DNA from: a virus | Virus genome (UHGV): UHGV-0055581 | Length of the DNA stretch: 40,858 nucleotides | Direction: 5' to 3' (one strand) | Shown here: positions 1 through 40,858 of the stretch, in pieces | Layout of the letters: each line of letters opens with the position of its first letter | Position numbering within the stretch: position 1 is the stretch's first letter | Translations under genes and position numbers: made by a program | Notes under the pieces: model-generated | Told to the model about the DNA's origin: nothing | What the model saw: only the letters and a program-made list of their open reading frames with translations | The model's database searches: none

Positions 1-9698: not shown

Positions 9699-9980
9699 AT
9701 GGGTACTATTGCAACTAAAAGCAAGAAAGCGGCTCGCATCGAGTCGGCCTTGCTGAACAAACTGGCACTGATGGGGCAGAAGACATTCGCTCGAGCAATG
9801 GGGGTTCCTGAATATCAGGTAAGCCGATGGAAGAATGGTTTCTTCTCGCAGGTAAGCATGATGCTTGCTGTTCTGGAATACGGAATCGAAGACGATGAAA
9901 TGGCTGAATTGACTAAGCAGCTTGCCGATTACCTGACAAAAGAAAAAGCCCCGAAGAACGGCGAATTCTTCGAGGCCTGA
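9699..9980 (+). CDS. cII: CII transcriptional activator
   Basis: 93 aa; [14 protein letters not shown]...SRWK...MLAVLEYG resembles lambda CII ([14 protein letters not shown]...SRWK...MLLAVLEWG) by recollection. Confidence 0.8.
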
Positions 9981-10012
9981 TGTAGAAAGACTGGATCAAT
10001 CCACAGGAGTAA
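9938..10012 (-). ncRNA. oop: OOP-like antisense RNA (terminator overlapping the cII 3' end)
   Basis: Minus-strand hairpin CGAAGAA-loop-TTCTTCG followed by a T-rich run inside the cII 3' end, in the position of lambda oop; 5' end and promoter not defined. Confidence 0.4.
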
Positions 10013-10013
10013 T

Positions 10014-10163
10014 TATGACAAAACAACTCAGTCCTTACCAGGACAAAATTCACAAACACATACTACGTGATCGCTTCCTGTCCAGCTTCAAGCAGCCTGG
10101 TCGATTCCGGGCTGAGTTGGAAAAAGTGAAGCTGATGCAGAAGGAGAAAGGTCATGAGTAACA
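10014..10163 (+). CDS. Small hypothetical protein (49 aa) between cII and O
   Basis: Manual translation [48 protein letters not shown]; 3' end overlaps the O start. Confidence 0.35.
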
Positions 10164-11053
10164 TATCTAATCTAGCCGAAGCCAGAGAGGCCAGAAGGCT
10201 ACAACAACCGCATCAAAGCAGCGGTAAGGGGTATGCCTTGCTGCACCGTAAAATTATGGATGTGCCGTTTTACAAGGACGCAGAAGCAGCGCATCTGTGG
10301 GTTCACTTAATCCTCAAAGCAAAGCATACGCCTGAGTATGTAATGACTGACGCAGGAGAAATTCTGGTAGGCAGAGGGAAGCTACTTGGCGGTAGAAACT
10401 CTCTGGCGTTTGAAACAGGACTCAAACCAGATCGCGTTCAGTACCTGCTTAGAAAGTTCAAAAAACTCGGCATGATTGACTGGGTTTCACACGGTAAATT
10501 CTCAGTTTTCTCGGTAGAGAAATATGACGATTATCAGTCAAATTTTGTACCAGCAGATTACCAGCAAATTACCACCTCAAAGCCAGCAATACCAATGCCT
10601 GCAAGCAATACTGTACCAGCAGATTACCAGCAAATTACCACAGATAAAGAATATAATAATATTATCTCTAATACTGACGTATTAGAGAGTACCGCAGCAG
10701 ACAAAAAGTCTGACAAGAAAAAACCTTCCGTCAGCTGTCAGGATGTTGTCGATGCTTACCACGAAATCCTTCCTGAAGCGCCAAGAATCCGCGCACTGAA
10801 TGACAAGCGTAAAAACCAGATCCGAACGTTCTGGCGCAAAGCCGGAGTGATAACCCGCCAGCTTGACGGGCATGGGTTCACGATGCAGGACTGGAGAAAT
10901 TATTTGAGCTACGTAGGCGAAAATTGCCGATGGATGTTCGAAGAGCGTCCAAACCATCAACGCGGAACCGTCTGGCACAAAAAGGGATTTGATTTCCTGC
11001 TTAACGATAATACCTACCTGAAAGTTCGTGAGGGTGAACACGATGACCGATAA
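10154..11053 (+). CDS. O: Replication initiator, O / P22 gp18-like
   Basis: 299 aa; sits directly downstream of cII and upstream of a helicase; contains internal iterons and an AT-rich tract like lambda O/ori. Confidence 0.8.
10547..10690. repeat. ori: Origin of replication: two 29-bp perfect direct repeats (each with two ATTACC-type iterons) plus adjacent AT-rich tract
   Basis: GTACCAGCAGATTACCAGCAAATTACCAC at 10547..10575 and 10612..10640, followed by an AT-rich segment 10641..10690, all inside the O-like gene. Confidence 0.8.
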
Positions 11054-12479
11054 TTTTTATGCGCCGCCCCATAGCATCGAGGCAGAGCAGGCGGTGATTG
11101 GTGGATTGCTTCTGGATGATGACAGCAGTGAGCGCGTCCGGAAAGTCCTGGCGATGCTGAAGCCTGATTCATTTTACAGCCGACCACACAAAATCATTTT
11201 CGAAGAAATAACCAGAATGCACCGTGAGCAAAAGCCAGTAGATGGCCTGACGCTTTTCGATGAACTGGAGCGTAAATCGTTAACGGTGTCTGTTGGCGGT
11301 TTTGCTTATATCGCTGAGATCGCAAAGAACACGCCAAGCGCAGCAAACATCGTTGCCTATGCAATGCAGGTTCGTGAAACCGCAATGGAACGCTACGCCA
11401 TCAACCGCATGACTGAAGCGACGGAATTGCTCTATTCCCGCAACGGAATGACTGCAACGCAGAAGTACGAAGCTATTCAGTCGATTTTCACGCAACTGAC
11501 AGACCATGCAAAAACCGGATCGCGTCGCGGCCTTCGCTCATTTGGTGAGGTCATGGAAGACTGGGTTAGCGACCTTGAGAAGCGATTTGACCCGTCAGGC
11601 GAACAACGAGGAATGAGCACAGGGATCCCATCGCTGGACAGGATGCTGTCACCGAAAGGCCTGGTGAAAGGCTCTCTGTTTGTCATTGGCGCTCGCCCTA
11701 AGATGGGGAAAACGACGCTATACAGCCAGATGGCAATCAACTGCGCAGTGCATGAGAAAAAGCCCGCTCTGATGTTCAGCCTTGAAATGCCCGGTGACCA
11801 GATACTGGAAAAACTGGTAGGACAGAAGTCAGGTGTTAACCCGAATATTTTTTACCTTCCGGCGACAAATGACGCTGATGACGGCTATCAGGGTGATTAC
11901 GATGGTGACTTCAACAGGGCGATCGAAACAGCCAATCGCTTGAGTGAAATCGACCTGCTTTACATCGACGACACGCCGGGATTATCTCTGTCTCAAATCG
12001 TCAGCGAAAGCCGTCGAATCAAGCGAGAAAAAGGATGTGTTGGCATGATTCTGGTCGATTACCTGACACTAATGACCGCTGAAAAGGCCGATCGCAACGA
12101 CCTTGCTTACGGCATGATCACCAAAGGACTGAAGAACCTTGCCAAAGAGCTTGATTGCGTTGTTGTGCTTCTGACACAGCTTAACCGCGCACTGGAAAGC
12201 CGAACCAATAAACGCCCATTGCCAAGTGACTCACGAGATACAGGGCAGATTGAACAGGATTGCGATTATTGGGTGGGGATCCATCGTGAAGGTGCTTTTG
12301 ATGACAGTGTTCCACCTGGTGAAACCGAACTAATCCTTCGCCTCAATCGTCATGGCAATACCGGCACGGTGTATTGCATTCAGGCAAATGGCGCTATTTA
12401 TGACACAGACCAACAGTCTGCTGAAATGCGCCGCCGTGAACGCGAGGAACCGCAGTCCAAGAAGAAAGGAGGATTCTGA
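11043..12479 (+). CDS. Replicative DNA helicase, DnaB family (P22 gene 12-like)
   Basis: N-terminal DnaB-type domain (HSIEAEQAVIGGLLLDDD), Walker A GARPKMGKTT, Walker B-like ILVDYL; ATG at 11043 with GAGGG RBS preferred over the GTG at 11028. Confidence 0.9.
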   Translation: MTDNFYAPPHSIEAEQAVIGGLLLDDDSSERVRKVLAMLKPDSFYSRPHKIIFEEITRMHREQKPVDGLTLFDELERKSLTVSVGGFAYIAEIAKNTPSAANIVAYAMQVRETAMERYAINRMTEATELLYSRNGMTATQKYEAIQSIFTQLTDHAKTGSRRGLRSFGEVMEDWVSDLEKRFDPSGEQRGMSTGIPSLDRMLSPKGLVKGSLFVIGARPKMGKTTLYSQMAINCAVHEKKPALMFSLEMPGDQILEKLVGQKSGVNPNIFYLPATNDADDGYQGDYDGDFNRAIETANRLSEIDLLYIDDTPGLSLSQIVSESRRIKREKGCVGMILVDYLTLMTAEKADRNDLAYGMITKGLKNLAKELDCVVVLLTQLNRALESRTNKRPLPSDSRDTGQIEQDCDYWVGIHREGAFDDSVPPGETELILRLNRHGNTGTVYCIQANGAIYDTDQQSAEMRRREREEPQSKKKGGF

Positions 12480-12507
12480 TGACCATCTACATCACTGAGC
12501 TAATAAC

Positions 12508-12539
12508 AGGCCTGCTGGTAATCGCAGGCCTTTTTATTT
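12508..12539 (+). terminator. Rho-independent terminator after the helicase gene
   Basis: AGGCCTGC-loop-GCAGGCCT hairpin followed by TTTTTATTT. Confidence 0.65.
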
Positions 12540-12566
12540 GGGGGAGAGTAAATCGTGGCTGAGTTT

Positions 12567-12761
12567 ATGCTCGTCGCATTCAAATGCGTTGGCGTTGGAT
12601 GGATTCTTCTGACGTTTTTTATTGTTCTGCATAGCTACATTCGTCTTGTGAATGACGGTAAAGACCCATGGTATACGTTGTTTGGCGCTGCATTTGTCTG
12701 GGTGATTATCGGTGTTATGCCTGTTGTCGTAGCAAAAATGGCGTGGCGTTTTGTGAGTTGA
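12567..12761 (+). CDS. Small membrane protein (nin region)
   Basis: Two hydrophobic segments; start ambiguous (GTG 12555 or ATG 12567). Confidence 0.45.
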   Translation: MLVAFKCVGVGWILLTFFIVLHSYIRLVNDGKDPWYTLFGAAFVWVIIGVMPVVVAKMAWRFVS

Positions 12762-12778
12762 ACTGAGGGTAAGTATCG

Positions 12779-13063
12779 ATGGACGAATCAAGAAAGCAGT
12801 TTGAAGAAAGTTGGTTGCGACGTGGAGGCGAATCATCAGACCTTATCCGTTACCCTGAAAATCACCATGAAATTGGCAGTGGTGATATTGGTGGTCAATA
12901 CGTGATGGACGATGTTCAAGGCCACTGGAAAACGTGGCAGGCATCGCGAGCAGCTATTGAAATTGAGTTGCCTGTATGGTTTGTCAGTGATGCTATTGCT
13001 GTGTACGACCGTGACGATATCGATGAATCCATCCGCGCCGCTGGAATCAAAGTGAAGGAGTGA
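12779..13063 (+). CDS. Hypothetical protein (94 aa, nin region)
   Basis: ORF with typical operon packing. Confidence 0.5.
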   Translation: MDESRKQFEESWLRRGGESSDLIRYPENHHEIGSGDIGGQYVMDDVQGHWKTWQASRAAIEIELPVWFVSDAIAVYDRDDIDESIRAAGIKVKE

Positions 13064-13065
13064 GT

Positions 13066-13251
13066 ATGAGTCGACGAAGTAGCTTTTTGGGGTTTGTAAT
13101 ATTCCTGTTCTGCACTGGTTACATCGTAATCTGGTCAATTTCGAACATTGACCGTGGCGGGGAATATCTCATTGTAATGTTCTTTCCTTTGTTTCTTGGG
13201 TGGTACGCCGCAAGGTTGCTGGAAGAATGGGGTTACAGGCATAAAAAATAA
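13066..13251 (+). CDS. Small membrane protein (61 aa)
   Basis: AAGGAG RBS 5 nt upstream of ATG; hydrophobic segments. Confidence 0.5.
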   Translation: MSRRSSFLGFVIFLFCTGYIVIWSISNIDRGGEYLIVMFFPLFLGWYAARLLEEWGYRHKK

Positions 13252-13262
13252 AGGAGTATTCA

Positions 13263-13673
13263 GTGAAGCAAACAATCTTCCTCCGAACTAAGCAACAACA
13301 GCAAGCTGCAATAAATGCCATCCTCGCAACACCACTCGATAAAGACAAGCCAGTCACAATCCGCATTACTGACTACAAGCGCAACCTTGACCAGAACGCA
13401 AAATTTCACGCGATGCTGGCGGATATCGCACGTCAGGTTCAATGGTGCGATAAATGGTTAAAACCAGAACAATGGAAGGTTTTGTTGATAAGCGGTCATG
13501 CAGTGGCGACAAAGCAGGAAGCTGATGTTTTGCCCGGGCTTGAAGGCGAATACGTCAACATTCGTGAGAGCAGCGCACAGATGAGCGTGAAGCGTATGGC
13601 AAGTCTGATTGAGTACACGACAGCATGGGCTATTGGTAAGGGTGTCAGATTTACCGACAGGAGGTACGAATGA
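13263..13673 (+). CDS. ninB: NinB (Orf-family recombination mediator)
   Basis: 136 aa; [19 protein letters not shown] resembles lambda NinB DQNRKLWACLGDVSRQVEW by recollection; GTG start with AGGAG RBS. Confidence 0.8.
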
Positions 13674-13846
13674 GACGACAGCGACGAAGTATCACCGACA
13701 TCATCTGCGAAAACTGCAAATACCTTCCAACGAAGCGCTCCAGAAATAAACGCAAGCCAATCCCAAAAGAATCTGACGTAAAAACCTTCAACTACACGGC
13801 TCACCTGTGGGATATCCGGTGGCTAAGACATCGTGCGAGGAAATGA
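13670..13846 (+). CDS. ninE: NinE-like protein
   Basis: 58 aa [30 protein letters not shown]...; ATGA overlap with the ninB stop; matches lambda NinE by recollection. Confidence 0.65.
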
Positions 13847-14250
13847 CAATGCTTTTAATTCAACCTGGATTTGGACTTAGCATCAAAAAAGGCCACATGT
13901 TTGGCGAGAAAGAGTCACAACGAAAAATGGTGTCTATCCGGTTGCCATTTATCAGTATTTATTGGCTAAACAGGGAGGCAACAAATTATTGGTATACATG
14001 CGCCAGAGCAGCATTTAACGACCCTGACTGGTTTGTGAAAAACCACCACGCAGTTCGTCAGGCAAAGAGAAAGGCCAACATGACATACATGAAGGCGTAT
14101 CAAAAAGCATGGAAAGAACACCGCGATCGATACCAACAAGACATGGAAAAGCTTGAATCAGAAAACATGGAATTAAGACGAAAGCTTGGTGAAGCAAAAC
14201 GAGACATTGATGCTTACAAGCGACTTTTTAATGGTGAAAGCCATGCTTAG
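13843..14250 (+). CDS. Hypothetical protein (135 aa, nin region)
   Basis: ATG overlapping the ninE stop (ATGA); basic/coiled-coil C-terminus; no family recognised. Confidence 0.45.
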
Positions 14251-14419
14251 CCCATCCCAATCCCTTCAATACCAGAAAGAAAGCGTCGAGCGGGCTTTAA
14301 CGTGCGCTAACTGCGGCCAGAAGCTGCATGTGCTGGAAGTTCACGTGTGTGAGCACTGCTGCGCAGAACTGATGAGCGATCCGAATAGCTCAATGTACGA
14401 GGAAGAAGACGATGAATGA
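14243..14419 (+). CDS. ninF: NinF-like protein
   Basis: [51 protein letters not shown] matches lambda NinF by recollection. Confidence 0.75.
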   Translation: MLSPSQSLQYQKESVERALTCANCGQKLHVLEVHVCEHCCAELMSDPNSSMYEEEDDE

Positions 14420-15134
14420 GTTAATAAATGGCAATGCCATCAAAATGACAAGCATTGAAATCGCTGAGTTGGTGGGAAGTCGTCCAGATAACGTAAAAAT
14501 ATCAATAGAGCGCCTTGCTAAATCTGGAGTTATTCAACTTCCTGCATTGCAGGTTTTCGAAAAAATCAATAACTTAGGACTGCGCCGTAGTGTCGAGGCT
14601 TACGTCTTCGAAGGCGAACAAGGTAAGCGCGACAGCATTATTGTCGTTGCCCAGTTGTCGCCGGAATTCACCGCTCGTCTTGTTGACCGTTGGCGAGAGC
14701 TTGAAGAAGCTGCGGTTAATATCCCCAAAACGCTACCAGAAGCGTTGCGCCTTGCTGCTGATCTTGCTGAGCAGAAAATGCAACTGGAAAACCAGCTCGC
14801 AATTGCCGCACCTAAAGTTGAGTTTGCCGATCGCGTTGGCGAGGCCAGTGGAATTTTGATTGGAAACTTTGCAAAGGTTGTTGGAATTGGTCCAAACAAA
14901 CTGTTTGCGTGGATGCGCGATCACAAAATCCTTATTGCTTCAGGTTCCCGGCGCAATGTGCCAATGCAGGAATATATGGATCGCGGCTATTTCACAGTGA
15001 AAGAAACAGCAGTCAATACAAATCACGGAATACAGATATCGTTCACCACAAAAATCACCGGGCGTGGTCAACAGTGGCTGACCAGAAAGCTGCTCGATAA
15101 CGGAATGCTGAAAGTAACAGGGGAGGCTGCTTAA
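14412..15134 (+). CDS. Phage regulatory/antirepressor-like protein (Rha or P22_AR_N-like N-terminus, KilAC-like C-terminus)
   Basis: 240 aa; N-terminal MTSIEIAELVGSRPDNV motif and C-terminal ...GIGPNKLFAWMRDHKIL... resemble antirepressor/KilAC domains (recollection, moderate). Confidence 0.55.
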   Translation: MNELINGNAIKMTSIEIAELVGSRPDNVKISIERLAKSGVIQLPALQVFEKINNLGLRRSVEAYVFEGEQGKRDSIIVVAQLSPEFTARLVDRWRELEEAAVNIPKTLPEALRLAADLAEQKMQLENQLAIAAPKVEFADRVGEASGILIGNFAKVVGIGPNKLFAWMRDHKILIASGSRRNVPMQEYMDRGYFTVKETAVNTNHGIQISFTTKITGRGQQWLTRKLLDNGMLKVTGEAA

Positions 15135-15424
15135 TGGCTAACCTACGCAAAGAAGCTCGCGGCAGAGAATGCCAGGTACGTATTTACGGCATATGCAATG
15201 GCAATCCTGAAACTACAGTTCTGGCACATTACCGGATGGCTGGAATTTGCGGAACTGGAATGAAGCCTGATGACCTGATCGGCGCATGGGCTTGTAGCGC
15301 GTGTCACGATGAAATCGACCGACGCACCCATAATCTCGACAACAAAGACGCCAGACTTTACCACCTCGAAGGCGTGATCAGGACGCAGGCGATACTGCTG
15401 AAGGAGGGGAAGATTAAGCCATGA
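15134..15424 (+). CDS. NinX-like protein (DUF1364-type, Cys-rich)
   Basis: 96 aa; position between nin genes and rusA as in P22-like nin regions; several Cys/His. Confidence 0.55.
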   Translation: MANLRKEARGRECQVRIYGICNGNPETTVLAHYRMAGICGTGMKPDDLIGAWACSACHDEIDRRTHNLDNKDARLYHLEGVIRTQAILLKEGKIKP

Positions 15425-15783
15425 ACGAATATCAGTTTGTGCTTCCTTACCCGCCGTCGGTGAATACCTACTGGCGAAGACGGGGAAGCCAATACTACAT
15501 CAGCGATAAAGGCCAGAAATACCGAAAAGACGTTCAGCAAATCATCCGCCAACTCAAGTTAGACATTTTCACCAAATCACGACTCCGCATCAAAGTCATC
15601 GCAGACGTTCCAGACTCCCGCCGCCGCGACCTCGATAACATCCTGAAGGGCTTACTCGACTCCCTTATCCACGCCGGGTTTGCGGAAGATGACGAGCAAT
15701 TCGATGACATTCGCGTAATTCGTGGCGTGAAAGTACCAGGCGGAAGGCTTGGAATAAAAATCACCGAACTGGAGAACGCATGA
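15421..15783 (+). CDS. rusA: RusA-family Holliday junction resolvase
   Basis: 120 aa; YPPSVNTYW...DLDNILKGLLDSL motifs are typical of RusA. Confidence 0.85.
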   Translation: MNEYQFVLPYPPSVNTYWRRRGSQYYISDKGQKYRKDVQQIIRQLKLDIFTKSRLRIKVIADVPDSRRRDLDNILKGLLDSLIHAGFAEDDEQFDDIRVIRGVKVPGGRLGIKITELENA

Positions 15784-15968
15784 ACGCCACAATTCAAACG
15801 ATACCAGAGCTTCTTATCCAGACACGAGGCAATCAGACCGAAGTGGCGAGGATGCTTTCCTGCGCAAGAGGAACAGTGCTCAAGTACAACCGAGACAGCA
15901 AAGGCGAGCGTCACGTAATAGTTAACGGCGTCCTGATGGTCAAACAGGGCAAGAGGGGTAGACCATGA
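15780..15968 (+). CDS. ninH: NinH-like protein
   Basis: 62 aa; TIPELLIQTRGNQTEVARMLSCARGTVLKY resembles lambda NinH by recollection. Confidence 0.7.
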   Translation: MNATIQTIPELLIQTRGNQTEVARMLSCARGTVLKYNRDSKGERHVIVNGVLMVKQGKRGRP

Positions 15969-16588
15969 GACTCGAAAGTGTAGCTAAATTTCATTCGCCA
16001 AAAAGCCCGATGATGAGCGACTCACCACGGGCCACGGCTTCTGACTCTCTTTCCGGTACTGATGTGATGGCTGCTATGGGGATGGCGCAATCACAAGCCG
16101 GATTTGGAATGGCTGCATTCTGTGGTAAGCACGAACTCAGCCAGAACGACAAACAAAAGGCTATCAACTATCTGATGCAATTTGCACACAAGGTATCGGG
16201 GAAATACCGTGGTGTGGCAAAGCTCGAAGGAAATACTAAGGCAAAGGTACTGCAAGTGCTCGCAACATTCGCTTATGCGGATTATTGCCGTAGTGCCGCG
16301 ACGCCGGGGGCAAGATGCAGAGATTGCCACGGTACAGGCCGCGCGGTTGATATAGCAAAAACAGAGCAGTGGGGGAGAGTTGTTGAGAAAGAGTGCGGAA
16401 GATGCAAAGGTGTCGGCTATTCAAGGATGCCAGCAAGCGCCGCATATCGCGCTGTAACGATGCTAATCCCAAACCTTACTCAACCCACCTGGTCACGCAC
16501 TGTTAAGCCGCTGTATGACGCTCTGGTGGTTCAATGCCACAAGGAAGAGTCAATCGCAGACAACATTTTGAACGCGGTCACACGTTAG
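15965..16588 (+). CDS. Q: Late-gene antiterminator Q
   Basis: 207 aa; MRLESVAKFHSPKSPMMSDSPRATASDSLSGTDVMAAMGMAQSQAGFGMAAFCGKHELSQ... matches lambda Q by recollection. Confidence 0.95.
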   Translation: MRLESVAKFHSPKSPMMSDSPRATASDSLSGTDVMAAMGMAQSQAGFGMAAFCGKHELSQNDKQKAINYLMQFAHKVSGKYRGVAKLEGNTKAKVLQVLATFAYADYCRSAATPGARCRDCHGTGRAVDIAKTEQWGRVVEKECGRCKGVGYSRMPASAAYRAVTMLIPNLTQPTWSRTVKPLYDALVVQCHKEESIADNILNAVTR

Positions 16589-16630
16589 CAGCATGATTGC
16601 CACGGATGGCAACATATTAACGGCATGATA

Positions 16631-16700
16631 TTGACTTTTTGAATAAAGTTGGGTAAATTTGACCCAACGATGGGTTAATTCGCTCGTTGTGGTAGTGAGA
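16631..16700 (+). promoter_or_regulatory. Late promoter PR' with qut site
   Basis: TTGACT -35 and downstream sequence correspond to the lambda PR'/qut region as recalled. Confidence 0.7.
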
Positions 16701-16800
16701 TAAAAAGAGGCGGCGCTTACTACCGATTCCGCCTAGTTGGTCACTTCGACGTATCGTCTGGAACTCCAACCATCGCAGGCTGAGAGGTCTGCAAAATGCA

Positions 16801-16860
16801 ATCCCGAAACAGTTCGCAGGTAATAGTTAGAGCCTGCATAACGGTTTCGTGATTTTTTAT
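16801..16860 (+). terminator. tR' terminator (end of the short lambda 6S-type late leader transcript)
   Basis: ATCCCGAAAC...GTTTCGTGAT hairpin followed by TTTTTTAT, matching lambda tR' with one stem mismatch. Confidence 0.75.
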
Positions 16861-17410
16861 ATCTGCACAACAGGTAAGAGCATTAAAGAACTGGCAAAGA
16901 GCTTAACGGTCTGCGAAAGCATTTCTTAGTGGCACAACTGGCCGGTACAACTGAGTGCTCTTTCCGGTGTGGTGAATGCGCAGGCTGATGCGCGCAGGAG
17001 AGCTTCGGAAGAACAAGGTGCCTGTATACAAGCCGGAGATCAGCGCCGGCCACCACAGCCAAATCCACCCAGAGCAAAACCGTTGTTCATCCTTACCATT
17101 CCCTCAGTATTTTGGGCTACAACCCTCAGCCCATTTTTTAAAGCGTACTTCCACCAAGAACCAGACCTAACCAACTCATTGCTGACACTCTGTGGATACG
17201 GTTGTCTAGTGCGCTTTAAAAAAGAAAACCCAGCATCAATGGCTGGGCTTCGTGATATGAGCGGCATGTATTGTTGGCGCAATCCACGCCTGATTTGCTC
17301 ATGAATGCGGTCACGAACAAACCCGTTACAAATCAACCGTAACCCGGATTTGTTCAAGCGACCATATCTATAATTCCTAATTTGAACAGATCCCCTTCTG
17401 GGGGTAAGAC

Positions 17411-17734
17411 ATGAAGATGCCAGAAAAACATGACCTGTTAGCCGCCATTCTCGCGGCAAAGGAACAAGGCATCGGGGCAATCCTTGCGTTTGCAATGGCG
17501 TACCTTCGCGGCAGATATAATGGCGGTGCGTTTACAAAAACAGTAATCGACGCAACGATGTGCGCCATTATCGCCTGGTTCATTCGTGACCTTCTCGACT
17601 TCGCCGGACTAAGTAGCAATCTCGCTTATATAACGAGCGTGTTCATCGGCTACATCGGTACTGACTCGATTGGTTCGCTTATCAAACGCTTCGCTGCTAA
17701 AAAAGCCGGAGTAGAAGATGGTGGAAATCAATAA
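17411..17734 (+). CDS. S: Holin/antiholin S (dual start Met1-Lys2-Met3)
   Basis: [70 protein letters not shown]... matches lambda S by recollection. Confidence 0.95.
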
Positions 17735-18194
17735 TCAACGTAAGGCGTTCCTCGATATGCTGGCGTGGTCAGAAGGAACAGATAACGGACGGCAGAAAAC
17801 CAGAAATCACGGTTATGATGTTATTGTCGGTGGCGAGCTGTTCACTGATTACTCCGATCACCCCCGCAAACTTGTCACGCTAAATCCGAAACTCAAATCA
17901 ACAGCCGCCGGACGTTACCAGCTTCTTTCCCGTTGGTGGGATGCCTATCGTAAGCAGCTTGGCCTGAAAGACTTCTCTCCGAAAAGCCAGGACGCTGTGG
18001 CACTGCAACAGATTAAAGAGCGTGGCGCTTTACCGATGATTGATCGCGGTGATATTCGTCAGGCTATCGACCGTTGCAGCAATATCTGGGCTTCACTGCC
18101 TGGCGCTGGTTATGGTCAGTTCGAGCATAAGGCTGACAGCCTGATTGCAAAATTCAAAGAGGCTGGCGGAACGGTCAGAGAGATTGAGGTATGA
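17718..18194 (+). CDS. R: Endolysin R (lytic transglycosylase)
   Basis: [51 protein letters not shown]... matches lambda R by recollection. Confidence 0.95.
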
Positions 18195-18628
18195 GCAGAG
18201 TCGCCGCGATTATTTATGCTCTGGTTATCTGCATCATCGTCTGCCTGTCATGGGCTGTTAATCATTACCGTGATAACGCCACCGCCTACAAAGAGCAGCG
18301 CGATAAAGCCATATCCATCATCGCTGATATGCAGAAGCGGCAACGTGATGTAGCAGAACTCGACGCCAGATACACAAAGGAGCTTGCTGATGCTAACGCG
18401 ACTATCGAAAGTCTCCGTGCTGATGTTTCTGCTGGGCGTAAGCGCCTGCAAGTCGCCGCCACCTGTGCAAAGTCAACGACCGGAGCCAGCGGCATGGGCG
18501 ATGGAGAAAGCCCAAGACTTACAGCAGATGCTGAACTCAATTATTACCGTCTCCGAAGTGGAATCGACAAGATAACCGCGCAGGTTAACTACCTGCAGGA
18601 GTACATCAGGACGCAATGCCTGAAATAA
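18191..18628 (+). CDS. Rz: Spanin inner-membrane subunit Rz
   Basis: N-terminal TM segment plus coiled coil; strong similarity to lambda Rz by recollection. Confidence 0.9.
18390..18575 (+). CDS. Rz1: Spanin outer-membrane lipoprotein Rz1 (embedded in Rz, +1 frame)
   Basis: Signal sequence with lipobox-like LLGVSAC followed by a Pro-rich region ([16 protein letters not shown]); fully embedded in Rz as in lambda. Confidence 0.75.
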
Positions 18629-18659
18629 TTTTTTTGCAAATCACAAAGTCAATTTAATG

Positions 18660-18686
18660 AGCCTCGCGATGCGGGGCTTTTTTATG
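18660..18686 (+). terminator. Rho-independent terminator after Rz
   Basis: GCCTCGC-GAT-GCGGGGC hairpin followed by TTTTTTAT. Confidence 0.6.
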
Positions 18687-18830
18687 TCCGCAGTAAACGC
18701 GCTTCACACGCGCGACTTATGAACACAGAACCTTTCAGGATGACCCTTGAGGATGCCGGTTTGGTGATCGGTGCCTTTCTGTGGGCCGGAATCCTGTGTG
18801 ACAAGGTTCATCACTAAAAGGTGAACACTG

Positions 18831-19373
18831 ATGAATTATCCAACTATCGTTAACGGCATCGATTTCCGAGATCTGATTTTTGTGGCAAACAACGATCCGG
18901 TTACAGATTCTTTTATGGTGGCAAAAGCATTTGGAAAGCTGCCGAAGAACGTAGTTCGTGACATTGAACGAACCATAGAAGCTTGCCCTCCTGAGTTTGA
19001 TACAAAGCTCAACTTTGAGCTTTGCTATAAAAACAATGAGTTACAGAATGGTAAGCCGCAAAAATTCTACCGTCTCCGCAAGGATGGGTTGATGCTTTTG
19101 GTTATGTCCTACACCAAAAAAGAAGCAATGCGTATCAAAATTGCTTACATCAACGCATTCAACTGGATGTACGCCATGCTTCAGGTTGGTCATCGTCAAT
19201 TTGAAGAAGAGCGAAACGCCGTAATGCTGGAGTACATGAAAGAAAAGGATGTCGCCAGCATGTCTGGCCGTCTGCTCAATCGCTGGGGAAAAATTAAGAA
19301 GCCTCAGCTAATGGCGAGAATTGAACGCCTTGAACAGCACGGGCAAACCGTAATCCCCGGACTCACTAATTAA
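18831..19373 (+). CDS. rha: Rha-family phage regulatory protein
   Basis: 180 aa; N-terminal VTDSFMVAKAFGKLPKNVVRDIER fits the Rha-family signature (recollection). Confidence 0.7.
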   Translation: MNYPTIVNGIDFRDLIFVANNDPVTDSFMVAKAFGKLPKNVVRDIERTIEACPPEFDTKLNFELCYKNNELQNGKPQKFYRLRKDGLMLLVMSYTKKEAMRIKIAYINAFNWMYAMLQVGHRQFEEERNAVMLEYMKEKDVASMSGRLLNRWGKIKKPQLMARIERLEQHGQTVIPGLTN

Positions 19374-19601
19374 CGGCAGTACCGCGAAACAACCCAAGCC
19401 AGAAAGTGGGGGAAATAACACTGGCAGCCACTGAAAGATGAACCCCCTGCCTTATGGCAAAAAAGATTCTTTGTGGTGGCGGACTGATGGAAAGACATCG
19501 GTTATTGCAGAGACCATTCAATGAGTGGTCTCGACAATGGCTTATACCCTGCACGGGATAACTTAACTGATATCCCTTTTAACGGATAAACGGAGCCAAC
19601 A

Positions 19602-19844
19602 ATGGCAGAGATTATTCCCATGACTGAAGAACAGAAATTCCAGTTAGAGATTTACAAACTGGTCATGAACCAGAACGCAGCCGCAGAGGAAGCATTTCAA
19701 TTCATTGGTACTGACGAACTGAAGCTTGAGCTATTCAAAATTCACTTCCAGTCAGGTGGCGCTAATTCGGATATCACGATCCGCACATTGGAAGCGGTGC
19801 GTAAATCGAAGGAAGCGTTAGACCTGTTCACTACCGGAGCATGA
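19602..19844 (+). CDS. Hypothetical protein (80 aa)
   Basis: ORF upstream of the terminase genes. Confidence 0.45.
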   Translation: MAEIIPMTEEQKFQLEIYKLVMNQNAAAEEAFQFIGTDELKLELFKIHFQSGGANSDITIRTLEAVRKSKEALDLFTTGA

Positions 19845-19845
19845 T

Positions 19846-20025
19846 GTGAGCCGCGTAATCAATTTGGGTAAGGAGAAGAAATTCCCAATTACTCAAGAGC
19901 TATACGAGAGGCTGGAAAGCGTCATCCATGATTACGATGGTGAAATCAGTTTATGCGAGGAGATTGGCACACTCGAATTGCTGAAGCAGTCACTGATTGA
20001 AGGCGCGAAAGAGTCCTTAACCTGA
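19846..20025 (+). CDS. Hypothetical protein (59 aa, GTG start)
   Basis: GTG start with GGAG 6 nt upstream; no in-frame ATG. Confidence 0.3.
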   Translation: MSRVINLGKEKKFPITQELYERLESVIHDYDGEISLCEEIGTLELLKQSLIEGAKESLT

Positions 20026-20048
20026 AATAACGATTAAGTGAGATGAAT

Positions 20049-20537
20049 ATGGCAGCACCAAAGGGCAACCGATTTTGGGAGGCCCGCAGTAGTCATGGGC
20101 GAAATCCTAAATTCGAATCGCCTGAGGAGCTGTGGGCTGCTTGTTGTGAATACTTCGAGTGGGTGGAAGCTAACCCGCTATGGGAGATGAAGGCGTTCTC
20201 GTATCAGGGTGAAGTGATACAAGAACCTATCGCCAAGATGCGAGCGATGACCATTACCGGCCTCACTCTGTTCATTGATGTGACGCTTGAAACATGGCGC
20301 ACATATCGCCTGAGAGAAGATTTATCTGAAGTCGTTACGCGAGCAGAGCAGGTCATCTACGATCAGAAATTCTCTGGCGCAGCCGCTGACCTTCTCAACG
20401 CTAACATCATCGCCCGTGATTTGGGCCTCAAAGAGCAGTCGCAAGTTGAAGACGTGACACCTGATAAGGGAGATCGCGATAAGCGACGCTCTCGTATCAA
20501 GGAGCTATTCAACCGTGGAACTGGACGCGATTCTTGA
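20049..20537 (+). CDS. Terminase small subunit (P22 gp3-like)
   Basis: [56 protein letters not shown]... matches P22 gp3 by recollection; an alternative ATG lies 6 nt upstream (20043). Confidence 0.9.
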
Positions 20538-22014
20538 TAACCTGAGCGACGAAGAGCAAATCGAGTTGCTCGAGCTACTCGAAGAAGAAGAGAACTACCG
20601 GAACACACACTTGCTATATGAATTTACGCCATACAGCAAACAGCGTGAGTTCATCGACGCCGGACATGACTATCCAGAGCGATGTTTTATGGCTGGTAAC
20701 CAGCTTGGTAAGTCATTTACTGGTGCTGCTGAAGTCGCGTTTCACCTTACCGGGCGTTATCCGGGCACAAAAGGCTATCCTGCTGATGGTAAATATGGCG
20801 GGGAGTGGAAAGGTAAGCGTTTCTATGAGCCTGTTGTCTTCTGGATTGGCGGCGAGACAAACGAGACTGTAACCAAAACGACTCAACGTATCCTGTGCGG
20901 TCGTATCGAAGAGAATGATGAGCCTGGCTACGGTTCCATACCGAAAGAAGACATCATTAGCTGGAAGAAGTCTCCTTTCTTTCCGAACCTTGTTGATCAT
21001 CTTCTGGTTAAGCATCACACGGCTGATGGCGTTGAAGATGGCATTTCAATCTGCTACTTCAAACCATACTCGCAAGGCCGTGCTCGCTGGCAGGGTGACA
21101 CAATCCACGGCGTGTGGTTTGACGAAGAGCCACCATACAGCATTTATGGCGAAGGTCTTACCCGTACCAACAAATACGGGCAATTCTCAATTCTGACGTT
21201 TACCCCGCTGATGGGGATGTCTGACGTTGTTACCAAGTTCCTGAAGAATCCCAGCAAGTCGCAGAAAGTGGTCAACATGACCATCTACGACGCTGAGCAC
21301 TACACAGACGAGCAGAAAGAGCAAATCATCGCATCCTATCCCGAGCATGAGAGAGAGGCGCGTGCTCGCGGTATTCCTACGATGGGTAGTGGTCGAATCT
21401 TCCAGATACCGGAAGAGACGATTAAGTGTCAGCCGTTCGAGTGTCCTGATCACTTCTACGTAATTGGCGGGATGGATTTCGGATGGGATCACCCACAGGC
21501 GCAGGTTCAGCTTTGGTGGGATAAGGACGCAGACACAATCTACGTTTCACGCGTGTGGAAGGCGAAAGAAAAAACAGCCGTTCAGGCATGGGGAGCTGTT
21601 AAATCATGGGCGCATAAAGTGCCAACCGCATGGCCTCATGACGGAAACCAGCACGAGAAGGGCGGCGGTGAGCAGCTCAAAGGGCAGTATGCAGATGCTG
21701 GTTTTATGATGTTGCAGGAGCATGCGACATGGCCTGATGGCGGTAATGCTGTGGAGCCTGGCATCACTGAATTGCGCGACATGATGATCGACGGTCGCTT
21801 CAAAGTATTCAACACCTGTGAGCCATTCTTTGAGGAGTTCCGCCTCTATCACCGTGATGAAAACGGGAAAATCGTCAAGCTTAACGACGACGTTCTCTCA
21901 GCCGTTCGCTATGCATACATGATGCGCCGCTTCGCCAAAATGATGCGCGACATCAAAAAACCAAAAGAGAAAAAGATACCAGCCCCAATCAGGCCCATCG
22001 CACGGAGAACTTAA
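20515..22014 (+). CDS. Terminase large subunit (P22 gp2-like)
   Basis: 499 aa, the same length as P22 gp2; immediately follows TerS with overlap. Confidence 0.9.
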
Positions 22015-24180
22015 ATGGCCGACGAAAACAGACTCAATTCCATTCTGTGTAAGTTTGACGCAGACTGGATGGCGAGCGATGAAGCCAGAACCGAGGCGAC
22101 AAATGACCTGTATTTTAGCCGAGTGTCGCAATGGGATGACTGGCTATCAAACTACACGACCCTGCAATATCGCGGACAATTCGATGTTGTTCGCCCGGTG
22201 GTCAGGAAACTGGTCGCAGAGATGCGCCGGAACCCTATCGACGTTCTCTTCCGACCCAAAGACGGCGCTAATCCTGATGCAGCCGATGTGTTGATGGGGA
22301 TGTATCGTACTGATATGCGCCATAACACGGCAAAGATTGCCGTTAACGTTGGCGTTCGTGAGCAGATAGAGTCTGGCGTTGGTGCATGGCGTCTGGTCAC
22401 GCAGTACGAAGACAACGATCCAACAAGCAACAATCAGGTAATTCGACGCCTGCCAATCCATGAGGCCTGCTCACACGTCATATGGGACGCCAACAGCAAG
22501 CAGATGGATAAGAGCGACGCTAAGCACTGCACGGTGATTAACGCTTTGTCACGCAATGGCTGGAAAGAGTTCGCAGAGGATTACGGTATTGATCCTGACA
22601 CCCTGCCATCTTTCCAGAATCCGAACGACACATGGCTGTTTCCGTGGGTATCGAATGATGTCGTCTACGTCGCCGAGTATTACGAGGTAGAAGAGAAGAA
22701 GGAGAAAGTCTTCATCTACCGCGACCCGCTGACAGGTGAGCCGGTCAGCTATTACCAGCAGGATATTAAAGACGTTATCGACGACCTGGCTAATCGTGGA
22801 TTCATTAAGGTAGCAGAGCGCAAGGTGAAGCGTCGGCGTGTGTATAAGTCGATCATCACCTGCACGCAGATACTGAAAGACCGCGAGAAGATAGCCGGAG
22901 AGCATATTCCAATCGTTCCAGTGTATGGCGAATGGTCATTCGCTGGTGACAAGGAGTGCTACGAAGGAGTGGTAAGGCTGACGAAAGACGGTCAGCGGCT
23001 TCGTAACATGATCATGTCATTCAACGCCGATATTGTTGCTCGTTCACCGAAGAAGAAACCGACCTTCTTCCCTGAGCAAATCGAAGGCTACGAATACATG
23101 TACGGTGGAAATGATGACTATCCGTACTATCTGCAGAACAGGACCGATGAAAACGGTAACGACCTGCCGATTGGTCCAATCTCCTACATGGAAAACCCTG
23201 AAGTGCCGCAAGCCAACGCTTACATGCTTGAGGCTGCCACCAACGCAGTGAAAGAGGTGGCTAGTCTTGGTGTGGATGCGCAGGCAGCAAACTCTCAGGT
23301 CGCTTTCGATACCGTCAATCAACTGAACATGCGGGCAGACCTTGAGACATACGTGTTTCAGGATAACCTGGCTACCGCAATGCGACGTGATGGCGAGATT
23401 TATGCCTCAATGGTCAACGATATTTATGACGTTCCTCGTCATGTAACGCTGACACTTGAAGATGGAAGCGAGAAAGACGTTCAACTCTATGCGCAAGTTG
23501 TCGATTACCAGTCCGGCAATGTGGTCACACTCAACGACATTCGCGGTCGCTATGAGTGCTATACAGACGTTGGGCCATCCTTCCAGAGCATGAAGGAACA
23601 GAATCGCGCAGAGATTCAGGAGTTACTCACCAAGGTTCCGCAAGGTACTCCAGAGTTCCAGATGCTGATGCTGCAATACTTCACGCTGCTTGACGGTAAA
23701 GGCGTCGAGATGATGCGAGAGTACGCGAACAAGCAACTGGTGATGATGGGGCTGAAGAAACCAGAAACACCTGAAGAGATGGATATGGTACAGCAGGCTC
23801 AACAGCAGCCGCAGCAGCCATCAGCAGAGCAAATTCAGGCGCAGGGTATCCTTCTGCAAGGTCAGGCTGAATTGCTCAAGGCAGAGAACCAACAGGCGCA
23901 GATTCAGGTTGAAGCCGCCAAGGTTGAAGCCCAAAACCAACTCAACGCCGCGAAGATTGCAGAAATCTTCAACAATATGGACCTCGACAAACAGGCAGAA
24001 CTGCGTGAGTACCTCAAGCTCGTAGGCCAATTCCAGCAACAGCGCAGCAAAGACGCTCGCGCTAACGCTGAGCTGCTTCTTAAAGATGCAGACCAGACTC
24101 ATTCACAACGCATGGATTTCGCGAATCTTATGCGTCAAGTTCAAATCCCCTCCGGCGGAGTAGCCGAGACACCTCAATAA
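22015..24180 (+). CDS. Portal protein (P22 gp1-like)
   Basis: 721 aa; [11 protein letters not shown]...[11 protein letters not shown]...[14 protein letters not shown] closely matches the P22 portal N-terminus by recollection. Confidence 0.95.
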
Positions 24181-24193
24181 GAGAGAGTTAACC

Positions 24194-25105
24194 ATGGACC
24201 AAACCACCGACATTCAGGCTTCTGAAGAATTAACCCTGCCCGGCAATCATGCAGCGGCATCTGCTGATGGCTTAGTTGTCGATAATGCCAACGACAACGC
24301 AGGTCAGGAAGAAGGCTTTGAGATTGTCCTGAAAGACGATGAGAAACCAAAACAAGACCCGGCAACTAATGCTGAATTTGCCCGTCGCCGCATCGAACGC
24401 AAACGCCAGCGTGAGCTTGAGCAGCAGATGGAAGCGGTTAAGCGTGGAGAGTTGCCGGAGCACCTGCGGGTGAACCCTGAGTTACCAAAACAACCAGACC
24501 CTAACGATTATCTTTCCGAAGATGCACTGGCTAAGTACGACTATGACCAGAGCCGCGCACTGGCTGCCTTCCAGCAGGCAAACAGTGAATGGCAGATCAA
24601 GGCTATGGACGCACGAAGCCAGGCTGTCGCCGAGCAGGGTCGCAAAACTCAGGAGTTCACCCAGCAATCAGCGCAATACGTCGAGGCAGCCCGTAAGCAC
24701 TACGACGCAGCGGAAAAGCTCAATATCCCTGACTATCAGGAGAAAGAGGATGCATTCATGCAACTGGTGCCGCCAGCAGTCGGTGCCGACATCATGCGCC
24801 TCTTCCCGGAGAAATCCGCTGCTCTCATGTATCACCTTGGTGCTAATCCTGAAAAAACACGCCAGTTGCTGGCGATGGAAGGACAATCAGCGCTGATTGA
24901 ACTCACTCGACTGTCAGAACGTTTAACTCTCAAGCCTCGAGCAAAACCTGTTTCAGAAGCCCCGTTACCTGATGAACCCATTCAGGGACATGCTGTTGCT
25001 GCAAATATCTCTGCGATTGAAAAGCAGATGGAAGCGGCAGCAAACAAAGGGGATGTAGAGACATACCGCAAGCTCAAGGCGCAACTGAATAAAGGAATTC
25101 GATAA
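24194..25105 (+). CDS. Scaffolding protein (P22 gp8-like)
   Basis: 303 aa; ...[29 protein letters not shown]... matches P22 gp8 by recollection. Confidence 0.9.
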
Positions 25106-26400
25106 TGGCATTAAATGAAGGTCAACTGGTCACGTATGCTCTGGATGAAATCATCGAAACCGTCCAGAACCTGACGCCAATGGCGTCCAAAGTGACAAAA
25201 TACACCCCTCCGGCAGAATCCATGCAACGTTCAAGCAACACCGTGTGGATGCCTGTTGAGCAGGAAGCGCCAACTCAGACTGGCTGGGATTTAACTGGCA
25301 ACGCTACCGGTATTCTGGAACTGTCCGTGAAATGCAACATGGGCGATCCGGATAACGATTTCTTCGAGCTTCGTGCAGATGACCTGCGTGATGAGCGTTC
25401 TTACCGTCGCCGCATCCAGGCATCCGCCAAAAAACTGGCGAATAACATTGAGTCAGCAATTGCCAAGCAGGCAACTGAAATGGGCTCACTTGTTGTTCAC
25501 GATACCCGCGCAATTGGTCCATCTACTGGCCTGTCTGGCTGGGATTTTGTGTCTGATGCAGAGCGCCTGATGTTCTCCCGCGAGCTAAACCGCGACATGG
25601 GAATCAGTTACTTCCTGAACCCTGACGATTACCGCAAAGCAGGCCGCAACCTGGTAGATGGTGACATCTTCGGGCGCGTTCCTGAAGAAGCGTATCGCAA
25701 CGGTACTATTCAGCGTCAGATTGCTGGCTTTGATGAAATTCTTCGCTCACCGAAACTTCCGGCAGTTACCAAGTCAACCGCGACTGGTGTAACTGTTTCT
25801 GGTGCGCAGAAGTTTAAGCCGCAGGCATACACCCTTGATACCGATGGTAACAAAGAGAACGTCGACAACCGTGTTGCAACGGTGACCGTATCCTCCACCA
25901 CCGGGTTTAAGCGCGGCGACAAAATCAGCTTCACTGGTGTGAAATTCCTGTCTCAGATGGCGAAGAACGTGCTGACTGATGATGCTACTTTCTCAATCAC
26001 CCGTGTGATCGATGGTACTCACATCGAAATCACGCCGAAACCGATTGCACTGGATGACGCGTCACTGACAAAAGAAGAGAAGGCTTACGCTAACGTAAAC
26101 ACCTCTCTTGCTGATACCACTCCGGTAAACGTTCTGAACGTGGCAACAACCACCGCTAACGTGTTCTGGGCTGATGACTCAATCCGCCTGCTGTCTCAGC
26201 CGATCCCGGTAACCCATGAACTGTTTGCTGGCATGAAAACGTCTTCCTTCAGCATTCCTGGCATTGGTGTTAACGGCATCTTCGCAACGCAGGGTGATAT
26301 CAACACTCTGTCTGGTAAGTGCCGTATTGCTGTGTGGTATTCAGCATGTGCTGTACGACCAGAGGCAATTGGTGTTGGTCTGCCTAACCAGACCGCGTGA
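25105..26400 (+). CDS. Major coat protein (P22 gp5-like)
   Basis: 431 aa; [19 protein letters not shown]... and ...[12 protein letters not shown]...[12 protein letters not shown]... match P22 coat by recollection. Confidence 0.95.
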
Positions 26401-26407
26401 TAACCAG

Positions 26408-26430
26408 AGGGAGCTTCGGCTCCCTTTTTT
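26408..26430 (+). terminator. Rho-independent terminator after the coat gene
   Basis: AGGGAGC-TTCG-GCTCCCT hairpin followed by T6. Confidence 0.7.
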
Positions 26431-26444
26431 ATCTGGAGACAAGC

Positions 26445-26687
26445 ATGACACACATGATCTTTCGTCATGGCGACATGAAGAAATGGAAAGGCGTTGGCTA
26501 CGACTTTGAAATCGTGAAAGCCGAAGAGCTTCAGGAATATCTGGATGCTGGCTGGTTTTCACATCCTGATGACCTTTTGAAGGATGTTGCAGAGCCAGAG
26601 CCAGAGCCAGAGCCAGAAGAAAAACAGCGTAAAAAGCCTGGTCGAAAACCTAAGGCGGCAGCAGATGAACCTGACAACGAAGGGTGA
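26445..26687 (+). CDS. Small hypothetical protein with (EP)n repeat
   Basis: 80 aa; contains [10 protein letters not shown] encoded by a (GAGCCA)4 tandem repeat; overlaps the gp4 start in another frame. Confidence 0.45.
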
Positions 26688-27165
26688 TTTAGTTCTTGCG
26701 GCATTACGTAAGCTCGGTGTGGCATCAAATGCCACGTTAACCGATGTAGAACCGCAGTCTATGGAAGACGGCGTCAACGACCTTGAAATGATGATGGCTG
26801 AATGGCTTGGCGGTGATGTGTCACCAGGTATCAACGTTGGCTACATTTTCGCTGATGCAGATGTCGCTCCAGATCCGGGAGATGAGCACGGTTTATCAAA
26901 TAACGCTATCAATGCCGTCATTTTCAACCTTGCCTGCCGCATTGCACCGGATTATGCGCTGGAAGCGTCAGCAAAACTTATAACCACTGCCAGATACGGG
27001 AAAGAGCGACTCGTCAAACTGTCTGCAATGGACAGAGCAAAAGCCGCTAAATGTAAGTCCGGTTATCCAAACCGTATGCCTGTTGGTAGCGGTAACCAGT
27101 TGGCGAAGTGGAACGGTTGGAATTACTTCCACCGAAAGGAACCTTGCGATAACGGGAGCGAATAA
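26665..27165 (+). CDS. Head-completion/tail-accessory protein (P22 gp4-like)
   Basis: [28 protein letters not shown]...[15 protein letters not shown] similar to P22 gp4 by recollection; start taken at MNLTTKGD rather than the upstream ORF extension. Confidence 0.8.
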
Positions 27166-28584
27166 ATGCCTATTCAGCAACTTCCGCTTATGAAAGGTGT
27201 CGGCAAAGACTTCCGAAATGCCGACTATATCGACTATCTGCCAGTGAATATGTTGGCTACACCCAAAGAAATCCTCAACAGCAGCGGATATCTTCGCTCA
27301 TTCCCGGGCATTGCCAAACGTTCTGATGTGAACGGCGTATCGCGAGGCGTCGAGTACAACATGGCGCAGAATGCTGTTTATCGCGTGTGTGGCGGCAAGC
27401 TCTACAAAGGCGAAAGCGAAGTCGGTGATGTTGCCGGAAGTGGTCGCGTATCAATGGCGCATGGGCGGACATCACAGGCGGTAGGCGTTAATGGTCAACT
27501 GGTCGAATACCGCTATGATGGCACGGTTAAAACCGTCTCAAACTGGCCTACAGACAGCGGATTCACGCAGTATGAGTTGGGTTCTGTTCGTGACATTACG
27601 CGCTTACGCGGGCGTTATGCGTGGTCAAAAGACGGAACTGATTCATGGTTTATCACTGACCTTGAAGACGAATCGCATCCTGACCGCTACAGCGCACAAT
27701 ATCGCGCAGAGTCTCAGCCTGACGGCATCATCGGCATCGGAACATGGCGAGATTTCATCGTCTGCTTTGGTTCATCGACGATTGAATATTTCTCCCTGAC
27801 GGGTGCAACCACCGTTGGTGCTGCTTTGTATGTCGCACAGACATCTCTTATGGTGCAGAAAGGCATTGCCGGGACTTACTGCAAAACGCCATTCTCTGAT
27901 TCTTATGCGTTCATCAGCAATCCGGCAACAGGTGCTCCGTCTGTGTATATCATCGGCTCCGGTCAGGTATCACCAATCGCCAGCGCGAGCATTGAGAAAA
28001 TTCTCCGCTCCTACACTGCTGATGAACTGGCTGATGGTGTGATGGAGTCTCTGCGATTTGATGCGCATGAGCTGCTGATTATCCATCTTCCGCGCCATGT
28101 TCTCGTGTACGACGCATCTTCAAGCGCCAATGGTCCGCAATGGTGTGTACTGAAAACAGGCCTGTATGACGATGTGTACCGCGCTATCGACTTCATTTAC
28201 GAAGGCAATCAGATAACGTGCGGCGATAAGCTGGAATCCGTGACCGGGAAATTGCAGTTCGATATCAGCAGTCAGTACGACAAGCAACAGGAACATATTT
28301 TATATTCTCCTTTAATAAAGGCAGATAACGTTTTAATAAATGACCTTGAATTAGAAACATCTGGCGGCGTGTGTGATAGAATAGATAGAATATTTATATC
28401 AGCAACTACAGATGGAATTAATTACGGTCGTGAGCAAATGGTCGTATTACAAAAACCATTTGTATATGACAATCGCGTTTTATGGCGAAAAGTTGGTCGA
28501 GTTAGACGCCTCATTGGATTTAAATTCAGAGTTATTGCAAAAGGTCCTGTTACATTATCAGGCCTTTCTATTCGTGTAACATAA
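27166..28584 (+). CDS. Tail-accessory protein (P22 gp10-like)
   Basis: 472 aa, the same length as P22 gp10; conserved gene order; last ~100 codons are AT-rich. Confidence 0.8.
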   Translation: MPIQQLPLMKGVGKDFRNADYIDYLPVNMLATPKEILNSSGYLRSFPGIAKRSDVNGVSRGVEYNMAQNAVYRVCGGKLYKGESEVGDVAGSGRVSMAHGRTSQAVGVNGQLVEYRYDGTVKTVSNWPTDSGFTQYELGSVRDITRLRGRYAWSKDGTDSWFITDLEDESHPDRYSAQYRAESQPDGIIGIGTWRDFIVCFGSSTIEYFSLTGATTVGAALYVAQTSLMVQKGIAGTYCKTPFSDSYAFISNPATGAPSVYIIGSGQVSPIASASIEKILRSYTADELADGVMESLRFDAHELLIIHLPRHVLVYDASSSANGPQWCVLKTGLYDDVYRAIDFIYEGNQITCGDKLESVTGKLQFDISSQYDKQQEHILYSPLIKADNVLINDLELETSGGVCDRIDRIFISATTDGINYGREQMVVLQKPFVYDNRVLWRKVGRVRRLIGFKFRVIAKGPVTLSGLSIRVT

Positions 28585-28605
28585 ATCGAAACTAAAGGAG
28601 TAGAT

Positions 28606-29151
28606 ATGTTGAGTGAAAACGCAAAAGATATTCCTGGATATGAAGGTTTATATGCCGTAACAGAGGATGGGCGAGTATATTCTCACTCACGTGTTGTTAA
28701 GGCTGCGCATGGCAGCACGCAACTCAGAAAGGGTCGGTGGCTAAAACAACACGAGAATAATAAAGGTTATCTATATTTGCCACTTAGTGTTGATGGAGTT
28801 AAAGTAAAATGGCTTGTGCATAGGCTTGTCGCTCTTGCTTTCGTCCCCAATCCAGAAGGCAAGCCGTTCATAAATCACATAGATAACAACCGAAAAAATA
28901 ATAATGCTTCTAATTTAGAGTGGTGTACTCAAAAGGAGAATATGAAGCATTGCTCATCTCAAGGCAGGGTGAAGTTTCCGGCTTTAAAAGGAGAAAATAA
29001 TCCAATTTCAAAGCTCTCATATGAGCAAGTAATAGAAATAAAGAAATCAAAGGGAGTTAATCAAAGAGAGCTTGCTAAAAAATACTGTGTCAGTCAGACG
29101 GTGATTCACAATATCCAGTCTGGTAAATCGTGGAGGCATGTTAATGGCTGA
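28606..29151 (+). CDS. HNH homing endonuclease (NUMOD4-like N-terminus, HNH_3 core, HTH C-terminus)
   Basis: [16 protein letters not shown] (NUMOD4-like), [14 protein letters not shown]...[18 protein letters not shown] (HNH_3-like); AT-rich; inserted between two conserved tail genes; strong AAAGGAG RBS. Confidence 0.8.
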
Positions 29152-29992
29152 TTCGAATCTCAATGTGCCGGTAATCATCCAAGCTACGCGACTCGACACA
29201 TCAGTGCTTCCACGCAATATCTTCTCGCAGTCGTATCTGCTTTACGTTATCGCACAGGGTACTGATGTTGGTAATGTGGCGAACAAGGCCAACGAGGCCG
29301 GACAGGGCGCTTATGACGCACAAGTCAGGAACGATGAGCAGGATGTGATTCTCTCTGACCATGAGCAGCGAATTTCTGCTGCGGAAGCAACGCTTGTTAA
29401 TCATGAGGAGCGAATCAGCCAGGCAGAATCAACTCTTCAGGAACATGAAACGCGAATCGCTCAGAATGAAAGCGATATTGCGTCGCTTGATACCAGAGTT
29501 CAGTCGCTGGAATCGCAGGTTTCAGACCATGAAACGCGCATCGATGCTCTGGAGTATGCCACTACTCGCAAGAAGTCAGAGGTTGTTTACTCTGGCGTAT
29601 CTGTAACCATCCCGACAGCGCCGACCAACCTTGTTAGCCTGCTGAAAACGCTCACGCCGTCATCCGGCACGTTGGCACCATTCTTCGACACCGTTAACAA
29701 CAAGATGGTTGTGTTCAACGAGAACAAAACCTTGTTCTTCAAGCTGTCGATCGTCGGGACGTGGCCCAGCGGAACCGCCAACAGGTCAATGCAGCTAACC
29801 TTTTCCGGCTCTGTTCCTGACACACTGGTAAGCAGTCGCAACTCGGCGACAACAACCGATAACATCTTGTTAGCTACGTTCTTCAGCGTGGATAAAGACG
29901 GCTTTCTTGCCACAAATGGCAGCACGTTAACCATTCAGTCAAATGGTGCGGCGTTTACTGCCACAACCATCAAAATCATTGCGGAGCAGTGA
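29144..29992 (+). CDS. Tail needle protein (P22 gp26-like) with extended C-terminal domain
   Basis: N-terminus [43 protein letters not shown] matches P22 gp26; heptad coiled coil; C-terminal ~140 aa differ from the P22 gp26 I recall. Confidence 0.8.
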
Positions 29993-30471
29993 TGGAAATA
30001 AAGCTCATCGATAATCCGGTGAAGCTTGCAGAATTCCTCAACAACCCGGCAAACACGGGAAATATCGTAGACAGTGGAGATAAATACTACATCAAGCCTG
30101 ATGCGGTATACCTCGGCATCTACGAAGGATTAGTGCTGGCTGGCGTTCATGAAGTGCGTAACTTCTGGCATAGCGTTGTTGAATGCCATGCGGTGTACGA
30201 CCCCGGATTCCGTGGTGAATATGCACTGCAAGGGCATCGATTATTCTGCAAATGGCTTCTCGAAAACTCACCATTCCTTAACAGCATCACCATGGTTCCT
30301 GACACAACGAAATACGGACGGGCAATTATCCGTTTGCTTGGCGCTACCCGTGTTGGTCACCTCGATGATGCTTATACCAGCAATGGAAAGCCTGTAGGCA
30401 TCACGATTTATCAGTTACCGCGCTCAAAATACGAGGAGCTAAAGAATGTTAATTTTCCAGATTGCCAATAA
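29992..30471 (+). CDS. P22 gp14-like protein
   Basis: 159 aa in the conserved position between gp26 and gp7; ATG overlapping the gp26 stop. Confidence 0.6.
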   Translation: MEIKLIDNPVKLAEFLNNPANTGNIVDSGDKYYIKPDAVYLGIYEGLVLAGVHEVRNFWHSVVECHAVYDPGFRGEYALQGHRLFCKWLLENSPFLNSITMVPDTTKYGRAIIRLLGATRVGHLDDAYTSNGKPVGITIYQLPRSKYEELKNVNFPDCQ

Positions 30472-31099
30472 GCACCTCAGCAAAACTGTTTACTGCAAAG
30501 GTGGCAGTGATGGCGGTTCAAAAGCCCAGGCACGCGCAACTGAAAAGGGCATCGAATTGCAGCGTGAAATGTGGCAAACGAACATGCAGAACCTTGCACC
30601 GTTCACGCCACTCGCTCAGCAGTACGTATCACAGTTGCAAAATCTTTCCTCTCTTCAGGGGCAAGGTCAGGCGCTTAACCAGTATTACAACTCTCAGCAG
30701 TATAAAGACCTTGCAGGGCAGGCGCGCTATCAGAGTCTGGCAGCAGCAGAGGCAACGGGTGGATTAGGCTCTACAGCAACAGGAAACCAGTTAGCAGCAA
30801 TCGCACCTACACTCGGTCAAAACTGGCTGTCAGGTCAGATGAACAACTACAACAATCTGGCAAATATCGGCCTTGGTGCTCTTACAGGTCAGGCAAACGC
30901 TGGGCAGAACTACGCTAACAACGTCAGCCAATTGTATCAACAGCAGGCGGCAGCATCTGCGGCTAATGCGAATAAACCATCAGGATTTCAGAGCGCCTTG
31001 GGTGGAGCGGCAGCAGGTGCAGCTGCAGGTACTGCAATCATGCCTGGTTGGGGTACAGCAATTGGTGCTGGCGTCGGTCTTCTTGGTTCACTTTTTTAA
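30446..31099 (+). CDS. Ejection protein (P22 gp7-like)
   Basis: 217 aa, Gln/Ala/Gly-rich with hydrophobic C-terminus; conserved position. Confidence 0.7.
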   Translation: MLIFQIANKHLSKTVYCKGGSDGGSKAQARATEKGIELQREMWQTNMQNLAPFTPLAQQYVSQLQNLSSLQGQGQALNQYYNSQQYKDLAGQARYQSLAAAEATGGLGSTATGNQLAAIAPTLGQNWLSGQMNNYNNLANIGLGALTGQANAGQNYANNVSQLYQQQAAASAANANKPSGFQSALGGAAAGAAAGTAIMPGWGTAIGAGVGLLGSLF

Positions 31100-31111
31100 T
31101 GGAGGTGTCTC

Positions 31112-32494
31112 TTGGCTACATGGCAACAGGCTGGTAATTCAGGCGCGCTTCTTGCCGGGTTAGGCGGCATGAACTCCAACGCTCCAAGAGCAAGTGATGC
31201 AGACGCCACGCTTGCATACATTCGACAGAATAACGAGATGGAGCGTTCAGGACGTAATAACGTTGGCTTGCAGGCTTTGCAGGGCATTTCATCTGTCATG
31301 GATATGTATAAGCAGATGGATCAGCAGAAGCGACAGCAAGAGTTTCAGCAGGCTTATGCTGATGCATATACATCTGGTGACCGCGATGCAATGCGAAAAC
31401 TGGCATCACAGTATCCTGAGCAGTTTGACGCTGTAAGAAACGGCATGAAATTTGTCGATGAAGACCAGCGTTCCACTGTCGGCACACTGGCAGCAAGTGC
31501 CAGACTGGCAGCTTCATCTCCAGAAGCCATGATGTCATGGTTGCAGAACAACTCATCTGAGCTTACTCGTGCCGGAGTAGACCCTCTGGATGTGGCGAAA
31601 ATGTATCAGCAGAATCCTTCAGGATTTGGTGAGTTTGTTGATCACCTTGGGATGGCTGCTCTTGGTCCGATTGATTACTTCAATGTTCAGGACAAGATGG
31701 CTGTTCGTGAAATTGACCGAGGCAGGCTGGCAGAGACAATCCGCAGCAATCAGGCTGGTGAAGCACTTCAGGCGAGAGGGCAAAACCTTTCCTATCAGTC
31801 AGCAATGACTGGACACGGACTTGCAGCAGAAAGACTGGCACTTGATAAGCAGAAATTCGGTTTTGAAGTACAACAGGCACAAAAGAAGGCCGATGAACTT
31901 ATTAATGCTGCGCCAAAACTATCCGTGAACATGGAAAAGGCTATAGAAAAATCAGCAGGTGATGCGGCAGCTAGTCGTAATGCTGCCGATTCAATGACAA
32001 CGCTTGCTGACACGCTGGAGAAGGAGAAGCCAACTCCTGGTTTGTTCGGTAACGCTGAAAATATGTTCACTAAGCTTACGGGGCAAGATAACTACCTCCG
32101 AGATATGCGGATTAGATTCAACCAACTAGCCAATGCGCAGGCAACCAAGCTTCTCCCTCCCGGCCCTGCATCAGATAAGGATATTGAGTTTGCAAGGAAA
32201 GGCATTCCAAGCGAAACGGATAATCCAATGGTCATGGCTCGATGGTTAAGGGGTATGGCAAAAATGGAAAGTAATAACGCGAAGTTCAACGAGTTTAGGT
32301 CAGAGTGGATGAGTGCAAACGGCAGCCCAGGACAATCTGATCGCAACCGAAACATCATGGGGATGGATGTTAAGAAGGGTGAATCATTGAACTCTGCGGC
32401 AAAACGTTTTCTTTCCTCAAGTTATGGCGATAGCCAACCTCAACAGCAATTGTCCGATGACGAATTAATTAGCAAATATCTCGGAGGGCAGTAA
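31112..32494 (+). CDS. Ejection protein (P22 gp20-like)
   Basis: 460 aa; TTG start with GGAGG RBS 6 nt upstream; conserved order. Confidence 0.7.
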
Positions 32495-34605
32495 TGGCCT
32501 ATAGTCGTGAACAGTTGATGACGGCGTTAAGGAATGCTGATGCTGCCGGCGATACTGAGGGAGCACGTCGCATTGCTCAGATGCTGTCTTCTGGTGATCA
32601 ATCCACTCAAAACCAATCGCAGCCAGAAGAACAATCTCTGGTAGGAAAAGCCACTGACTGGCTCACTGGTGGTCAAAGCGCAGGGCAAATTGCAGAACAG
32701 GCTGGCCGTGGTCTGGTAAACATACCATTTGACGTGTTACAGGGTGGTGCAAGCCTGATTAATGCAATCAGTCAGGGGCTTGGTGGTCCCAAGGTTTTGG
32801 ATGATGTCTATCGTCCAGTCGATCGACCGACAGACCCTTACGCGCAAGTCGGTGAAACAATTGGTGGGTATCTCCTGCCAATTGGCACAGCGGCAAAAGC
32901 TGCTGGAGCGCCAGCAAAGCTCGCTGGAGATATCGGTTCCGCAGGAAACATGATTGCAGGTTCTCTTGCTGATGCTGCAAATCAGGAGGGAGACTTTGCA
33001 CAAAATGCTGCCATTAACGGTGGTATCAATATTGGTGCTCAAGGCGTTCTTTCAGGTGTCGGGCGCGTTATTGCGCCAAGGGTTTCACAGGCTCTTGGTG
33101 GTGCAGCACTGAATTCTGCTAATGATGTTTCCAGGATGGCAAAGTCAGGTGCTGGGCGTCAGTCAATTGCCAGTCAGGCCGCTAATGTGTCCGAAGATGT
33201 AGCAAAAGCGGCTGAGTCTGCTGGAATTGATATAAACGCATTAACACCAGGAATGCGATCTGGAAGTCGTGGAATTGCACAAGCCGAAGGCGCATTGGCA
33301 TCAACACCAGGAATTGTTCAGGACGCCCATCAGGCAGCATTTGACGAAATATCATCAAAGTTAAGTCGAAACCTTGATGAATTTGGGGCCGCATCTGGAA
33401 CGGCATCAGAAAAAAGTGCGGCTATAAAACAAAGGATTCTTCAAAATCTTGATCAGATGAAGGATGCCGAGCGCGCGGCATGGGATGACGTGCGGTCAAC
33501 GATGCCAAATCAAAAAGCAAGAATGCTAAATGGTAATGCCGTTATTCAGGCAGAGCGATCTGCTGGCATACCGCTTACTCCTGAAATGAAACAGTTTGTT
33601 CAGGCAAACAATCAAGGTGGAGTAACATTTGATGGCATGAAAGCATGGAGAGCGAAATTTGCTGATGCGGAGCAAAAATATAAGCGTAGCGGAGAGGCAA
33701 ATGCGGCAAGGAGAGCAGGGGAAATACGCCGGGCAATTACTGATGATATGCGCACAATGGCGGAAAACGGCGGATTTCTTGATGACTGGCAAAAAGCTAA
33801 TGATCTGTCTAAAGCGAGGTTATCAGCACAAGAGAGTGCAGAGTCTGTTTTCGGGCGTGATTTGGCAACAGATGCACTGATTACGAATGGAGTAAAATCC
33901 CTTCAATCATCGTCAGCTAAAGGTCTTAATGGCCCTGCTGGATTCCATTCTATGATCCGCGCGCTGCCAGAATCAGAGCGTGTTCCTGCTATATCATCAA
34001 TGTTGCAGGATGCTATCTCGCATGGTGTACGTGGTGGTAAATCTGATGCAGCAGGAATTAACCATATCGCAGGGATACTTACCCCACAAAATGTAAAAGC
34101 CATTAGCAGATATTCCTCAGAACTTGGAAGAATTGCTGATGCATATGGCACTCTTGCAAGAGCAGCAGTGAAGCCTCAGCAGTATATTGAAAGAACAGGG
34201 AGAACTGCCAATGTGCTACGCGATCTGGATGCTGGTTTATCCAACGTCACATCAACAGTGTTAAATGCAATTGCCAACTCAACATCAGGTGCCATTGTTG
34301 GTGGAGCAGGAGGGGGCATTGCAGGCGCTGCCGCAGGTGCTTTAGTTGGCGCCGGGTTAAAAGGTGCTGTATCTAAAATTGCCACCACGCGTAGCGGTCG
34401 ATATGCGATAGAGAAAGCAGTTCAGGAAGCCACGAAAGCAGTAAGAGCTGGCGGAAGTAAAGAAGCATTAGCGGCGGCGGAACGCAGATTTATGGCAAAT
34501 AAAGCCGCCGTAAAAGCAATACGTGATGCAGTTGGAAACGAAGAGTTCAATCGCTTAGCGAGGGCTGGCATTGTAGCGTCGCTAAGCGGAATGGCACAGG
34601 AGTAA
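32494..34605 (+). CDS. Ejection protein (P22 gp16-like), longer than the P22 protein I recall
   Basis: 703 aa; TAATG overlap with upstream gene; Ala/Gly-rich; conserved order. Confidence 0.7.
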
Positions 34606-34977
34606 TTAATCATCCATGGATGGATTGAGCTTATCTCGTGTTGATGTGGCGATTTGTCCTACATTCCTAAGCCAAGATTTCAAATCCTTGATATTGTCAT
34701 TGATTTCATGAATATCTTCTTTTTTTAATCTGTTAATATTATTCTCAATAATTTCAATGGATTGCTCAATATCAGATATAGTGAATGATAGTTTGTTCTT
34801 CTCATCTTTTATTGAGTTTTTAAGTGCTTCGTTCTCAGTCTTGAGGTCAGATATCTTTTGTTTTAAAGATGCCAGTTGGTACTGAACCACAATGAGTGCG
34901 ATAGCTATCACGATAACTGTTGTATACACACCAACCTCCTTAGTTTTGCGCAGGATACCAGATGAAATGGTCTTCAA
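34606..34977 (-). CDS. Membrane-anchored coiled-coil protein, candidate superinfection-exclusion factor (sieA position)
   Basis: 123 aa; N-terminal TM helix (VYTTVIVIAIALIVV) then heptad coiled coil; strongly AT-rich; TTG start overlapping the stop of the upstream Mnt-like gene; no good SD. Confidence 0.5.
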   Translation of the reverse strand: MKTISSGILRKTKEVGVYTTVIVIAIALIVVQYQLASLKQKISDLKTENEALKNSIKDEKNKLSFTISDIEQSIEIIENNINRLKKEDIHEINDNIKDLKSWLRNVGQIATSTRDKLNPSMDD

Positions 34978-35357
34978 AACTGGATGTCTTCAGCATCATC
35001 GCCAAAAACATTTTTATATGCATCTTGCCTTAAGCTCCTGAGAGCTTGATACATTTGCGAATGAGAACTGATGCTATCTAGTAAGTAGAAAATTGCTTTG
35101 ACTAGCTCATTCTCCCACCGCTCAAACTCTTCTTTGTTTGATGGCCTGTTCCCGGAGAGGTTTGAGTAAATCTTCATAATCCTGGAGTTATCAACCTCAG
35201 CAGGCACCGGAGACTTCAATGCATCATCAATGATAAACACTAGTTCTGTATTCATTGATCTGCCGTTTTCCTTTGCTCTTAAGGCTATAGCATCCCGCAT
35301 TCCTGCCGGAAGCCTGATATTGAACCTATCCATTTCATGACTAGGGAACTTGCTCAT
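34974..35357 (-). CDS. Mnt-like ribbon-helix-helix repressor with extended C-terminal domain
   Basis: 127 aa; FNIRLPAGMRDAIALRAKENGRSMNTELVFIIDDALKSPVP resembles P22 Mnt FNFRMPMEVREKLKFRAEANGRSMNSELLQIVQDALSKPSPV (recollection); divergent from arc. Confidence 0.65.
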   Translation of the reverse strand: MSKFPSHEMDRFNIRLPAGMRDAIALRAKENGRSMNTELVFIIDDALKSPVPAEVDNSRIMKIYSNLSGNRPSNKEEFERWENELVKAIFYLLDSISSHSQMYQALRSLRQDAYKNVFGDDAEDIQF

Positions 35358-35413
35358 ATGACCTCAACGTAAAGATGTTCGCTAAACAATAGCACCAACT
35401 TGACATCAAAATA

Positions 35414-35453
35414 AATGATACCAACTTGGTTCTAGAACCAAGTTGGTATCATT
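35414..35453. promoter_or_regulatory. 40-bp perfect palindrome (putative operator) between the divergent mnt-like and arc genes
   Basis: AATGATACCAACTTGGTTCTAGAACCAAGTTGGTATCATT; a third half-site-like copy ACCAACTTG at 35393..35401 overlapping a TTGACA hexamer. Confidence 0.7.
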
Positions 35454-35469
35454 GTGGAGGGGATTACTT

Positions 35470-35643
35470 ATGAAAGATGTGCTTTACACAGGTCGTAAAA
35501 GTCAAAGTTTCCAGCTTCGTTTGCCAGCGCGAATGAAGGAGGAGATTAGACGTGTTGCTGAAATGGATGGAATTTCTATCAACTCTGCGATTGTGCAGCG
35601 ACTGGCTAAAAGCCTGAGAGAGGAAAGAGCTAATGCCCAGTAA
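35470..35643 (+). CDS. arc: Arc-like ribbon-helix-helix repressor
   Basis: 57 aa; FQLRLPARMKEEIRRVAEMDGISINSAIVQRL resembles P22 Arc FNLRWPREVLDLVRKVAEENGRSVNSEIYQRV (recollection); GGAGG RBS. Confidence 0.7.
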   Translation: MKDVLYTGRKSQSFQLRLPARMKEEIRRVAEMDGISINSAIVQRLAKSLREERANAQ

Positions 35644-36343
35644 AAATAGTGAAGCCCAGCAGTGCGCGAACACAAACTGGGCCTCTATGTCAGTAACCGT
35701 ATGCAAGGAAACTAACGTGAATATTGTAGCAAAATCAGATTACAACTTCCACGGAGTTGAGTTGGTGCCCACCCGTGATATGCATGGTGTTTGGTTTACA
35801 TCATCTAATATTGCATCTGCACTTAAATACGCAAATAGTCGTGCAGTAACAATGATTTATAACAAGTATAGCGATGAGTTTAGCGCCGGAATGACTCAGG
35901 TACTCGAAGTGAGTACCTCAGGAAATTATCGCAAAAAAGTGCGAGTTTTCTCACTACGCGGTGCCCACCTAATCGCGATGTTTGCTCGCACTCCGGTAGC
36001 CAAAGAGTTCCGCCGCTGGGTGCTGGATATTTTGGATCGGCAGGCAGAATGCTCACCGATTGCAAAACAGTTTACTGACGAAGAGCTGGTTAATCTCTGC
36101 TACTTACAATTGTGGATGGAGAAGAGTCAACAAATGTGCAAACACATCTACCCAGGAATGAAGCAAATTTGTTCTGAGCTTTCAGGAAGGATTTACGATA
36201 TCGCATATGAGACTCGCTATATGTCAGAAGAAACCAAGAAATCACTTCTTCGTGAAGTGAAGAATCTTGATACCAACAATTTTGTCGTAAAGAACGCTCA
36301 GCCAATGCTGGCAAAACTGCGCGGCGAGGAATGGATTCATTGA
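35633..36343 (+). CDS. ant: Antirepressor with Bro-N-type N-terminal domain
   Basis: 236 aa; N-terminal FHGVELVPTRDMHGVWFTSSNIASALKY...VFSLRGAHLIAMFARTPVAKEFRRWVLDIL resembles the Bro-N domain (recollection); overlaps the arc 3' end as in the P22 arc-ant operon. Confidence 0.65.
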   Translation: MPSKNSEAQQCANTNWASMSVTVCKETNVNIVAKSDYNFHGVELVPTRDMHGVWFTSSNIASALKYANSRAVTMIYNKYSDEFSAGMTQVLEVSTSGNYRKKVRVFSLRGAHLIAMFARTPVAKEFRRWVLDILDRQAECSPIAKQFTDEELVNLCYLQLWMEKSQQMCKHIYPGMKQICSELSGRIYDIAYETRYMSEETKKSLLREVKNLDTNNFVVKNAQPMLAKLRGEEWIH

Positions 36344-36431
36344 TTGGTGCGCCGGACGGCGCAAAAAGAAAACCGCCAGTGTGCTGCTGGCGGCCTATGT
36401 CACACCCTTACTACCACATAAGGAATGCCTA

Positions 36432-37160
36432 ATGACTTTTAAGAATGTAGCAAACATCGGATCCGTTGTCACGGATAAAACCATTGACAGCCAGCGCCTG
36501 CTTGAGATGGTCAATCATGCTCGTAGACAGTGCGGGGAAAAAGAAGTCCGCAATAACGACTTTATTGCACGCATTAAGGATGAACTTGAAGGTGAGCACT
36601 ACGAAATTTTCGTAGTTCAAAAATCAAACAAGACAAGTTCTGAAAAAGTTGTTATGTCAATTAAGCAAGCCCTTCGAGTGGCTGCTCGTGAATCTAAAGC
36701 TGTTCGCCGCTCACTGGTAGACCAACTTGAAAGTATGCAAGAAGCGCACATTAAAAGCGGTAAATCAGCGAGTGGACTTGTTGAGTATCGTCAAGCGCGA
36801 ACATTGAAAATGACGGTTGAAGCTGTTACCAATCTGTTCGATCTGATGCCAAATCTTGCGCCTGAGGCAAAGCAGACAGCGGCAGCAAGTATAATCAACC
36901 CGCTCGTTGGTTTTAATGCAATACCTCTTCCGGCAATAGAAGAGCATTACTACTCAGCAGGGGAGGTTGCAGAGCAGCTTGGAGTAACGGCCAACAAGAT
37001 TGGTCGCATTGCTAACGCAAACAACCTCAAAACTGAGCAGTACGGGAAGTTCTTCCTGGATAAATCGGCGCATTCCAGCAAACAGGTAGAGGCGTTTCGT
37101 TACAATTCTGAAGGCGTTAAAGCACTACAACACCTGCTACATGGCTCAAATGTGGCGTAA
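36432..37160 (+). CDS. Hypothetical protein (242 aa) downstream of ant
   Basis: ATG with AAGGAA RBS; no confident family; upstream in-frame extension to 36381 is possible. Confidence 0.5.
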   Translation: MTFKNVANIGSVVTDKTIDSQRLLEMVNHARRQCGEKEVRNNDFIARIKDELEGEHYEIFVVQKSNKTSSEKVVMSIKQALRVAARESKAVRRSLVDQLESMQEAHIKSGKSASGLVEYRQARTLKMTVEAVTNLFDLMPNLAPEAKQTAAASIINPLVGFNAIPLPAIEEHYYSAGEVAEQLGVTANKIGRIANANNLKTEQYGKFFLDKSAHSSKQVEAFRYNSEGVKALQHLLHGSNVA

Positions 37161-37175
37161 CATTTTATAATGAAA

Positions 37176-37206
37176 ACTAAACCCGCTTAATCGCGGGTTT
37201 TTTCTT
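37176..37206 (+). terminator. Rho-independent terminator (possibly bidirectional)
   Basis: AACCCGC-TTAATC-GCGGGTT hairpin followed by TTTTTCTTT. Confidence 0.7.
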
Positions 37207-37444
37207 TCCTTAGAATTTCAGCCGCAACTTCTTTTACTCGTTCCGAGATTAATGAGGCCAGCCTCTCTTCTTCATCACGATACCCGCTTACAGGTGATGG
37301 TTTGGAGAGTGATTCTTCCATCGTAGCCACAATTTCGGAATTGATAGACCTGTTATTCATTTTTGCACGCTGCTTAATCTTAGCGTGCAACTCGTGTGTA
37401 AGCCTCAAGTGGAACTGCGCCTCATCGTATTTGCTGTACATCAT
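37187..37444 (-). CDS. mnt: Mnt-family repressor (second copy, P22 Mnt-like length)
   Basis: 85 aa; FHLRLTHELHAKIKQRAKMNNRSINSEIVATMEESLSKPSPVSGYRDEEERLA resembles P22 Mnt by recollection; start at the internal Met of the longer ORF. Confidence 0.7.
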   Translation of the reverse strand: MMYSKYDEAQFHLRLTHELHAKIKQRAKMNNRSINSEIVATMEESLSKPSPVSGYRDEEERLASLISERVKEVAAEILRKEKTRD

Positions 37445-37576
37445 CAATGCCTCACCAAATGGGTGGAATGGCATCGTAAAACCTACTGTACAAATCAACA
37501 ATCGTACCGTTTCGGTATGTAACAAATGCCAACCGTAGCCATGCTGCGGCGATTCCTTGTATCTGGAGCAAATTAA

Positions 37577-40282
37577 ATGACAGACATTACAGCCAATGTT
37601 GTAGTGAGCATGCCTTCGCAACTCTTCACTATGGCGCGTTCTTTTAAAGCCGTAGCTAATGGCAAAATTTATATCGGTAAAATTGACACTGACCCGGTAA
37701 ATCCTGATAACCAGATTCAGGTCTATGTTGGGAACGAAGATGGTTCTCACGTTCCTGTTGCACAGCCAATCGTCATCAATGCCGCTGGGTATCCAGTATA
37801 TAACGGACAGATTGCCAAATTCGTAACCGTGCAAGGCCATTCTATGGCTGTTTACGATGCTTATGGCACTCAGCAGTTTTATTTCCCAAATGTATTAAAA
37901 TACGATCCAGATCAGTTTGGCCCAGACTTCAAAGAGCAGTTATCTCAATCAGGAGCATACATTAATGATGATTCAAAAGGTGATGCATTAATTGGGGTAA
38001 GGCAGCCATTTACCGGGGCTGTAACTATAACTCAGCATGAAAACAATGCTCTTTTCTTAAATGTAAAACAATTCGGAGCAATTGGGGATGGGAAATATCA
38101 TCCATTATCTGAGAGGTTTTCTTCAATTTCTGAAGCAAAATCCTTATATCCTTTTGTTGACTCATTATCTCAGTCAATAGACTGGGCCGCGTGGCAAGCT
38201 GCCCTTAACACAGGAAAGGTTATTTATGGTACTGATAATGCGTATGTAATAACGGATACGTTAACACCTGTTTCTGGTGGTGGGATAATTGGTCTTGGTG
38301 TGGGCAAATGGGTCTCCGGATATACTGCAACATTTGCTCCTGATATTACCACAGGGACCACATTCCTGATGTACGGGGTAGGAAATAAAAAATATACTGT
38401 AGATTGTGTTTCTAATATGGATGTTAGTGGTGGTGTGGTTTCTAATCCATCTTCCGAAGACCCGTATACAACAACAGCACCTGCGTCATCATATGATTTA
38501 TTGGATTTTACTAACGGTGATGCTAATGGGACTACAAGAGCCACGCTTAAACCATTCTCTGCCGCAATATTGATGCCTGAGACAGGATGTGTTCGCCTTG
38601 AGAACTTTCGTGTTGTTCCATATTTCAATGGGCTGGATGGTTATAAAGACATTGCAAATACCGGTCTTGGCGATGAGTGGGATGTAGGTATTTGGTCACG
38701 TGCGTCTTTTGGCAATGAATACCGCAATTTGCAGGTGGTTGGATACTGGCGCAAGACGGCACTTTTAAAAACGAACATTCCTGTATCTGGCACGCTGGCT
38801 GCTCAGGGCGAGGATGAAAACTATTATCACTGTAGATTCCAGGGATTCAAGGGTGTTTCGATCCGCGCCAATGATGTATTCCGAATTACAGCGGTAACGT
38901 CCAGCACTATCGAAATCCCATGGTCAGCAAGCCACACCTTCGAAACGTCCGGAGTTTTAAGATCTGGAGGCAGGAATTTCACTTATTCAGGATTATCCGT
39001 ATCCGGTGATAAGTTAGTATTTACTGGAGTGTCTAACGCTTCTGAGGCAACAGTAGGTTCTACTATACGGCGAAATGACATAGATAACTTTGGTATGGCG
39101 GGAACGCAATTTTTCGATTGCTACATTACCAGCCTGTATCACCACACACATCTGCTTGCCACATCGCAATACCTGTCTCAACCATTCAGCCGACCATCAG
39201 AGTGTATGGAGGTTTCAGGGGAACCAGTTCGCGGTGTACAGGTACATGCAGGAACCATTCAGGGATGGGATGATGTTCTTATTCATCTGCATGACTGTGG
39301 AAATATGAACTTTTACAGTACATATTTCGAAAGCCAGCAAGCATATGTAACTATAAATGGTGGTAATGCTATTGGTTATGGAGCACGTATGATAGCTTCC
39401 CGGCAATCAACAAGCTCATTACCATATGCAGCAGGGAATACACGAGTGCTTAGAATGGTCGGGTGCTCTGAAGGCAATGGCGTTGACTGGGGTCCTGTAT
39501 TTAACAACTATACAGGAGGAAGATATAATTCTGGAGACGGTGTATTTAACCCCCGCGATGCATTTATAGACCATAAATCTCTTCCTGAGCAGTCAGGAGG
39601 TGAGTCAAGACTCGTATCACAAAAAGGAAATGCCAGAGTAGTATGTGGTGTTGGTAAAACTGTACTGCTTGGACCAACGTCAGGAGATTGTAATTTACAG
39701 AGTAATACCGGAAGTTTAAATATTAGAAGTGGGATAAGAGTAAGAGTCGGTCACGCTGATGGAACAGACTGGTGGTTGGCAGATGCTAATAAAATAGCTC
39801 CTGTTGATGATAATGTTAAAGCTATTGGACAGCCATCAAACAGATGCTCTGTTATCTATGCAGGAACCGGGTCAATCAATACATCAGATGAAACTCTTAA
39901 AACAAGATATGATATTCTTAATGCAGAGCGTGATGCCGCTATTGAAATAAAGTCAGTCATCTATAAATTTAAATTTAATGACTCAATTAATCACAAAGGA
40001 ATTGAGTCGTCCAGGTATCATTTTGGCGTTGGCGCTCAAACCGTAGGGGATATTCTTAGAAAGCATGGTTTAAATCTTGAGCAATATGCTTTTTGGTGTT
40101 ACGATGAATGGCCTGACGTATGGGATGAAGAGGTGATAACTGAAGAGAGCACAGATCCTGATACAGGTGAGAAAATTTATTCTCAATATAAAACAGGAGA
40201 TATGATTCTTGTAAAAAAAGCAGGAGGACGCTACGGAATTCGTTATGACGAATTGGCTATGTTTATATTAATGGCAATGTAG
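37577..40282 (+). CDS. Tailspike: P22-type head-binding N-terminal domain, divergent receptor-binding domain, C-terminal chaperone-like region
   Basis: N-terminal ~110 aa ([34 protein letters not shown]...VLKYDPDQ) match the P22 tailspike by recollection; remainder AT-rich and unrelated; C-terminus has an SDETLK motif like the cleavage-site motif of endosialidase-type chaperone domains. Confidence 0.9.
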
Positions 40283-40300
40283 TTGCAATAAATGCAGTAT

Positions 40301-40330
40301 ATCCCGCATAAAAATGCGGGATTGTTTTTA
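40301..40330 (+). terminator. Rho-independent terminator after the tailspike gene
   Basis: ATCCCGCA-loop-TGCGGGAT hairpin followed by TGTTTTTAT. Confidence 0.75.
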
Positions 40331-40628
40331 TCTGGTGTATTTATGAATTTTAAGTAAATTTTAGTATTGATTACTGCATCGCAGTTAAAGCCTCATTACC
40401 TATGAGGCAAAACTGAGACACACAAGGCTTTGCACTGGATTGCAAGGCTTTGTGCTATCTGAGATATAGCAATGTTGGTTGCTCCACCTTTTCATCAAGC
40501 CAGTCCGCCCACCACTGCATCATTTCTCTGCGCTTATCGAGATACTGAGCATGGTTGTAAATTCAACTAACCCAGTGAGTTGACAAAAAATTAGCGCAAG
40601 AAGAAAAAAAATCACCTTGCGCTAATGC

Positions 40629-40790
40629 TCTGTTACAGGTCACTAATACCATCTAAGTGGTTGATTCATAGTGACTGGATATGTTGTGTTTTGTCGCGTT
40701 TTGCAGTCTATTATTTAATTATTAAGTAATCTAATGCTATGATTTTTAAATTATTTATTTGATTTTGTCATCCTTTAGGTGAAAAAGGTT
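40629..40790. other. attR: attR: P-arm Int arm-type sites (CAGGTCACTAAT 40636..40647; inverted TTCATAGTGACTG 40666..40678) and core repeat (40773..40783)
   Basis: CTGTTACAGGTCACTAATACCATCTAAGT and GATTCATAGTGACTGGATATGTTGTGTTTT match the lambda attP P-arm as recalled; the core repeat is identical to that at 45..55. Confidence 0.7.
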
Positions 40791-40858
40791 GAGTCGCAAA
40801 GCAGAATGCATCTAGCATAAAGCCTTATTATTGATGAGGCTATCATGCGCGTACTGCT

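Follow-up and report, generated by a model that had tools for sequence, protein, structure and literature searches.

A Roi orthologue and a widespread, uncharacterised accessory gene in an ordinary lambdoid nin region

Positions 13843 to 15134 of virus genome UHGV-0055581 (40,858 nucleotides, hereafter the window) raise the question of whether an antirepressor-like protein with a KilAC domain and a 135-aa ORF, found where lambda has ninG-type genes, set this nin region apart from those already known. We find that the segment is an ordinary lambdoid nin region whose contents have already been described, because the 240-aa protein is the known Roi and the 135-aa ORF (here orf135) is a widespread uncharacterised accessory gene. 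At a probability of roughly 85%, orf135, ninF and roi are three co-directional, overlapping delayed-early nin genes of an HK620/P22-like lambdoid Escherichia coli prophage, with roi being the orthologue of HK022 Roi. Part of the 1,292-nt segment is matched by 1,830 of 5,426 complete E. coli genomes, and most of the 84 loci that we compared carry the same module, in the order ninB-ninE-(orf135)-ninF-roi-ybcO-rusA-ninH-Q.

All genes of the module lie on the plus strand, and consecutive nin genes in the segment have overlapping start and stop codons. The left edge is marked by an intrinsic-terminator-like, tR2-like hairpin (12508 to 12531, plus strand; an 8-bp stem with six GC pairs, followed by TTTTATTT), located 29 nt 3' of a DnaB-like replication gene that ends at 12479. 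It is followed by ninB, encoding an Orf-family recombination mediator (13263 to 13673; Pfam NinB, E = 6e-54), and ninE (13670 to 13846; Pfam NinE, E = 7e-44), whose stop codon shares the sequence ATGA with the first possible start of orf135. The gene orf135 (13843 to 14250) is followed by ninF, which encodes a small zinc-ribbon-like protein (14243 to 14419; Pfam NinF, E = 1.8e-12) and overlaps both orf135 and roi (14412 to 15134) by 8 nt. Next come a 96-aa putative nuclease of the YbcO/DUF1364 family, corresponding to HK97 gp66 (15134 to 15424; Pfam YbcO, E = 2.8e-44; phrog_131, labelled "HNH endonuclease"), the Holliday-junction resolvase gene rusA (15421 to 15783; Pfam RusA, E = 1e-16) and ninH (15780 to 15968; Pfam Phage_NinH, E = 2e-24). 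A Q-type late antiterminator gene (15965 to 16588; Pfam Antiterm, E = 1.3e-57) forms the right edge, with a promoter-like site downstream of it at 16631 to 16659. The minus-strand ORFs of the segment reach at most 102 aa, and each lies wholly within plus-strand genes. An Rfam search of positions 12000 to 18000 found no RNA families.

This layout agrees with the preliminary description as far as NinB, NinE, NinF, RusA and NinH are concerned, all of which are recovered by Pfam, and departs from it in two respects. The protein that it had called NinX, at 15134 to 15424, is YbcO/DUF1364; as a NinX it was rejected, its best match to P22 NinX having an E value of 1.9. In addition, the two ORFs of interest had been placed together between NinE/NinF and NinX, whereas the actual order is NinE, orf135, NinF, Roi and the 96-aa protein, so that ninF separates orf135 from roi and the two do not lie together between NinF and the supposed NinX. 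The presence of roi-ybcO-rusA instead of the ninG of lambda and P22 is a long-known mosaic alternative and not peculiar to this prophage, since the same layout is seen in HK97, HK022 and HK629 as well as in most of the 84 loci. RusA is a functional alternative to the NinG (Rap) of lambda and P22, and in P22 the equivalent place holds ninG.

The 240-aa product of the ORF at 14412 to 15134 is Roi, already described from HK022, HK97 and HK620. It aligns over its full length with HK022 Roi at 219 of 241 identical positions (91%; E = 1e-161), and phrog_63, a family labelled "anti-repressor Ant" in PHROGs, likewise covers it in full (E = 7e-97). The nin-region DNA is 94 to 96% identical to that of Gally, HK629, HK620, HK97 and HK022, all of which have the gene annotated as roi, and the annotation "roi" or "Roi protein" is found in HK629, HK97, HK022, HK620, mEpX1/2 and CUS-3. 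The earlier reading of this protein as having an antirepressor-type N-terminus and a KilAC-like C-terminus agrees with the domain searches. A KilAC/ANT domain spans aa 126 to 228 (14787 to 15095, plus strand; Pfam PF03374, E = 9.3e-33) and is nearly invariant between alleles. Residues 12 to 99 (14445 to 14708, plus strand) make up a Rha-like, winged-helix-type predicted DNA-binding domain, with a Phage_pRha match that is sub-threshold for this allele (E = 5e-4; 20.9 bits against a gathering cutoff of 29.9); precomputed tables record PF09669 on relatives up to 94% identical. The AlphaFold2 (AF2) model, built from a shallow input alignment (≥88% identity) and of low confidence as a whole (pLDDT 51.5), shows a strand-helix-helix-beta-hairpin arrangement at aa 10 to 70 (pLDDT 67 to 79). 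A Foldseek search with this model returned nothing significant, its few winged-helix matches not being counted as evidence, and a sequence search of the PDB gave no match. We thus predict roi to encode a two-domain protein, in which a Rha-type winged-helix DNA-binding N-terminus is joined to a conserved KilAC effector domain.

Within the N-terminal domain, aa 22 to 65 (14475 to 14606, plus strand) form a hypervariable cassette, delimited by a drop in DNA identity and predicted to comprise the recognition helix and wing. Its DNA is about 60 to 65% identical to that of HK022/HK97, as against 93 to 100% for the rest of roi, and we observe at least five allele classes among the 84 loci and database proteins, with the cassette flanked by invariant aa 1 to 21 and 66 to 98. 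The cassette also contains AATCAATAACTTA, a plus-strand match to the IHF consensus WATCAANNNNTTR at 14564 to 14576 (nt 153 to 165 of the gene); it is one of only five matches to the consensus in the window. HK022, HK97, HK629 and each of the four common alleles have an exact match at this position of the gene, and the Stx-type allele retains a one-mismatch match at nt 154 despite a different encoded peptide. Positions 14564 to 14576 are a candidate IHF site within roi, of the kind described for HK022, although constraint on the protein could account for most of the conservation, since the site coincides, in four of the five alleles, with codons for the conserved peptide INNLG/INDLG. A search of the variable cassette for allele-specific inverted or direct repeats that might serve as a Roi operator yielded no convincing candidate. 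The best of them was a direct repeat of 12 nt that the window allele carries at 14496 and at 14560; one of its copies overlaps the IHF-like site, and the repeat was set aside as unconvincing.

As to orf135, the preliminary description had listed a 135-aa ORF of unknown function, and we confirm both that the ORF is real and that Pfam and NCBIfam assign it no family. The length of 135 aa is counted from the first ATG; translation probably starts at the second, at 13849, giving 133 aa, as a GAGGA motif (13837 to 13841) precedes it by 7 nt and that methionine is where most homologues in the databases begin. An accessory early gene, it matches the profile of phrog_1511 in full (E = 1.6e-86; aa 3 to 135 against positions 1 to 133 of 133); HK629 gp54 shares 96% identity with the protein, and VT1-Sakai H0039 matches it at 100%. 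It occurs in 58 phage records and is annotated as hypothetical in every one. Across 14 distinct alleles, differences at the three codon positions number 173, 232 and 618, and this third-position excess points to a protein-coding gene that evolves under purifying selection. Taken together, orf135 is a real, widespread and uncharacterised accessory gene. It is present in 18 of the 84 roi loci, each time between ninE and ninF, and is thus an optional, swappable cassette; unrelated, functionally uncharacterised accessory genes occupy one fixed place, the ninE|ninF junction, with orf135 here and NinX in P22. The possibility that orf135 is itself P22 NinX was rejected, since BLASTP gave no alignment at E ≤ 100 and the genomic slot alone is shared.

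For orf135, Pfam, NCBIfam and PADLOC yielded nothing beyond coiled-coil noise below threshold, and a PDB sequence search gave no match. A profile search of 1.8 billion representatives recovered 61 clusters (50% identity), all of about 125 to 135 aa and none informative. In the AF2 model (pLDDT 77.8), four beta strands and a helix precede a long helix at aa 69 to 129; Foldseek found no PDB match for the model at E ≤ 0.001 and, in BFVD, only a truncated copy of the protein itself and uncharacterised proteins. Judged by this model, orf135 most likely encodes a small coiled-coil protein that forms dimers and would work through protein-protein contacts.

Roi is one of several antirepressor-labelled proteins of this phage. 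A Rha-family regulator is encoded 3' of the lysis genes (18831 to 19373, plus strand; Phage_pRha, E = 1.7e-21; ORF11CD3, E = 8e-26; TIGR02681) and is 55% identical to P22 Rha, which has the same genome position. The immI region encodes an antirepressor-family protein with Bro-N and P22_AR_C domains (35633 to 36343, plus strand; phrog_245, "anti-repressor Ant", E = 1.9e-63), with 29% identity to the C-terminal part of P22 Ant and flanked by Arc-like genes on the minus strand (34974 to 35357 and 37187 to 37840). A fourth protein with such a label lies at 36381 to 37160. Both the separate Rha and the Bro-N antirepressor had been noted before, and the tally of at least three antirepressor-like proteins, namely Roi, Rha and the Bro-N/P22_AR_C Ant, holds by domain content. 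What the earlier reading missed, while being sound in its domain description and count, is that the KilAC protein already has a name, Roi, and has been studied by experiment.

The activity reported for Roi is sequence-specific DNA binding with IHF-dependent control of lytic growth, and not antirepression (Clerget & Boccard 1996, PMID 8763934, cited in PMC3430580 and PMC4587872). Our literature searches found no functional work on Roi later than 1996. For the HK022 protein, the binding site reportedly lies inside roi itself and adjoins an IHF site, and the binding is said to be stabilised by IHF; in the absence of IHF, wild-type Roi reportedly blocks lytic growth. Transferred to the present phage, Roi would be made from the pR transcript following N-type antitermination and could assemble with IHF on the DNA of roi, upstream of Q, into a nucleoprotein complex that might limit the level or activity of Roi itself. 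The helix-and-wing cassette of aa 22 to 65 would then set allele-specific DNA recognition, and the invariant KilAC domain would contact a conserved partner.

As an alternative, Roi could be a true antirepressor, whose KilAC domain would bind and inactivate a CI-type repressor, either the CI encoded at 8625 to 9257 in the window or, in trans, that of another prophage in the same cell, and the phage would then have three or four redundant induction switches. In line with this, KilAC is also the domain of proteins that carry the annotation of P1-type antirepressor (Pfam name; PMC9043618), the PHROGs family label is "anti-repressor Ant", and Stx-type phages have an Ant gene with ORF6N and P22_AR_C domains directly upstream of roi (PMC3430580). 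Against it, however, we found no antirepression experiment in the literature, the sole functional study reporting that Roi binds DNA and inhibits lytic growth. The position of roi in the pR operon, 3' of the tR2-like terminator, furthermore implies that its expression has to wait until the resident repressor is gone. P22_AR_N/P22_AR_C, Bro-N and AntA domains are absent from Roi in Pfam, which reports ANT/KilAC and the weak pRha match only, and Arc/Mnt/sar-type control is lacking, unlike for the immI ant gene. We observe no adjacent promoter-like site or regulator gene dedicated to roi, a gene of the pR delayed-early operon that overlaps its neighbours ninF and ybcO. We consider antirepression highly improbable, and "antirepressor-like" is a description of shared domains only, for Roi as for the other proteins so labelled. 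A dual regulator resembling the Listeria protein AriS, with an N-terminus that regulates phage genes and a KilAC domain that dampens the host SOS response, probably via RecA, would tune induction among co-resident prophages. The ANT/KilAC domain of AriS inhibits SOS (Azulay et al. 2022, PMC9043618), AriS-like proteins pair KilAC with interchangeable N-termini, including pRha (PMC9043618), in an architecture like that of Roi, and a conserved target in the host would be in keeping with a near-invariant KilAC next to a variable N-terminal cassette. This evidence is from Firmicutes, though, the similarity to Roi is at the level of the domain family only, and AriS at native expression showed no detectable SOS inhibition (PMC9043618), so that we regard this role as unlikely.

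For orf135, the ninE|ninF slot could be a hotspot of accessory genes, in which case a counter-defence or host-takeover function would be conceivable. Its optional presence and the filling of the same slot by the unrelated NinX in P22 are consistent with this, as are distant homologues lying near early accessory genes for Lar-like restriction alleviation, Dam, DinI, RdgC and N6_N4 methyltransferase. The context argument is nevertheless weak, since such neighbourhoods are common to most small phage early genes, and the neighbourhoods of five distant homologues revealed no conserved partner gene. As orf135 also shows no homology to known anti-defence proteins, with PADLOC and Pfam negative, we hold this function to be unlikely. 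A bolder combination, in which the roughly 130 bp of roi at 14475 to 14606 are a self-contained specificity cassette and orf135 is, separately, a new counter-defence gene, seems to us quite improbable. If true, the cassette DNA would encode the recognition helix and wing and also hold the IHF site and perhaps the operator of Roi, so that lambdoid phages would swap protein specificity and target site as one unit, a miniature immunity-like module with five or more alleles, which would set the timing of Q expression or the cross-talk of co-resident prophages.

Returning to the Roi orthologue in an ordinary nin region, nothing in the ORFs or domain calls is new; the analysis corrects the annotation, from "antirepressor-like" to Roi and from "NinX" to YbcO, and has little weight as a discovery. 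Although about one complete E. coli genome in three contains a match to Roi, little work has been done on its mechanism since 1996, and the allelic recognition cassette with its embedded IHF site offers a concrete experimental handle.

With respect to known systems, the C-terminal half of Roi belongs to the KilAC family (PF03374) in common with P1 Ant1/KilA, whereas Roi differs from P22 Ant and P1 Ant1 in having neither P22_AR_N/C nor Bro-N domains and no dedicated Arc/Mnt/antisense control. [quoted passage not shown] The P22 nin region, ninE-ninX-ninF-ninG-ninY-ninH-ninZ-23, has the backbone genes and the ninE|ninF accessory slot in common with the window, and P22 carries rha and the immI ant at equivalent genome positions. 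It differs in having NinX, which has no similarity to orf135, in the slot, and NinG-NinY where the present phage has roi-ybcO-rusA.

Closer counterparts are HK629, in which gp54 to gp56 (hypothetical protein, NinF and Roi) give the same order ninE-orf135-ninF-roi as here, and the VT1-Sakai H0039 region, where this order is likewise found; HK629 nevertheless has a different Roi N-terminal allele and the other linker allele. In HK022 and HK97, roi is also placed between ninF and ybcO-rusA-ninH-Q, the predicted architecture, pRha-like plus KilAC, is the same as in the window Roi, and the IHF consensus is also found at nt 153 to 165 of the gene. The closest comparison is with HK022 Roi (also HK97 gp65 and HK620 Roi), to which the 240-aa protein described here is 91% identical (241 aa in HK022). 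The approximately 20 substitutions relative to HK022 Roi lie nearly all within aa 22 to 65, which belong to a different allele class here, and the DNA-binding specificity of the window Roi may therefore differ from that of HK022.

The window represents a P22/HK620-like lambdoid prophage of E. coli, with an early region that is a mosaic showing 94-97% identity to HZ41, IME10, Gally, HK633, HK022 and HK620. The 1292-nt segment under study (13843-15134) is 100% identical in E. coli DLL7555, and part of it is matched in 1830 of 5426 complete E. coli genomes. Following a terminator-like hairpin (12508-12531) that lies 3' of the DnaB-like replication gene, the plus-strand nin genes are tightly packed, with overlapping stop and start codons, in the order ninB (13263-13673), ninE (13670-13846), orf135 (the 135-aa ORF, 13843-14250), ninF (14243-14419), roi (the 240-aa ORF, 14412-15134), a gene for a 96-aa YbcO/DUF1364 protein (15134-15424), rusA (15421-15783), ninH (15780-15968) and the gene for a Q-type antiterminator (15965-16588). 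The two ORFs and the nin-region setting given in the preliminary description are confirmed, and the named assignments (ninB, ninE, ninF, ybcO, rusA, ninH, Q) are backed by strong Pfam matches; the ORFs had been placed together between NinE/NinF and NinX, but ninF separates orf135 from roi, and the 96-aa protein that was called NinX has no similarity to P22 NinX. The stretch from the tR2-like terminator to ninB holds three small plus-strand ORFs (68, 94 and 63 aa; 12555-13251) to which neither Pfam nor PADLOC assigns a family; by eye, the 68-aa and 63-aa products appear hydrophobic and membrane-like.

Homology identifies the 240-aa product as Roi: over its full length it shares 91% identity with HK022 Roi, and the gene or product is named roi, Roi protein or DNA-binding protein Roi in HK629, HK97, HK022, HK620, mEpX1/2 and CUS-3; annotated roi genes always lie between ninF and the ybcO-rusA-ninH-Q block. 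The PHROGs family phrog_63 covers the protein end to end, Pfam assigns aa 126-228 to ANT/KilAC (E = 9e-33) and gives a sub-threshold Phage_pRha match at aa 12-99, and precomputed tables place PF09669 on relatives up to 94% identical. An antirepressor-type N-terminus and a KilAC-like C-terminus, as described earlier, are therefore right as domain statements, although "antirepressor-like" overlooks that the protein has already been named and studied. Roi was described by Clerget and Boccard in 1996, a study that two later papers cite. The protein is reported to have a helix-turn-helix motif, to bind a site inside roi beside an IHF site, with binding stabilised by IHF, to resemble P1 Ant1 and KilA in its C-terminal half and, in its wild-type form, to prevent lytic growth on IHF-deficient hosts. 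To our knowledge, DNA binding is its sole demonstrated activity. Two 304-aa Roi variants carry an additional N-terminal PF25212 domain and may be ninF-roi fusions arising by frameshift in the 8-nt gene overlap.

Across 84 roi loci (80 from IMG/VR, three reference phages and the window), most of which share the same nin module, we observe that Roi is a composite, internally mosaic protein. Residues 1-21 and 66-98 are invariant and the KilAC domain is almost so; the cassette at aa 22-65 (14475-14606) is hypervariable and falls into at least five allele classes, that of the window being distinct from the HK022/HK97, HK629, commonest IMG/VR and Stx-phage classes, and aa 99-133 (14706-14810) form a linker with two alleles. 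In an AF2 model that is poor as a whole (pLDDT 51.5) and uninformative in a fold search, the variable segment spans a helix (aa 25-37) and a beta-hairpin (aa 45-69) at pLDDT 67-79, the predicted recognition helix and wing of a winged-helix-like unit. Embedded in the cassette, at 14564-14576 (nt 153-165 of roi), is one of only five matches to the IHF consensus WATCAANNNNTTR across the entire window. The match is exact and at the same gene position in every common roi allele, and the Stx-type allele has a one-mismatch match at nt 154, although the peptide there differs. This IHF-like sequence agrees with the reported intragenic IHF site; constraint at the DNA level is only suggested, since four of the five alleles encode conserved peptide where the match lies. 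The variable cassette yielded no allele-specific repeat suitable as a candidate Roi operator.

With respect to orf135, we observe a real gene, matched end to end by phrog_1511 (E = 1.6e-86), with differences by codon position of 173/232/618, concentrated at the third, among 14 distinct alleles. Its product shares 96-100% identity with hypothetical proteins of HK629, HK630, mEpX2, ECP1, VT1-Sakai and several Stx phages, 82-87% with those in Salmonella P22-like phages and 46% with that in Yersinia phage PY54. Of two in-frame ATGs, that at 13849 is more likely the start than that at 13843, because GAGGA at 13837-13841 lies 7 nt from the former and 1 nt from the latter and the second Met is the N-terminus of most homologues; annotated lengths differ between public entries, with 135 aa given for HK629 and 133 aa in the majority of NCBI records. 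The earlier statement that the ORF lacks a known function holds: Pfam, NCBIfam and PADLOC assign it no family, and nothing in the set of solved structures matches it. Its AF2 model, of usable quality (pLDDT 77.8), has four short strands, a helix, a conserved stretch and a 60-residue helix; a Foldseek search with it gave no informative neighbour. An exhaustive profile search returned only 61 clusters, all of 125-135 aa; around the distant members lie various early accessory genes, none of which is a constant partner. The gene is present in 18 of the 84 roi loci, independently of the roi allele and always in the slot between ninE and ninF; compared with HK022, its cassette replaces approximately 30 bp that run from the 3' end of ninE through the opening codons of ninF, and in P22 the unrelated NinX occupies exactly this slot.

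The identity, architecture and operon position of Roi and its conserved IHF-like site are established, and a model can be proposed. Roi would be made from the antiterminated pR transcript and would join IHF in a complex on the coding sequence of roi, upstream of Q, by which Roi level or activity would be held in check; DNA specificity would be set by the variable helix-and-wing cassette, and the invariant KilAC domain would contact a conserved partner. That partner may be a repressor, as the antirepressor label of the preliminary description implies, but roi lies late in the operon and has no dedicated control. Alternatively, the partner may be RecA/SOS, an analogy drawn from AriS of Listeria, in which SOS is inhibited by the KilAC domain; AriS-like proteins combine this domain with an N-terminus of the pRha, Bro-N or AntA/B type (PMC9043618).

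The earlier count of at least three antirepressor-like proteins stands: Rha (18831-19373; Phage_pRha and ORF11CD3), found after the lysis genes, and the immI protein (35633-36343; Bro-N and P22_AR_C) are confirmed. The label count rises to four with a second immI ORF on the plus strand (36381-37160), directly 3' of the Bro-N and P22_AR_C gene, which matches the "anti-repressor" family phrog_1726 from residue 18 (E = 2e-100) and has no Pfam hit. Only the Bro-N and P22_AR_C immI gene, with Arc-like genes on both sides, has the classical antirepressor regulatory setting. In a minus-strand 217-aa ORF (37187-37840), the Arc/Mnt-like domain is confined to aa 140-185, and the 5' portion extends across the beginning of a 901-aa ORF on the plus strand (37577-40282); the Mnt-like gene itself is probably far shorter than the listed ORF. 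Stx-type nin regions on two prophage contigs carry an antirepressor-family gene with ORF6N and P22_AR_C domains (1722-2426 and 1383-2066 on the respective contigs) immediately upstream of roi, where the window has orf135-ninF, and on the former contig hok and relE/HTH genes lie just upstream. The placement of Ant upstream of Roi is also remarked on in PMC3430580.

The preliminary description is thus accurate, but what it describes is ordinary: roi is a known gene in its standard place, and orf135 is a conserved hypothetical gene, likewise known, occupying a mosaic slot that is also known. Its remaining value lies in Roi's recognition cassette, which is allelic and has an IHF-like site embedded in it, and in the uncharacterised orf135 family. 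The roi-ybcO-rusA block in place of lambda/P22 ninG is the familiar HK97/HK022-type arrangement. P22 has Ant and a Rha in the same place, 55% identical to that of the window, and HK620-type phages have Roi, so that the combination of antirepressor labels is a normal mosaic outcome.

What the first reader, a model, noticed from the sequence alone, without database searches (positions are those of the whole stretch)
17215..17247. Minus-strand terminator-like hairpin inside the late leader between tR' and S
CCCAGC-ATCAATG-GCTGGG followed, on the minus strand, by a T-rich run (TTTTCTTTTTTAAA) has the form of a rho-independent terminator oriented against late transcription. No minus-strand gene lies upstream of it. 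It could terminate an antisense RNA that modulates late-operon or holin expression, or be a structural element of the late leader.
Basis: seen in the sequence. Interest (0 to 1): 0.35.

Follow-up and report, generated by a model that had tools for sequence, protein, structure and literature searches.

The report
Backward-facing terminator upstream of phage holin
A small conserved hairpin just upstream of this phage's lysis genes has the form of a transcription stop signal pointing against late transcription; it most likely ends a short antisense RNA like those already seen in related prophages, so it is a modest, testable addition, not a new kind of element.

Summary
On the minus strand, 17251-17225 folds into a 10-pair hairpin followed by CTTTTTTAAA (17224-17215), the form of an intrinsic terminator. 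On sequence alone it is only mildly unusual; its weight comes from conservation.

- **Conservation:** the module AAAAGAAAAC-hairpin-CTTCGTGA recurs in HK620, HK633, HK022, HK97, P22, epsilon34, Sf101 and about 110 other prophage or viral loci (31 variants). The stem is kept through paired deletions. Lambda and BTP1 lack it as a clean ~26-bp gap.
- **Direction:** in 31 unrelated viral contexts, the neighbouring gene runs into the same motif from the T-run side in 24.
- **Leftward RNA:** the holin-proximal DNA is partly homologous to STnc6010, a published leftward ncRNA of prophage BTP1. STnc6010 starts 45 nt upstream of the holin and, with no hairpin, runs 320 nt. Here such an RNA would end after about 135-160 nt. 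The region folds better, and covaries with G.U pairs, on the minus strand.
- **Rival:** in P22 lytic infection the abundant plus-strand RNA P22E ends inside this hairpin. No strong leftward promoter is predicted.

Best reading (about 0.5): a leftward terminator closing an antisense RNA, at the meeting point of a convergent RNA pair. It is a new member of a known kind.

The parts
17225..17251 (-). Terminator stem-loop. 5' arm GAAGCCCAGC is 17251-17242, loop CATTGAT is 17241-17235, 3' arm GCTGGGTTTT is 17234-17225. The core G+C stem is 17229-17234 / 17242-17247.
   Evidence: Conserved with paired-indel stem variants in 31 sequence variants.
17215..17224 (-). T-rich tail CTTTTTTAAA after the stem. 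Together with the TTTT inside the 3' arm it gives UUUUCUUUUUU.
   Evidence: The A-tract AAAAGAAAA(A)C is present in every hairpin-bearing leader obtained without imposing it.
17252..17374 (-). Inferred body of a leftward antisense RNA of about 135-160 nt. The 5' end is not mapped: either ~17374, by homology with the BTP1 STnc6010 start, or ~17354, from the second promoter candidate. Consensus helices: 17263-17290, and 17292-17303 paired with 17312-17323. An invariant GAACAAATCC lies at 17346-17355.
   Evidence: - Homology to STnc6010: 78% over 64 nt.
- Fold of 17217-17374: minus strand -59.5 kcal/mol, z = -4.99; plus strand -44.1, z = -2.24.
- Consensus fold and pair counts.
- Coordinates.
The transcript itself is inferred, not shown.
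17361..17389 (-). Weak candidate leftward promoters. P2 has -35 CTGTTC (17389-17384), a 17-bp spacer and -10 TATGGT (17366-17361). The BTP1-like P1 has hexamer TCAAAT at 17385-17380.
   Evidence: own weighted scan; coordinates. Neither reaches the 9-of-12 threshold of the standard scan. P1 is placed by alignment with the STnc6010 5' end.
17135..17233 (+). Homologue of the P22 plus-strand small RNA P22E. It is a conserved spacer module between the upstream plus-strand terminator and the hairpin. A covarying closing helix runs AAAGCG...CGCTTT, and the A-tract follows it.
   Evidence: P22E sequence from PMC13397905 Table 2. It maps to P22 (L191) 825-925 on the plus strand and aligns to window 17135-17233.
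17114..17139 (+). Plus-strand terminator-like hairpin GGGCTACAACCCTCAGCCC followed by ATTTTTT. It converges on the finding from the left.
   Evidence: The identical sequence is annotated 'late transcription terminator; tQ' in HK620 record AF335538. Coordinates.
17411..17734 (+). Holin gene S (107 aa, lambda S type), the first late gene downstream of the leader.
   Evidence: Annotated as holin in HK620 and HK633.
16631..16659 (+). Late promoter pR' (TTGACT, 17-bp spacer, TAAATT). A lambda-type 6S/tR' segment follows it.
   Evidence: Window 16590-16884 is 98% identical to lambda 44511-44805. HK620 annotates pR' and qut at the same place.

Best explanation
The hairpin with its T-run is a functional rho-independent terminator for leftward transcription, that is, transcription against the late operon. 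Transcription would start at a weak promoter in the ~40-60 bp just upstream of the holin start codon. It would run leftward through the structured leader and stop at 17224-17215, giving a structured antisense RNA of about 135-160 nt. The stop also keeps this transcription out of the adjacent spacer module and the pR'-qut-tR' module.

The arrangement is a convergent pair. A plus-strand terminator (17114-17139) and a plus-strand leader RNA module (the P22E homologue, 17135-17233) approach from the left, and the antisense RNA approaches from the right.

**Shown:** the hairpin, its conservation, its terminator form, and the minus-strand bias of the structure.
**Shown only in relatives:** a leftward RNA (BTP1) and a plus-strand RNA (P22).
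**Inferred:** that a leftward transcript is made here, that it ends at this hairpin, and any regulatory effect on S.
For: 1. **Terminator form only on the minus strand.** There are 10 pairs followed by UUUUCUUUUUU. The plus-strand tail is CUUCGUGA.
2. **Selection on the stem.** Among 31 variants, the stems CCCAGC/GCTGGG, CCAGC/GCTGG and CCCGC/GCGGG differ by paired deletions. By my reading of the listed variants, three form G.U only on the minus strand and one only on the plus strand. Mean folding energy is -12.0 (minus) against -10.2 kcal/mol (plus).
3. **Direction of use elsewhere.** The same A-tract-plus-hairpin motif occurs in 31 distinct unrelated viral contexts. The gene on the T-run side runs into the hairpin in 24 of them. 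Vibrio phage PVA1 is one example.
4. **A leftward RNA in a relative.** STnc6010 is annotated on the minus strand at 386640-386959 of strain D23580, between Q and the holin of prophage BTP1. The annotation rests on RNA-seq, with the start site taken from Hammarlof 2018 (PMC6333337). The BTP1 leader is homologous but lacks the hairpin, and its RNA runs 320 nt into antisense tRNA sequence. The window matches STnc6010 at 78% over 64 nt.
5. **Structure favours the minus strand.**
   - The consensus fold of 25 diverse leaders is -29.65 (minus) against -20.62 kcal/mol (plus).
   - 98.7% of cells are paired, and 4 pairs show changes on both sides.
   - The covariation score is 0.201 against 0.145 in shuffles (0 of 500 reach it); slid controls give ~47% paired.
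   - The minus-strand structure holds 122 G.U cells and no A.C cells.
   - The window RNA alone gives z = -4.99 (minus) against -2.24 (plus).
6. **A known precedent.** Convergent sRNAs downstream of pR' are an established class in lambdoid prophages (PMC4104026). PasA is encoded antisense between an esterase gene and the holin ('> < >' in PMC8550237 table S6). PasC sits at a homologous site, but in E2348/69 an IS element now follows it.
Against: - **No convincing promoter.** No sigma-70 site reaches 9 of 12 on the minus strand between the hairpin and S. The candidates score 6-8 of 12 and differ between leader types.
- **STnc6010 is weak evidence.** It was not among the four BTP1 sRNAs confirmed by northern blot. 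I could not read the start-site table or its expression values.
- **No leftward RNA in P22 lytic infection.** 99.8% of phage small-RNA reads fall in ten loci. None is a minus-strand RNA to the right of the hairpin. The most abundant cytosolic one, P22E, is on the plus strand and ends in the hairpin loop (PMC13397905).
- **The element is dispensable.** Lambda and BTP1 lack it.
- **The strand-bias evidence is partly circular.** The structure was predicted on the strand where G.U is allowed. The plus-strand consensus also has 36 G.U cells. The sequences are related and mosaic.
Confidence: 0.5

Rival explanations
1. The hairpin acts on the plus-strand late leader RNA. It would be the 3' boundary, either a protective hairpin or a processing site, of a stable leader-derived small RNA. 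That RNA is the P22E family: a closing-helix domain, then the A-rich AAAAGAAAA linker, then this hairpin. The A-tract could be a protein-binding (for example Hfq ARN-type) or RNase E site, not a template for a U-tail.
For: - P22E is a 101-nt plus-strand RNA and the most abundant P22 small RNA in infected cells (2582 RPM). It spans exactly the spacer between tR' and the hairpin and ends in the hairpin loop (PMC13397905). It maps to P22 (L191) 825-925 and aligns to window 17135-17233.
- The spacer module accompanies the hairpin in 29 of 30 representative leaders.
- Its closing helix covaries: GCGC, GCAC, GCGCCCUA/UAGGGCGU and GCACUCUA/UAGAGUGC. Five of 14 consensus pairs change on both sides on the plus strand, against 1 of 12 on the minus strand.
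- The late leader is certainly transcribed rightward.
Against: - The reported P22E lacks the 3' arm, so the hairpin is not intact in the detected species.
- No U-tail follows the hairpin on the plus strand, so it cannot end transcription there.
- The consensus energies for the spacer are nearly equal on the two strands, -10.0 against -8.7 kcal/mol.
- The same motif elsewhere is used in the T-run direction in 24 of 31 contexts.
- The hairpin persists when the spacer is replaced (L219).
- The paper places P22E 48 nt from gene 13. I find 179 nt, so its end coordinates need checking.
Confidence: 0.3
2. The hairpin is a relic or hitch-hiker: a terminator left by a lost leftward moron, or simply part of a mosaic 'boundary sequence' spread by recombination. 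It would have no present function in this phage.
For: - The Q-S gap is a known insertion hotspot. Leaders here carry tRNA genes, HNH-type ORFs or other inserts.
- Lambda and BTP1 do without the hairpin.
- Some copies are damaged: HK022 and L300 have mismatches, and P22 has a shortened stem.
- CUS-3 annotates this region as a 'boundary sequence'.
Against: - The hairpin is retained across leaders that are only ~70-77% identical around it.
- Stem length changed by paired deletions on both arms three separate ways. Loops vary freely while stems stay paired.
- Presence or absence is all-or-none, not gradual decay.
Confidence: 0.12
3. A chance inverted repeat next to an A-rich run.
For: Terminator-like sites are common (3.5 expected per 3.5 kb). 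The hairpin's own z-score is only -2.69.
Against: The conservation and the compensatory stem variants across about 110 loci.
Confidence: 0.02

Closest known systems
STnc6010, ncRNA of prophage BTP1 (Salmonella Typhimurium D23580; Canals et al. 2019, PMC6333337)
   Same: - Same locus and orientation: minus strand, between antiterminator Q and the holin, starting ~45 nt upstream of the holin ATG.
- Its first ~125 nt are homologous to the leader type that carries the hairpin in MG40, HK022 and others.
- The window matches it at 78% over 64 nt.
   Different: - BTP1 lacks the hairpin, so STnc6010 is 320 nt long and runs antisense into two tRNA genes.
- The window's promoter-proximal hexamer differs (TCAAAT against TTGAAT).
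- STnc6010 rests on RNA-seq and a start-site map only, with no northern blot.
Anti-sRNAs AgvB, AsxR and EcOnc03 of EHEC lambdoid prophages (Tree et al. 2014, PMC4104026; Rfam RF02702 and RF02703)
   Same: They are encoded downstream of pR' and convergent to late transcription. They end in a rho-independent terminator and form convergent pairs with a plus-strand RNA.
   Different: - They are 51-60 nt long with a conserved 42-nt 3' domain that has no detectable similarity here. Rfam gives no match at E <= 10, and blastn finds only 7-8-nt words.
- They lie between a moron and the nanS-p type ORF, not directly upstream of S.
PasA and PasC sRNAs of EPEC prophages (Pearl Mizrahi et al. 2021, PMC8550237; Zhu et al. 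2026 preprint)
   Same: - PasA is encoded antisense ('> < >') in the gap directly upstream of the holin gene. PasC sits at a homologous site, with an IS element now downstream in E2348/69.
- They are ~80-85 nt long.
- The terminator has the same design, an A-run followed by GCCAGC...GCTGGC on the plus strand.
   Different: - No sequence homology beyond the generic terminator form.
- The holin family is different (class II).
- They are Hfq-dependent and validated by northern blot, whereas nothing is validated here.
P22E, plus-strand small RNA of phage P22 (Naaz et al. 2026, PMC13397905)
   Same: It is the RNA immediately to the left of the same hairpin in P22, and its 3' end lies in the hairpin loop. 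The window has a homologous module at 17135-17233.
   Different: It is on the opposite strand to the T-run. It was detected in lytic infection only, and its function and end formation are unknown.
Lambda late-leader terminators and 6S RNA (pR'-tR'), and the lambda/P22 antisense RNAs paQ/a23 and oop
   Same: They are terminator hairpins and short RNAs in the Q-S region of lambdoid phages. P22 a23 and its terminator are annotated in BK000583. That lambda has tandem rightward terminators after pR' is from my own knowledge (Luk and Szybalski 1983).
   Different: The late-leader terminators act rightward and are overridden by Q. paQ/a23 lie inside Q / gene 23. Lambda itself lacks the hairpin studied here.

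Membership tests
Rho-independent (intrinsic) terminator | G+C-rich stem of 5-10 bp with a short loop | tested here: met
   10 pairs (5 G-C) with a 7-nt loop, -14.4 kcal/mol on the minus strand.
Rho-independent (intrinsic) terminator | U-rich tract immediately 3' of the stem on the transcribed strand | tested here: met
   UUUUCUUUUUU on the minus strand. The plus strand has CUUCGUGA, so the feature is met leftward only.
Rho-independent (intrinsic) terminator | Transcription actually arrives from upstream and stops there | not testable with these tools
   The evidence is indirect: a leftward RNA in homologous BTP1 DNA, and use of the same motif in the T-run direction in 24 of 31 other viral contexts. 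No expression data exist for this phage.
AgvB/AsxR anti-sRNA family (Rfam RF02702, RF02703) | Match to the family covariance models or to the conserved ~42-nt 3' domain | tested here: not met
   No Rfam match at the gathering threshold or at E <= 10 over 16550-17450. blastn against AgvB, AsxR and EcOnc03 finds only an 8-nt word.
AgvB/AsxR anti-sRNA family (Rfam RF02702, RF02703) | Encoded convergent to pR' transcription in the moron region, with its own terminator | tested here: met
   The orientation and position between tR' and S are met. This is a resemblance in arrangement only.
PasA/PasC sRNAs | Sequence homology to PasA or PasC of E2348/69 | tested here: not met
   blastn finds only 7-nt words. 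The sequences were read from NC_011601.
STnc6010-type antisense leader RNA | Homologous DNA on the minus strand between Q and the holin | tested here: met
   78% identity over 64 nt to STnc6010 nt 20-82. The block GAACAAATCC...TTTGTTCGTGAC is shared.
STnc6010-type antisense leader RNA | Leftward promoter and start site ~45 nt upstream of the holin ATG | tested here: inconclusive
   The window has TCAAAT-TAGGA-A where BTP1 has TTGAAT-TAGGA-A(+1). Both are poor sigma-70 matches, and none passes the standard scan.
Structured RNA under selection (minus strand) | Conserved base pairs with compensatory changes, beyond controls | tested here: met
   98.7% of cells are paired; 4 pairs change on both sides; covariation 0.201 against 0.145 (0 of 500 shuffles reach it); slid controls ~47%. 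Caveat: the structure was derived from the same related sequences.
Protein-coding gene on the minus strand | Conserved ORF with a known domain | tested here: not met
   No Pfam match for the 34-aa or 151-aa minus-strand ORFs. By eye, the 34-aa frame ends at different points in different relatives (sequences); this was not computed.

The most novel reading that the evidence does not exclude
Classical lambdoid phages (P22, HK97, HK022, HK620, epsilon34 and many prophages) share an unannotated convergent RNA pair in the late leader, meeting at this hairpin. One member is a structured antisense RNA of ~140-160 nt. It starts within the holin's translation-initiation region, carries an invariant GAACAAAUCC segment, and ends at this hairpin. 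The other is the plus-strand P22E-type RNA. The antisense RNA would keep leaky lysis-gene expression off in lysogens or tune lysis timing. It could do this by pairing with the S leader or by transcriptional interference, and it might also act in trans on host mRNAs.
Probability: 0.25. Interest if true: 0.65.

Novelty: new member of a known kind. Interest (0 to 1): 0.4.

Why it matters
The Q-S leader controls when a temperate phage kills its host, and it is where toxin and other moron genes are inserted. If the hairpin ends a leftward RNA, then well-studied phages such as P22, HK97, HK022 and HK620 carry an overlooked antisense transcript over the holin leader. Lambda and BTP1 would serve as natural deletions of its terminator. 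That would make a simple question testable: does antisense transcription guard lysogens against leaky lysis genes, or set lysis timing? If the plus-strand reading is right instead, the hairpin defines the end of the most abundant small RNA made by P22 in infected cells. Either way the element deserves an annotation, which it lacks in the P22, HK620 and RefSeq E. coli records I looked at.

Tried and rejected
- **Rfam.** The whole window at gathering thresholds gave nothing. The leader at E <= 10 gave only chance-level partial matches to rydB, isrJ and others.
- **Known sRNA families.** I found no homology to AgvB, AsxR, EcOnc03, PasA or PasC, so I did not file the element in those families.
- **Coding hypothesis.** The minus-strand ORFs have no Pfam match, and by eye the short frame is not conserved. 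I rejected it.
- **tRNA.** None is present in the window.
- **First collection scan.** The pattern was too loose; 115 of 120 hits were chance. I replaced it with a tighter pattern. That pattern imposes the A-tract and the right flank, so A-tract conservation must be judged only from the BLAST- and holin-derived sets.
- **Holin-based genome scan.** It returned mostly lambda contamination in unrelated assemblies; only about a dozen loci were useful.
- **Standard promoter scan.** It found no minus-strand site between the hairpin and S. My weighted scan gave only weak, type-specific candidates.
- **Literature.**
  - A full-text search for the hairpin sequence found nothing.
  - The BTP1 prophage paper had no sRNA data.
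  - The supplement holding the start-site table (Hammarlof 2018) is not held.
  - STnc6010 expression values fell in a truncated file.
- **Helix choice.** I first assumed the helix GAACAAATCC / GGATTTGTTC. The consensus fold prefers GGUUUGUUCGUG / CAUGAGCAAAUC, and double changes in P22-type leaders fit the latter. The single-sequence fold of the window still uses the former, so the two may be alternatives.
- **GcvB-sponge idea.** CAACAAUACA at 17267-17276 resembles the AgvB seed mimic. It occurs only in this leader type and is partly paired in the predicted fold, so I did not pursue it.

Full report
**What the window is.** The region is the late-control region of a lambdoid phage.
- Q lies at 15965-16588 and pR' at 16631-16659.
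- The holin S is at 17411-17734, followed by R and Rz.
- The leader is mosaic. Window 16590-16884 is 98% identical to lambda 44511-44805, which covers pR' and the 6S/tR' segment.
- The next ~530 bp, up to S, are 99.8% identical to HK620 and HK633.
- The same 531 bp occur in 108 of 5426 complete E. coli genomes. The rows listed in the search output show no annotated feature under the match.

**The observation.**
- On the minus strand a 10-pair stem with a 7-nt loop (17251-17225) is followed by CTTTTTTAAA (coordinates).
- Taken alone it is not remarkable. The region holds 9 terminator-like sites against 3.5 expected.
- The hairpin's folding z-score is -2.69 on the minus strand and -1.65 on the plus strand.
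- The plus-strand tail is CTTCGTGA, so only leftward termination is plausible.

**Conservation.**
- Aligning the DNA upstream of the holin shows the same module, AAAAGAAAA(A)C-stem-loop-stem-CTTCGTGA. It is present in HK620, HK633, MG40, ST104, epsilon34, SI8, SF11, HK022 and Sf101, in P22, and in Citrobacter and Kluyvera prophages.
- The surrounding sequence is only 70-77% identical in these relatives.
- A pattern scan of viral contigs brought the total to 111 instances and 31 distinct variants.
- Loops vary freely while stems stay paired.
- The three main stems, CCCAGC/GCTGGG, CCAGC/GCTGG and CCCGC/GCGGG, differ by deletions on both arms.
- By my reading of the listed variants, three form a G.U pair only on the minus strand and one only on the plus strand.
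- Lambda, BTP1 and several tRNA-bearing leaders lack the element cleanly. Lambda reads TTTTACACA-TGAC-CTTCGTGA where P22 reads TTTTACACA-AAAGAAAACCCAGAACTATGGCTGGG-CTTCGTGA.
- The hairpin is therefore a discrete, selected but dispensable unit.
- It carries no annotation in the curated P22 record or in the HK620 record, which marks only a rightward terminator 'tQ' at the position of window 17114-17139.

**Which direction does such a motif work in?** The motif AAAGAAAACCCAGC-loop-GCTGGG, without the lambdoid right flank, occurs in 41 other viral contigs. In 31 distinct contexts, the nearest ORF on the T-run side points into the hairpin in 24, away from it in 3, and is absent in 4. In Vibrio phage PVA1 a 36-nt stretch 97% identical to the MG40 copy lies in tandem with a second terminator of the same orientation. 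Elsewhere, then, this design is used as a terminator in the T-run direction. The lambdoid leader is the exception, because no coding gene lies upstream on that strand.

**Is there leftward transcription to terminate?**
- No strong promoter is predicted. My weighted scan finds only weak candidates. One has TCAAAT at 17385-17380. The other is CTGTTC-17-TATGGT with its -10 at 17366-17361.
- The literature gives an indirect answer. Canals et al. 2019 annotate STnc6010 in the P22-like prophage BTP1. It lies on the minus strand at 386640-386959 of D23580, between Q and the holin. [quoted passage not shown]
- In the BTP1 phage record this corresponds to 37245 down to 36926. The start is 45 nt upstream of the holin ATG.
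- The BTP1 leader belongs to the lambda type, which in MG40, HK022 and Sf101 carries the hairpin. BTP1 lacks it, and its RNA runs 320 nt into antisense tRNA sequence.
- The window's minus strand matches STnc6010 at 78% over 64 nt.
- By homology, a leftward RNA here would start near 17374, or near 17354 from the second candidate. It would end at the hairpin after about 135-160 nt.
- STnc6010 was not among the four BTP1 sRNAs confirmed by northern blot. I could not read the start-site table.

**Structure of the region between hairpin and S.** I aligned 25 diverse leaders in minus-strand orientation.
- RNAalifold predicts two helices and the terminator. In window coordinates the helices are 17312-17323 paired with 17292-17303, and 17263-17290.
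- 98.7% of cells are paired, and four pairs change on both sides.
- The covariation score is 0.201 against 0.145 in shuffles (0 of 500 reach it). Partners slid by 1-3 columns give 41-48% paired.
- The helices contain 122 G.U cells and no A.C cells. They would therefore be mismatched on the plus strand.
- The consensus energy is -29.65 kcal/mol on the minus strand against -20.62 on the plus strand.
- For the window alone the 158-nt RNA folds at -59.5 (z = -4.99) on the minus strand and at -44.1 (z = -2.24) on the plus strand.

Three cautions apply:
- The structure was predicted on the strand where G.U pairs are allowed.
- The plus-strand consensus has 36 G.U cells of its own.
- The sequences are related.

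I read this as suggestive of a structured minus-strand RNA, not as proof.

**The rival.** A 2026 small-RNA survey of P22 lytic infection reports ten phage loci holding 99.8% of phage reads.
- The most abundant cytosolic one, P22E, is a 101-nt plus-strand RNA.
- It maps to P22 (L191) 825-925. That is the spacer between tR' and the hairpin, and its 3' end lies in the hairpin loop. This is 179 nt from gene 13, not the 48 nt the paper states.
- The window has a homologous module at 17135-17233.
- The module accompanies the hairpin in 29 of 30 representative leaders.
- It has a closing helix with many compensatory versions. Five of 14 consensus pairs change on both sides on the plus strand.
- No minus-strand RNA to the right of the hairpin is among the ten loci.

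A plus-strand role, as the 3' boundary of this leader-derived RNA, is therefore a serious alternative. Three points count against it as the main role:
- The detected P22E lacks the hairpin's 3' arm.
- No U-tail exists on that strand.
- The hairpin persists where the spacer has been replaced (L219).

The lack of a leftward RNA in lytic cells is also what one would expect if heavy Q-modified rightward transcription suppresses a weak convergent promoter. STnc6010 was seen in a lysogen. That is inference.

**Synthesis.** The hairpin sits where two RNA modules meet. One is a plus-strand module on its left, detected in P22. The other is a minus-strand module on its right, detected in BTP1. This is the convergent-pair layout that Tree et al. 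2014 described downstream of pR' in EHEC prophages. PasA shows a similar layout upstream of the holin in EPEC.

The element is not a sequence member of AgvB, AsxR or Pas. Its closest relative is STnc6010. I put about 0.5 on a working leftward terminator, about 0.3 on a primarily plus-strand role, and about 0.1 on a functionless relic. The first two are not mutually exclusive.

**Verdict.** This is a new, unannotated member of a known kind of arrangement, of moderate interest, and it is directly testable because natural hairpin-less relatives exist.

Noticed in passing
window 16870-17062 (core 16954-17057): A ~190-nt stretch begins CACAACAGGTAAGAGCATTA just after the lambda-type tR'. Its core 104 nt are 99% identical in unrelated virulent siphophages (Klebsiella phage vB_Kpn_ZC2, Escherichia phage swi2). 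There it lies in a gene-free gap just upstream of a tRNA gene. Lambda has a diverged copy. It has complementary ends (GGTAAGAGCA / TGCTCTTTCC), several G+C hairpins and a CCACCA-like tail. Only weak Rfam hits lie nearby (tmRNA_permuted, E = 0.03). It may be an undescribed structured RNA or a tRNA-associated mobile module.
   Followed up: partly
window 17135-17233 (+); P22 locus L191 825-925: The spacer between the rightward terminator and the hairpin is a conserved module with a strongly covarying closing helix. It corresponds to P22E, the most abundant cytosolic small RNA in P22-infected cells. The paper places its 3' end 48 nt from gene 13; I find 179 nt.
   Followed up: partly
loci L260, L216, L272, L283 (viral contigs), just right of the hairpin: Some leaders carry a plus-strand ORF inserted immediately after the hairpin, beginning [16 protein letters not shown]. 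It replaces most of the leader. It looks to me like an HNH-type homing endonuclease, but I ran no domain search.
   Followed up: no
loci L136, L139, L141 (genome contigs); BTP1 L348 36889-37041: Hairpin-less leaders of the lambda type carry one or two tRNA genes between Q and the holin. Lambda's own leader looks to me like a remnant of such a tRNA 3' end (…CACAACCCAAACTGAGCCGTAGCC).
   Followed up: no
window 16590-16885 / 16885-17410: There is a mosaic junction inside the leader. A lambda-type pR'-6S-tR' segment is joined to an HK620-type leader that has its own rightward terminator (17114-17139). The window therefore has two rightward terminators in tandem before S. HK620 has ~200 bp more at the junction.
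   Followed up: partly
window 17267-17276 (minus strand CAACAATACA): A C/A-rich run inside the second helix of the putative antisense RNA resembles the GcvB-target mimic of AgvB (ACAACAATAT). It is present only in this leader type and is partly base-paired in the predicted fold.
   Followed up: no
window 17312-17324, 17346-17355 and 17385-17395: The segment GGGTTTGTTCGTG (minus strand) can pair with either GAACAAATCC (17346-17355) or CATGAGCAAATC (17292-17303). A third copy of the motif (GAACAGATCC, plus strand) lies next to the stem-loop in front of the S start codon. The S leader may therefore switch between alternative structures.
   Followed up: partly
Genome-contig loci L137-L164 and others: Many 'relatives' of the holin found in assemblies of unrelated bacteria (Bacillota, Flavobacterium, Streptomyces-like and others) are 98-100% identical to lambda. 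They sit on short contigs, so I take them to be lambda DNA contamination, not prophages.
   Followed up: no

Follow-up and report, generated by a model that had tools for sequence, protein, structure and literature searches.

The window, by which we mean the whole stretch of DNA that was analysed (40,858 nt, UHGV virus genome UHGV-0055581), is a complete P22-like (Lederbergvirus-type) prophage of E. coli, and the 501 nt that were tested are identical to E. coli strain DLL7555. Its P22-type coat gene and gp4 flank a small gene that contains a hexanucleotide repeat. The prophage also carries a DnaB-type helicase gene; the other features needed here are as follows (evidence in brackets).

129..1202, lambda-type integrase
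20515..22014, large terminase
25105..26400, + strand, P22-type major coat protein gene, gp5 (PF11651, E = 2.8e-166)
26406..26431, + strand, intrinsic-terminator-like hairpin and T run, directly 3' of the coat stop codon
26435..26438, + strand, GGAG Shine-Dalgarno sequence of the small gene, 6 nt 5' of the ATG at 26445 (direct reading)
26445..26687, + strand, small late-operon gene, 80 aa, ATG to TGA (phrog_1175, pN/pS, position)
26445..26588, + strand, conserved N-terminal domain of the small gene, codons 1-48 (pLDDT, pN/pS, invariant residues, hhalign)
26592..26615, + strand, (GAGCCA)4 hexanucleotide microsatellite, VNTR (direct reading, TRF, polymorphic in relatives)
26616..26687, + strand, C-terminal tail of the small gene, codons 58-80 and stop (alignments; predicted disordered)
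26665..27165, + strand, gp4, the P22 tail accessory factor or head-tail adaptor, 166 aa (PF11650, E = 1.3e-58, residues 2-160)
27166..28584, gp10
37577..40282, tailspike with P22 head-binding domain

P22 has an annotated stem-loop at the position equivalent to the hairpin. The small ORF and gp4 overlap by 23 nt, the small ORF ending 20 nt inside gp4. Directly 3' of gp10 lies a 181-aa ORF (28606..29151, + strand) with NUMOD4 and HNH_3 domains (E = 2e-11 and 2e-10, respectively), which on account of these domains is a homing-endonuclease-like gene inserted among the head-completion and tail genes; in P22, the place directly 3' of gene 10 is taken by gene 26.

The letters from 26200 to 27100 were read directly, and 26592..26615 (+ strand) is a perfect (GAGCCA)4 array without a single mismatch. 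TRF delimits the array as 26590..26617 (period 6, 4.7 copies, 100% matches, score 56) and places it as the top-scoring tandem repeat of the whole 40.9-kb window. A sequence-only reading of the window had reported four perfect GAGCCA units here, and both approaches agree with it. A search that allowed three mismatches returned nothing but this array, in its own and in shifted registers, and no match turned up in any of 100 dinucleotide-preserving shuffles; the array is thus not a chance feature. In the small ORF the repeat forms codons 50-57 (E50-P57) and encodes (Glu-Pro)4, the EPEPEPEP stretch that the same reading had placed in the 80-aa ORF at 26445..26687. Its further statement that the gp4 frame reads SQ repeats at this point, upstream of the gp4 start, is also correct; that frame is open from an ATG at 26584.

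Other repeats occur elsewhere in the window. Two clusters of an 11-bp tandem repeat, TACCAGCA[A/G]AT, with 2.5-3 copies each (10548..10574 and 10614..10645, + strand), lie inside a 299-aa ORF (10154..11053) directly 5' of the DnaB-like helicase gene. This ORF has no Pfam match, and the repeats look like replication-origin iterons within an initiator gene. A 20-bp unit is present twice, with 80% match, at 38275..38315 (+ strand) inside the tailspike gene.

Judged by its sequence, the 80-aa ORF is a real gene. Its N-terminal domain (codons 1-49, 26 distinct DNA haplotypes) has a pN/pS of 0.069 (pS 0.151, pN 0.010), which argues for strong purifying selection; the GGAG Shine-Dalgarno sequence is kept in the 92 loci described below, and the 80-aa protein matches the conserved family phrog_1175 (annotated 'unknown function') with E = 2.9e-37. 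These data favour the protein-coding status that had been given to the small ORF. The C-terminal tail has a pN/pS of 0.93, a value that is uninterpretable because diversity is very low there and the tail overlaps the gp4 initiation region. The first 50 residues additionally match the 186-aa family phrog_3769 (E = 1.7e-8). A search of 5.8 billion proteins yielded 336 homologous clusters; members of the N-terminal domain profile come from Escherichia, Salmonella, Klebsiella, Yersinia, Citrobacter, Enterobacter and others, and EP/DP-rich linkers are found at the tract position in homologues across genera.

From position and alignment the gene is the positional homologue of P22 orf69, ε34 gene 6 and L/ST64T orf186, and every testable feature that defines this family is present in it. 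As in those phages, it follows the coat gene and a stem-loop and overlaps the start of gene 4, and like the orf69/orf186 family it joins a homologous N-terminal domain of ~45 aa to a homologous basic C-terminal tail. At the identical gene position P22 has orf69 (MKIAIYKPGG...DGWLDHPSKLLPVEADDVKPRKGRKPKAVSDADKD), and ST64T and L have orf186. Both ends align in BLASTP against Orf186, that is, the N-terminal 50 residues and the tail (KKPGRKPKA versus KKPGPKPKA). The proteins differ in the middle. P22 orf69 has a short, non-repetitive PVEADDV peptide, Orf186 of L and ST64T has the ~95-aa Pfam WDGH domain (PF25311, E = 2.2e-40) and the window gene has the (EP)n microsatellite instead; the EP tract therefore stands where P22 has a short non-repetitive peptide and L, ST64T and ε34 have a whole extra domain. 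No WDGH domain (~97 aa) was found by Pfam in the 80-aa protein, which is too short for it. According to the ε34 genome paper, homologues of the gene differ in length, their role is unknown and the P22 copy is non-essential in the laboratory (PMC2629481); the phage L paper lists orf186 with unknown function (PMC8022706).

Searches for a known function returned little. The small protein has no Pfam match above the cut-off (a weak hit to PARP, E = 0.049, reflects composition only), NCBIfam and PADLOC gave nothing significant and no defence or anti-defence family, and the best hits of a PDB sequence search (E ~0.35, histone H1 and PKS13) are compositional and not significant. The name 'dihydrolipoamide acetyltransferase' that some sources use likewise reflects composition only. 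Literature searches on the repeat sequence, orf69 and 'WDGH domain' found nothing on function.

Competing gene models for the region were considered and rejected. The minus-strand ORFs at 26531..26728 (reading GSGSGS) and 26559..26834 (reading WLWLWL) are mechanical consequences of the repeat and overlap two plus-strand genes that are under selection. A 96-aa version of the small gene, starting at a GTG at 26397 in some JGI records, crosses the terminator hairpin and has no Shine-Dalgarno sequence, and P22 orf69 has nothing that corresponds to the residues it adds.

Larger rearrangements are also seen at the locus. In the 93-aa E. coli homologue P0001, a 13-residue tandem duplication ends the N-terminal domain just before the EP tract; this is a separate, larger duplication within the same gene. 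In E. coli genomes H109-H119 a longer gene of the orf186 type, annotated as 'WDGH domain-containing protein', replaces the 80-aa gene in otherwise near-identical prophages. The end of the coat gene and the start of gp4 are 98-99% identical on either side of the replacement, which makes this a sharp mosaic cassette exchange at the small-gene locus.

The small protein is predicted to consist of a folded N-terminal domain, a disordered, acidic (EP)n linker and a conserved basic KKPGRKPK tail. In an AlphaFold2 model calculated with a 30-sequence alignment, residues 1-40 have a mean pLDDT of 84-91 per ten-residue block and form a β-hairpin (2-14/17-25), followed by a helix (26-34) that bears an ELQxYLDxGW motif and a short helix (41-48). 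G9, G36, W37, H40 and P41 are invariant in the N-terminal domain of the family. From residue 50 onward the pLDDT drops to ~50 and no secondary structure is assigned, so the model predicts disorder or an extended conformation for both the EP tract and the basic tail. The basic K/R/P/G core of the tail is conserved across the family, and the last 23 nt of the tail overlap the start of gp4. Foldseek found no match with E < 1 in the PDB, and in BFVD it matched only uncharacterized phage proteins.

An exhaustive phmmer search with the N-terminal domain also retrieved proteins, 196-478 aa long, that contain four to six occurrences of the strand-helix motif (..v.xxELQxYLDxGW..; E down to 5e-7), and two of these repeat proteins carry GIY-YIG/NUMOD3 or HNH signatures. 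Profile-profile comparison of the N-terminal domain with the repeated module (hhalign) gave a probability of 95.6% over 20 columns; the small protein itself has no Pfam NUMOD match. The tail of the distant homologue P0134 reads KRRGRPPK and is AT-hook-like. The tail in the window, KKPGRKPK, contains G-R-K-P where the AT-hook core is R-G-R-P and is thus not canonical. In view of the repeated module in GIY-YIG/HNH proteins and of the tail of the distant homologue, nucleic-acid binding by the small protein is a reasonable guess. The module itself, ~33 residues long (WINnG...k.v..eELQxYLDxGW..G) and present in four to six copies in P0129, P0130, P0132, P0136 and P0142, is without a Pfam model.

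The tract varies widely among relatives, it does so in frame and it changes fast. We compared 92 loci: the window itself, 80 contigs from IMG/VR, where there are roughly 260 such loci, 10 loci from complete E. coli genomes and 1 isolated phage. Short-read assembly underlies some of the contigs, but a read can span arrays of up to 72 nt, and the long alleles come from complete genomes. The tract ranges from 1 to 19 units, in 15 length classes and 31 tract haplotypes, and all 92 tracts are multiples of 6 nt; none is frameshifted, all ORFs are intact and the flanks are colinear around the variable tract. Pure GAGCCA arrays account for 72 of the 92. The suggestion that the EP repeat is a length-variable linker is supported by this comparison, in which copy number is far from identical, and the associated claim that units can be gained or lost in frame without harm to either neighbour agrees with the 6-nt multiples and with the intact coat gene and gp4.

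When 26300..26800 was searched by megablast, 217 of 5,426 complete E. coli genomes gave a match, and match lengths were taken from 60 rows spread evenly down the ranking. Full-length matches measured 483, 489, 495, 501, 507, 513 and 519 nt at the short end and 525, 531, 537, 561, 579, 585 and 591 nt at the long end, all in steps of six. The 44 spread-sampled complete genomes contain 14 length alleles, with a Nei's diversity of 0.90. Three sampled rows were off by 1 nt, and in the two that were fetched the cause is T6 versus T5 in the terminator T run (26425..26430), which is T6 in most relatives and T5 in 9 of the 92 loci. Seven fetched genomes have GAGCCA arrays of 19, 17, 14, 10, 8, 5 (plus one GAGCAA) and 1 units and an eighth has a single GAGCAA; in all eight the tract alone accounts for the difference in length, with unaltered flanks on both sides and intact annotations for the coat gene, the small ORF and gp4. 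Alleles in the 80 IMG/VR contigs have 2-12 units. Isolated phages span 2-8 units as judged from match lengths (Bas106, 2; HZ41 and Louie, 5; Dewey, 6; APC_JM3.2 and IME10, 8), hence different tract lengths are compatible with plaque formation. The eight units of APC_JM3.2 were verified on its sequence, and its GenBank record has a bare 'repeat_region' at this place. The Salmonella orf69 lineage serves as a natural control: its linker has no tandem repeat and the protein is almost uniformly 69 aa long.

The tempo of change is apparent from close pairs. Four pairs of loci have no differences in ~3.2 kb of flanking sequence yet are one unit apart, and one pair with a single flank difference is three units apart. 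The tract thus mutates faster than by point substitution. In one contig (L079, IMGVR_UViG_2534681675_000013) codon 49 is followed by (GAACCA)10 and then GAGCAA; the synonymous GAACCA is used throughout the array, which argues for slippage and expansion rather than independent substitution and indicates that the array expanded in a concerted manner from a single founder unit. Most variant units are non-synonymous (EQ, ET, DP, KP and EL, with ES and GP in protein clusters), so that the linker sequence appears weakly constrained, in sharp contrast to the N-terminal domain. The calculated net charge at pH 7 runs from about -4 (n = 1) to about -22 (n = 19). Taken together, the array consists of short head-to-tail units, its copy number varies between colinear flanks and it changes faster than the surrounding sequence, which are the properties of a VNTR.

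These data are best explained by a coding microsatellite (VNTR) in a length-tolerant linker of a genuine, non-essential late-operon gene that varies by slippage, a reading to which we assign a probability of about 0.85. Slipped-strand mispairing in replication would add or remove whole 6-nt units, every allele would stay in frame with the stop codon and the gp4 overlap untouched, and only the spacer length and the net charge of the small protein would change. Since the tandem tract is a pure DNA microsatellite, length changes in the window gene are expected to arise by slippage and not by rare deletion or recombination. We infer slippage as the mechanism of tract variation, and the linker seems to be largely length-tolerant and near neutral. 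Neutrality of the tract length is assumed, and the change in charge from n = 1 to n = 19 could matter functionally.

If instead the variation were itself selected, the tract would be an adaptive, tunable spacer or contingency locus, in which EP length sets the reach from the N-terminal domain to the basic tail, or the net charge, and in which diversifying selection maintains variation, for instance in host/phage conflict or in the tuning of DNA or virion interactions. The extreme polymorphism (14 alleles in 44 genomes) is what this predicts, but mutation pressure alone gives high diversity and pure long arrays at a microsatellite. The tract amino acids also diversify between two flanking protein segments that are 95-100% conserved, EP/DP linkers persist at the tract position across several genera and the charge shifts by ~18 units across the length range; against this, the P22 lineage works with a short, fixed, non-repetitive linker, the L/ST64T lineage has the whole WDGH domain at the tract position, the gene is reported to be non-essential in P22 (PMC2629481) and the protein matched no defence or anti-defence family and no PDB fold. 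We therefore regard a selected spacer as unlikely. A two-site nucleic-acid tether is conceivable, given that the N-terminal domain motif is found in homing-endonuclease-like modules and that a homologue has an AT-hook-like RRGRPPK tail. The specific proposal that (EP)n is under selection and serves, within a small two-site nucleic-acid-binding late protein, as a rapidly evolvable 'ruler' or charge dial is slightly less probable again. Were it true, a homing-endonuclease-type strand-helix-GW module would be joined to an AT-hook-like tail, and slippage would allow P22-like phages to retune, on epidemiological time scales, how the protein interacts with DNA, with the machinery of head completion or with a host factor.

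The proximity of gp4 raises the possibility that the repeat acts at the RNA level, through mRNA spacing or structure or through termination-initiation coupling. The gp4 ATG comes 50 nt after the end of the repeat, the small-ORF stop lies 20 nt inside gp4 in an overlap that is kept in P22 and ST64T, and the Shine-Dalgarno sequence of gp4 is weak (AAGG, 9 nt spacing), so translational coupling is plausible. However, with 6-nt units the frame, the stop codon and the 23-nt gp4 overlap are alike in all alleles, and coupling would not depend on copy number. A role of RNA structure was dropped since the RNA segment that runs from the repeat up to the gp4 start shows no more stable folding than shuffled sequences (z = +0.86 with 4 units, +3.0 with 19), and Rfam has no family in the whole window. 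An effect of the repeat on gp4 is accordingly a quite improbable explanation. More improbable by far is that the repeat forms part of a gp4 isoform with an N-terminal extension that starts at 26584. The open frame in the window would permit it, but the alignment to Pfam P22_Tail-4 begins at the ATG at 26665, every relative that was fetched has the 166-aa form in its PGAP annotation and no Shine-Dalgarno sequence precedes 26584. Moreover, a GAGCTA unit is read as TAG in the gp4 frame, so that one of the loci (L090) reads MLQSQS*, and EL-containing clusters are common (e.g. P0025, with 212 member sequences).

The coding microsatellite can be set beside several known systems. Simple-sequence contingency loci share with it slipped-strand mispairing at a short tandem repeat and high-frequency, reversible alleles; they differ in that the in-frame 6-nt unit brings no ON/OFF switching here, with none of 92 alleles frameshifted. 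Because the unit leaves the frame, stop codon and gp4 overlap alike, the tract is not a phase-variation switch. In composition the linker recalls TonB, whose proline-rich spacer is (Glu-Pro)n-(Lys-Pro)m; EP runs are also known from trypanosome EP procyclin and from the linkers of E2 lipoyl domains. As in TonB, a Glu-Pro run is followed by a Lys/Pro-rich basic stretch to give an extended spacer between functional segments. Unlike TonB, the small protein has neither a membrane anchor nor the TonB C-terminal domain, its N-terminus is a soluble β-hairpin/helix domain, and no TonB family was matched in Pfam or NCBIfam. The resemblance is compositional and mechanical and not a family relationship. 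Among prophage repeats, the Salmonella Typhimurium STTR6 VNTR sits on Gifsy-1 (PMC3901673) and is, like the GAGCCA tract, a prophage-borne short-unit repeat whose copy number is highly polymorphic among close strains, although the locus, gene and phage group are different. Within the P22-like phages, orf232 contains a 15-bp coding repeat in which L and ST64T differ by one unit (PMC8022706, Table 1), a further coding repeat with a copy-number difference. Our literature searches found no description of the GAGCCA locus, either as such or as a typing marker.

As a coding microsatellite the GAGCCA tract is ordinary, apart from being very polymorphic. Slippage is to be expected in a tolerant, disordered linker, so there is little biological surprise in it. 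The annotation of the region is settled: a genuine gene occupies the 80-aa ORF, the start of gp4 is at 26665, and neither the SQSQ frame nor the minus-strand ORFs represent genes. With at least 14 alleles and a diversity of ~0.9, the tract offers a highly discriminating natural marker by which P22-like prophages can be tracked in E. coli. It also calls for caution, as protein clustering at 90% identity splits this one gene into dozens of 'families'. Finally, the alleles constitute a natural deletion and expansion series, in which two conserved segments are separated by 2 to 38 linker residues, which makes the orf69-family protein easy to probe for linker-length dependence.

Follow-up and report, generated by a model that had tools for sequence, protein, structure and literature searches.

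I-HmuI of Bacillus phage SPO1 is a nicking enzyme. Its gene resides in a group I intron, and the protein combines a NUMOD4 β-sheet N-terminus, an HNH core of the ββα-metal type, and a C-terminal helix-turn-helix (PDB entry 1U3E). Free-standing homing endonucleases of T4-like phages, such as SegG and MobE, act by 'intronless homing' (PMC2988022; for MobE, PMC2790892). HNH genes of other P22-like phages are found as the gene 31 fusion of epsilon34 (PMC2629481) and between the terminase and portal genes of SEN22 (PMC5261728). The papers found on P22-like phages report neither an HNH gene at the gp10/gp26 site nor a linked replacement of the gp10 end, and an earlier description is possible.

The locus described here is part of a 40,858-nt viral genome (UHGV-0055581), the whole of which is referred to as the window. 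The window is a P22/Sf6-like (Lederbergvirus) prophage of E. coli, and its positions 28000–29400 are 100% identical to E. coli DLL7555. The gene order is gp4 (26584–27165), gp10, a 21-nt spacer, an HNH ORF, gp26, and a homolog of gp14 (DUF2824). The ORFs after the gp14 homolog are positioned like the Sf6 ejection genes gp7, gp20, and gp16, and were assigned by that position. All features from gp10 to gp26 are on the plus strand. gp10 (27166–28584, 472 codons) encodes the tail hub, also named 'packaged DNA stabilization protein'. It matches the Pfam family Phage_stabilise (PF11134, E = 1e-282), and its PDB matches are Sf6 gp8 (7SG7, E = 7e-298) and P22 gp10 (8TVR). The spacer (28585–28605) hosts the Shine-Dalgarno sequence AAGGAG (28595–28600), which is 5 nt ahead of the HNH ATG, and alignments demonstrate that the spacer is conserved among three HNH alleles, referred to as A, B, and C. 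The HNH gene of the window (28606–29151, 181 residues) is allele A, which equals the RefSeq entry WP_021514124. It is followed by gp26 (29144–29992), encoding a tail needle with a knob of Sf6 type (Pfam Phage_tail_NK, E = 1e-117). The program-made ORF list puts the gp26 start at 29138; the start homologous to that of relatives is the ATG at 29144, and a GGAGG is located 7 nt upstream of it. This ATG and the HNH stop codon overlap in ATGGCTGA. In Sf6, the comparison of junctions reveals that gp26 is coupled to gp10 via TAATG. As the gp26 start of the window overlaps the HNH stop, translational coupling is handed over from gp10 to the HNH gene.

The earlier note on this DNA had read the HNH ORF as a 181-residue HNH endonuclease with a NUMOD4-like N-terminus, and domain searches and structure comparison lead to the same assignment. 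Pfam detects NUMOD4 (E = 2.4e-11, 44.1 bits with a cut-off of 23.4) and HNH_3 (residues 70–113, E = 1.7e-10, 40.8 bits with a cut-off of 24.8), along with a weak match to HTH_3 at residues 144–174. Three regions are thereby delineated, which are NUMOD4 (residues 7–60), the HNH core (residues 70–113), and a C-terminal helix-turn-helix (residues ~139–174). The protein falls into PHROG 59 (E = 3e-58). Its best solved relative by sequence is I-HmuI (1U3E, E = 2.3e-12, 27% identity). The AF2 model (pLDDT 90.2) has an order of strands and helices that matches the I-HmuI architecture, and I-HmuI is also the sole significant PDB fold match of this model, aligning over the full length (E = 9e-9, 182 columns). 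The predicted enzyme hence resembles I-HmuI in all three parts. It differs from I-HmuI in that the gene is free-standing between two genes and that an asparagine replaces Asp74.

The core residues of the HNH ORF are N90-H91, N103, N112, and H115. H91, N103, and N112 align with H75, N87, and N96 of I-HmuI, that is, with the general-base histidine and both asparagines. Among 121 homologs, H91 and N112 are invariant, while N103, N90, and H115 are present in 120, 119, and 113 sequences, respectively; H91, N103, and N112 are invariant or near-invariant in an 80-sequence alignment as well. N90 occupies the place of the metal-ligand Asp74, which counts against the homing reading given below, although asparagine is the norm of the family at this position. 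Because 119 of the 121 homologs share N90, the motif is intact for its family, and relative to this family the loss of catalytic residues considered in the earlier note is not observed. By this alignment, N90 is a conserved feature of the subfamily, not a decay mutation. The dN/dS of the HNH gene is 0.08 in comparison with a Salmonella copy and 0.05 in comparison with the L017 lineage; judged by these ratios, the ORF is under strong purifying selection.

We then inspected the gp10–gp26 junction with and without the insert. The HNH-free loci comprise 30 representative genomes from many genera, with one genome per species scanned, and gp26 directly follows gp10 in all 30. Thus, as had been supposed, the HNH ORF interrupts an otherwise syntenic gp4–gp10–gp26 block and is an insertion relative to HNH-free relatives. 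The gp10 tails of these 30 loci are at most 70% identical to the tail accompanying the HNH gene in the window, and tail GC equals body GC in 29 of them, the exception being the Citrobacter locus L042.

The insert makes up part of an AT-rich island. GC dips from ~0.51 to 0.34–0.40 over 28296–29143; the island as a whole has a GC of 0.374 (z = -2.8) and belongs to the lowest 0.5% of equal-sized segments in the 40.9-kb stretch. The gp10 body has a GC of 0.513 and a GC3 of 0.53, compared with 0.355 and 0.226 for the final 318 nt of gp10. The GC is 0.396 for the HNH gene and 0.506 for gp26, so the gp10 end and the endonuclease share the AT-rich composition ascribed to both before. The alignment with Sf6 places the limits of the foreign segment. 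Identity is 94.7% until 28295, and similarity is back at 29142 (29142–29994, 95.9%). The earlier note had put the beginning of the AT-rich gp10 end at about 28290, which is accurate to about 6 nt. The replacement tail of gp10 spans 28296–28584 (codons 378–472, GC 0.34), and gp10 is still full length with its 472 codons. The body is 99% identical to Sf6 at the amino acid level and 95% at the nucleotide level; the corresponding values for the tail are 62% and ~56%. Nucleotide identity of the tail is at most 70% to every phage gp10 but that of HZ41.

The right end of the tract is constant and coincides with the gp26 start, while the left end is variable within 28266–28295. These edges were typed by alignment and by the left 30 nt of 23 further contigs. 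Positions 28266–28295 are of Sf6 type, with the switch at ~28296, in the window, in HZ41 and SBF22, and in the majority of allele-A copies. In all allele-B copies and some allele-A copies, the switch occurs ~30 nt earlier, at ~28266, and the intervening sequence is of cassette type (ATCTTCACAATACGAAAAACAACAAGAGCA). A linked tract with a variable left end, and a tail at 56% nucleotide identity to Sf6 next to a body at 95%, are consistent with the co-conversion that the earlier note had put forward.

Linkage of the tail to the HNH gene is complete in the genomes searched. The query 28266–28660, covering the tail and the 5′ end of the HNH gene, matched 53 of 5426 E. coli complete genomes, and 52 of the matches run on into the HNH start. 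An AT-rich gp10 tail not followed by the HNH gene was seen in none of these 52 genomes. Three copies have no intact HNH annotation, and each has an insertion sequence inside the HNH gene (IS1 in M160133, IS3 in ETEC6333 and ETEC6334). A separate count of the HNH bodies yields allele A in 16 genomes and allele B in 36, which also sum up to 52; the gp10 region itself occurs in 912 E. coli genomes. Allele B (WP_000947776, 177 residues) has ~50% amino acid identity to allele A. The two alleles have one and the same tail, and the first ~50 nt and last ~45 nt of the HNH gene are conserved between them. An exact 27-mer from the end of the tail was found in 18 IMG/VR contigs. None of the 17 with enough downstream sequence lacks the HNH gene; allele A or B begins at +22, except that in one contig the allele sits behind an insertion of ~785 nt. 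Nor is there a tail without HNH among the five metagenome contigs having the 27-mer. In the phage collection, the tail occurs only in HZ41 (OM022251, unverified and unannotated), together with an identical HNH gene, and a Salmonella contig contains the cassette at 88.8% nucleotide identity. Hence, a relative with the AT-rich gp10 end but no endonuclease, which the earlier note had named as a refuting case, was not encountered in any of these sets. The cassette is found on several backgrounds of gp10 body and gp26.

Related cassettes of more distant P22-like lineages have the same organization. HNH homologs reside between gp10 and gp26 at amino acid identities of 85% (L017/L018), 75% (L014/L015), 68% (L012/L013 of Providencia rettgeri), and 61% (L016). 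In L014, L016, and L017, whose locus GC is 0.50–0.54, the tail has a GC of 0.39–0.42 vs 0.53–0.57 for the body. GC3 falls at codon ~361–381 in four independent lineages, and the left edge of the tract shifts by ~10–15 codons among other lineages as well. Compared with L014, L016, and L017, the gp10 body of the window is 78–81% identical in amino acids and 71–73% in nucleotides, while the tail reaches 83–88% and 76–81%, respectively. Correspondingly, dS to these three is 1.0–1.2 for the tail and 1.8–2.9 for the body. HNH-linked tails have the signature residues ...ETSGGVCDRIDRIFIS... and ...SGLSIRVT, which are replaced by ...ESSTGVAQYADRLFLS... and ...SGAQIRIE in HNH-free tails. These comparisons make it clear that the gp10 tail is phylogenetically incongruent with its body and falls together with the tails of other, distant lineages that bear an HNH gene. 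On the same alignments, gp10 is a chimera of an E. coli/Sf6-type body and a foreign tail.

In the Providencia rettgeri prophage, the HNH gene is accompanied by a same-clade tail (71% amino acid identity) that shows no GC contrast to its lower-GC genome. This pattern fits an origin of the cassette in a lower-GC background; Providencia itself was ruled out as the donor by the same two observations. An AT-rich donor lineage was not found, as tblastn of the tail against phages gave at most 70% apart from HZ41 and the species scan likewise gave at most 70%. A protein homolog search with the 106-residue tail returned gp10 fragments only. P0003 (77% match) was considered as an intermediate, and is in fact this cassette with a frameshift (94.5% nucleotide identity). 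The blastn alignments in which Gally and UPF_BP1 appeared to share the AT tract up to 28485 are over-extended, their bin-wise identity being 52–66%. The cassette is widespread and old. A recent sweep over E. coli backgrounds in general is not supported by the comparison of the window with O111, in which dS is 0.21 for the tail and 0.25 for the body.

Taken together, we consider it likely that the locus is an I-HmuI-like free-standing HNH homing endonuclease cassette in a prophage late operon, spread by intronless homing. The mobile unit would be composed of the foreign last ~95–105 codons of gp10, the 21-nt spacer with the ribosome-binding site, and the HNH ORF ending on the gp26 start. Homing would begin when an HNH-bearing phage or prophage and an HNH-free relative share one cell, and the enzyme would nick or cut the naive allele close to the gp10/gp26 junction. 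Across 14 HNH-free loci, no contiguous stretch of nucleotides is better conserved than the gp10-stop/gp26-start junction AGATAAGGATTGAGTAATGGC. In carriers, the insert divides this stretch, and the left half of it is altered; it is a candidate cleavage target. Repair off the donor would copy the HNH gene along with flanking donor sequence, so that the whole tail would be carried along and the tract would end at a variable point (28266 or 28296). Since the tail is ~56% identical to the naive tail, no homologous crossover would be expected from its left edge up to the HNH gene. The lack of crossover inside the tail would in turn result in 100% tail–HNH linkage and in a tract ending where homology returns. 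From sequence we infer cleavage activity, the target site, and endonuclease-driven spread of the cassette.

Several features of the homing class are present, namely presence or absence at one fixed site, use of the same site in carriers and five diverged lineages, and a linked flanking tract with two left-edge types 30 nt apart. As in the intronless homing of T4-like phages, the endonuclease gene separates two conserved essential genes, occurs in some close relatives but not in others, and is co-inherited with a divergent flank (co-conversion or marker exclusion). Immunity of carriers through target sequence differences, also known from T4-like systems, is predicted here. Different from the T4-like systems, the host is a temperate P22-like podovirus or prophage, and the site is a tail-hub/needle junction. 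Moreover, the tract of ~300 nt at ~56% identity is a domain-sized foreign replacement instead of a few polymorphisms. Between lineages, the HNH genes diverge more (60–85% amino acid identity) than the accompanying tails (83–88%). In addition, one tail serves two alleles that are ~50% identical. The tail thus seems to be the lasting part of the cassette and the HNH gene the part that is swapped, which departs from the simplest view of homing.

A sibling cassette resides at the 5′ end of gp10. Salmonella phage UPF_BP1 has a 194-residue HNH gene (54% amino acid identity) between gp4 and gp10, which matches allele A at 86% identity over its ribosome-binding site and first ~160 nt. This gene is preceded by a remnant of the gp10 5′ end, 31 codons long with stop codons after it; on its other side is a full gp10 of 472 codons, which starts inside the 3′ end of the HNH gene. 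Over its first 31 codons this downstream gp10 diverges from the remnant (64 of 96 nt identical) and is similar to the L014 lineage. In the annotation of UPF_BP1-type genomes, gp10 is mis-started. E. coli K56-43-un (PGAP annotation) has the same arrangement, with gp10 bracketed by the upstream HNH gene and allele B, and the IMG/VR contigs L060 and L065 contain the allele combinations C+A and C+B. Allele C corresponds to WP_178943738, and its target is predicted to lie near codon 31/32 of gp10. In the Sf6 gp8 hub, the N- and C-terminal extensions together constitute the apical insertion domain (PMC9728967). As the extensions form one domain, both cassettes would replace segments that include them, the domain boundaries being approximate here. 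By analogy, the replacement tail of the window would supply the C-terminal extension of this domain.

The evidence was also weighed against ordinary mosaic exchange with a lower-GC P22-like phage. According to this explanation, the gp10 tail and the HNH gene reached the P22-like phages of E. coli and Salmonella through normal recombination, homologous or illegitimate. The cassette then hitch-hikes, while the endonuclease does not contribute to the spread and may lack activity on the genomes in question. Virion genes of P22-like phages are strongly mosaic, and the downstream gp26 alleles vary freely among carriers. Complete linkage would follow from the non-homology inside the tail whatever starts recombination. 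The HNH-free locus L042 has a GC-deviant gp10 tail of the other, HNH-free clade beginning at the same joint (codon ~370), which indicates that the joint also recombines without an endonuclease. A hitch-hiking gene is nevertheless difficult to reconcile with the strong purifying selection on the HNH ORF (dN/dS 0.05–0.08) and with the retention of all family-invariant catalytic residues. The same site is held in at least five diverged lineages, the cassette is combined with several gp10 bodies and gp26 alleles, and the sibling HNH gene bears the same signature of a replaced gene end at the other end of gp10; all of these argue against mosaic exchange, which we regard as unlikely.

Slightly less probable still is domestication. 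The HNH protein would then be directed, for instance, at P22-like competitors that co-infect or reside in the same cell, the phage gaining from marker exclusion, or would act as an anti-defence factor or as a DNA-processing or packaging factor, and would not be purely selfish. Purifying selection and long retention at one site would suit such a role, as would the neat translational coupling to gp26, which keeps the cost low, and the bracketing of gp10 by two such genes in some prophages. On the other hand, ~94% of the E. coli genomes with this gp10 do without the cassette (52 of 912 carry it), IS-disrupted copies occur, and the architecture is that of I-HmuI-type homing enzymes. As a weapon, the protein would bring about competitive exclusion by the same route of cleavage and repair as homing. 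A packaging role is disfavored since packaging in P22-like phages is headful and relies on the TerL nuclease, and the gene is not beside the terminase genes, which terminase-associated HNH proteins adjoin. Headful packaging is stated for Sf6 (PMC9728967).

Other element types were rejected on the layout of the locus: an intron- or intein-encoded gene, as the ORF lies between the gp10 stop and the gp26 start and an Rfam search of 27900–29500 found no intron or RNA family; a transposon or insertion sequence, as the cassette ends have no direct or inverted repeats and Pfam finds no transposase domain; and a terminase-associated HNH gene of the HK97 gp74 type, as the gene is between hub and needle, downstream of portal, scaffold, coat, and gp4. 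The description of the gene as free-standing therefore stands. A search for a private promoter or terminator of the HNH gene gave nothing beyond shuffle expectation.

With the homing cassette as the preferred reading, a broader one may be entertained for the gene as a whole. gp10 might be a hotspot colonized at both ends by related HNH genes with portable gp10 ends, which would make these cassettes 'gene-end swapping' homing elements; we put this forward tentatively and hold it to be possible rather than likely. Members of such a family would share a 5′ module (ribosome-binding site and first ~50 codons), differ downstream, and carry either codons 1–31 or codons ~368–472 of gp10.

The mechanism class, a free-standing homing endonuclease, is well known, and the locus is not a new kind of system. 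The element itself is already in RefSeq (as 'NUMOD4 domain-containing protein') and in GenBank (HZ41). HZ41 and WP_021514124 are identical copies of the cassette at the same site and WP_000947776 is allelic to them, all being database entries without interpretation. The HNH matches in N7, Louie, Dewey, and ST-35 belong to the same broad NUMOD4/HNH family (38–54% amino acid identity) and have other insertion sites. New here are two ~50%-identical HNH alleles on one tail, a sibling HNH gene at the other end of gp10, and double carriers.

The locus provides a natural example of probable intronless homing that is open to genetic work, since temperate P22/Sf6-like phages have excellent genetics and their tail structures are solved. 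It comes with population data, as 52 of 912 related E. coli prophages are carriers; the cassette occurs in two alleles and with two lengths of tract, some copies are inactivated by an IS, and some prophages have two HNH genes. The mis-started gp10 of UPF_BP1-type genomes is an annotation pitfall to which the locus draws attention. If homing is the mechanism, the locus shows how a foreign segment as large as a domain can be imposed on an essential structural gene by a selfish nuclease, which would thereby contribute to the mosaicism of virion genes. Should the hotspot reading be true, an essential virion protein would become mosaic at the level of domains through these cassettes, which could also serve as marker-exclusion weapons between competing prophages.

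The site occupied by the HNH gene of the window (allele A, WP_021514124; 28606-29151) carries a second allele in other prophages. Allele B (WP_000947776, 177 aa) is inserted at the identical site in the E. coli O111:H8 strains 8234, 503829, and W13-16 (L005-L007), and is ca. 50% identical to allele A at the amino acid level. The similarity between the two HNH genes is confined to the first ~50 nt and the last ~45 nt, and the AT-rich gp10 tail preceding allele B is the same tail as that in the window, with 93-98% nucleotide identity. Among E. coli carriers, allele B is found in 36 genomes and allele A in 16.

Several copies of the HNH gene are disrupted or garbled. E. coli M160133 (L050) and ETEC6333 (L049) have an IS1 and an IS3, respectively, within the 5' part of the gene, and are hence natural knock-outs. 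An insertion of ~785 nt, putatively similar in kind, lies upstream of the HNH gene in the IMG/VR contig L057. The contig L010 (ENA ERZ1759873 contig_137) has a copy of the window's cassette with 94.5% nucleotide identity, in which the reading frames of gp10, HNH, and gp26 are each fragmented into numerous short ORFs. This contig probably comes from a long-read assembly rich in indels. A protein match of "77% identical" from this contig was discarded as misleading, as it stems from the fragmented copy of the same cassette. Downstream of the HNH gene in the window, the mechanical ORF call places the gp26 start at ATG 29138 (region 29138-29146). Both the GGAGG at 29132-29136 and the similarity to the Sf6 protein (MADSNLNVP...) point to ATG 29144 as the genuine start.

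The 5' end of gp10 is the insertion site of a sibling HNH gene, allele C, in Salmonella phage UPF_BP1 (L002, NC_047875; region 2384-3160), in E. coli K56-43-un (L051; region 2958-3683, minus strand), and in the IMG/VR contigs L060 and L065. Allele C shares 54% amino acid identity with the HNH gene of the window, and has the RBS and the first ~160 nt in common with it. Its insertion provides a divergent replacement of gp10 codons 1-31, while a 31-codon gp10 pseudo-fragment remains upstream. The UPF_BP1 record annotates gp10 from 3165 (436 aa) and probably mis-starts it, because a full-length 472-codon ORF begins at 3057, overlapping the 3' end of the HNH gene by 53 nt. In Providencia rettgeri (L012/L013, CP109846; 3180-4973), the gp10 homolog that precedes the HNH gene is called as 597 aa, with an N-terminus ~125 aa longer than usual that overlaps gp4; the extension may be genuine or may stem from a wrongly called start.

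The window has two further AT-rich islands (GC 0.32-0.39). The first (34560-35570) contains two minus-strand ORFs (34606-34977 and 34974-35357) directly after gp16, and the second (39450-40858) covers the 3' end of a 901-aa ORF (37577-40282) and the sequence past it.

In some prophages, both ends of gp10 are occupied by HNH genes. The HNH-free gp10 of Citrobacter sp. Res13-Sevr-PEB04-36 (L042, 2500-2900) has a tail that belongs to the Sf6-type protein clade, with a GC content of 0.43 versus 0.57 in the body. This GC-deviant tail shows that gp10 has a mosaic boundary at the codon ~370 joint also where no endonuclease is present.

What the first reader, a model, noticed from the sequence alone, without database searches (positions are those of the whole stretch)
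34606..35357. AT-rich membrane/coiled-coil protein coupled to an extended Mnt-like repressor in the sieA position
Between the last ejection gene and the tailspike, P22-like phages carry sieA and the immI region. Here a 127-aa Mnt-like RHH protein with a ~75-aa C-terminal extension is followed, with stop/start overlap, by a 123-aa ORF with one N-terminal TM helix and a long heptad coiled coil. The segment is far more AT-rich than the flanking structural genes, so it looks horizontally acquired. The start of the membrane ORF is TTG with no good SD, so its expression may depend on coupling to the upstream gene. This is a plausible uncharacterised injection-blocking or abortive-infection module.
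Basis: partly seen in the sequence, partly recalled or inferred. Interest (0 to 1): 0.75.

Follow-up and report, generated by a model that had tools for sequence, protein, structure and literature searches.

The report
hkcB moron beside Mnt-like repressor
The two small genes are real but already catalogued: one is an Mnt-type repressor, and the other is hkcB, a conserved single-pass membrane protein of unknown function that sits where phage P22 keeps its superinfection-exclusion gene sieA. The two genes are neighbours by mosaic accident, not a coupled defence module.

Summary
Both minus-strand ORFs exist as described. The window is a complete P22-like prophage.

**The "123-aa TTG membrane ORF" is hkcB.**
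- It matches HK620 hkcB, CUS-3 hkcB and phrog_5962, and is 100% identical in protein to ε34 gp14.
- Its conserved start is GTG at 34929, giving 107 aa. An invariant AAGGAGG Shine-Dalgarno sequence lies 5 nt upstream.
- The TTG/stop overlap is a by-product of a mosaic junction at about 34960. There is a 44-nt gap to the RHH gene.

**The 127-aa RHH protein** is an Arc-family, Mnt-position repressor of an Oslo-type immI unit (RHH127 | arc–ant–ant). It has a helical C-terminal domain unrelated to Mnt's.

**The pair is not a module.**
- hkcB occurs full-length in 72 of 5,426 E. coli genomes, and RHH127 in 6. They are directly adjacent in only 2.
- RHH127 also precedes three unrelated cargo genes.

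**Link to sieA.**
- hkcB shares with P22 sieA the same slot, strand, upstream PsieA region, SD and GTG start (83/85 nt identical in HK620).
- Here only the proximal 31 nt survive, so hkcB is probably co-transcribed with the RHH gene.

**Function.** hkcB is under purifying selection (dN/dS 0.1–0.3), AT-rich (33% GC) and restricted to P22-like prophages. A SieA-like exclusion role is plausible but untested.

Interest is modest.

The parts
34606..34929 (-). hkcB: a 107-aa protein with an N-terminal transmembrane segment (residues ~2-19), a continuous helix to residue 101, and a conserved C-terminal tail W-x-x-NVG-x-IATSTRDK-x-NPS-x-D. Start GTG at 34929-34927; stop TAA at 34608-34606, abutting the gene 16 stop.
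   Evidence: phrog_5962 E 6.8e-59, with the profile covering residues 17-123 of the 123-aa ORF. 99.5% nt identity to ε34 gene 14 and 99.3% to CUS-3 hkcB. Family alignment. dN/dS 0.1-0.3. AlphaFold2 single helix.
34930..34960 (-). 31-nt translation-initiation cassette TGGTATCCTGCGCAAAACTAAGGAGGTTGGT. The SD AAGGAGG is at 34941-34935, with a 5-nt spacer. The cassette is shared with P22 sieA and with other cargo genes of this slot. The mosaic junction lies at 34960/34961.
   Evidence: Alignments. 30/32 nt identical to the region upstream of P22 sieA, against 9/53 further upstream.
34975..34977 (-). TTG that opens the longest ORF (123 aa) and overlaps the RHH stop codon (TTGA). It is not conserved, has no SD, and was created by the junction.
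   Evidence: N-terminal extensions of over-called homologues are unrelated to one another.
34974..35357 (-). RHH127: an Arc-family ribbon-helix-helix repressor in the Mnt position. RHH at residues ~10-48, linker, then helices 59-69 and 75-121.
   Evidence: Pfam Arc E 1.1e-16. phrog_3178 E 2.6e-59. PDB 1mnt N-domain E 2.3e-8, residues 10-53 only. About 15 full-length family clusters across Enterobacterales. AlphaFold2 pLDDT 78.
35386..35453 (.). Divergent control region. It holds a 40-bp perfect palindrome at 35414-35453 (core TTGGTTCTAGAACCAA), a third half-site at 35386-35402, an invariant TTGACA at 35400-35405 (rightward), and ACAATAGCA (TGCTATTGT leftward, extended -10-like) at 35386-35394.
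   Evidence: the repeat finder I1 and I3. Conservation from phage Oslo to E. coli prophages. Promoter assignments are inference; the consensus scan did not call them.
35470..35643 (+). Arc-like repressor (57 aa), the first gene of the rightward operon.
   Evidence: Pfam Arc E 1.3e-11. PGAP 174-nt CDS in MB06231.
35633..36343 (+). Antirepressor 1 (Bro-N + P22AR_C domains). The exact start is uncertain.
   Evidence: Pfam PF10548 and PF02498. phrog_245 E 1.9e-63.
36432..37160 (+). Second antirepressor-family gene (242 aa).
   Evidence: phrog_1726 E 2e-100 from residue 18 of the ORF. PGAP 729-nt CDS.
37187..37441 (-). True full-length Mnt homologue (84 aa), next to the tailspike gene.
   Evidence: PDB 1mnt E 9.1e-16 over residues 6-77. 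phrog_795.
32494..34605 (+). Gene 16 ejection protein of the HK620/CUS-3 type. It is convergent with hkcB with zero spacing.
   Evidence: 98% identical to CUS-3 gp16 and 75% to HK620 gp16.

Best explanation
**Shown**
- The region is the 'ant moron' of a P22-like prophage and contains two independent units that happen to be joined.
- Unit 1 is an Oslo-type immunity-I module. The 127-aa RHH protein (a Mnt analogue) is transcribed leftward, and arc-ant-ant rightward, from a palindromic operator region.
- Unit 2 is hkcB. It is a 107-aa bitopic membrane protein translated from a conserved GTG with an AAGGAGG SD. It occupies exactly the slot, strand and initiation cassette that P22 uses for sieA.
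- The same cassette also precedes a lipoprotein gene and a signal-peptide protein gene in sibling prophages. The slot is therefore a swap site for envelope-targeted cargo.
- In this window the distal PsieA region is replaced by the end of the RHH gene, and no terminator intervenes.

**Inferred**
- hkcB is co-transcribed with the Mnt-like repressor gene, so it is expressed in the lysogen.
- HkcB oligomerises through its long helix in the inner membrane and presents its strongly conserved C-terminal tail to a partner.
- The most likely role is SieA-like superinfection exclusion: interference with the ejection-protein conduit of incoming P22-like phages. I put this role at about 0.35. The genomic and anatomical part I hold at about 0.9.
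For: - **Identity with hkcB.** phrog_5962 E 6.8e-59. 99% nt identity to ε34 gene 14 and CUS-3 hkcB, annotated 107 aa. PGAP gives 107 aa in MB06231.
- **Start codon.** SD plus GTG are invariant across loci. One homologue has ATG at the same codon. The ε34 upstream frame is closed.
- **Real gene.** dN/dS is 0.1-0.3. The C-terminal 25 residues have pN 0.05-0.19 with pS 0.36-0.84.
- **Not a module.** Searches give 2 adjacent, 72 hkcB and 6 RHH127 genomes of 5,426. RHH127 with the identical junction precedes other cargo.
- **sieA equivalence.** P22 sieA has the same position and strand. The 85 nt upstream of sieA is 83/85 identical upstream of HK620 and 19KM hkcB. That 85-bp fragment plus sieA sufficed for >10^7-fold exclusion in PMC10883804.
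- **Envelope cargo.** All four cargo types are envelope proteins.
- **Recurring arrangement.** A distant HkcB relative (P0022) lies directly downstream of a true mnt gene, co-oriented.
- **No terminator.** The scan finds none in the 44-nt gap.
- **Family range.** An exhaustive HMM search finds the family only as a handful of clusters (13 hits). Every member whose surroundings could be read lay beside gene 16 in a P22-like prophage; the two remaining contigs were too short to tell.
Against: - There are no expression or phenotype data for hkcB in any phage. The literature search found only 'unknown function'.
- HkcB has no sequence or architectural similarity to SieA. It has one TM segment where SieA has several, and it lacks the FxRYPxEAxxFNK motif.
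- No PADLOC, Pfam or NCBIfam model is matched above noise.
- The positive-inside rule puts the helix in the cytoplasm: no K/R before the TM in 14/14 members and 2-4 after it. That fits less obviously with blocking a periplasmic conduit.
- The PsieA promoter is itself only 'putative'. The 31 nt retained here might still hold a promoter element (TGGTATCCT), so co-transcription is not proven.
Confidence: 0.6

Rival explanations
1. The RHH gene and the membrane ORF form a dedicated, translationally coupled two-gene defence cassette (injection-blocking, abortive infection or toxin-antitoxin-like), with the membrane ORF starting at the TTG.
For: The TTG overlaps the RHH stop codon. RHH proteins are common antitoxins and autoregulators. 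The same juxtaposition exists in E. coli MB06231 and, with an HK620-type hkcB allele, in MDR_56. A true mnt gene directly precedes a distant hkcB relative in L015.
Against: - The conserved start is the downstream GTG/ATG with an SD. The N-terminal extension is not conserved and is impossible in ε34.
- 70 of the 72 E. coli genomes with this hkcB allele lack the adjacent RHH127.
- RHH127 occurs with other cargo behind the same junction.
- RHH127 is paired with a divergent arc-ant operon and an operator palindrome that is conserved in phage Oslo, which has no hkcB.
Confidence: 0.05
2. HkcB is a lysogenic-conversion or host-fitness membrane protein unrelated to phage exclusion. Examples would be modulation of envelope or divisome functions, as with the bitopic coiled-coil proteins FtsB/FtsL/DivIC.
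For: - Its architecture resembles FtsB/FtsL: a TM segment directly followed by a coiled coil.
- There are sub-threshold DivIC/FtsL hits: 21.5 bits against a 28.9 cut-off, in 6 of 14 members.
- Other cargo in the slot (lipoprotein, YobH-family) also has no known anti-phage role.
Against: - The DivIC/FtsL hits are no stronger than hits to eukaryotic coiled-coil families.
- The N-terminal cytoplasmic basic tail typical of FtsB/FtsL is absent.
- The family is found next to gene 16 in P22-like prophages in every locus whose surroundings could be read, and the exhaustive search finds only a handful of clusters.
- The only characterised occupant of the slot is an exclusion protein.
Confidence: 0.25
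3. HkcB serves the phage's own lytic cycle together with gp16, for example as an ejection or assembly accessory or as self-immunity to its own conduit.
For: - hkcB abuts the gene 16 stop codon (0-4 nt) in all 14 loci examined. This holds even where the protein is only 57% identical to the window's (P0018) or is a distant relative found only by profile search (P0022 and P0024).
- Every hkcB locus whose gp16 was compared carries the same gp16 family, at 65-98% identity.
Against: - It lies on the strand opposite to the late operon.
- It is absent from P22 and from prophages whose gp16 is 99% identical, where a lipoprotein gene takes its place.
- The zero-spacing linkage can be explained by hitch-hiking.
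Confidence: 0.08
4. The membrane ORF is a chance open reading frame in AT-rich DNA.
For: It has a non-ATG start, is AT-rich, has no known domain, and is antisense to the direction of late transcription.
Against: It is conserved over roughly 50% protein divergence with dN/dS of 0.1-0.3. It has a conserved SD and start, and a PHROG family.
Confidence: 0.01

Closest known systems
hkcB of coliphage HK620 / CUS-3 hkcB / ε34 gene 14 (phrog_5962, function unknown)
   Same: It is the same gene family. The protein is 100% identical to ε34 gp14 and differs from CUS-3 HkcB at two residues (about 98%). BLASTP gives 50% identity to HK620 HkcB over the whole protein and tblastn gives 56.5% over residues 16-107. 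Length (107-109 aa), GTG start, SD, and position abutting gene 16 on the opposite strand all match.
   Different: The upstream neighbour differs. Here it is an RHH127 gene fused 44 nt upstream in place of the PsieA-type region (HK620), gene 15 (ε34) or two hypothetical genes (CUS-3).
P22 SieA superinfection-exclusion protein (phrog_7745; Leavitt et al. 2024, PMC10883804)
   Same: It has the same slot between gene 16 and the immI genes, the same strand, and the same upstream region, SD and GTG start (83/85 nt identical in HK620; the proximal 31 nt here). Both are inner-membrane, prophage-type moron genes restricted to P22-like phages.
   Different: There is no sequence similarity. HkcB has one TM segment plus a long helix, where SieA is a multi-pass protein of about 164 aa. 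It lacks the FxRYPxEAxxFNK motif. No exclusion phenotype has been shown.
P22 Mnt repressor (PDB 1mnt) and the immI mnt/arc/ant circuit
   Same: The RHH127 N-domain aligns with the Mnt N-domain (E 2.3e-8). The gene is divergent from an arc-ant operon across an operator palindrome.
   Different: The C-terminal domain (residues 51-127; helices 59-69 and 75-121) is unrelated to Mnt's tetramerisation domain, and there is no PF11423 hit. The module is of the phage Oslo type (75% nt identity). The window also keeps a true Mnt homologue at 37187-37441. No sar-like RNA was found.
Single-TM moron exclusion proteins such as HK97 gp15 or T4 Sp (recalled from the literature, not tested here)
   Same: They are small, prophage- or early-expressed, N-terminally anchored envelope proteins encoded as AT-rich morons near virion genes.
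   Different: No homology was detected. HkcB's predicted topology (N-out/C-in) may differ. The resemblance is a lead only.
Mosaic 'boundary sequences' of lambdoid/P22-like phages (annotated as bsq in the CUS-3 record)
   Same: A short conserved sequence, here the 31-nt SD cassette, sits at the point where alternative genes are exchanged.
   Different: I did not check whether this particular cassette is among the published boundary sequences.

Membership tests
HkcB family (phrog_5962) | Significant full-length match to the family profile | tested here: met
   E 6.8e-59, profile positions 3-109 of 109. The window's HkcB is 53-91% identical to the other 13 members of the family alignment.
HkcB family (phrog_5962) | About 107-aa protein starting at a conserved GTG/ATG behind an AAGGAGG SD | tested here: met
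   GTG at 34929; SD at 34941-34935.
HkcB family (phrog_5962) | Gene convergent with, and abutting, the stop codon of the P22-type gene 16 | tested here: met
   34605/34606 in the window. The same holds in 13 other loci, with 0-4 nt spacing.
HkcB family (phrog_5962) | Conserved C-terminal tail W-x-x-NVG-x-IATSTRDK-x-NPS | tested here: met
   Invariant columns W86, N89, V90, G91, A94, S96, D99, K100, P103 and S104.
SieA superinfection exclusion (P22 types A-C) | Sequence similarity to SieA / phrog_7745 | tested here: not met
   BLASTP against P22 SieA gives only an 18-residue match at E 0.047. phrog_7745 is not among the 25 PHROG hits shown of 38, whereas P22 SieA itself hits it at 9e-109.
SieA superinfection exclusion (P22 types A-C) | Multi-pass inner-membrane protein of about 160-200 aa with the FxRYPxEAxxFNK motif | tested here: not met
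   There is a single hydrophobic segment and one helix over residues 2-101. The motif is absent from the sequence. Definition taken from PMC10883804.
SieA superinfection exclusion (P22 types A-C) | Located between genes 16 and 9 of a P22-like prophage, leftward, behind the PsieA/SD region | tested here: met
   Only the proximal 31 nt of the upstream region is present in this window.
SieA superinfection exclusion (P22 types A-C) | Blocks DNA injection by P22-like phages | not testable with these tools
   Needs plating and K+ efflux assays.
P22 Mnt repressor | Arc/Mnt-type RHH DNA-binding domain | tested here: met
   PF03869 E 1.1e-16. 1mnt E 2.3e-8.
P22 Mnt repressor | Mnt C-terminal tetramerisation domain (PF11423 Repressor_Mnt) | tested here: not met
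   There is no PF11423 hit. The PDB alignment stops at residue 53. The window's other RHH gene (37187-37441) aligns with Mnt over residues 6-77.
P22 Mnt repressor | Divergent from an arc-ant operon with an operator in between; represses Pant | tested here: inconclusive
   The gene arrangement and a conserved palindrome are present. Binding and repression were not testable.
Two-gene defence / toxin-antitoxin-like cassette | The two genes co-occur and are inherited together | tested here: not met
   2 adjacent, against 72 hkcB and 6 RHH127 genomes of 5,426. Cargo is swapped behind RHH127.
Two-gene defence / toxin-antitoxin-like cassette | Match to a known defence-system protein model | tested here: not met
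   PADLOC gives only coiled-coil noise at E >= 6e-4 for HkcB and nothing for RHH127.
Rz-like i-spanin | Significant profile match and location in the lysis cassette | tested here: not met
   Rz-like PHROG hits reach only E about 1e-3. The window has its own holin, endolysin and Rz at 17411-18628, with phrog_13 at E 3.4e-71.
FtsB/FtsL/DivIC | Profile score above the curated cut-off | tested here: not met
   DivIC scores 21.5 bits against 28.9. FtsL scores 15-16 bits against 42-55. Six of 14 members hit, on a par with unrelated coiled-coil families.

The most novel reading that the evidence does not exclude
HkcB is a second, structurally unrelated superinfection-exclusion protein of P22-like phages. 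It would be plugged in behind the same PsieA/SD/GTG cassette as sieA, anchored by one TM helix, and would use its conserved C-terminal tail to disable the HK620/CUS-3-type gp16-gp20 conduit. More generally, the 31-nt cassette would mark a swap site where P22-like prophages exchange alternative envelope-level defence genes: SieA, HkcB, a lipoprotein and a secreted protein.
Probability: 0.3. Interest if true: 0.55.

Novelty: already known. Interest (0 to 1): 0.28.

Why it matters
SieA is the only characterised injection-blocking protein of P22-like phages, and according to PMC10883804 two thirds of sequenced P22-like phages lack it. hkcB sits in the same slot behind the same expression signals. 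That makes it a cheap candidate to test for an alternative exclusion mechanism, and the other cargo genes that share the cassette can be tested the same way. The result would also bear on how the gp7/gp20/gp16 trans-envelope conduit can be blocked. As it stands, the finding adds no new gene and no new system. Both genes and their juxtaposition are already present and annotated in public genomes.

Tried and rejected
- **Known domains or defence models for HkcB.** Pfam, NCBIfam, PADLOC and PHROGs gave only sub-threshold coiled-coil noise apart from phrog_5962.
- **Remote homology.** A family profile searched exhaustively against 1.84 billion representatives gave only 13 hits. A few are short true relatives (P0022, P0024); the rest are long coiled-coil proteins.
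- **Structure.** The AlphaFold2 model of HkcB is a single helix, so a fold search would be meaningless and was not run. The RHH127 model searched against the PDB matched only the RHH domain (AmrZ, Arc), with all E >= 0.2.
- **Spanin hypothesis.** Rejected, because the window has its own Rz.
- **FtsB/DivIC mimic.** Not supported.
- **Consensus promoter scan.** It found no sigma-70-like site for either gene. My promoter assignments (TGCTATTGT, TTGACA, TGGTATCCT) are therefore by eye plus conservation only.
- **Rfam.** No hits over the whole window, so no sar-like RNA.
- **Literature.** Searches for hkcB and 'ant moron' found only the ε34 genome paper, which calls it a gene of unknown function.
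- **Heptad test.** A single-register test was only weakly significant.
Full report
**1. What is there**

The window is a complete P22-like prophage:
- integrase at 129-1202
- holin, endolysin and Rz at 17411-18628
- ejection genes, ending with gene 16 at 32494-34605
- tailspike at 37577-40282

Between gene 16 and the tailspike lie, in order:
- a leftward 123-aa TTG ORF (34606-34977)
- a leftward 127-aa ATG ORF (34974-35357)
- a rightward arc-like gene (35470-35643)
- two antirepressor-family genes (35633-36343 and 36432-37160)
- a leftward 84-aa gene (37187-37441)

The TTG does overlap the upstream TGA.

**2. The membrane ORF is hkcB, and it starts at a GTG, not the TTG**

- The ORF matches phrog_5962 at E 6.8e-59. 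The profile covers only residues 17-123.
- At the DNA level, 34400-34960 is 99.5% identical to phage ε34 (genes 13/14) and 99.3% to CUS-3 (hkcB). Homology stops abruptly at about 34960.
- Those records, and PGAP in the near-identical E. coli MB06231 prophage, annotate a 107-aa protein.
- In an alignment of six loci, the sequence CTAAGGAGGTTGGTGTG is almost invariant. The only change is one SD base in CUS-3, which reads AAGGGGG. It comprises the SD, a 5-nt spacer and GTG at 34929. Further upstream the sequences are unrelated.
- In ε34 the upstream frame is closed by TAG and contains no start codon.
- In 14 family proteins the N-terminus is M/V-Y/F-T-T. Over-called versions carry mutually unrelated extensions.
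- One relative uses ATG at the same codon.
- The TTG 'start' is therefore a by-product of the mosaic junction. The real gene is separated from the RHH stop codon by 44 nt.

**3. hkcB is a real, constrained gene**

- Divergent pairs give dN/dS of 0.1-0.3.
- Constraint is strongest in the last 25 residues: pN 0.05-0.19 with pS 0.36-0.84. Selection is therefore on the protein, not the DNA.
- AlphaFold2 predicts one uninterrupted helix over residues 2-101, pLDDT 80, followed by a non-helical tail.
- Residues 2-19 are hydrophobic. The rest is amphipathic with local heptad periodicity but shifting register.
- All 14 members lack K/R before the hydrophobic segment and have 2-4 K/R just after it. The positive-inside rule therefore weakly predicts N-out/C-in. 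This is an inference and needs fusions to test.
- GC content is 33%, against 49% for gene 16.

**4. Family range and context**

- The word-indexed search found 21 clusters. An exhaustive profile search of 1.84 billion representatives found 13 hits, only 5 of them below 1e-10.
- Every locus examined places the gene convergent with, and 0-4 nt from, the stop codon of a gp16 of the HK620/CUS-3 type. These loci come from E. coli, Salmonella, Leclercia, one metagenome contig and one unidentified genome.
- A 99%-identical gp16 is followed instead by a lipoprotein gene in E. coli 1344_LBHALD. hkcB is therefore dispensable cargo.

**5. The RHH protein**

- Residues 7-50 are an Arc/Mnt-type RHH (PF03869, E 1.1e-16).
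- The best solved relative is the Mnt N-domain (E 2.3e-8), and the alignment ends at residue 53.
- The C-terminal 75 residues form a helix at 59-69 and a 47-residue helix at 75-121. They are conserved in about 15 full-length clusters across Enterobacterales, annotated 'Arc family DNA-binding protein'.
- There is no PF11423 (Mnt C-domain) match. By contrast, the window's 84-aa gene at 37187-37441 aligns with Mnt over its whole length (E 9e-16).
- RHH127 is divergent from arc-ant across a control region conserved at 75% nt identity with Salmonella phage Oslo, which has no hkcB.
- That region holds a palindrome (core TTGGTTCTAGAACCAA, a perfect 40 bp in this window) and a third half-site.
- RHH127 is thus the Mnt-position repressor of its own immI-type unit.

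**6. The pair is not a module**

- In 5,426 complete E. coli genomes, the hkcB allele is present at 80% coverage or more in 72.
- RHH127 is present at full length in 6.
- The contiguous arrangement is present in 2, MB06231 and MDR_56. MDR_56 carries an HK620-type hkcB allele.
- The junction sequence CATCCAGTTTTGAAGACCATTTCATC|TGGTATCC is identical upstream of three unrelated cargo genes (hkcB in two alleles, a ~129-aa signal-peptide protein followed by a YobH-family gene in E7476, and the 161-aa lipoprotein in 1344_LBHALD).
- The conserved unit is RHH127 plus the cassette. The cargo is swapped at the start codon.

**7. Link to sieA**

- P22 sieA lies in the same slot and orientation.
- The 85 nt upstream of the sieA GTG is 83/85 identical to the 85 nt upstream of hkcB in HK620 and in E. 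coli 19KM2326N. This stretch includes the annotated putative PsieA, the SD and the GTG.
- Leavitt et al. (PMC10883804) showed that sieA with exactly 85 bp of upstream DNA, in single copy, excludes P22 by more than 10^7-fold.
- hkcB in those phages therefore sits behind sequence that was sufficient for sieA expression.
- In the present window only the proximal 31 nt are kept (30/32 identical). The distal 53 nt are the end of the RHH127 gene (9/53 identical).
- No terminator-like structure lies in the 44-nt gap.
- I infer that hkcB is read through from the RHH127 promoter. It would then be expressed in the lysogen, as mnt and sieA are in P22.
- A distant relative (P0022) is likewise placed 36 nt downstream of a true mnt gene.

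**8. Function**

- HkcB shows no similarity to SieA or to any defence, spanin or divisome model above noise.
- The evidence for a SieA-like role is circumstantial:
  - the slot and expression signals are the same
  - it is a membrane protein
  - it has moron-like composition
  - it is restricted to P22-like prophages
  - its neighbours in the slot are all envelope proteins
- I rate that role at about 0.35, another lysogen or envelope role at about 0.25, and a role in the phage's own cycle at about 0.08.

**9. Verdict**

The ORFs, domain architecture, composition and position are right. The start codon and the coupling are wrong.
- The genes are already known and annotated as hypothetical.
- The useful outcome is a corrected gene model and a sharpened, directly testable hypothesis that hkcB is an alternative occupant of the sieA expression slot.

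Noticed in passing
window 34930-34960; L018 3832-3862; L006 ~3504-3534; L014 ~3200-3230: A 31-nt cassette (TGGTATCCTGC-N-CAAAACTAAGGAGG...) followed by a start codon precedes four unrelated envelope-protein genes in the slot after gene 16. These are P22 sieA, hkcB, a signal-peptide protein (phrog_2651) and a lipoprotein (phrog_6067). It looks like a cargo swap site. For the phrog_2651 protein, PGAP calls an internal ATG, whereas the cassette's GTG would give it a proper signal peptide.
   Followed up: partly
window 35414-35453: This is a perfect 40-bp palindrome between RHH127 and arc. Relatives (Oslo, E7476, 19KM2326N, 1344_LBHALD) share only the core, and their left arm reads GGTGTTAAATTGG. 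The window differs at 5 positions, which make the palindrome perfect and remove the likely -10 (TAAATT) of the rightward arc-ant promoter. The terminator scan also flags the palindrome.
   Followed up: partly
window 37187-37441 (-) and 34974-35357 (-): The prophage carries two Mnt-like genes. One is a full-length Mnt homologue next to the tailspike, as in phages that keep only mnt. The other is RHH127 of an inserted Oslo-type immI unit. The 217-aa longest ORF at 37187-37840 is an over-extension that overlaps the tailspike start.
   Followed up: partly
window 35633-37160: Two different antirepressor-family genes lie in tandem downstream of arc: Bro-N/P22AR_C (phrog_245), then phrog_1726. Arc and the first ant overlap, and Rfam detected no sar-like antisense RNA.
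   Followed up: no
window 34603-34608 and 13 other loci: The gene 16 and hkcB stop codons abut as the palindrome TAATTA with no intergenic space and no terminator. Late transcription must therefore run antisense through hkcB. This zero spacing is conserved even where the protein is only 57% identical to the window's (P0018) or is a distant relative found only by profile search (P0022, P0024).
   Followed up: partly
L011 5645-5977; L009 1783-2106: Other P22-like prophages carry further small membrane-anchored coiled-coil proteins next to hkcB. One is a 110-aa protein with an N-terminal TM and a coiled coil (phrog_8100) directly upstream of hkcB. Another is a 107-aa coiled-coil protein with a C-terminal TM.
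   Followed up: no
L015 6319-8931: The gp16 next to the distant HkcB relative P0022 is 870 aa and carries an N-terminal SLT (lytic transglycosylase) domain fused to a P22_gp16 domain.
   Followed up: no
PMC10883804: The SieA paper states that the CUS-3 and HK620 gp16 proteins are only 26% identical. Here the window's gp16 is 98% identical to CUS-3 gp16 and 75% identical to HK620 gp16, which does not fit that figure.
   Followed up: no

Follow-up and report, generated by a model that had tools for sequence, protein, structure and literature searches.

Two probably independent repressor modules side by side upstream of the tailspike gene of a P22-like Escherichia coli prophage

Do two Mnt-like repressor genes that flank an arc-ant operon form one regulatory circuit, or have separate units come to lie next to each other? 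This question was raised by the virus genome UHGV-0055581, which was analysed as a single stretch of 40,858 nucleotides (the window). In P22-like phages, the interval from gene 16 to the tailspike gene is the highly variable 'ant moron' (immI region), with ten types among sixteen genomes (PMC2629481). A preliminary description of the window had proposed a 'doubled Mnt' circuit around arc-ant in this region. Its gene layout was borne out: the ORF list places the five ORFs and the tailspike ORF (plus strand, from 37577) at the same coordinates, and the RHH domains, the Bro-N antirepressor, the 242-aa gene and the terminator were all found. The segment thus contains three RHH genes, encoding 127, 57 and 85 aa, together with a bidirectional terminator. 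Its leftmost gene is hkcB-like (34606..34929, minus strand, 107 aa; ORF list and phrog_5962, E 7e-59, residues 17-123 covered), and the product carries a transmembrane segment and a coiled coil and is 99% identical to gp14 of epsilon34, an hkcB homologue. From the sequence, the start codon appears to be the GTG at 34929, preceded by AAGGAGG; the longest ORF reaches a TTG at 34977. The gene shares its strand with mnt127 and sits downstream of it; the two are probably transcribed together.

Mnt127 (34974..35357, minus strand, 127 aa) matches the Arc/RHH family of Pfam (PF03869, E 1e-16) and phrog_3178 (E 3e-59), has full-length homologues spread across Enterobacterales, and occupies the Mnt-type position, divergent from arc57-ant. 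Its best PDB sequence match is Mnt (1mnt), in the RHH domain only (residues 10-53, E 2e-8). C-terminal to this domain, an AF2 model (pLDDT 78) contains a 12-residue helix (58-69) and a 47-residue helix (75-121); this helical domain, about 75 aa long, differs from that of Mnt, and there is no full-length collinearity with Mnt. Because only residues 10-53 align and the C-terminal helical domain differs, Mnt127 appears to be an Arc/Mnt-superfamily RHH repressor and not an Mnt orthologue. Arc57 (35470..35643, plus strand, 57 aa; Pfam Arc/RHH, E 8e-12) is encoded by the first gene of the rightward operon, which overlaps the start of ant by 11 nt. Like P22 Arc, it is a small RHH protein whose gene comes right after the rightward promoter and is coupled to ant, and it is 82-100% conserved among cassettes differing in divergent repressor and operator. 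The following gene (35633..36343, plus strand) encodes a 236-aa antirepressor-type protein that combines Bro-N (PF02498, E 2e-10) with P22AR_C (PF10548, E 1.5e-12, above the gathering threshold), the latter being the C-terminal domain of the P22 Ant type, and that matches phrog_245, 'anti-repressor Ant' (E 2e-63). Its N-domain is Bro-N, not P22AR_N.

The third gene of the cassette operon, ant242 (36432..37160, plus strand), had been suggested to encode a second antirepressor or an effector, unless it were the C-terminal part of a split ant gene. The split-gene reading was rejected, since Ant242 resembles neither P22 Ant nor the Bro-N Ant. The second-antirepressor idea gained support from a match to phrog_1726, 'anti-repressor' (E 1.5e-100), from 60-69% identity of residues 14-106, the N-domain only, to P1-family Ant1/Ant2 (RCS47, JL22 and P7; E 1e-25 to 6e-32), and from a predicted fold (a model of moderate confidence, pLDDT 70) for which Foldseek returned viral models annotated as KilAC, Rha or antirepressor (E 1e-9 to 1e-5), with low whole-chain TM-scores. 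No Pfam match was obtained at E <= 0.1, and the PDB gave only weak MerR-like winged-helix matches. Ant242 is predicted to be a two-domain antirepressor-type protein with a P1/P7 Ant-like N-domain and a winged-helix C-terminus of KilAC-like fold, and it appears to represent an independent antirepressor-type family.

Promoter and terminator predictions, combined with conservation, further point to a candidate sar-like antisense RNA unit at the start of ant242 (36362..36472, minus strand). The promoter consists of GTGACA (36472-36467), a 17-nt spacer and TGcTACATT, with the -10 at 36449-36444; the predicted RNA starts at about 36437 and ends at a terminator hairpin (36396-36370) with a T-run to about 36362. 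This RNA of about 75 nt would be antisense to both the Shine-Dalgarno sequence and the start codon of ant242. The unit is kept in 48 of the 54 distinct upstream regions, whose proteins are 42-100% identical: the hexamers and their 17-nt spacing are retained while the spacer sequence varies, and the terminator is kept with compensatory stem changes. The layout is that of sar, with the promoter in the 5' coding region of the target, the terminator in the upstream spacer and the RNA over the Shine-Dalgarno sequence and start codon. Neither Rfam sar (RF00262) nor C4 (RF01695) matched positions 34000-38000 at E <= 1, and the positive controls scored 97.8 bits (sar on P22) and 69.6 bits (C4 on P7). 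The candidate RNA is thus predicted to be sar-like by layout, yet no member of either Rfam family.

The spacer between mnt127 and arc57 contains the block ACAATAGCACCAACTTGACA (35386..35405), which was recognised by its invariance among relatives. It is identical in this window, MDR_56, MB06231 and Oslo, with diverged flanking sequence, and includes a third ACCAACTTG half-site. The block would provide both a leftward extended -10, TGcTATTGT (minus strand, 35394-35386), and, as TTGACA at 35400-35405, the -35 of the rightward cassette promoter. The latter has the form TTGACA-16-TGnTAAATT, and Oslo and others keep its hexamers around a diverged spacer; in this window only, the ancestral -10 (TGtTAAATT, hexamer 35422-35427) is replaced by CAACTT. 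A perfect palindrome of 40 bp (35414..35453, 20+20 nt, arms 100% complementary), the putative cassette operator region, spans this position and carries two ACCAA-N-TTGGT subsites, with TTGGTTCTAGAACCAA as the core shared across the family. Compared with all 59 related loci, the window has substitutions at 35418, 35420, 35421, 35422 and 35425, and these five clustered changes copy one palindrome arm onto the other and destroy the promoter -10. The 40-mer has no exact match in IMG/VR or the GTDB representative genomes, and its perfection appears to be private to this window. We suggest that a template-switch mutation of the quasipalindrome type, a mechanism established in E. coli (PMC7202029), perfected the operator palindrome in this prophage and deprived the rightward promoter of its -10/TG element; with this element lost, expression of the ant operon from that promoter has probably been shut off or strongly reduced.

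Mnt85 (37187..37444, minus strand, 85 aa) is of a different kind. It matches Pfam Arc/RHH (PF03869, E 3e-15), and its best PDB sequence match is the solved Mnt (1mnt), aligned over residues 3-74 (E 9e-16). It is collinear with Mnt over the full length, the SKPSPVxGYR linker and C-terminal tetramerisation helix included, and is 45% identical to P22 Mnt; it is a canonical Mnt homologue from end to end and is taken as the resident repressor. Comparisons with VSe13 and L055 gave a dN/dS of about 0.02 with synonymous sites near saturation, and Mnt85 is under strong purifying selection. Unlike P22 mnt, the gene is divergent from the tailspike gene, and arc-sar-ant is absent on that side. At its other end, the predicted intrinsic terminator that had been noticed between the 242-aa gene and mnt85 was confirmed and is bidirectional (37179..37200): transcripts of the cassette operon (rightward) and of mnt85 (leftward) would both stop here, and the last mnt85 codons overlap it.

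The region upstream of mnt85 retains the control elements of P22 mnt. Alignment with P22 Pmnt (TTGAGA / TATCAT) placed Pmnt85 at 37473..37501 on the minus strand, with the -35 TTGTTG (37501-37496), a 17-nt spacer and the -10 TACGAT (37478-37473), and the TTG of the -35 and the TAyGAT of the -10 are kept across three diverged spacer types. Directly upstream of the -35, at the position of P22 Omnt, lies the predicted operator Omnt85 (37504..37518), the palindrome GTACC-GTTTC-GGTAT (GTACCGTTTCGGTAT). As in P22 Mnt, the operator at this position co-varies with the reading residues of the beta-strand, in four pairs: QFHLR with GTACC-N5-GGTAy, PQFNLR (ST64T type) with AGACCAC(C/T)GTGGTCT, PHFNFR (P22) with AGGTCCACGGTGGACCT, and PQFKLR with GAACCACGGTGGTTC. 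Another palindrome, CACC-N5-GGTG (37453..37465), lies in the mnt85 leader and overlaps the Shine-Dalgarno sequence; CACT..AGTG and CACTT..AAGTG are found at the same place in P22 and ST64T-type loci, and it may form a 5' RNA hairpin or serve as a second site for a protein. The left part of the mnt85-tailspike spacer aligns to P22 Pmnt/Omnt and the right part to the P22/epsilon34 sequence after T_ant, by which the tailspike leader (37527..37576, plus strand) was identified; pairing in its hairpin (37533-37549) is kept despite sequence changes in relatives.

The preliminary description had called the two repressors Mnt paralogs around one palindromic operator. Both are indeed intact RHH genes and neither is a pseudogene, and alignment to P22 Mnt covers Mnt85 over its full length and Mnt127 in its RHH domain only, which is the only part of Mnt127 that is Mnt-like. 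The two are only 26% identical and do not appear to be local duplicates. The proposed difference in their C-terminal domains holds, with an Mnt-type helix in Mnt85 and helices of 12 and 47 residues in Mnt127. The cassette palindrome is real, but it is not the only one, given the second operator-like palindrome at 37504-37518: the search of both intergenic regions yielded a palindromic site in each, so that either gene has a separate site beside its promoter. Two operator specificities, as had been suggested, agree with the reading residues (R-N-R in Mnt127, Q-H-R in Mnt85). For a heteromerising regulator no positive evidence was found, and the C-terminal parts are unrelated.

Gene-context comparisons further showed that each of the two units occurs independently of the other. 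Among 80 IMG/VR viral loci with an Mnt85 relative (64-100% identity), the gene was divergent from the tailspike head-binding domain in 79, the last being cut by the contig end, and the Mnt85 ORF was intact in all 80. About 25 of these loci had no antirepressor homologue in the flank. The mnt-tailspike layout was also found in Sf101, VSe13 and ST64T; an ant 3' remnant and T_ant still lie between mnt and tailspike in L071, and phiKp_30 carries a truncated mnt85 copy. Conversely, 17 viral contigs contained an RHH gene, usually Arc, a Bro-N Ant and Ant242 but neither Mnt85 nor a tailspike in the vicinity, and the RHH-Arc-Ant cassette is present in Oslo, an ES18-like siphovirus, within its tail operon. 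The left repressor of the cassette is exchangeable, JEP4 having a C2-like HTH repressor there, and across cassettes the central operator core varies with the type of divergent repressor and Arc57 remains constant.

Known systems resemble the locus piece by piece. It occupies the same slot between gene 16 and gene 9 as the P22/epsilon34 immI region (mnt, Pmnt/Pant, Omnt/Oarc, arc, sar, ant), with which it shares the full-length Mnt, the aligned Pmnt and the operator position, and, in epsilon34, a terminator overlapping the mnt 3' end. The cassette follows the same logic of a divergent repressor, Arc first, an antirepressor and a predicted antisense RNA over an antirepressor ribosome-binding site. 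Unlike in P22/epsilon34, however, mnt85 is not followed by arc-ant, which lies behind it with its own, different RHH repressor; two antirepressor-type genes are present, the predicted antisense RNA targets the second and shows neither sequence similarity nor an Rfam link to sar, and the Ant N-domain is not that of these phages. The ST64T/ST104 ant moron retains mnt only (PMC2629481), and the mnt85 unit has the same architecture in spacer layout, Pmnt, operator position and tailspike leader. It differs in its specificity allele (Q-H-R with GTACC-N5-GGTAy, against Q-N-R with AGACCACCGTGGTCT in ST64T) and in the foreign antirepressor cassette added on the far side of mnt. The cassette itself is closest to those of Salmonella vB_SosS_Oslo (gp17-gp19) and the E. 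coli 55989 prophage (repressor 84%, Arc 88% identical), with the same promoter/operator block ACAATAGCACCAACTTGACA ... TTGGTTCTAGAACCAAGTTGGTATCATT; in Oslo, it lies in a siphovirus tail operon with a longer, P22-like Ant, the palindrome is imperfect and the -10 intact, and neither Mnt85 nor a homologue of Ant242 was detected beside it. With P1/P7 Ant1/Ant2 and c4 RNA (P1 immI), Ant242 shares residues 14-106, which match the Ant2 N-terminal part, and antisense RNA control, which for Ant242 is only predicted; the C-terminal two thirds differ, and the predicted ant242 RNA would act in cis across the ribosome-binding site, sar-style, unlike c4 with its upstream target sites.

Taken together, this P22-like E. 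coli prophage probably carries two independent modules juxtaposed upstream of the tailspike gene, and the locus seems to reflect the usual mosaicism of phages, not a novel circuit of two repressors. Module A (34974-37160) would be a portable immI-like cassette with its own divergent promoter/operator region, in which the leftward maintenance repressor Mnt127, whose long helical domain presumably serves oligomerisation, faces the rightward operon of arc57, ant (Bro-N/P22AR_C) and ant242. By analogy with P22, Mnt127 would keep the operon off in the lysogen, Arc57 would exert negative feedback following infection, and the two Ant-type proteins would inactivate C2-type prophage repressors. The antisense RNA, made constitutively, would block ant242 translation from residual or read-through transcripts; read-through is expected because the cassette sits within the late operon, in sense orientation. 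Module B (37187-37576) would be a resident P22-type mnt with Pmnt and Omnt from which arc-sar-ant was deleted, so that the operator abuts the tailspike leader, as in ST64T. Mnt127 and Mnt85 would read different operators and need not interact. Mnt85 is most likely autoregulated at Omnt85, and any role beyond this is the least certain step of the model; our preferred guess is trans-acting immunity against relatives with ant under the same operator, although no relative with a Q-H-R Mnt before an intact ant, the cognate target, was found. The two-module model does not account for the strong selection on mnt without an adjacent ant.

Such selection, strong even where ant is missing, together with the invariant mnt/tailspike adjacency and the conserved spacer, would also fit a role of Mnt85 in tailspike dosage, its operator gating a Pant-derived rightward promoter or modulating read-through of the late operon. 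The ant moron of P22 is believed to affect late transcription reaching gene 9, possibly via Mnt and Arc (PMC2629481). The hexamers at the P22 Pant positions, however, are degenerate (ATGGCA / ACAAAT), no frame retaining both A at position 2 and T at position 6, and no other rightward sigma-70 promoter was found or conserved in the mnt85-tailspike spacer. A bound RHH tetramer is also not expected to halt antiterminated late transcription, and we consider tailspike regulation unlikely.

An integrated circuit, in which both repressors control arc-ant-ant242 through two operator specificities or as a hetero-oligomer and so add a second layer to antirepression control, is very unlikely. Both genes do flank the operon, and the same three-RHH-gene combination is found again in E. 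coli prophages, among them that of strain 55989. An ACC-N5-GGT core is common to the operators of both modules, with four of its nine occurrences in the window in these two spacers, and the cassette subsites (ATACC-AACTT-GGTTC) differ from the Omnt85 arms (GTACC/GGTAC) by two mismatches; some cross-recognition is conceivable. Against this, mnt85 and the operon converge instead of diverging, with a terminator between them, and the two proteins have unrelated C-terminal domains. The only recognisable Omnt85 site in the 40.8-kb window is its own, with no copy in or near the cassette operon. Cassette operators are identical with or without a nearby Mnt85 (Oslo versus P22-like loci), and Mnt85 is found without any ant and the cassette without Mnt85; the single 'doubled Mnt' circuit thus gives way to modules of separate origin. 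That Mnt85 is a decaying, functionless relic of a deleted immI region is highly improbable and strongly disfavoured: the loss of arc, sar and ant, the decay of the Pant hexamers and a truncated copy in phiKp_30 would fit it, but the ORF is intact in all 80 loci with a dN/dS of 0.02, and Pmnt, the Shine-Dalgarno sequence and the operator are kept, the operator changing with the reading head.

Within the mosaic of two modules, there is a small chance that the tailspike-linked mnt is a conserved device with its own job rather than a leftover. Such a device may gate transcription into the tailspike gene, may act as a trans-immunity determinant between related prophages, or, in composite loci such as this one, may cross-bind the ACC-N5-GGT subsites of a newly acquired cassette and so place foreign antirepressors under resident control.

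The gene content reported for this region in the preliminary description was confirmed, with every ORF recovered at its coordinates in the ORF list. Between the gene-16-like DNA transfer protein (32494-34605, plus strand) and the 901-aa tailspike (37577-40282, plus strand), the minus strand carries an hkcB-like membrane/coiled-coil gene (34606-34929), the 127-aa ribbon-helix-helix (RHH) gene mnt127 (34974-35357) and the 85-aa RHH gene mnt85 (37187-37444). The plus strand carries the 57-aa Arc-like gene arc57 (35470-35643), a 236-aa gene encoding Bro-N Ant (35633-36343; Pfam Bro-N and P22AR_C), and the 242-aa gene ant242 (36432-37160), which has no Pfam domain and belongs to PHROGs phrog_1726. 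The products of mnt127, arc57 and mnt85 each contain the Pfam Arc/RHH domain, and such three-Arc-family-gene arrangements were found in several complete E. coli genomes, strain 55989 among them. The terminator placed between the 242-aa ORF and the second Mnt was also found, at 37179-37200, and is bidirectional. The prophage is P22-like (Lederbergvirus) of E. coli type, and the interval from gene 16 to the tailspike is known from the literature as the 'ant moron' or immI region, for which 10 types were described in 16 genomes and in which only mnt is kept in ST64T and ST104 (PMC2629481). The two Mnt-like repressors had been proposed to form one doubled circuit; comparative analysis instead showed two separable modules, with Mnt85 occurring without ant and the arc-ant cassette occurring without Mnt85.

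Against the experimental structure of Mnt, Mnt85 gave an alignment spanning residues 3-74 (E 9e-16), linker and C-terminal helix included. Its relationship to Mnt is full-length; Mnt127 matches Mnt over the RHH domain only, and the supposed paralogs are 26% identical. A scan of IMG/VR with Mnt85 gave 80 loci with a relative at 64-100% identity, in 79 of which the gene is divergent from the tailspike head-binding domain, the remaining locus being truncated at the contig end. In about 25 of the 80, the flank lacks an antirepressor homologue, and gene 16 is directly next in several of these. The same layout of mnt divergent from the tailspike is shared by Sf101, VSe13 and ST64T, and of 5426 complete E. 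coli genomes, 592 carried the mnt85 unit. Over its right third (37527-37576), the spacer between mnt85 and the tailspike shares homology with the P22 and epsilon34 sequence located after the ant terminator, T_ant, and in one related viral locus (L071) a 3' remnant of ant and T_ant persist between mnt and the tailspike. These two observations argue that Module B, the resident mnt85 with its promoter and operator, is a P22-type immI from which arc-sar-ant was deleted. The dN/dS of mnt85 was 0.02 against VSe13 and the related locus L055, with synonymous sites near saturation, which argues that mnt85 is not a relic. We tentatively favour trans-immunity as the selected function behind such strong conservation of an orphan mnt. 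A role in tailspike control is a minority possibility; at the positions of the P22 ant promoter, Pant, the window spacer contains degenerate hexamers (ATGGCA / ACAAAT), and a search for a rightward sigma-70 promoter in 37445-37576 gave none that passed and no conserved candidate. In four loci (L019, L035, L038 and L085), a 166-aa ORF with an HNH-endonuclease-like motif lies between mnt85 and the tailspike and stretches the spacer to about 700 bp.

The 132-bp spacer between mnt85 and the tailspike was used as a phylogenetic footprint. A predicted minus-strand promoter, Pmnt85 (TTGTTG-17-TACGAT, 37501-37473), is kept as TTGTxx / TAyGAT and aligns with the P22 mnt promoter, Pmnt. An operator search in 37445..37576 identified the operator-like palindrome GTACCGTTTCGGTAT at 37504-37518, a candidate operator that adjoins Pmnt85 and has the same position as the P22 operator Omnt. 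The site at this position varies along with the DNA-reading beta-strand of the repressor, four reading heads being distinguished: QFHLR, as in this window, with GTACC-N5-GGTAy; PQFNLR, of the ST64T type, with AGACCAC(C/T)GTGGTCT; PHFNFR, of P22, with AGGTCCACGGTGGACCT; and PQFKLR with GAACCACGGTGGTTC. A second copy of the Mnt85 operator was sought across the 40.8-kb window, and the only other matches, at 16801 and 25692, were at chance level. A CC-N5-GG core is common to the Mnt-type operators of relatives; ACC-N5-GGT occurs only nine times in the window, four times in the two repressor spacers (35420, 35437, 37454 and 37506), and cross-binding of Mnt85 to the cassette via this shared core is likewise a minority possibility.

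Two further elements lie in the same spacer. The palindrome CACC-N5-GGTG at 37453-37465, in the mnt85 leader, overlaps the Shine-Dalgarno sequence, and ST64T-type loci (CACTT..AAGTG) and P22 (CACT..AGTG) have equivalent palindromes in this position; the element may form a 5' hairpin in the mRNA or serve as a second protein site. A hairpin (CCGTAG / CTGCGG, 37533-37549) shortly before the Shine-Dalgarno sequence of the tailspike gene is not followed by a T-run and still pairs in relatives despite sequence change (CCGCAG/CTGTGG, CGCAT/ATGTG); it is found in P22 and epsilon34 as well, where it lies beyond the ant terminator. The P22-like prophage BTP1 expresses a leftward RNA, STnc6030, that is antisense to the tailspike gene, extends into the 3' end of the DNA-injection gene and has a role in superinfection exclusion (PMC7067206). 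This lysogen-active transcript starts about where Pmnt85 lies in the window, and BTP1 has no mnt ORF there. The tailspike itself has a P22 head-binding domain and, at its C-terminus, an endosialidase-chaperone domain (Peptidase_S74); it also matches, over a short stretch, the end of the endosialidase catalytic-domain profile, which suggests that its receptor-binding part is specific for capsule or polysaccharide.

Module A is a portable cassette of Mnt127, Arc57, Bro-N Ant and Ant242. The ES18-like siphovirus Oslo has the block of Mnt127, operator and Arc57 in its tail operon, at 75% DNA identity. Scanning with the Ant242 family gave 17 viral contigs with an RHH repressor divergent from an operon that comprises (usually) an Arc57-like gene, a Bro-N Ant and Ant242, and neither Mnt85 nor a tailspike was near the cassette in any of the 17, which argues that Ant242 belongs with the arc-ant operon and not with mnt85. 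The left repressor of the cassette is exchangeable. In phage JEP4 (2775-3689) and the E. coli hits H54 and H55, the RHH repressor/Arc pair has given way to a C2-like HTH repressor plus a small divergent gene. The joint of this recombination falls within ant, near window position 35943, and the P22AR_C part of Ant, Ant242 and mnt85 are unchanged. In many relatives, the same RHH head is joined to a different C-terminal domain. In the Mnt127 model (pLDDT 78), two helices (58-69 and 75-121) come after the RHH domain and are compatible with an oligomerisation domain analogous, but unrelated, to that of Mnt; a fold search with the model matched the RHH domain alone (AmrZ, Arc), with nothing significant for the C-terminal helices. 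The hkcB-like ORF occupies the slot that holds sieA in P22. Its longer span is 34606-34977, and the likeliest start, GTG at 34929 after AAGGAGG, gives 107 aa, like epsilon34 gp14. Because 44 nt without a terminator separate it from mnt127, which lies upstream on the same strand, its product may be a prophage-expressed membrane protein.

Across cassettes, Arc57 is 82-100% identical, whereas the reading head of the divergent repressor and the central operator core vary jointly (RFNIR with TTGGTTCTAGAACCAA, RFTVR with ATGACATCA-N3-TGATGTCAT), suggesting that the core is the site of the divergent repressor. As a guide to which subsites belong to Arc57 and which to Mnt127, this covariation is no more than suggestive. 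The palindromic operator noted at 35414-35453 is real in the window, being perfect over 20+20 nt, but the perfect 40-bp form is private to it and relatives are imperfect. Of 60 related loci, 59 have AATGGTGTTAAATTGGTTCT as the left arm, which yields a predicted rightward promoter, TTGACA-16-TGtTAAATT, whose hexamers are kept in Oslo despite a diverged spacer. Five clustered substitutions in the window (35418, 35420, 35421, 35422 and 35425), each copying the complement of the right arm, produce the perfect 40-mer and change TGtTAAATT to ACcCAACTT, so that the -10 and TG elements are gone. No exact match to the 40-mer was found in IMG/VR or GTDB representative genomes, and MDR_56 and MB06231, the closest relatives in E. 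coli, have the common allele. The change looks like a quasipalindrome-associated template-switch mutation, with the signature described in PMC7202029, though it may be an assembly artefact. The window allele is predicted to have a weakened or silent cassette promoter, and possibly a tighter symmetric operator, and would provide an extra leftward TGgTATCAT element facing mnt127.

The suggestion that the 242-aa protein is a second antirepressor was supported by a full-length match to phrog_1726 'anti-repressor' (PHROGs, E 1.5e-100), and over residues 14-106 the protein shares 60-69% identity with the N-terminal region of Ant2 from P1/P7, an antirepressor that has been characterised. The alternative that it is part of a split ant gene was rejected, as Ant242 showed no relationship to either P22 Ant (hhalign probability 0.2%) or the neighbouring Bro-N Ant (BLASTP E 0.28). 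At E <= 1e-5 the family counts over 2000 proteins, almost all of them labelled hypothetical; the best 120 matches are from Enterobacterales, and none of these 120 has a Pfam domain. Ant242 was present in 360 of 5426 complete E. coli genomes. Its AF2 model (pLDDT 70) consists of an N-domain, a linker of two long helices and, at the C-terminus, a winged-helix domain, and Foldseek matched viral models annotated as KilAC-, Rha- or antirepressor-type (E 1e-9 to 1e-5); PDB structures gave only weak MerR-like matches, and a PDB sequence search gave nothing at E <= 10. In two loci (L013 and L050) ant242 is interrupted by an insertion of ~1.3 kb, and an IS3-family transposase is annotated at an interrupted-ant242 locus in one E. 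coli genome (H53). Inserted in the early region of the Klebsiella phage phiKp_30, between 47-bp direct repeats (2955-3001 and 4062-4108), is a fragment equal to window 36322-37384, which spans the antisense unit, ant242, the terminator and the 3'-terminal two thirds of mnt85. We rejected this as evidence that Ant242 and Mnt85 travel together, since it is a repeat-flanked fragment whose Mnt lacks the DNA-binding beta-strand.

The antisense unit of the window (36362-36472, minus strand) consists of a predicted promoter, GTGACA-17-TGcTACATT (36472-36444), inside ant242 codons 5-14, and an intrinsic terminator (hairpin 36396-36370 plus T-run) in the spacer upstream of ant242. The predicted RNA of ~75 nt would be complementary to the ant242 Shine-Dalgarno sequence and start codon, and folds at -26.8 kcal/mol (z = -2.2). 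The unit is present in 48 of 54 distinct ant242-family upstream regions, with protein identities of 42-100%. In these 48, the spacer sequence and the encoded residues vary but the two hexamers, the TG and the spacing of 17 nt persist, and the terminator is kept amid unrelated flanks with compensatory double changes at four stem pairs. The layout is like that of P22 sar, but Rfam sar-family membership fails: a scan of 34000-38000 at E <= 1 found no sar or C4, only chance terminator-like RyhB and isrK matches on the 37179-37200 hairpin, with sar recovered on P22 and C4 on P7 as positive controls. A faint likeness between roughly the first ten codons of ant242 and the Psar-bearing ones of P22 ant, noticed on visual inspection, had no statistical support and was set aside.

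From these comparisons, we infer that a lysogen would express Mnt127 (together with the hkcB-like protein) and Mnt85 from separate leftward promoters, each repressor acting on its own operator, with Mnt127 keeping the cassette operon off and Mnt85 autoregulated, its own region being its sole cis target. During infection, Arc57 would limit the cassette operon. The antisense RNA would curb Ant242 translation from leaky transcripts or late-operon read-through. Once expressed, both Ant-type proteins would antagonise C2-type repressors. Judged by sequence comparison, the locus combines modules of two known kinds as a mosaic and is not a new two-repressor circuit: Module B represents the orphan mnt type of ST64T, and Module A the RHH-Arc-Ant cassette type of Oslo and 55989, extended in the window by a P1-Ant-like gene. 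Three leads are new here: an antisense unit that is conserved, unexplained selection on an orphan mnt, and a promoter mutation that corrects the palindrome. The first offers a predicted sar-like antisense RNA conserved in front of a large antirepressor-type family that is mostly annotated as hypothetical, and the last a natural operator/promoter allele, apparently arisen by quasipalindrome correction, that should silence an antirepressor operon. Antirepressor modules determine whether and by whom a prophage is inducible and mediate cross-talk among co-resident prophages, and the two-module reading provides a rule for interpreting many similar loci in E. coli and Salmonella prophages.

Follow-up and report, generated by a model that had tools for sequence, protein, structure and literature searches.

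The control region between two divergent repressor genes of a P22-like E. coli prophage contains a perfectly symmetrical 40-bp element, which raises the question of whether it is a designed binding site or the product of some other process. Within the window, by which we mean the whole 40,858-nucleotide stretch of DNA that was analysed, a repeat search places the palindrome at 35414–35453, where AATGATACCAACTTGGTTCT (35414–35433) is followed by AGAACCAAGTTGGTATCATT (35434–35453), two 20-nt arms that are 100% complementary and meet with a spacer of 0 nt. It is far the longest in the window, the runners-up having 10-nt arms, and a spacerless palindrome with 20-nt arms has a chance expectation of 3.7e-8 in random sequence of window length. 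The first-pass annotation, made from the letters alone, was therefore right to call a 40-bp perfect inverted repeat here. The span that it gave, 35393–35453, fits its third half-site, which starts at 35393, while the palindrome proper begins only at 35414.

The repeat units extend beyond the palindrome. Copies of ACCAACTTG lie at 35394–35402 and 35420–35428, and a copy of ACCAAGTTG lies at 35437–35445. The first ACCAACTTG copy overlaps the hexamer TTGACA (35400–35405), which is conserved in the relatives examined, and this agrees with the earlier description of an extra half-site on that hexamer. The motif ACCAASTTG has six strand-matches in the 40.9-kb window against 0.73 expected, a number reached by none of 100 shuffled sequences, and five of the six lie in the intergenic region between the mnt-like and arc-like genes. 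The repeats can be arranged as three strandless dyads with a 5-1-5 layout, which we have named O1, O2 and O3. O1 (ACCAA-C-TTGAC, 35394–35404) contains the third half-site of the annotation and has its right half fused to the −35 hexamer. O2 (35420–35430) is a perfect ACCAA-C-TTGGT in the window, while relatives have G[T/C]TAA-A-TTGGT with a left half that carries the −10 hexamer. O3 (ACCAA-G-TTGGT, 35437–35447) is also perfect and lies about 17 bp downstream of O2.

The surrounding genes place this region in a familiar module. On the minus strand, the gene at 34974–35357 encodes a 127-aa Mnt-like ribbon-helix-helix (RHH) repressor (Pfam Arc, 1.1e-16) whose best PDB match is P22 Mnt (1mnt, 2.3e-8), with RFNIRLP aligned to HFNFRMP; its predicted DNA-reading strand is R11-F-N13-I-R15-L-P, and in relatives the RHH domain is fused to at least three different C-terminal domains. 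On the plus strand, the gene at 35470–35643 encodes a 57-aa Arc-like RHH protein (Pfam Arc, 8.3e-12) that matches Arc structures in the PDB (pArc, 7.6e-10; 1arq, P22 Arc, 1.8e-5) and has the DNA-reading strand S-F-Q-L-R-L-P. A putative Shine–Dalgarno sequence, GGAGGGG (35456–35462, plus strand), can be read 7 nt upstream of its ATG at 35470. The Pfam Arc and PDB matches confirm the pair of divergent mnt-like and arc genes that had been recognised at first pass. Adjoining the arc-like gene downstream, in the same operon, is ORF 35633–36343 (Pfam P22_AR_C, 1.5e-12; Bro-N, 2.2e-10), which holds an antirepressor-type gene with a Bro-N and a P22AR C-terminal domain; with the GTG start taken from the annotation of relatives it spans 35717–36343 on the plus strand, and it is similarly annotated in RefSeq for relatives L002–L006.

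Upstream of the three genes, ORF 32494–34605 matches the DNA transfer/ejection protein genes (gene-16-type) of epsilon34, CUS-3 and HK620, and downstream an ORF starting at 37575 encodes what we take to be a tailspike-type N-terminus. The remainder of the window resembles HK620-like and HK022-like lambdoid phages. With its divergent Arc/Mnt-family RHH genes, an antirepressor gene (by predicted activity) after arc, and its position between a gene-16-type gene and a tailspike gene, the locus is the immI "ant moron" of a P22-like E. coli prophage. One hallmark of such a module, a strong sigma-70 Pant overlapped by operators, is present in the relatives but missing from the window, which holds a damaged copy of the P22-type immI module. 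The ant moron, or immI region, has been described as variable among P22-like phages (PMC2629481, PMC8022706).

The perfect symmetry is private to this genome. Every relative found has an imperfect left arm, GGTG[T/C]TAAAT, and this state, written out as ...AAATGGTG[T/C]TAAATTGGTTCTAGAACCAAGTTGGTATCATT, is found both in E. coli prophages that are 96–99% identical and in Salmonella phage Oslo at 75%. Across the 670 bp from 34974 to 35643, five positions and no others set the window apart from all eight close relatives, and they define a strandless converted tract at 35418–35425 (35418 G>A, 35420 G>A, 35421 T>C, 35422 T>C and 35425 A>C). Each of the five private bases complements its partner in the right arm (35449, 35447, 35446, 35445 and 35442, respectively), and the right arm itself is identical to that of the relatives. 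In keeping with this, the left half of O2 is G[C/T/G]TAA in all 54 relatives of the same Mnt-like strand type and ACCAA in the window.

Neither the exact 40-mer nor an N-tolerant or two-sided dyad pattern found the palindrome allele in IMG/VR, in JGI metagenomes, in one genome per GTDB species or in 5,426 complete E. coli genomes; the exact 40-mer was absent from the JGI metagenome contigs. The N-tolerant pattern recovered 21 IMG/VR contigs, every one of them with GGTG[T/C]TAAAT, and this operator class occurs in 19 of the 5,426 E. coli genomes, with a best identity of 93% over 86 nt. Because O3 is perfect, ordinary relatives are hit by the dyad pattern as well, on their reverse strand; its matches were therefore re-scored by strand, after which ACCAANTTGGTTNTAGNACCAA on both strands was matched by the window only. 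Dyad matches in Bacteroidia and other unrelated taxa come without surrounding immI sequence, look like chance, and were set aside. With polarity taken from distant outgroups, including Salmonella phage Oslo, parsimony points to the imperfect left arm as ancestral and to the perfect palindrome as derived.

How could five bases have changed so as to complete a palindrome? The relatives carry AATGGTGTTAAATTGGTTCT and AGAACCAAGTTGGTATCATT as the two arms of a quasi-palindrome in which 15 of 20 positions are already complementary. As single-stranded DNA its hairpin is predicted at −5.2 to −8.7 kcal/mol (−5.2 and −8.7 for the corresponding sequences of two relatives), against −18.5 kcal/mol for the perfect palindrome. 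If five substitutions were random, the probability that all of them create complementarity is (1/3)^5 = 0.004, their clustering left aside. In E. coli, quasipalindrome-associated template-switch mutation is known to copy the nascent strand from the other arm, making the repeat perfect (PMC7202029). The window has what this process requires and leaves behind, namely a pre-existing imperfect inverted repeat, as seen in the relatives, and clustered changes that all raise complementarity to an unchanged arm. Because the five private changes lie within 8 bp and all complement the unchanged right arm, which is the signature described in that work, we infer that the palindrome is a quasipalindrome template-switch mutation of an ordinary P22-type control region.

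The converted tract coincides with the rightward promoter. The −35 hexamer TTGACA of the arc-ant promoter, the equivalent of P22 Pant (35400–35405, plus strand), is conserved in the aligned relatives. At the position of the ancestral −10 (35422–35427, plus strand), relatives have TAAATT preceded by TG at 35419–35420, and the window has CAACTT after TA; CAACTT agrees with TATAAT at two of six positions, and the TG is lost. A promoter scanner that recovered both annotated P22 promoters as a control (Pant, 302–330; Pmnt, 335–307) scores TTGACA-N16-TAAATT plus the upstream TG in relative L003 at 10/12 plus TG, and TTGACA-16-CATAAT in L005, which has the second of the two operator types described below, at 11/12. 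The same scanner finds no promoter-like site in the window between 35200 and 35800. A −10-like hexamer is kept in 84 of 86 relatives. Inspection by eye of both strands around TTGACA and inside the palindrome gave no convincing alternative −10/−35 pair (TTGGTT-16-TATCAT is an example of those considered), in agreement with the scanner. The consensus −10 is thus lost in the window, and the arc-ant promoter is probably severely weakened or dead in this genome, although the perfect −35 and the retained A2 and T6 of the hexamer could leave residual activity.

A candidate for the leftward, mnt-like promoter, an extended −10 TGCTATTGT (35386–35394, minus strand), can be read from the sequence; the two-hexamer scanner gives no match for this promoter. 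Conservation of TAGCA, which is TGCTA on the complementary strand, reaches at least 90% in either operator type although the adjoining half-site changes. A site for the Arc-like protein was not located, as the comparison of intergenic regions of the two operator types, taken from loci with near-identical Arc proteins, gave no convincing 21-bp dyad like P22 Oarc; beyond promoter elements, nothing is common to these regions except AATGR (+14) and A[A/T]TGG (+25), both counted relative to TTGACA. The TCTAGA at the centre of the palindrome was considered as overlapping P22-Arc-like TAGA boxes and rejected, since the spacing is wrong and the sequence is absent from loci of the second operator type that have the same Arc.

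To which of the two proteins, then, do the dyads belong? About 80 loci encoding Arc-like relatives were sorted, mainly into two groups, by the neighbouring Mnt-like protein. Type N has the Mnt-like β-strand RFN[IV]RLP (55 loci, the window included) and type T has RFT[IV]R[ML]P (23 loci). With dyad centres counted relative to the T of TTGACA, O1 is centred at −1 in 27 distinct type-N and 13 distinct type-T sequences, fused to the −35 in both, and reads ACCAA-C-TTGAC in type N and ATCAT-A-TTGAC in type T. Its left half is ACC[A/T][A/G] at all 55 RFN[IV]RLP loci and ATCAT at all 23 RFT[IV]R[ML]P loci. O2 and O3 switch along with O1 while positions are unchanged: O2, centred at +25 and fused to the −10, is G[C/T]TAA-A-TTGGT in type N and ATCAT-A-ATG[G/A]T in type T, and O3 is ACCAA-G-TTG[GT/AC] centred at +42 in type N and ATCA[A/T]-N-[A/G]TGAT centred at +43 or +44 in type T. 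The right half of O3 is TTGGT, TTGAC or TAGGT among type-N relatives. Two further loci, with the strand KFNLRFP, have the same layout with GTTAA half-sites when read by eye.

The dyads covary with the Mnt-like strand; as types N and T are two clades, and the KFNLRFP class comprises two loci, this covariation amounts to few independent switches. The Arc-like strand, SFQLRLP, is the same at 54 of 55 type-N and all 23 type-T loci. Near-identical Arc proteins stand beside both operator types, as in the pair L073 and L059, and in the E. coli class with the type-T operator Arc differs at residues 2 and 7 only. As the same Arc sits beside either operator, the dyads track the Mnt-like protein and not Arc, and their covariation and position suggest that O1–O3 are operators of the Mnt-like repressor.

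The comparison also accounts for the peculiar state of O2. The type-T half-site can accommodate the −10 hexamer CATAAT, and O2 is therefore nearly perfect there; the type-N half-site cannot accommodate a −10, so that O2 is a compromise between operator and promoter. The mutation in the window settles this compromise for the operator and against the promoter. A second parsing would also fit. The best-conserved halves in type N are the right half of O2 and the left half of O3, which form a strandless inner 16-bp palindrome, TTGGTTCTAGAACCAA (35426–35441), kept as TTGGTTnTAGaACCAA in type-N relatives and spanning the inferred transcription start of the ancestral promoter. The region might then be read as one 16-bp operator, TTGGT-N6-ACCAA, with extra half-sites. 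Against this parsing, the spacing between TTGGT and ACCAA varies among 11, 12 and 13 bp from class to class, whereas the 5-1-5 spacing is constant.

Putting these observations together, the best explanation, to which we give a probability of roughly 0.65, is an ancestral promoter operated by an Mnt-type repressor that lost its −10 in a single template switch. In the ancestor, the Mnt-like repressor on O1–O3 would have occluded the −35, the −10 and the start site of the arc-ant promoter, keeping the antirepressor off in the lysogen as Mnt, which shuts off the antirepressor promoter, does in P22. O2, O3 and their flanks would already have formed a 40-bp quasi-palindrome. In the lineage of the window, one template switch during replication would have copied the right arm into the left, altering five bases within 8 bp to give the perfect palindrome. 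The same event would have turned TG-T-TAAATT into TA-C-CAACTT, so that the −10 and TG motif disappeared and O2 became a full operator copy. The arc and ant genes would then be transcribed, if at all, by read-through only, and the leftward mnt promoter would be freed from promoter competition. With the −10 gone and O2 complete as a site, the antirepressor operon is predicted to be silent whatever the repressor does.

It is possible that such a switch was retained because it was useful, with a full O2 and a silenced Pant leaving the prophage hard-wired against Ant-driven induction. Two 11-bp dyads are perfect in the window, against one or none in relatives, and arc and ant are still intact ORFs. 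In P22, moreover, promoter-down mutations in Pant are readily selected under Ant overproduction. However, the allele is found in a single genome, which a neutral or recent event fits equally, the intact arc and ant ORFs themselves fit a recent event, and the intact arc-like gene gives no hint of the pressure that acts in arc-minus P22. We therefore regard selection for the element as an unlikely extension of the template-switch reading.

The uniqueness of the allele among all collections searched also invites the suspicion that it arose in sequencing, assembly or construction, whether by miscalling of the left arm from reads belonging to the other arm or strand or by some later alteration of the sequence, and that the true genome has the ancestral quasi-palindrome state, GGTGTTAAAT. 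Every altered base lies in a palindromic context, in which strands could conceivably be confused. Errors would nonetheless not typically produce five coordinated substitutions, free of indels and ambiguities and set between unique flanks, and the same pattern is a well-documented in vivo outcome at quasipalindromes (PMC7202029), so that an artefact seems to us decidedly unlikely.

A composite operator controlling both divergent promoters, possibly bound cooperatively by the Arc-like and Mnt-like proteins, was the function first proposed for the element, and as the native role of the perfect 40 bp it is a poorer candidate still. The proposal rightly identified a control region with operator-like dyads: the region lies between both genes, its dyads are repeated, one of them sits on the −35 hexamer, and the equivalent interval of P22 is where both of its repressors act. 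Against this, the perfect symmetry is missing in every relative, including near-identical ones with identical repressors, and the rightward promoter pays for it with its −10. As the symmetry-making bases replace the −10 and the TG, the palindrome is more likely to have disabled one promoter than to control both. The cooperative part of the proposal finds no support in the comparison of loci, since the half-site switches with the Mnt-like strand while the Arc-like SFQLRLP stays constant.

That the hairpin serves as a leftward intrinsic terminator (on the minus strand TATTTTGATG comes after the stem), or that it helps to process or stabilise read-through late mRNA, is very improbable: a terminator scan does flag a minus-strand hairpin with a T-rich tail, but the stem is AT-rich, with GC pairs at 6 of 18, where a Rho-independent terminator has a GC-rich stem, no leftward gene ends upstream (that side being the start of arc, on the other strand), the plus strand is without a T-run after the stem, and the strong hairpin is missing in relatives, with no such terminator flagged in L003.

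The template-switch reading carries a practical lesson: recent mutation, and not design as a binding site, may lie behind a striking perfect palindrome. Comparison with relatives reverses the first impression, in that what looks like a larger operator becomes a lost promoter. Should the allele be real, nature would here offer a clean example of phage regulation rewired by a multi-base quasipalindrome correction, and the prophage is predicted to be unable to turn on its antirepressor from that gene's own promoter. The change from N to T at one strand position, which accompanies ACCAA to ATCAT at three sites, offers a cheap, testable RHH pairing, and such pairings of strand and half-site may be useful for understanding or engineering RHH specificity. 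Reading the locus more ambitiously, one could combine a three-operator Mnt-type layout, a natural swap of specificity (R-x-N-x-R with ACCAA, R-x-T-x-R with ATCAT and possibly K-x-N-x-R with GTTAA) and an O2 conversion that silences the antirepressor promoter and was perhaps kept for the stability of lysogeny; this combination as a whole we consider doubtful.

The region is homologous to the immI control region of P22 and works like it, with no departure from the known immI logic. Both have divergent mnt-type and arc-ant genes, with RHH proteins of the Arc/Mnt family, flanked by a gene-16-type gene on one side and the tailspike gene on the other. In each, the rightward promoter has a TTGACA −35, in P22 that of Pant in the matching place, and a dyad lies directly downstream of the −10, and the inner 16-bp palindrome is placed like the P22 Mnt operator. 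The operators share geometry and not sequence: the core of the P22 Mnt operator, TCCAC-G-GTGGA, has the same 5-1-5 form as ACCAA-G-TTGGT of O3 (and as O2 of the window) but is unrelated in sequence. The P22 operators are 17 bp (Omnt) and 21 bp (Oarc) long. Where P22 has one recognised 17-bp Omnt, there are apparently three Mnt-type dyads here, at the −35, at the −10 and downstream, and no 21-bp dyad like the Arc operator is evident between the −35 and the −10. The Mnt-like protein also differs from P22 Mnt in having a different, longer C-terminal domain, and the candidate mnt promoter has an extended −10 that stands back-to-back with Pant, while the two P22 promoters are annotated as fully overlapping. 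Unlike in P22, the −10 of Pant is missing in the window.

The closest sequence relatives are the immI regions of E. coli prophages, for instance in strains MDR_56 and 55989, and of Salmonella phage vB_SosS_Oslo, in which the Mnt-like RHH domain and the Arc-like protein are identical or near-identical to those described here. Their intergenic regions are the same save for five bases and keep GGTG[T/C]TAAAT, the TG-TAAATT promoter element and the quasi-palindrome only. In their records the genes go by no other name than "Arc family DNA-binding protein", and operators are not marked. For the mutation itself, the nearest precedents are the Ripley-model template switches at the E. coli thyA hotspot and in lacZ QP reporters. 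Compared with those cases, the window presents a natural prophage regulatory allele inferred by comparison, not from a selection experiment; it has in common with them the imperfect repeat, the clustered multi-base change that makes the repeat perfect and the unchanged donor arm, and the mutational event is of a well-known kind.

Among the bases common to the two types of control region, which differ in the predicted DNA-reading strand of the Mnt-like protein (type N, RFN, with ACCAA half-sites; type T, RFT, with ATCAT half-sites) and are paired with the same Arc-like protein, the only ones outside the promoter are AATGR and A[A/T]TGG. They make up a direct repeat whose copies are spaced by one helical turn, at +14 and +25 from TTGACA (35414–35418 and 35425–35429 in the window), and lie at the same positions in relatives. 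Because this repeat alone is common to both types beyond the promoter, and the Arc-like protein is the same, it is a possible Arc-like binding site. In the window, the second copy (+25) is changed to CTTGG.

The start codon of the arc gene (35470) is the exact point of a module exchange in the related loci L005 and L006, which is seen in at least 24 E. coli genomes. Loci of this type carry an arc gene 95% identical to that of the window, while the intergenic region and the mnt-like gene are replaced by a type-T version with CATCAT dyads. The type-T mnt-like gene of 83 aa is labeled a truncated pseudogene in RefSeq; despite this label, it is an intact ORF of P22 Mnt length. A mosaic junction is also found inside the mnt-like gene itself, at approximately 35245–35255 (around residue 36), just past the start of the RHH domain. 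Among relatives (L003/L004, L073, L060, and others), a common DNA-reading N-terminus is followed by any of at least three unrelated C-terminal domains, giving mosaic Mnt-like proteins of 127, 106, and approximately 120 aa, as well as other lengths.

On the minus strand, the perfected hairpin (35414–35453) followed by TATTTTGATG (35404–35413) scores as terminator-like, and a scan of the relative L003 flagged no such site. This terminator-like site probably arose incidentally through the mutation that made the palindrome perfect. An 18-nt direct repeat with 78% identity has one copy in the mnt leader (AAAGATGTTCGCTAAACA, 35371–35388) and a second where the arc coding sequence begins (AAAGATGTGCTTTACACA, 35473–35490); it may be due to chance.

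Adjoining the mnt-like gene is a 123-aa ORF (34606–34977, minus strand) with DNA-level matches to hkcB-type hypothetical genes in epsilon34, CUS-3, and HK620; its Pfam matches are weak, falling under the curated thresholds, and every one is to a coiled-coil-type family. A 259-aa ORF (36381–37160, plus strand), located between ant and a second mnt-like gene, has no match in a Pfam search. It contains the sole copy of ACCAACTTG in the window outside the control region (36721–36729), which probably occurs there by chance.

The second Mnt-like RHH gene (37187–37443, minus strand; approximately 84 aa; Pfam Arc, 4.9e-14 on a longer ORF) is divergent from the tailspike gene, which starts at 37575 on the plus strand. 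A 217-aa ORF in the mechanical ORF list probably extends too far, running into the antisense strand of the tailspike gene. Upstream of the second Mnt-like gene, in the intergenic region to 37575, no obvious palindrome was found. This gene gives the prophage two mnt-type repressors, and the C-terminal part of the second (SKPSPVSGYRDEEERLA...) resembles that of P22 Mnt.

What the first reader, a model, noticed from the sequence alone, without database searches (positions are those of the whole stretch)
37577..40282. Tailspike with P22 head-binding domain, novel receptor-binding domain and C-terminal self-cleaving chaperone-like motif
Only the first ~110 residues match the P22 tailspike; the central ~650 residues are AT-rich and unrelated, likely a beta-helix depolymerase of unknown glycan specificity. 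The C-terminal ~130 residues contain SDETLK followed by a conserved-looking tail ([12 protein letters not shown]), resembling the auto-proteolytic intramolecular chaperone of endosialidases (cleavage between Ser and Asp). No Asp-box sialidase motifs are evident, so the specificity is probably not polysialic acid.
Basis: partly seen in the sequence, partly recalled or inferred. Interest (0 to 1): 0.55.

Follow-up and report, generated by a model that had tools for sequence, protein, structure and literature searches.

The report
Prophage tailspike, probably targeting K13-type capsule
This gene encodes an ordinary modular tailspike of a P22-like E. coli prophage, with a head-binding domain, a sugar-cutting beta-helix and a self-cleaving folding chaperone; its one new aspect is that host genomes point to the K13/K20/K23 (ribose-Kdo) capsule as its likely target.

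Summary

Three details need correcting:
- Cleavage is predicted at Thr769|Ser770, not Ser|Asp.
- The central domain is not an orphan: 1186 representative clusters match it. RefSeq holds near-identical (98-99%) copies named "phage tailspike protein", and the exact sequence occurs in gut-metagenome contigs.
- The central part is not notably AT-rich; the chaperone is.

The new result concerns specificity. The receptor-binding and chaperone module occurs in 15 of 5426 complete E. coli genomes, on two unrelated prophage backbones, in hosts of O6, O1 and O102. Eleven of the 15 carry krkA, the polymerase of the K13/K20/K23 capsule, which only 65 of 5426 genomes have (P~4e-19). The capsule is therefore the likely receptor. 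This is inferred, not shown.

It is a new member of a known kind, of modest interest.

The parts
37577..40282 (+). Tailspike gene, 901 aa (98.2 kDa precursor), including the stop codon
   Evidence: ORF listing. phrog_1171 'tail spike protein' matches residues 1-901 with E=1e-254. RefSeq WP_021511856.1 'phage tailspike protein' is 99.3% identical at the DNA level.
37577..37915 (+). P22-type head-binding (particle-attachment) domain, residues 1-113
   Evidence: PF09008 covers 1-113 of 113 model positions, E=1.3e-65. PDB matches are P22 tailspike 1-121 and Sf6 gp14 1-184.
37916..37993 (+). Linker/neck, residues 114-139. It contains the 5' module-exchange boundary at about residue 133 (nt ~37975).
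   Evidence: DNA identity to the 991-aa variant starts at query nt 399. The protein alignment becomes ~99% identical from K133 'KGDALIGV'. pLDDT is low here.
37994..39583 (+). Right-handed parallel beta-helix receptor-binding domain (putative depolymerase), residues ~140-669. Family-conserved D369, R392, R430, D433, H522, E545, R552 and E585 are candidate active-site residues.
39584..39883 (+). C-terminal stalk, residues 670-769, presumed intertwined in the trimer. It holds D745 and R756 and ends at T769.
   Evidence: PF12219 (endosialidase stalk end) matches 735-769 at 22.8 bits, below its 25-bit cutoff. The monomer model has low pLDDT for 670-713.
39881..39886 (+). Predicted autoproteolytic site, Thr769|Ser770 (Ser770 codon TCA at 39884-39886; Lys775 codon at 39899-39901)
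   Evidence: S770 aligns with the Ala of the S911A endoNF (3gw6) and S1264A T5 pb1 (4uw8) constructs, and K775 aligns with their catalytic Lys. The T5 scissile bond is Thr1263-Ser1264 (PMC4690869).
39884..40279 (+). Peptidase-S74 intramolecular chaperone domain, residues 770-901 (15.3 kDa), predicted to be released after trimer folding
   Evidence: PF13884 scores 23 bits against a cutoff of 22. phmmer of the C-terminus gives 7y5s 1.7e-21, 9vvr 3e-15, 3gw6 4e-14, 6eu4 2e-11, 4uw8 1e-10 and 3gud 2.5e-9. The family profile gives E=1e-34 to 1e-49. Foldseek finds 3gw6, 4uw8 and 3gud with probability 1.00. pLDDT is 78-96.
40301..40332 (+). Intrinsic terminator of the tailspike gene
   Evidence: A 9-bp stem (5 GC pairs) followed by a T-run; sequence read.

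Best explanation
The gene encodes the tailspike of an integrated P22-like (Lederbergvirus-type) prophage of E. coli. The proposed working is as follows; every step is inferred by homology or association and none was measured here.
1. Three chains assemble. The C-terminal S74 chaperone (770-901) trimerises first and nucleates folding of the intertwined stalk and the beta-helices.
2. Once the stalk is correctly folded, R756 of a neighbouring chain, together with D745 and T769, forms the oxyanion site. K775 activates S770, and the Thr769-Ser770 bond is cut. This releases a 15-kDa chaperone and leaves an 83-kDa mature spike (1-769).
3. The N-terminal head-binding domain docks the trimer onto the tail hub, giving six spikes per virion.
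4. The beta-helix domain binds and most likely hydrolyses a host surface polysaccharide, so that the phage can tunnel to the outer membrane.
5. That polysaccharide is most probably the group 2 capsule with the K13/K20/K23 backbone, ->3)-beta-D-Ribf-(1->7)-beta-D-Kdop-(2->, rather than an O-antigen.

My confidence is about 0.9 for the architecture, the fold and an intact S74 catalytic apparatus. It is about 0.55 for the capsule specificity.
For: Architecture: domain and PDB sequence matches; AF2 pLDDT 87 with a 56-sequence MSA; fold matches.

Catalytic apparatus: S770 and K775, plus D745, R756 and T769, align with the residues described for T5 pb1 (D1239, R1250, T1263, S1264, K1269) and with endoNF. 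In the 56-member family alignment they are kept in 34-38 members, and 32 members score PF13884.

Context: the gene lies downstream of the P22 gp16-type ejection protein and an immI-like Arc/Mnt/Ant region. A lambda-type integrase sits at the left end and host DNA lies beyond the right end.

Specificity:
- The receptor-binding plus chaperone module (residues 133-901, 97-99% identical) sits on two unrelated prophage backbones, as 901-aa and 991-aa proteins.
- Carrier hosts have different O-loci: O6, O1 and O102.
- Eleven of 15 carriers hold krkA, which is present in only 65 of 5426 complete genomes. The hypergeometric P is 4e-19 and the odds ratio about 270.
- UPEC_U013, whose tailspike is 99.3% identical to the window's, encodes WP_001336789 verbatim. 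This is KrkA, shown biochemically to be the sole polymerase of the K13/K20/K23 repeat (PMC12887879).
- Negative control: at least 18 genomes carry a sister tailspike with the same head-binding domain and a 90%-identical chaperone but a divergent central domain. None of them is among the 65 krkA+ genomes.
- Conserved Arg and His residues alongside carboxylates are compatible with an anionic (Kdo) substrate.
Against: - Four of the 15 carriers lack krkA. LS45 and XH992 share another K-locus, 23CRST013 has a third, and OZ547246 is absent from the krkA list. The link is therefore statistical, not absolute.
- Carriers are not phylogenetically independent; EC21Z-144 and EC21Z-151 come from one patient.
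- A prophage records past infection, not current receptor expression.
- No enzymatic activity, bond specificity or autoprocessing was measured.
- The active-site residues are guessed from conservation only, because model coordinates could not be inspected.
- The protein's own PF13884 score (23.0 bits) barely exceeds the 22-bit cutoff, although profile and fold evidence are strong.
- The protein itself does not hit PF12708; only 22 of its 56 relatives do.
Confidence: 0.75

Rival explanations
1. The beta-helix domain is an O-antigen-specific endoglycosidase, as in P22, Sf6 and HK620, and the capsule association is a by-product of lineage structure.
For: Most characterised P22-like tailspikes target O-antigen (established knowledge). 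Sf6 tailspike and the O-antigen-cleaving LKA1 gp49 and phi297 gp27 spikes are among the nearest sequence and fold matches for the start of the helix.
Against: Carriers of the 98-99% identical module have three different O-antigen loci: O6, O1 and O102. The module tracks krkA instead.
Confidence: 0.12
2. The spike recognises some other glycan common to these strains (colanic acid, ECA, or the shared poly-Kdo linker of group 2 capsules), or it binds without cleaving.
Against: A common receptor predicts no enrichment for one K-type, whereas the observed odds ratio is about 270. Colanic-acid loci are near-universal in E. coli (seen). Strictly conserved carboxylates in the family suggest catalysis.
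Confidence: 0.12
3. It is an endosialidase-type K1 capsule spike like that of CUS-3, as database names such as 'putative endo-N-acetylneuraminidase' suggest.
For: One source names a 991-aa homologue 'putative endo-N-acetylneuraminidase' (P0078). Pfam End_tail_spike and Peptidase_S74 both hit.
Against: Those hits cover only the stalk end and the chaperone (735-832). There is no Asp-box and no beta-propeller. The catalytic region is a beta-helix, and the endosialidase catalytic chains match only the stalk, at E=0.47.
Confidence: 0.01

Closest known systems
CUS-3 tailspike (P22-like K1 prophage endosialidase)
   Same: It has the same three-part plan: a P22 head-binding domain, a capsule-degrading centre and a C-terminal S74 chaperone. 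The head-binding DNA is 88% identical (H11). It sits on a temperate P22-like phage of ExPEC that uses a group 2 capsule as receptor.
   Different: The CUS-3 centre is a sialidase beta-propeller specific for polysialic acid. Here the centre is a beta-helix with no sialidase motifs, and the inferred target is the Ribf-Kdo capsule.
Endosialidase endoNF chaperone (PDB 3GW6) and T5 pb1 chaperone (4UW8); closest by sequence is Klebsiella phage Kp7 gp51 (7Y5S)
   Same: The Ser-Lys dyad spacing (S-x4-K), the preceding Thr, the stalk Arg and Asp, and the fold are all shared. E-values are 1e-10 to 1e-21, with Foldseek probability 1.00 for 3gw6 and 4uw8 and 0.99 for 7y5s.
   Different: Each is attached to a different upstream domain: a beta-propeller plus stalk, the pb1 'bullet' domain, or another beta-helix. 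Autoprocessing of this particular protein is untested.
Sf6 gp14 / P22 gp9 / HK620 tailspikes
   Same: They share the head-binding domain (Sf6 1-184, E=3e-85), a right-handed beta-helix catalytic domain, and the gene's position in the P22-like genome.
   Different: Those spikes end in a beta-prism or C-terminal trimerisation domain without a cleavable S74 chaperone, and they target O-antigens. Beyond residue ~184 there is no sequence similarity.
991-aa 'tail fiber domain-containing protein' of E. coli prophage-like elements (e.g. YDC107_2, CP025713)
   Same: Residues 133-901 are 97-99% identical, so the receptor-binding domain and chaperone are the same.
   Different: It has an unrelated ~220-aa N-terminal anchor and sits on a different mobile element, an 18.6-kb excisable element in YDC107.
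Phage-borne Kdo-glycanases of K13/K20/K23-specific coliphages (1980s-90s biochemical literature; recalled from memory, not found in the searchable library)
   Same: The substrate would be the same if the inference here is right.
   Different: As far as I could find, those enzymes were never tied to a sequence (searches returned nothing), so identity cannot be tested.

Membership tests
P22-type tailspike head-binding domain (PF09008) | Full-length match to the Head_binding model above the gathering score | tested here: met
   219 bits against a cutoff of 24, covering residues 1-113 of 113 model positions; P22 and Sf6 PDB chains match with E=1e-44 to 1e-85.
P22-type tailspike head-binding domain (PF09008) | Genomic position downstream of the ejection proteins and immI region of a P22-like genome | tested here: met
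   A gp16-type protein (PF26808), Arc-family genes and Ant (Bro-N + P22_AR_C) lie upstream.
Peptidase S74 / intramolecular chaperone (PF13884) | Sequence match to the family model above the gathering score | tested here: met
   23.0 bits against a cutoff of 22, which is marginal. Support comes from phmmer E=1e-9 to 1e-21 against six solved chaperone domains and family-profile E=1e-34 to 1e-49.
Peptidase S74 / intramolecular chaperone (PF13884) | Catalytic Ser and Lys five residues apart, with a preceding Thr and the stalk Arg/Asp that sense trimer folding | tested here: met
   S770 and K775, T769, R756 and D745 align with S1264, K1269, T1263, R1250 and D1239 of T5 pb1 and with endoNF.
Peptidase S74 / intramolecular chaperone (PF13884) | Chaperone fold (helical core with beta-hairpin 'tentacles') at the extreme C-terminus, after a trimeric stalk | tested here: met
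   AF2 pLDDT is 78-96 for residues 770-901. Foldseek finds 3gw6, 4uw8 and 3gud with probability 1.00, and TM is 0.73-0.76 on 3gud.
Peptidase S74 / intramolecular chaperone (PF13884) | Actual autoproteolytic release after trimerisation | not testable with these tools
   This needs expression of wild type against S770A or K775A.
Right-handed beta-helix (pectin-lyase fold) phage depolymerase | Parallel beta-helix fold with an N-terminal cap motif (DFGAxGDG-like) | tested here: met
Right-handed beta-helix (pectin-lyase fold) phage depolymerase | Demonstrated glycan cleavage and identified catalytic residues | not testable with these tools
   Only conservation is available: D369, D433, E545 and E585 plus R392, R430, R552 and H522.
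Endosialidase (GH58) | Six-bladed beta-propeller with Asp-box motifs | tested here: not met
   There is no Asp-box, the fold is a beta-helix, and endosialidase chains match only the stalk.
K13/K20/K23 capsule-specific receptor-binding protein (functional class) | Co-occurrence of the receptor-binding module with the K13/K20/K23 polymerase gene krkA across unrelated host backgrounds | tested here: met
   11 of 15 carriers against 65 of 5426 genomes overall, P=4e-19, with hosts of O6, O1 and O102 and two prophage backbones. The sister-spike control gives 0 of at least 18.
K13/K20/K23 capsule-specific receptor-binding protein (functional class) | Binding or degradation of the Ribf-Kdo polysaccharide | not testable with these tools
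   This needs an enzyme assay on reference capsules.

The most novel reading that the evidence does not exclude
This could be the first sequence-defined phage glycanase for the beta-Kdo/ribofuranose capsules K13, K20 and K23. K13_K23 is associated with invasive E. coli disease (PMC13171606). If so, the large uncharacterised beta-helix family it belongs to (about 1200 clusters at 50% identity) would contain a new glycoside-hydrolase activity, an endo-Kdo-ase or ribofuranosidase, on a tailspike scaffold.
Probability: 0.35. Interest if true: 0.55.

Novelty: new member of a known kind. Interest (0 to 1): 0.35.

Why it matters
The architecture itself teaches nothing new. P22-like spikes with swapped receptor-binding domains and S74 chaperones are textbook, and CUS-3 is the precedent.

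The value lies in the specificity prediction. E. coli K13_K23 was recently reported among the K-types most associated with invasive infection (PMC13171606). Its polymerase was characterised only in 2026 (PMC12887879), and I found no depolymerase sequence assigned to it.

A cloned, self-maturing spike specific for Ribf-Kdo capsule would be a typing reagent, a decapsulating enzyme and a phage-engineering part. It would also anchor functional annotation of a large unannotated depolymerase family. Finally, the case shows that prophage receptor-binding domains can be matched to K-types by simple co-occurrence in complete genomes.

Tried and rejected
- Single-sequence AF2 of residues 110-901 gave pLDDT 33 and was discarded. 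It was redone with a 56-sequence MSA.
- The search for homologous proteins on the centre returned only ~99% identical E. coli copies. This first suggested an orphan domain, but the exhaustive representative search overturned that.
- The NCBIfam scan returned nothing useful.
- The O-antigen hypothesis was tested by locating O-loci in three carriers and was rejected, because they are O1, O102 and O6. Several positional guesses missed.
- I first guessed from memory that the UPEC_U013 capsule locus was K2 (teichoic-acid-like). The literature corrected this to K13/K20/K23 KrkA.
- The idea that the krkA-negative carriers hold a divergent krkA allele is not supported where I looked: LS45, XH992 and 23CRST013 have different region-2 gene sets. 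OZ547246 was not inspected beyond its absence from the megablast list.
- I looked for a lysogenic-conversion acetyltransferase next to the spike, as neuO is in CUS-3. None is present, and the downstream gene is a host periplasmic binding protein.
- Literature searches for a sequence-defined K13/K20/K23 depolymerase found none. One search term (E14a) was wasted on BCR-ABL papers.
- The endosialidase reading was rejected on fold and motifs.
Full report
**Observation**

The window holds an ORF at exactly 37577..40282 on the + strand, 901 codons long. It has a GGAG eight bases upstream of the ATG and a strong intrinsic terminator at 40301-40322. SDETLK occupies residues 770-775 and [12 protein letters not shown] residues 887-898. 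No Asp-box-like motif is present. GC content is 0.43 for the head-binding part, 0.44 for residues 185-735 and 0.36 for residues 770-901, against 0.47 for the whole window. The chaperone is therefore the AT-rich segment, not the centre.

**Context**

The window is a complete integrated P22-like prophage. A lambda-type integrase lies at the left end, and the morphogenesis genes run rightwards. They are followed by the gp16-type ejection protein, an immI-like block with three Arc/Mnt-family genes and an Ant protein (Bro-N + P22_AR_C), and then the tailspike. Host DNA lies beyond the right end: a metagenome contig that extends further shows a periplasmic binding protein gene there. The exact protein sequence is on record in human-gut metagenome contigs of about 41.7 kb. 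In RefSeq, eight complete E. coli genomes carry a 98-99% identical gene annotated 'phage tailspike protein'. In strain 702/18 the copy is interrupted by an IS3 element.

**N-terminal module**

Pfam Head_binding covers residues 1-113 at E=1e-65. P22 tailspike chains align to residues 1-121, and Sf6 gp14 aligns to 1-184 at E=3e-85. At the DNA level only the first ~340 nt are shared with other P22-like phages, including Sf6, HK620, CUS-3 and epsilon34.

**C-terminal module**

- Pfam Peptidase_S74 matches residues 770-832 just above its cutoff (23 bits against 22). The end of the endosialidase stalk model matches 735-769 just below its cutoff.
- A phmmer search of the last 183 residues against the PDB finds six solved intramolecular chaperones: Kp7 gp51 (7Y5S, 1.7e-21), 9VVR, endoNF (3GW6, 4e-14), 6EU4, T5 pb1 (4UW8, 1e-10) and 3GUD.
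- In those alignments Ser770 falls on the alanine of the S911A and S1264A crystallisation mutants, and Lys775 falls on the catalytic lysine.
- T769, R756 and D745 align with T1263, R1250 and D1239 of T5 pb1. The T5 structure paper assigns these to the kink, the oxyanion site and the folding sensor (PMC4690869).
- That paper also states that the scissile bond is Thr1263-Ser1264 and that the serine leaves with the chaperone, as in K1F.
- The prediction here is therefore cleavage at Thr769|Ser770, not between Ser and Asp. The products would be an 82.9-kDa mature chain and a 15.3-kDa chaperone.
- A profile of the family raises the PDB chaperone matches to E=1e-34 to 1e-49.
- The AF2 model of this part has pLDDT 78-96, and Foldseek recovers 3GW6, 4UW8 and 3GUD with probability 1.00.

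**Central module**

The word-indexed search returned only ~99% identical E. coli proteins. The exhaustive search of 50%-identity representatives found 1186 clusters at E<=1e-3 and 159 at E<=1e-30, mostly 30-50% identical. The domain is therefore uncharacterised but not orphan. It also corresponds to phrog_33794 and phrog_1171.

Among 56 aligned members, 32 carry an S74 chaperone. N-terminal anchors vary: T7 tail-fibre N-terminus, Tail_spike_N, or Head_binding. Twenty-two members reach the Pect-lyase_RHGA_epim model.

All of these matches are at 8-21% identity, and Foldseek agrees. By sequence, only the N-terminal cap of the helix matches solved structures.

Family-invariant or nearly invariant residues are G389, R430 and E585, followed by D369, W391, R392, Q422, G423, D433, H522, E545 and R552. 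The carboxylates are candidate catalytic residues, and the Arg and His residues would suit an anionic substrate. I could not inspect model coordinates, so this is inference.

**Modularity**

Residues 133-901 recur at 97-99% identity in a 991-aa protein with an unrelated N-terminus. In strain YDC107 that protein sits on an 18.6-kb excisable element (PMC6035167). Conversely, about 20 genomes carry a 'sister' P22-type spike with the same head-binding domain and a 90%-identical chaperone. Its centre is only a distant member of the same beta-helix family, and near-identity resumes exactly at T769-S770. Exchange points thus flank the receptor-binding domain.

**Specificity**

I asked which surface glycan the 15 carriers of this receptor-binding module (out of 5426 complete genomes) have in common.

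O-antigen loci differ:
- EC21Z-151 has O1-family wzx/wzy.
- YDC107 has O102, consistent with its published serotype O102:H6.
- UPEC_U013, whose spike is 99.3% identical to the window's, has O6.

UPEC_U013 has a group 2 kps locus whose region 2 is a single 1114-aa 'HAD family hydrolase', WP_001336789.1, plus an O-acetyltransferase. A 2026 JBC paper shows that this very accession is KrkA of the K13 reference strain NCTC9022. KrkA is the sole polymerase of the K13/K20/K23 backbone ->3)-beta-D-Ribf-(1->7)-beta-D-Kdop-(2->, and the three serotypes differ only in O-acetylation (PMC12887879).

Megablast finds krkA in only 65 of 5426 genomes, and all 65 were eventually enumerated. Eleven of the 15 module carriers are among them:
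- UPEC_U013 and DLL7555 have a region 2 identical to that of NCTC9022.
- EC21Z-151, EC21Z-144, YDC107, HS4, E22, SBF22, CH10508, 702/18 and CS5L have a 97%-identical krkA allele followed by a different CatB-type acetyltransferase.

The expected number by chance is 0.18, and the hypergeometric P is 4e-19. None of the at least 18 sister-spike genomes is krkA+. This ties the association to the central domain rather than to the phage backbone or the chaperone.

The four exceptions have other K-types. LS45 and XH992 share a glf/ugd-containing locus, and 23CRST013 has a third locus. OZ547246 lacks krkA by megablast. Capsule switching after lysogeny is a plausible explanation, but these cases keep the inference probabilistic.

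I found no publication that assigns a sequence to a K13/K20/K23 depolymerase. My recollection of 1980s reports of a phage Kdo-glycanase acting on these capsules could not be verified in the library.

**Mechanism (best account)**

1. The chaperone trimerises and templates the intertwined stalk and the three beta-helices.
2. Correct stalk folding positions R756 of a neighbouring chain next to D745 and T769.
3. K775 activates S770, the T769-S770 bond breaks and the chaperone leaves.
4. The mature trimer docks through its head-binding domain.
5. The beta-helix binds and probably hydrolyses the Ribf-Kdo capsule, giving access to the outer membrane.

Shown here are the domain identities, the conserved residues, the fold and the genomic association. 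The processing, the enzymatic activity and the substrate are inferred.

**Comparison and verdict**

The closest precedent is the CUS-3 endosialidase spike, which has the same three-part plan on a P22-like ExPEC prophage that uses a group 2 capsule. Its catalytic domain is a beta-propeller specific for polysialic acid, whereas this protein has a beta-helix. The protein meets the tested membership criteria for PF09008, for S74 and for the beta-helix depolymerase fold, and it fails those for endosialidases.

It is a new member of a known kind and is already present in databases under a generic name. Interest is modest (0.35) and rests on the testable K13/K20/K23 prediction.

Noticed in passing
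window 37187-37840 (-): The mechanical 217-aa ORF overlapping the tailspike start is almost certainly a much shorter Arc/Mnt-family repressor gene. Its C-terminal 85 aa hit PF03869 at E=3e-15, and a 95-aa gene is called at the same place in the metagenome contig. A bidirectional terminator lies at 37179-37200.
   Followed up: partly
window 34974-37160: This is an immI-like region with Arc-family genes (34974-35357 on the - strand, 35443-35643 on the + strand) and an Ant-type protein with Bro-N + P22_AR_C (35633-36343). A 259-aa ORF (36381-37160) has no Pfam hit, and a 123-aa coiled-coil ORF (34606-34977, - strand) is of unknown function.
   Followed up: partly
L002 (CP025713.1, Escherichia phage YDC107_2) 2847-5685; NZ_CP025707.1 1077257-1079563: The same receptor-binding plus chaperone module sits in a 991-aa protein on an 18.6-kb excisable element that also has an integrase, an MT-A70 methylase and an endolysin. 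The GenBank record splits the gene into fragments. Whether the element is a defective prophage or a satellite that brings its own spike was not examined.
   Followed up: no
NZ_CP074701.1 (strain 702/18) 4845217-4849267: In this genome the 901-aa tailspike gene is interrupted by an IS3-family element. The same genome also carries the 991-aa variant.
   Followed up: no
L013 (NZ_CP025707.1 1703733-1708137) vs L012 (NZ_CP058596.1 875716-880016): Two krkA capsule-locus variants exist in complete genomes. Eleven have a region 2 identical to NCTC9022 (the K13_K23 type). Forty-nine have a 97%-identical krkA followed by a different CatB-type O-acetyltransferase (possibly K20; not verified). Four more have a krkA truncated at about 92%.
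   Followed up: partly
window 39884-40282: The chaperone-coding segment has much lower GC (0.36) than the prophage (0.47). It recurs at 90% DNA identity behind a different receptor-binding domain in about 20 genomes. This fits a separately travelling module with a recombination boundary at the cleavage site.
   Followed up: partly
window 40283-40858; L021 6269-7087: The right end of the window is non-coding attR/host DNA. The next gene, just beyond the window, is a host LacI-family periplasmic sugar-binding protein, so this copy is not at the ybhB-bioA site used in UPEC_U013. Carriers show at least two integration sites.
   Followed up: partly
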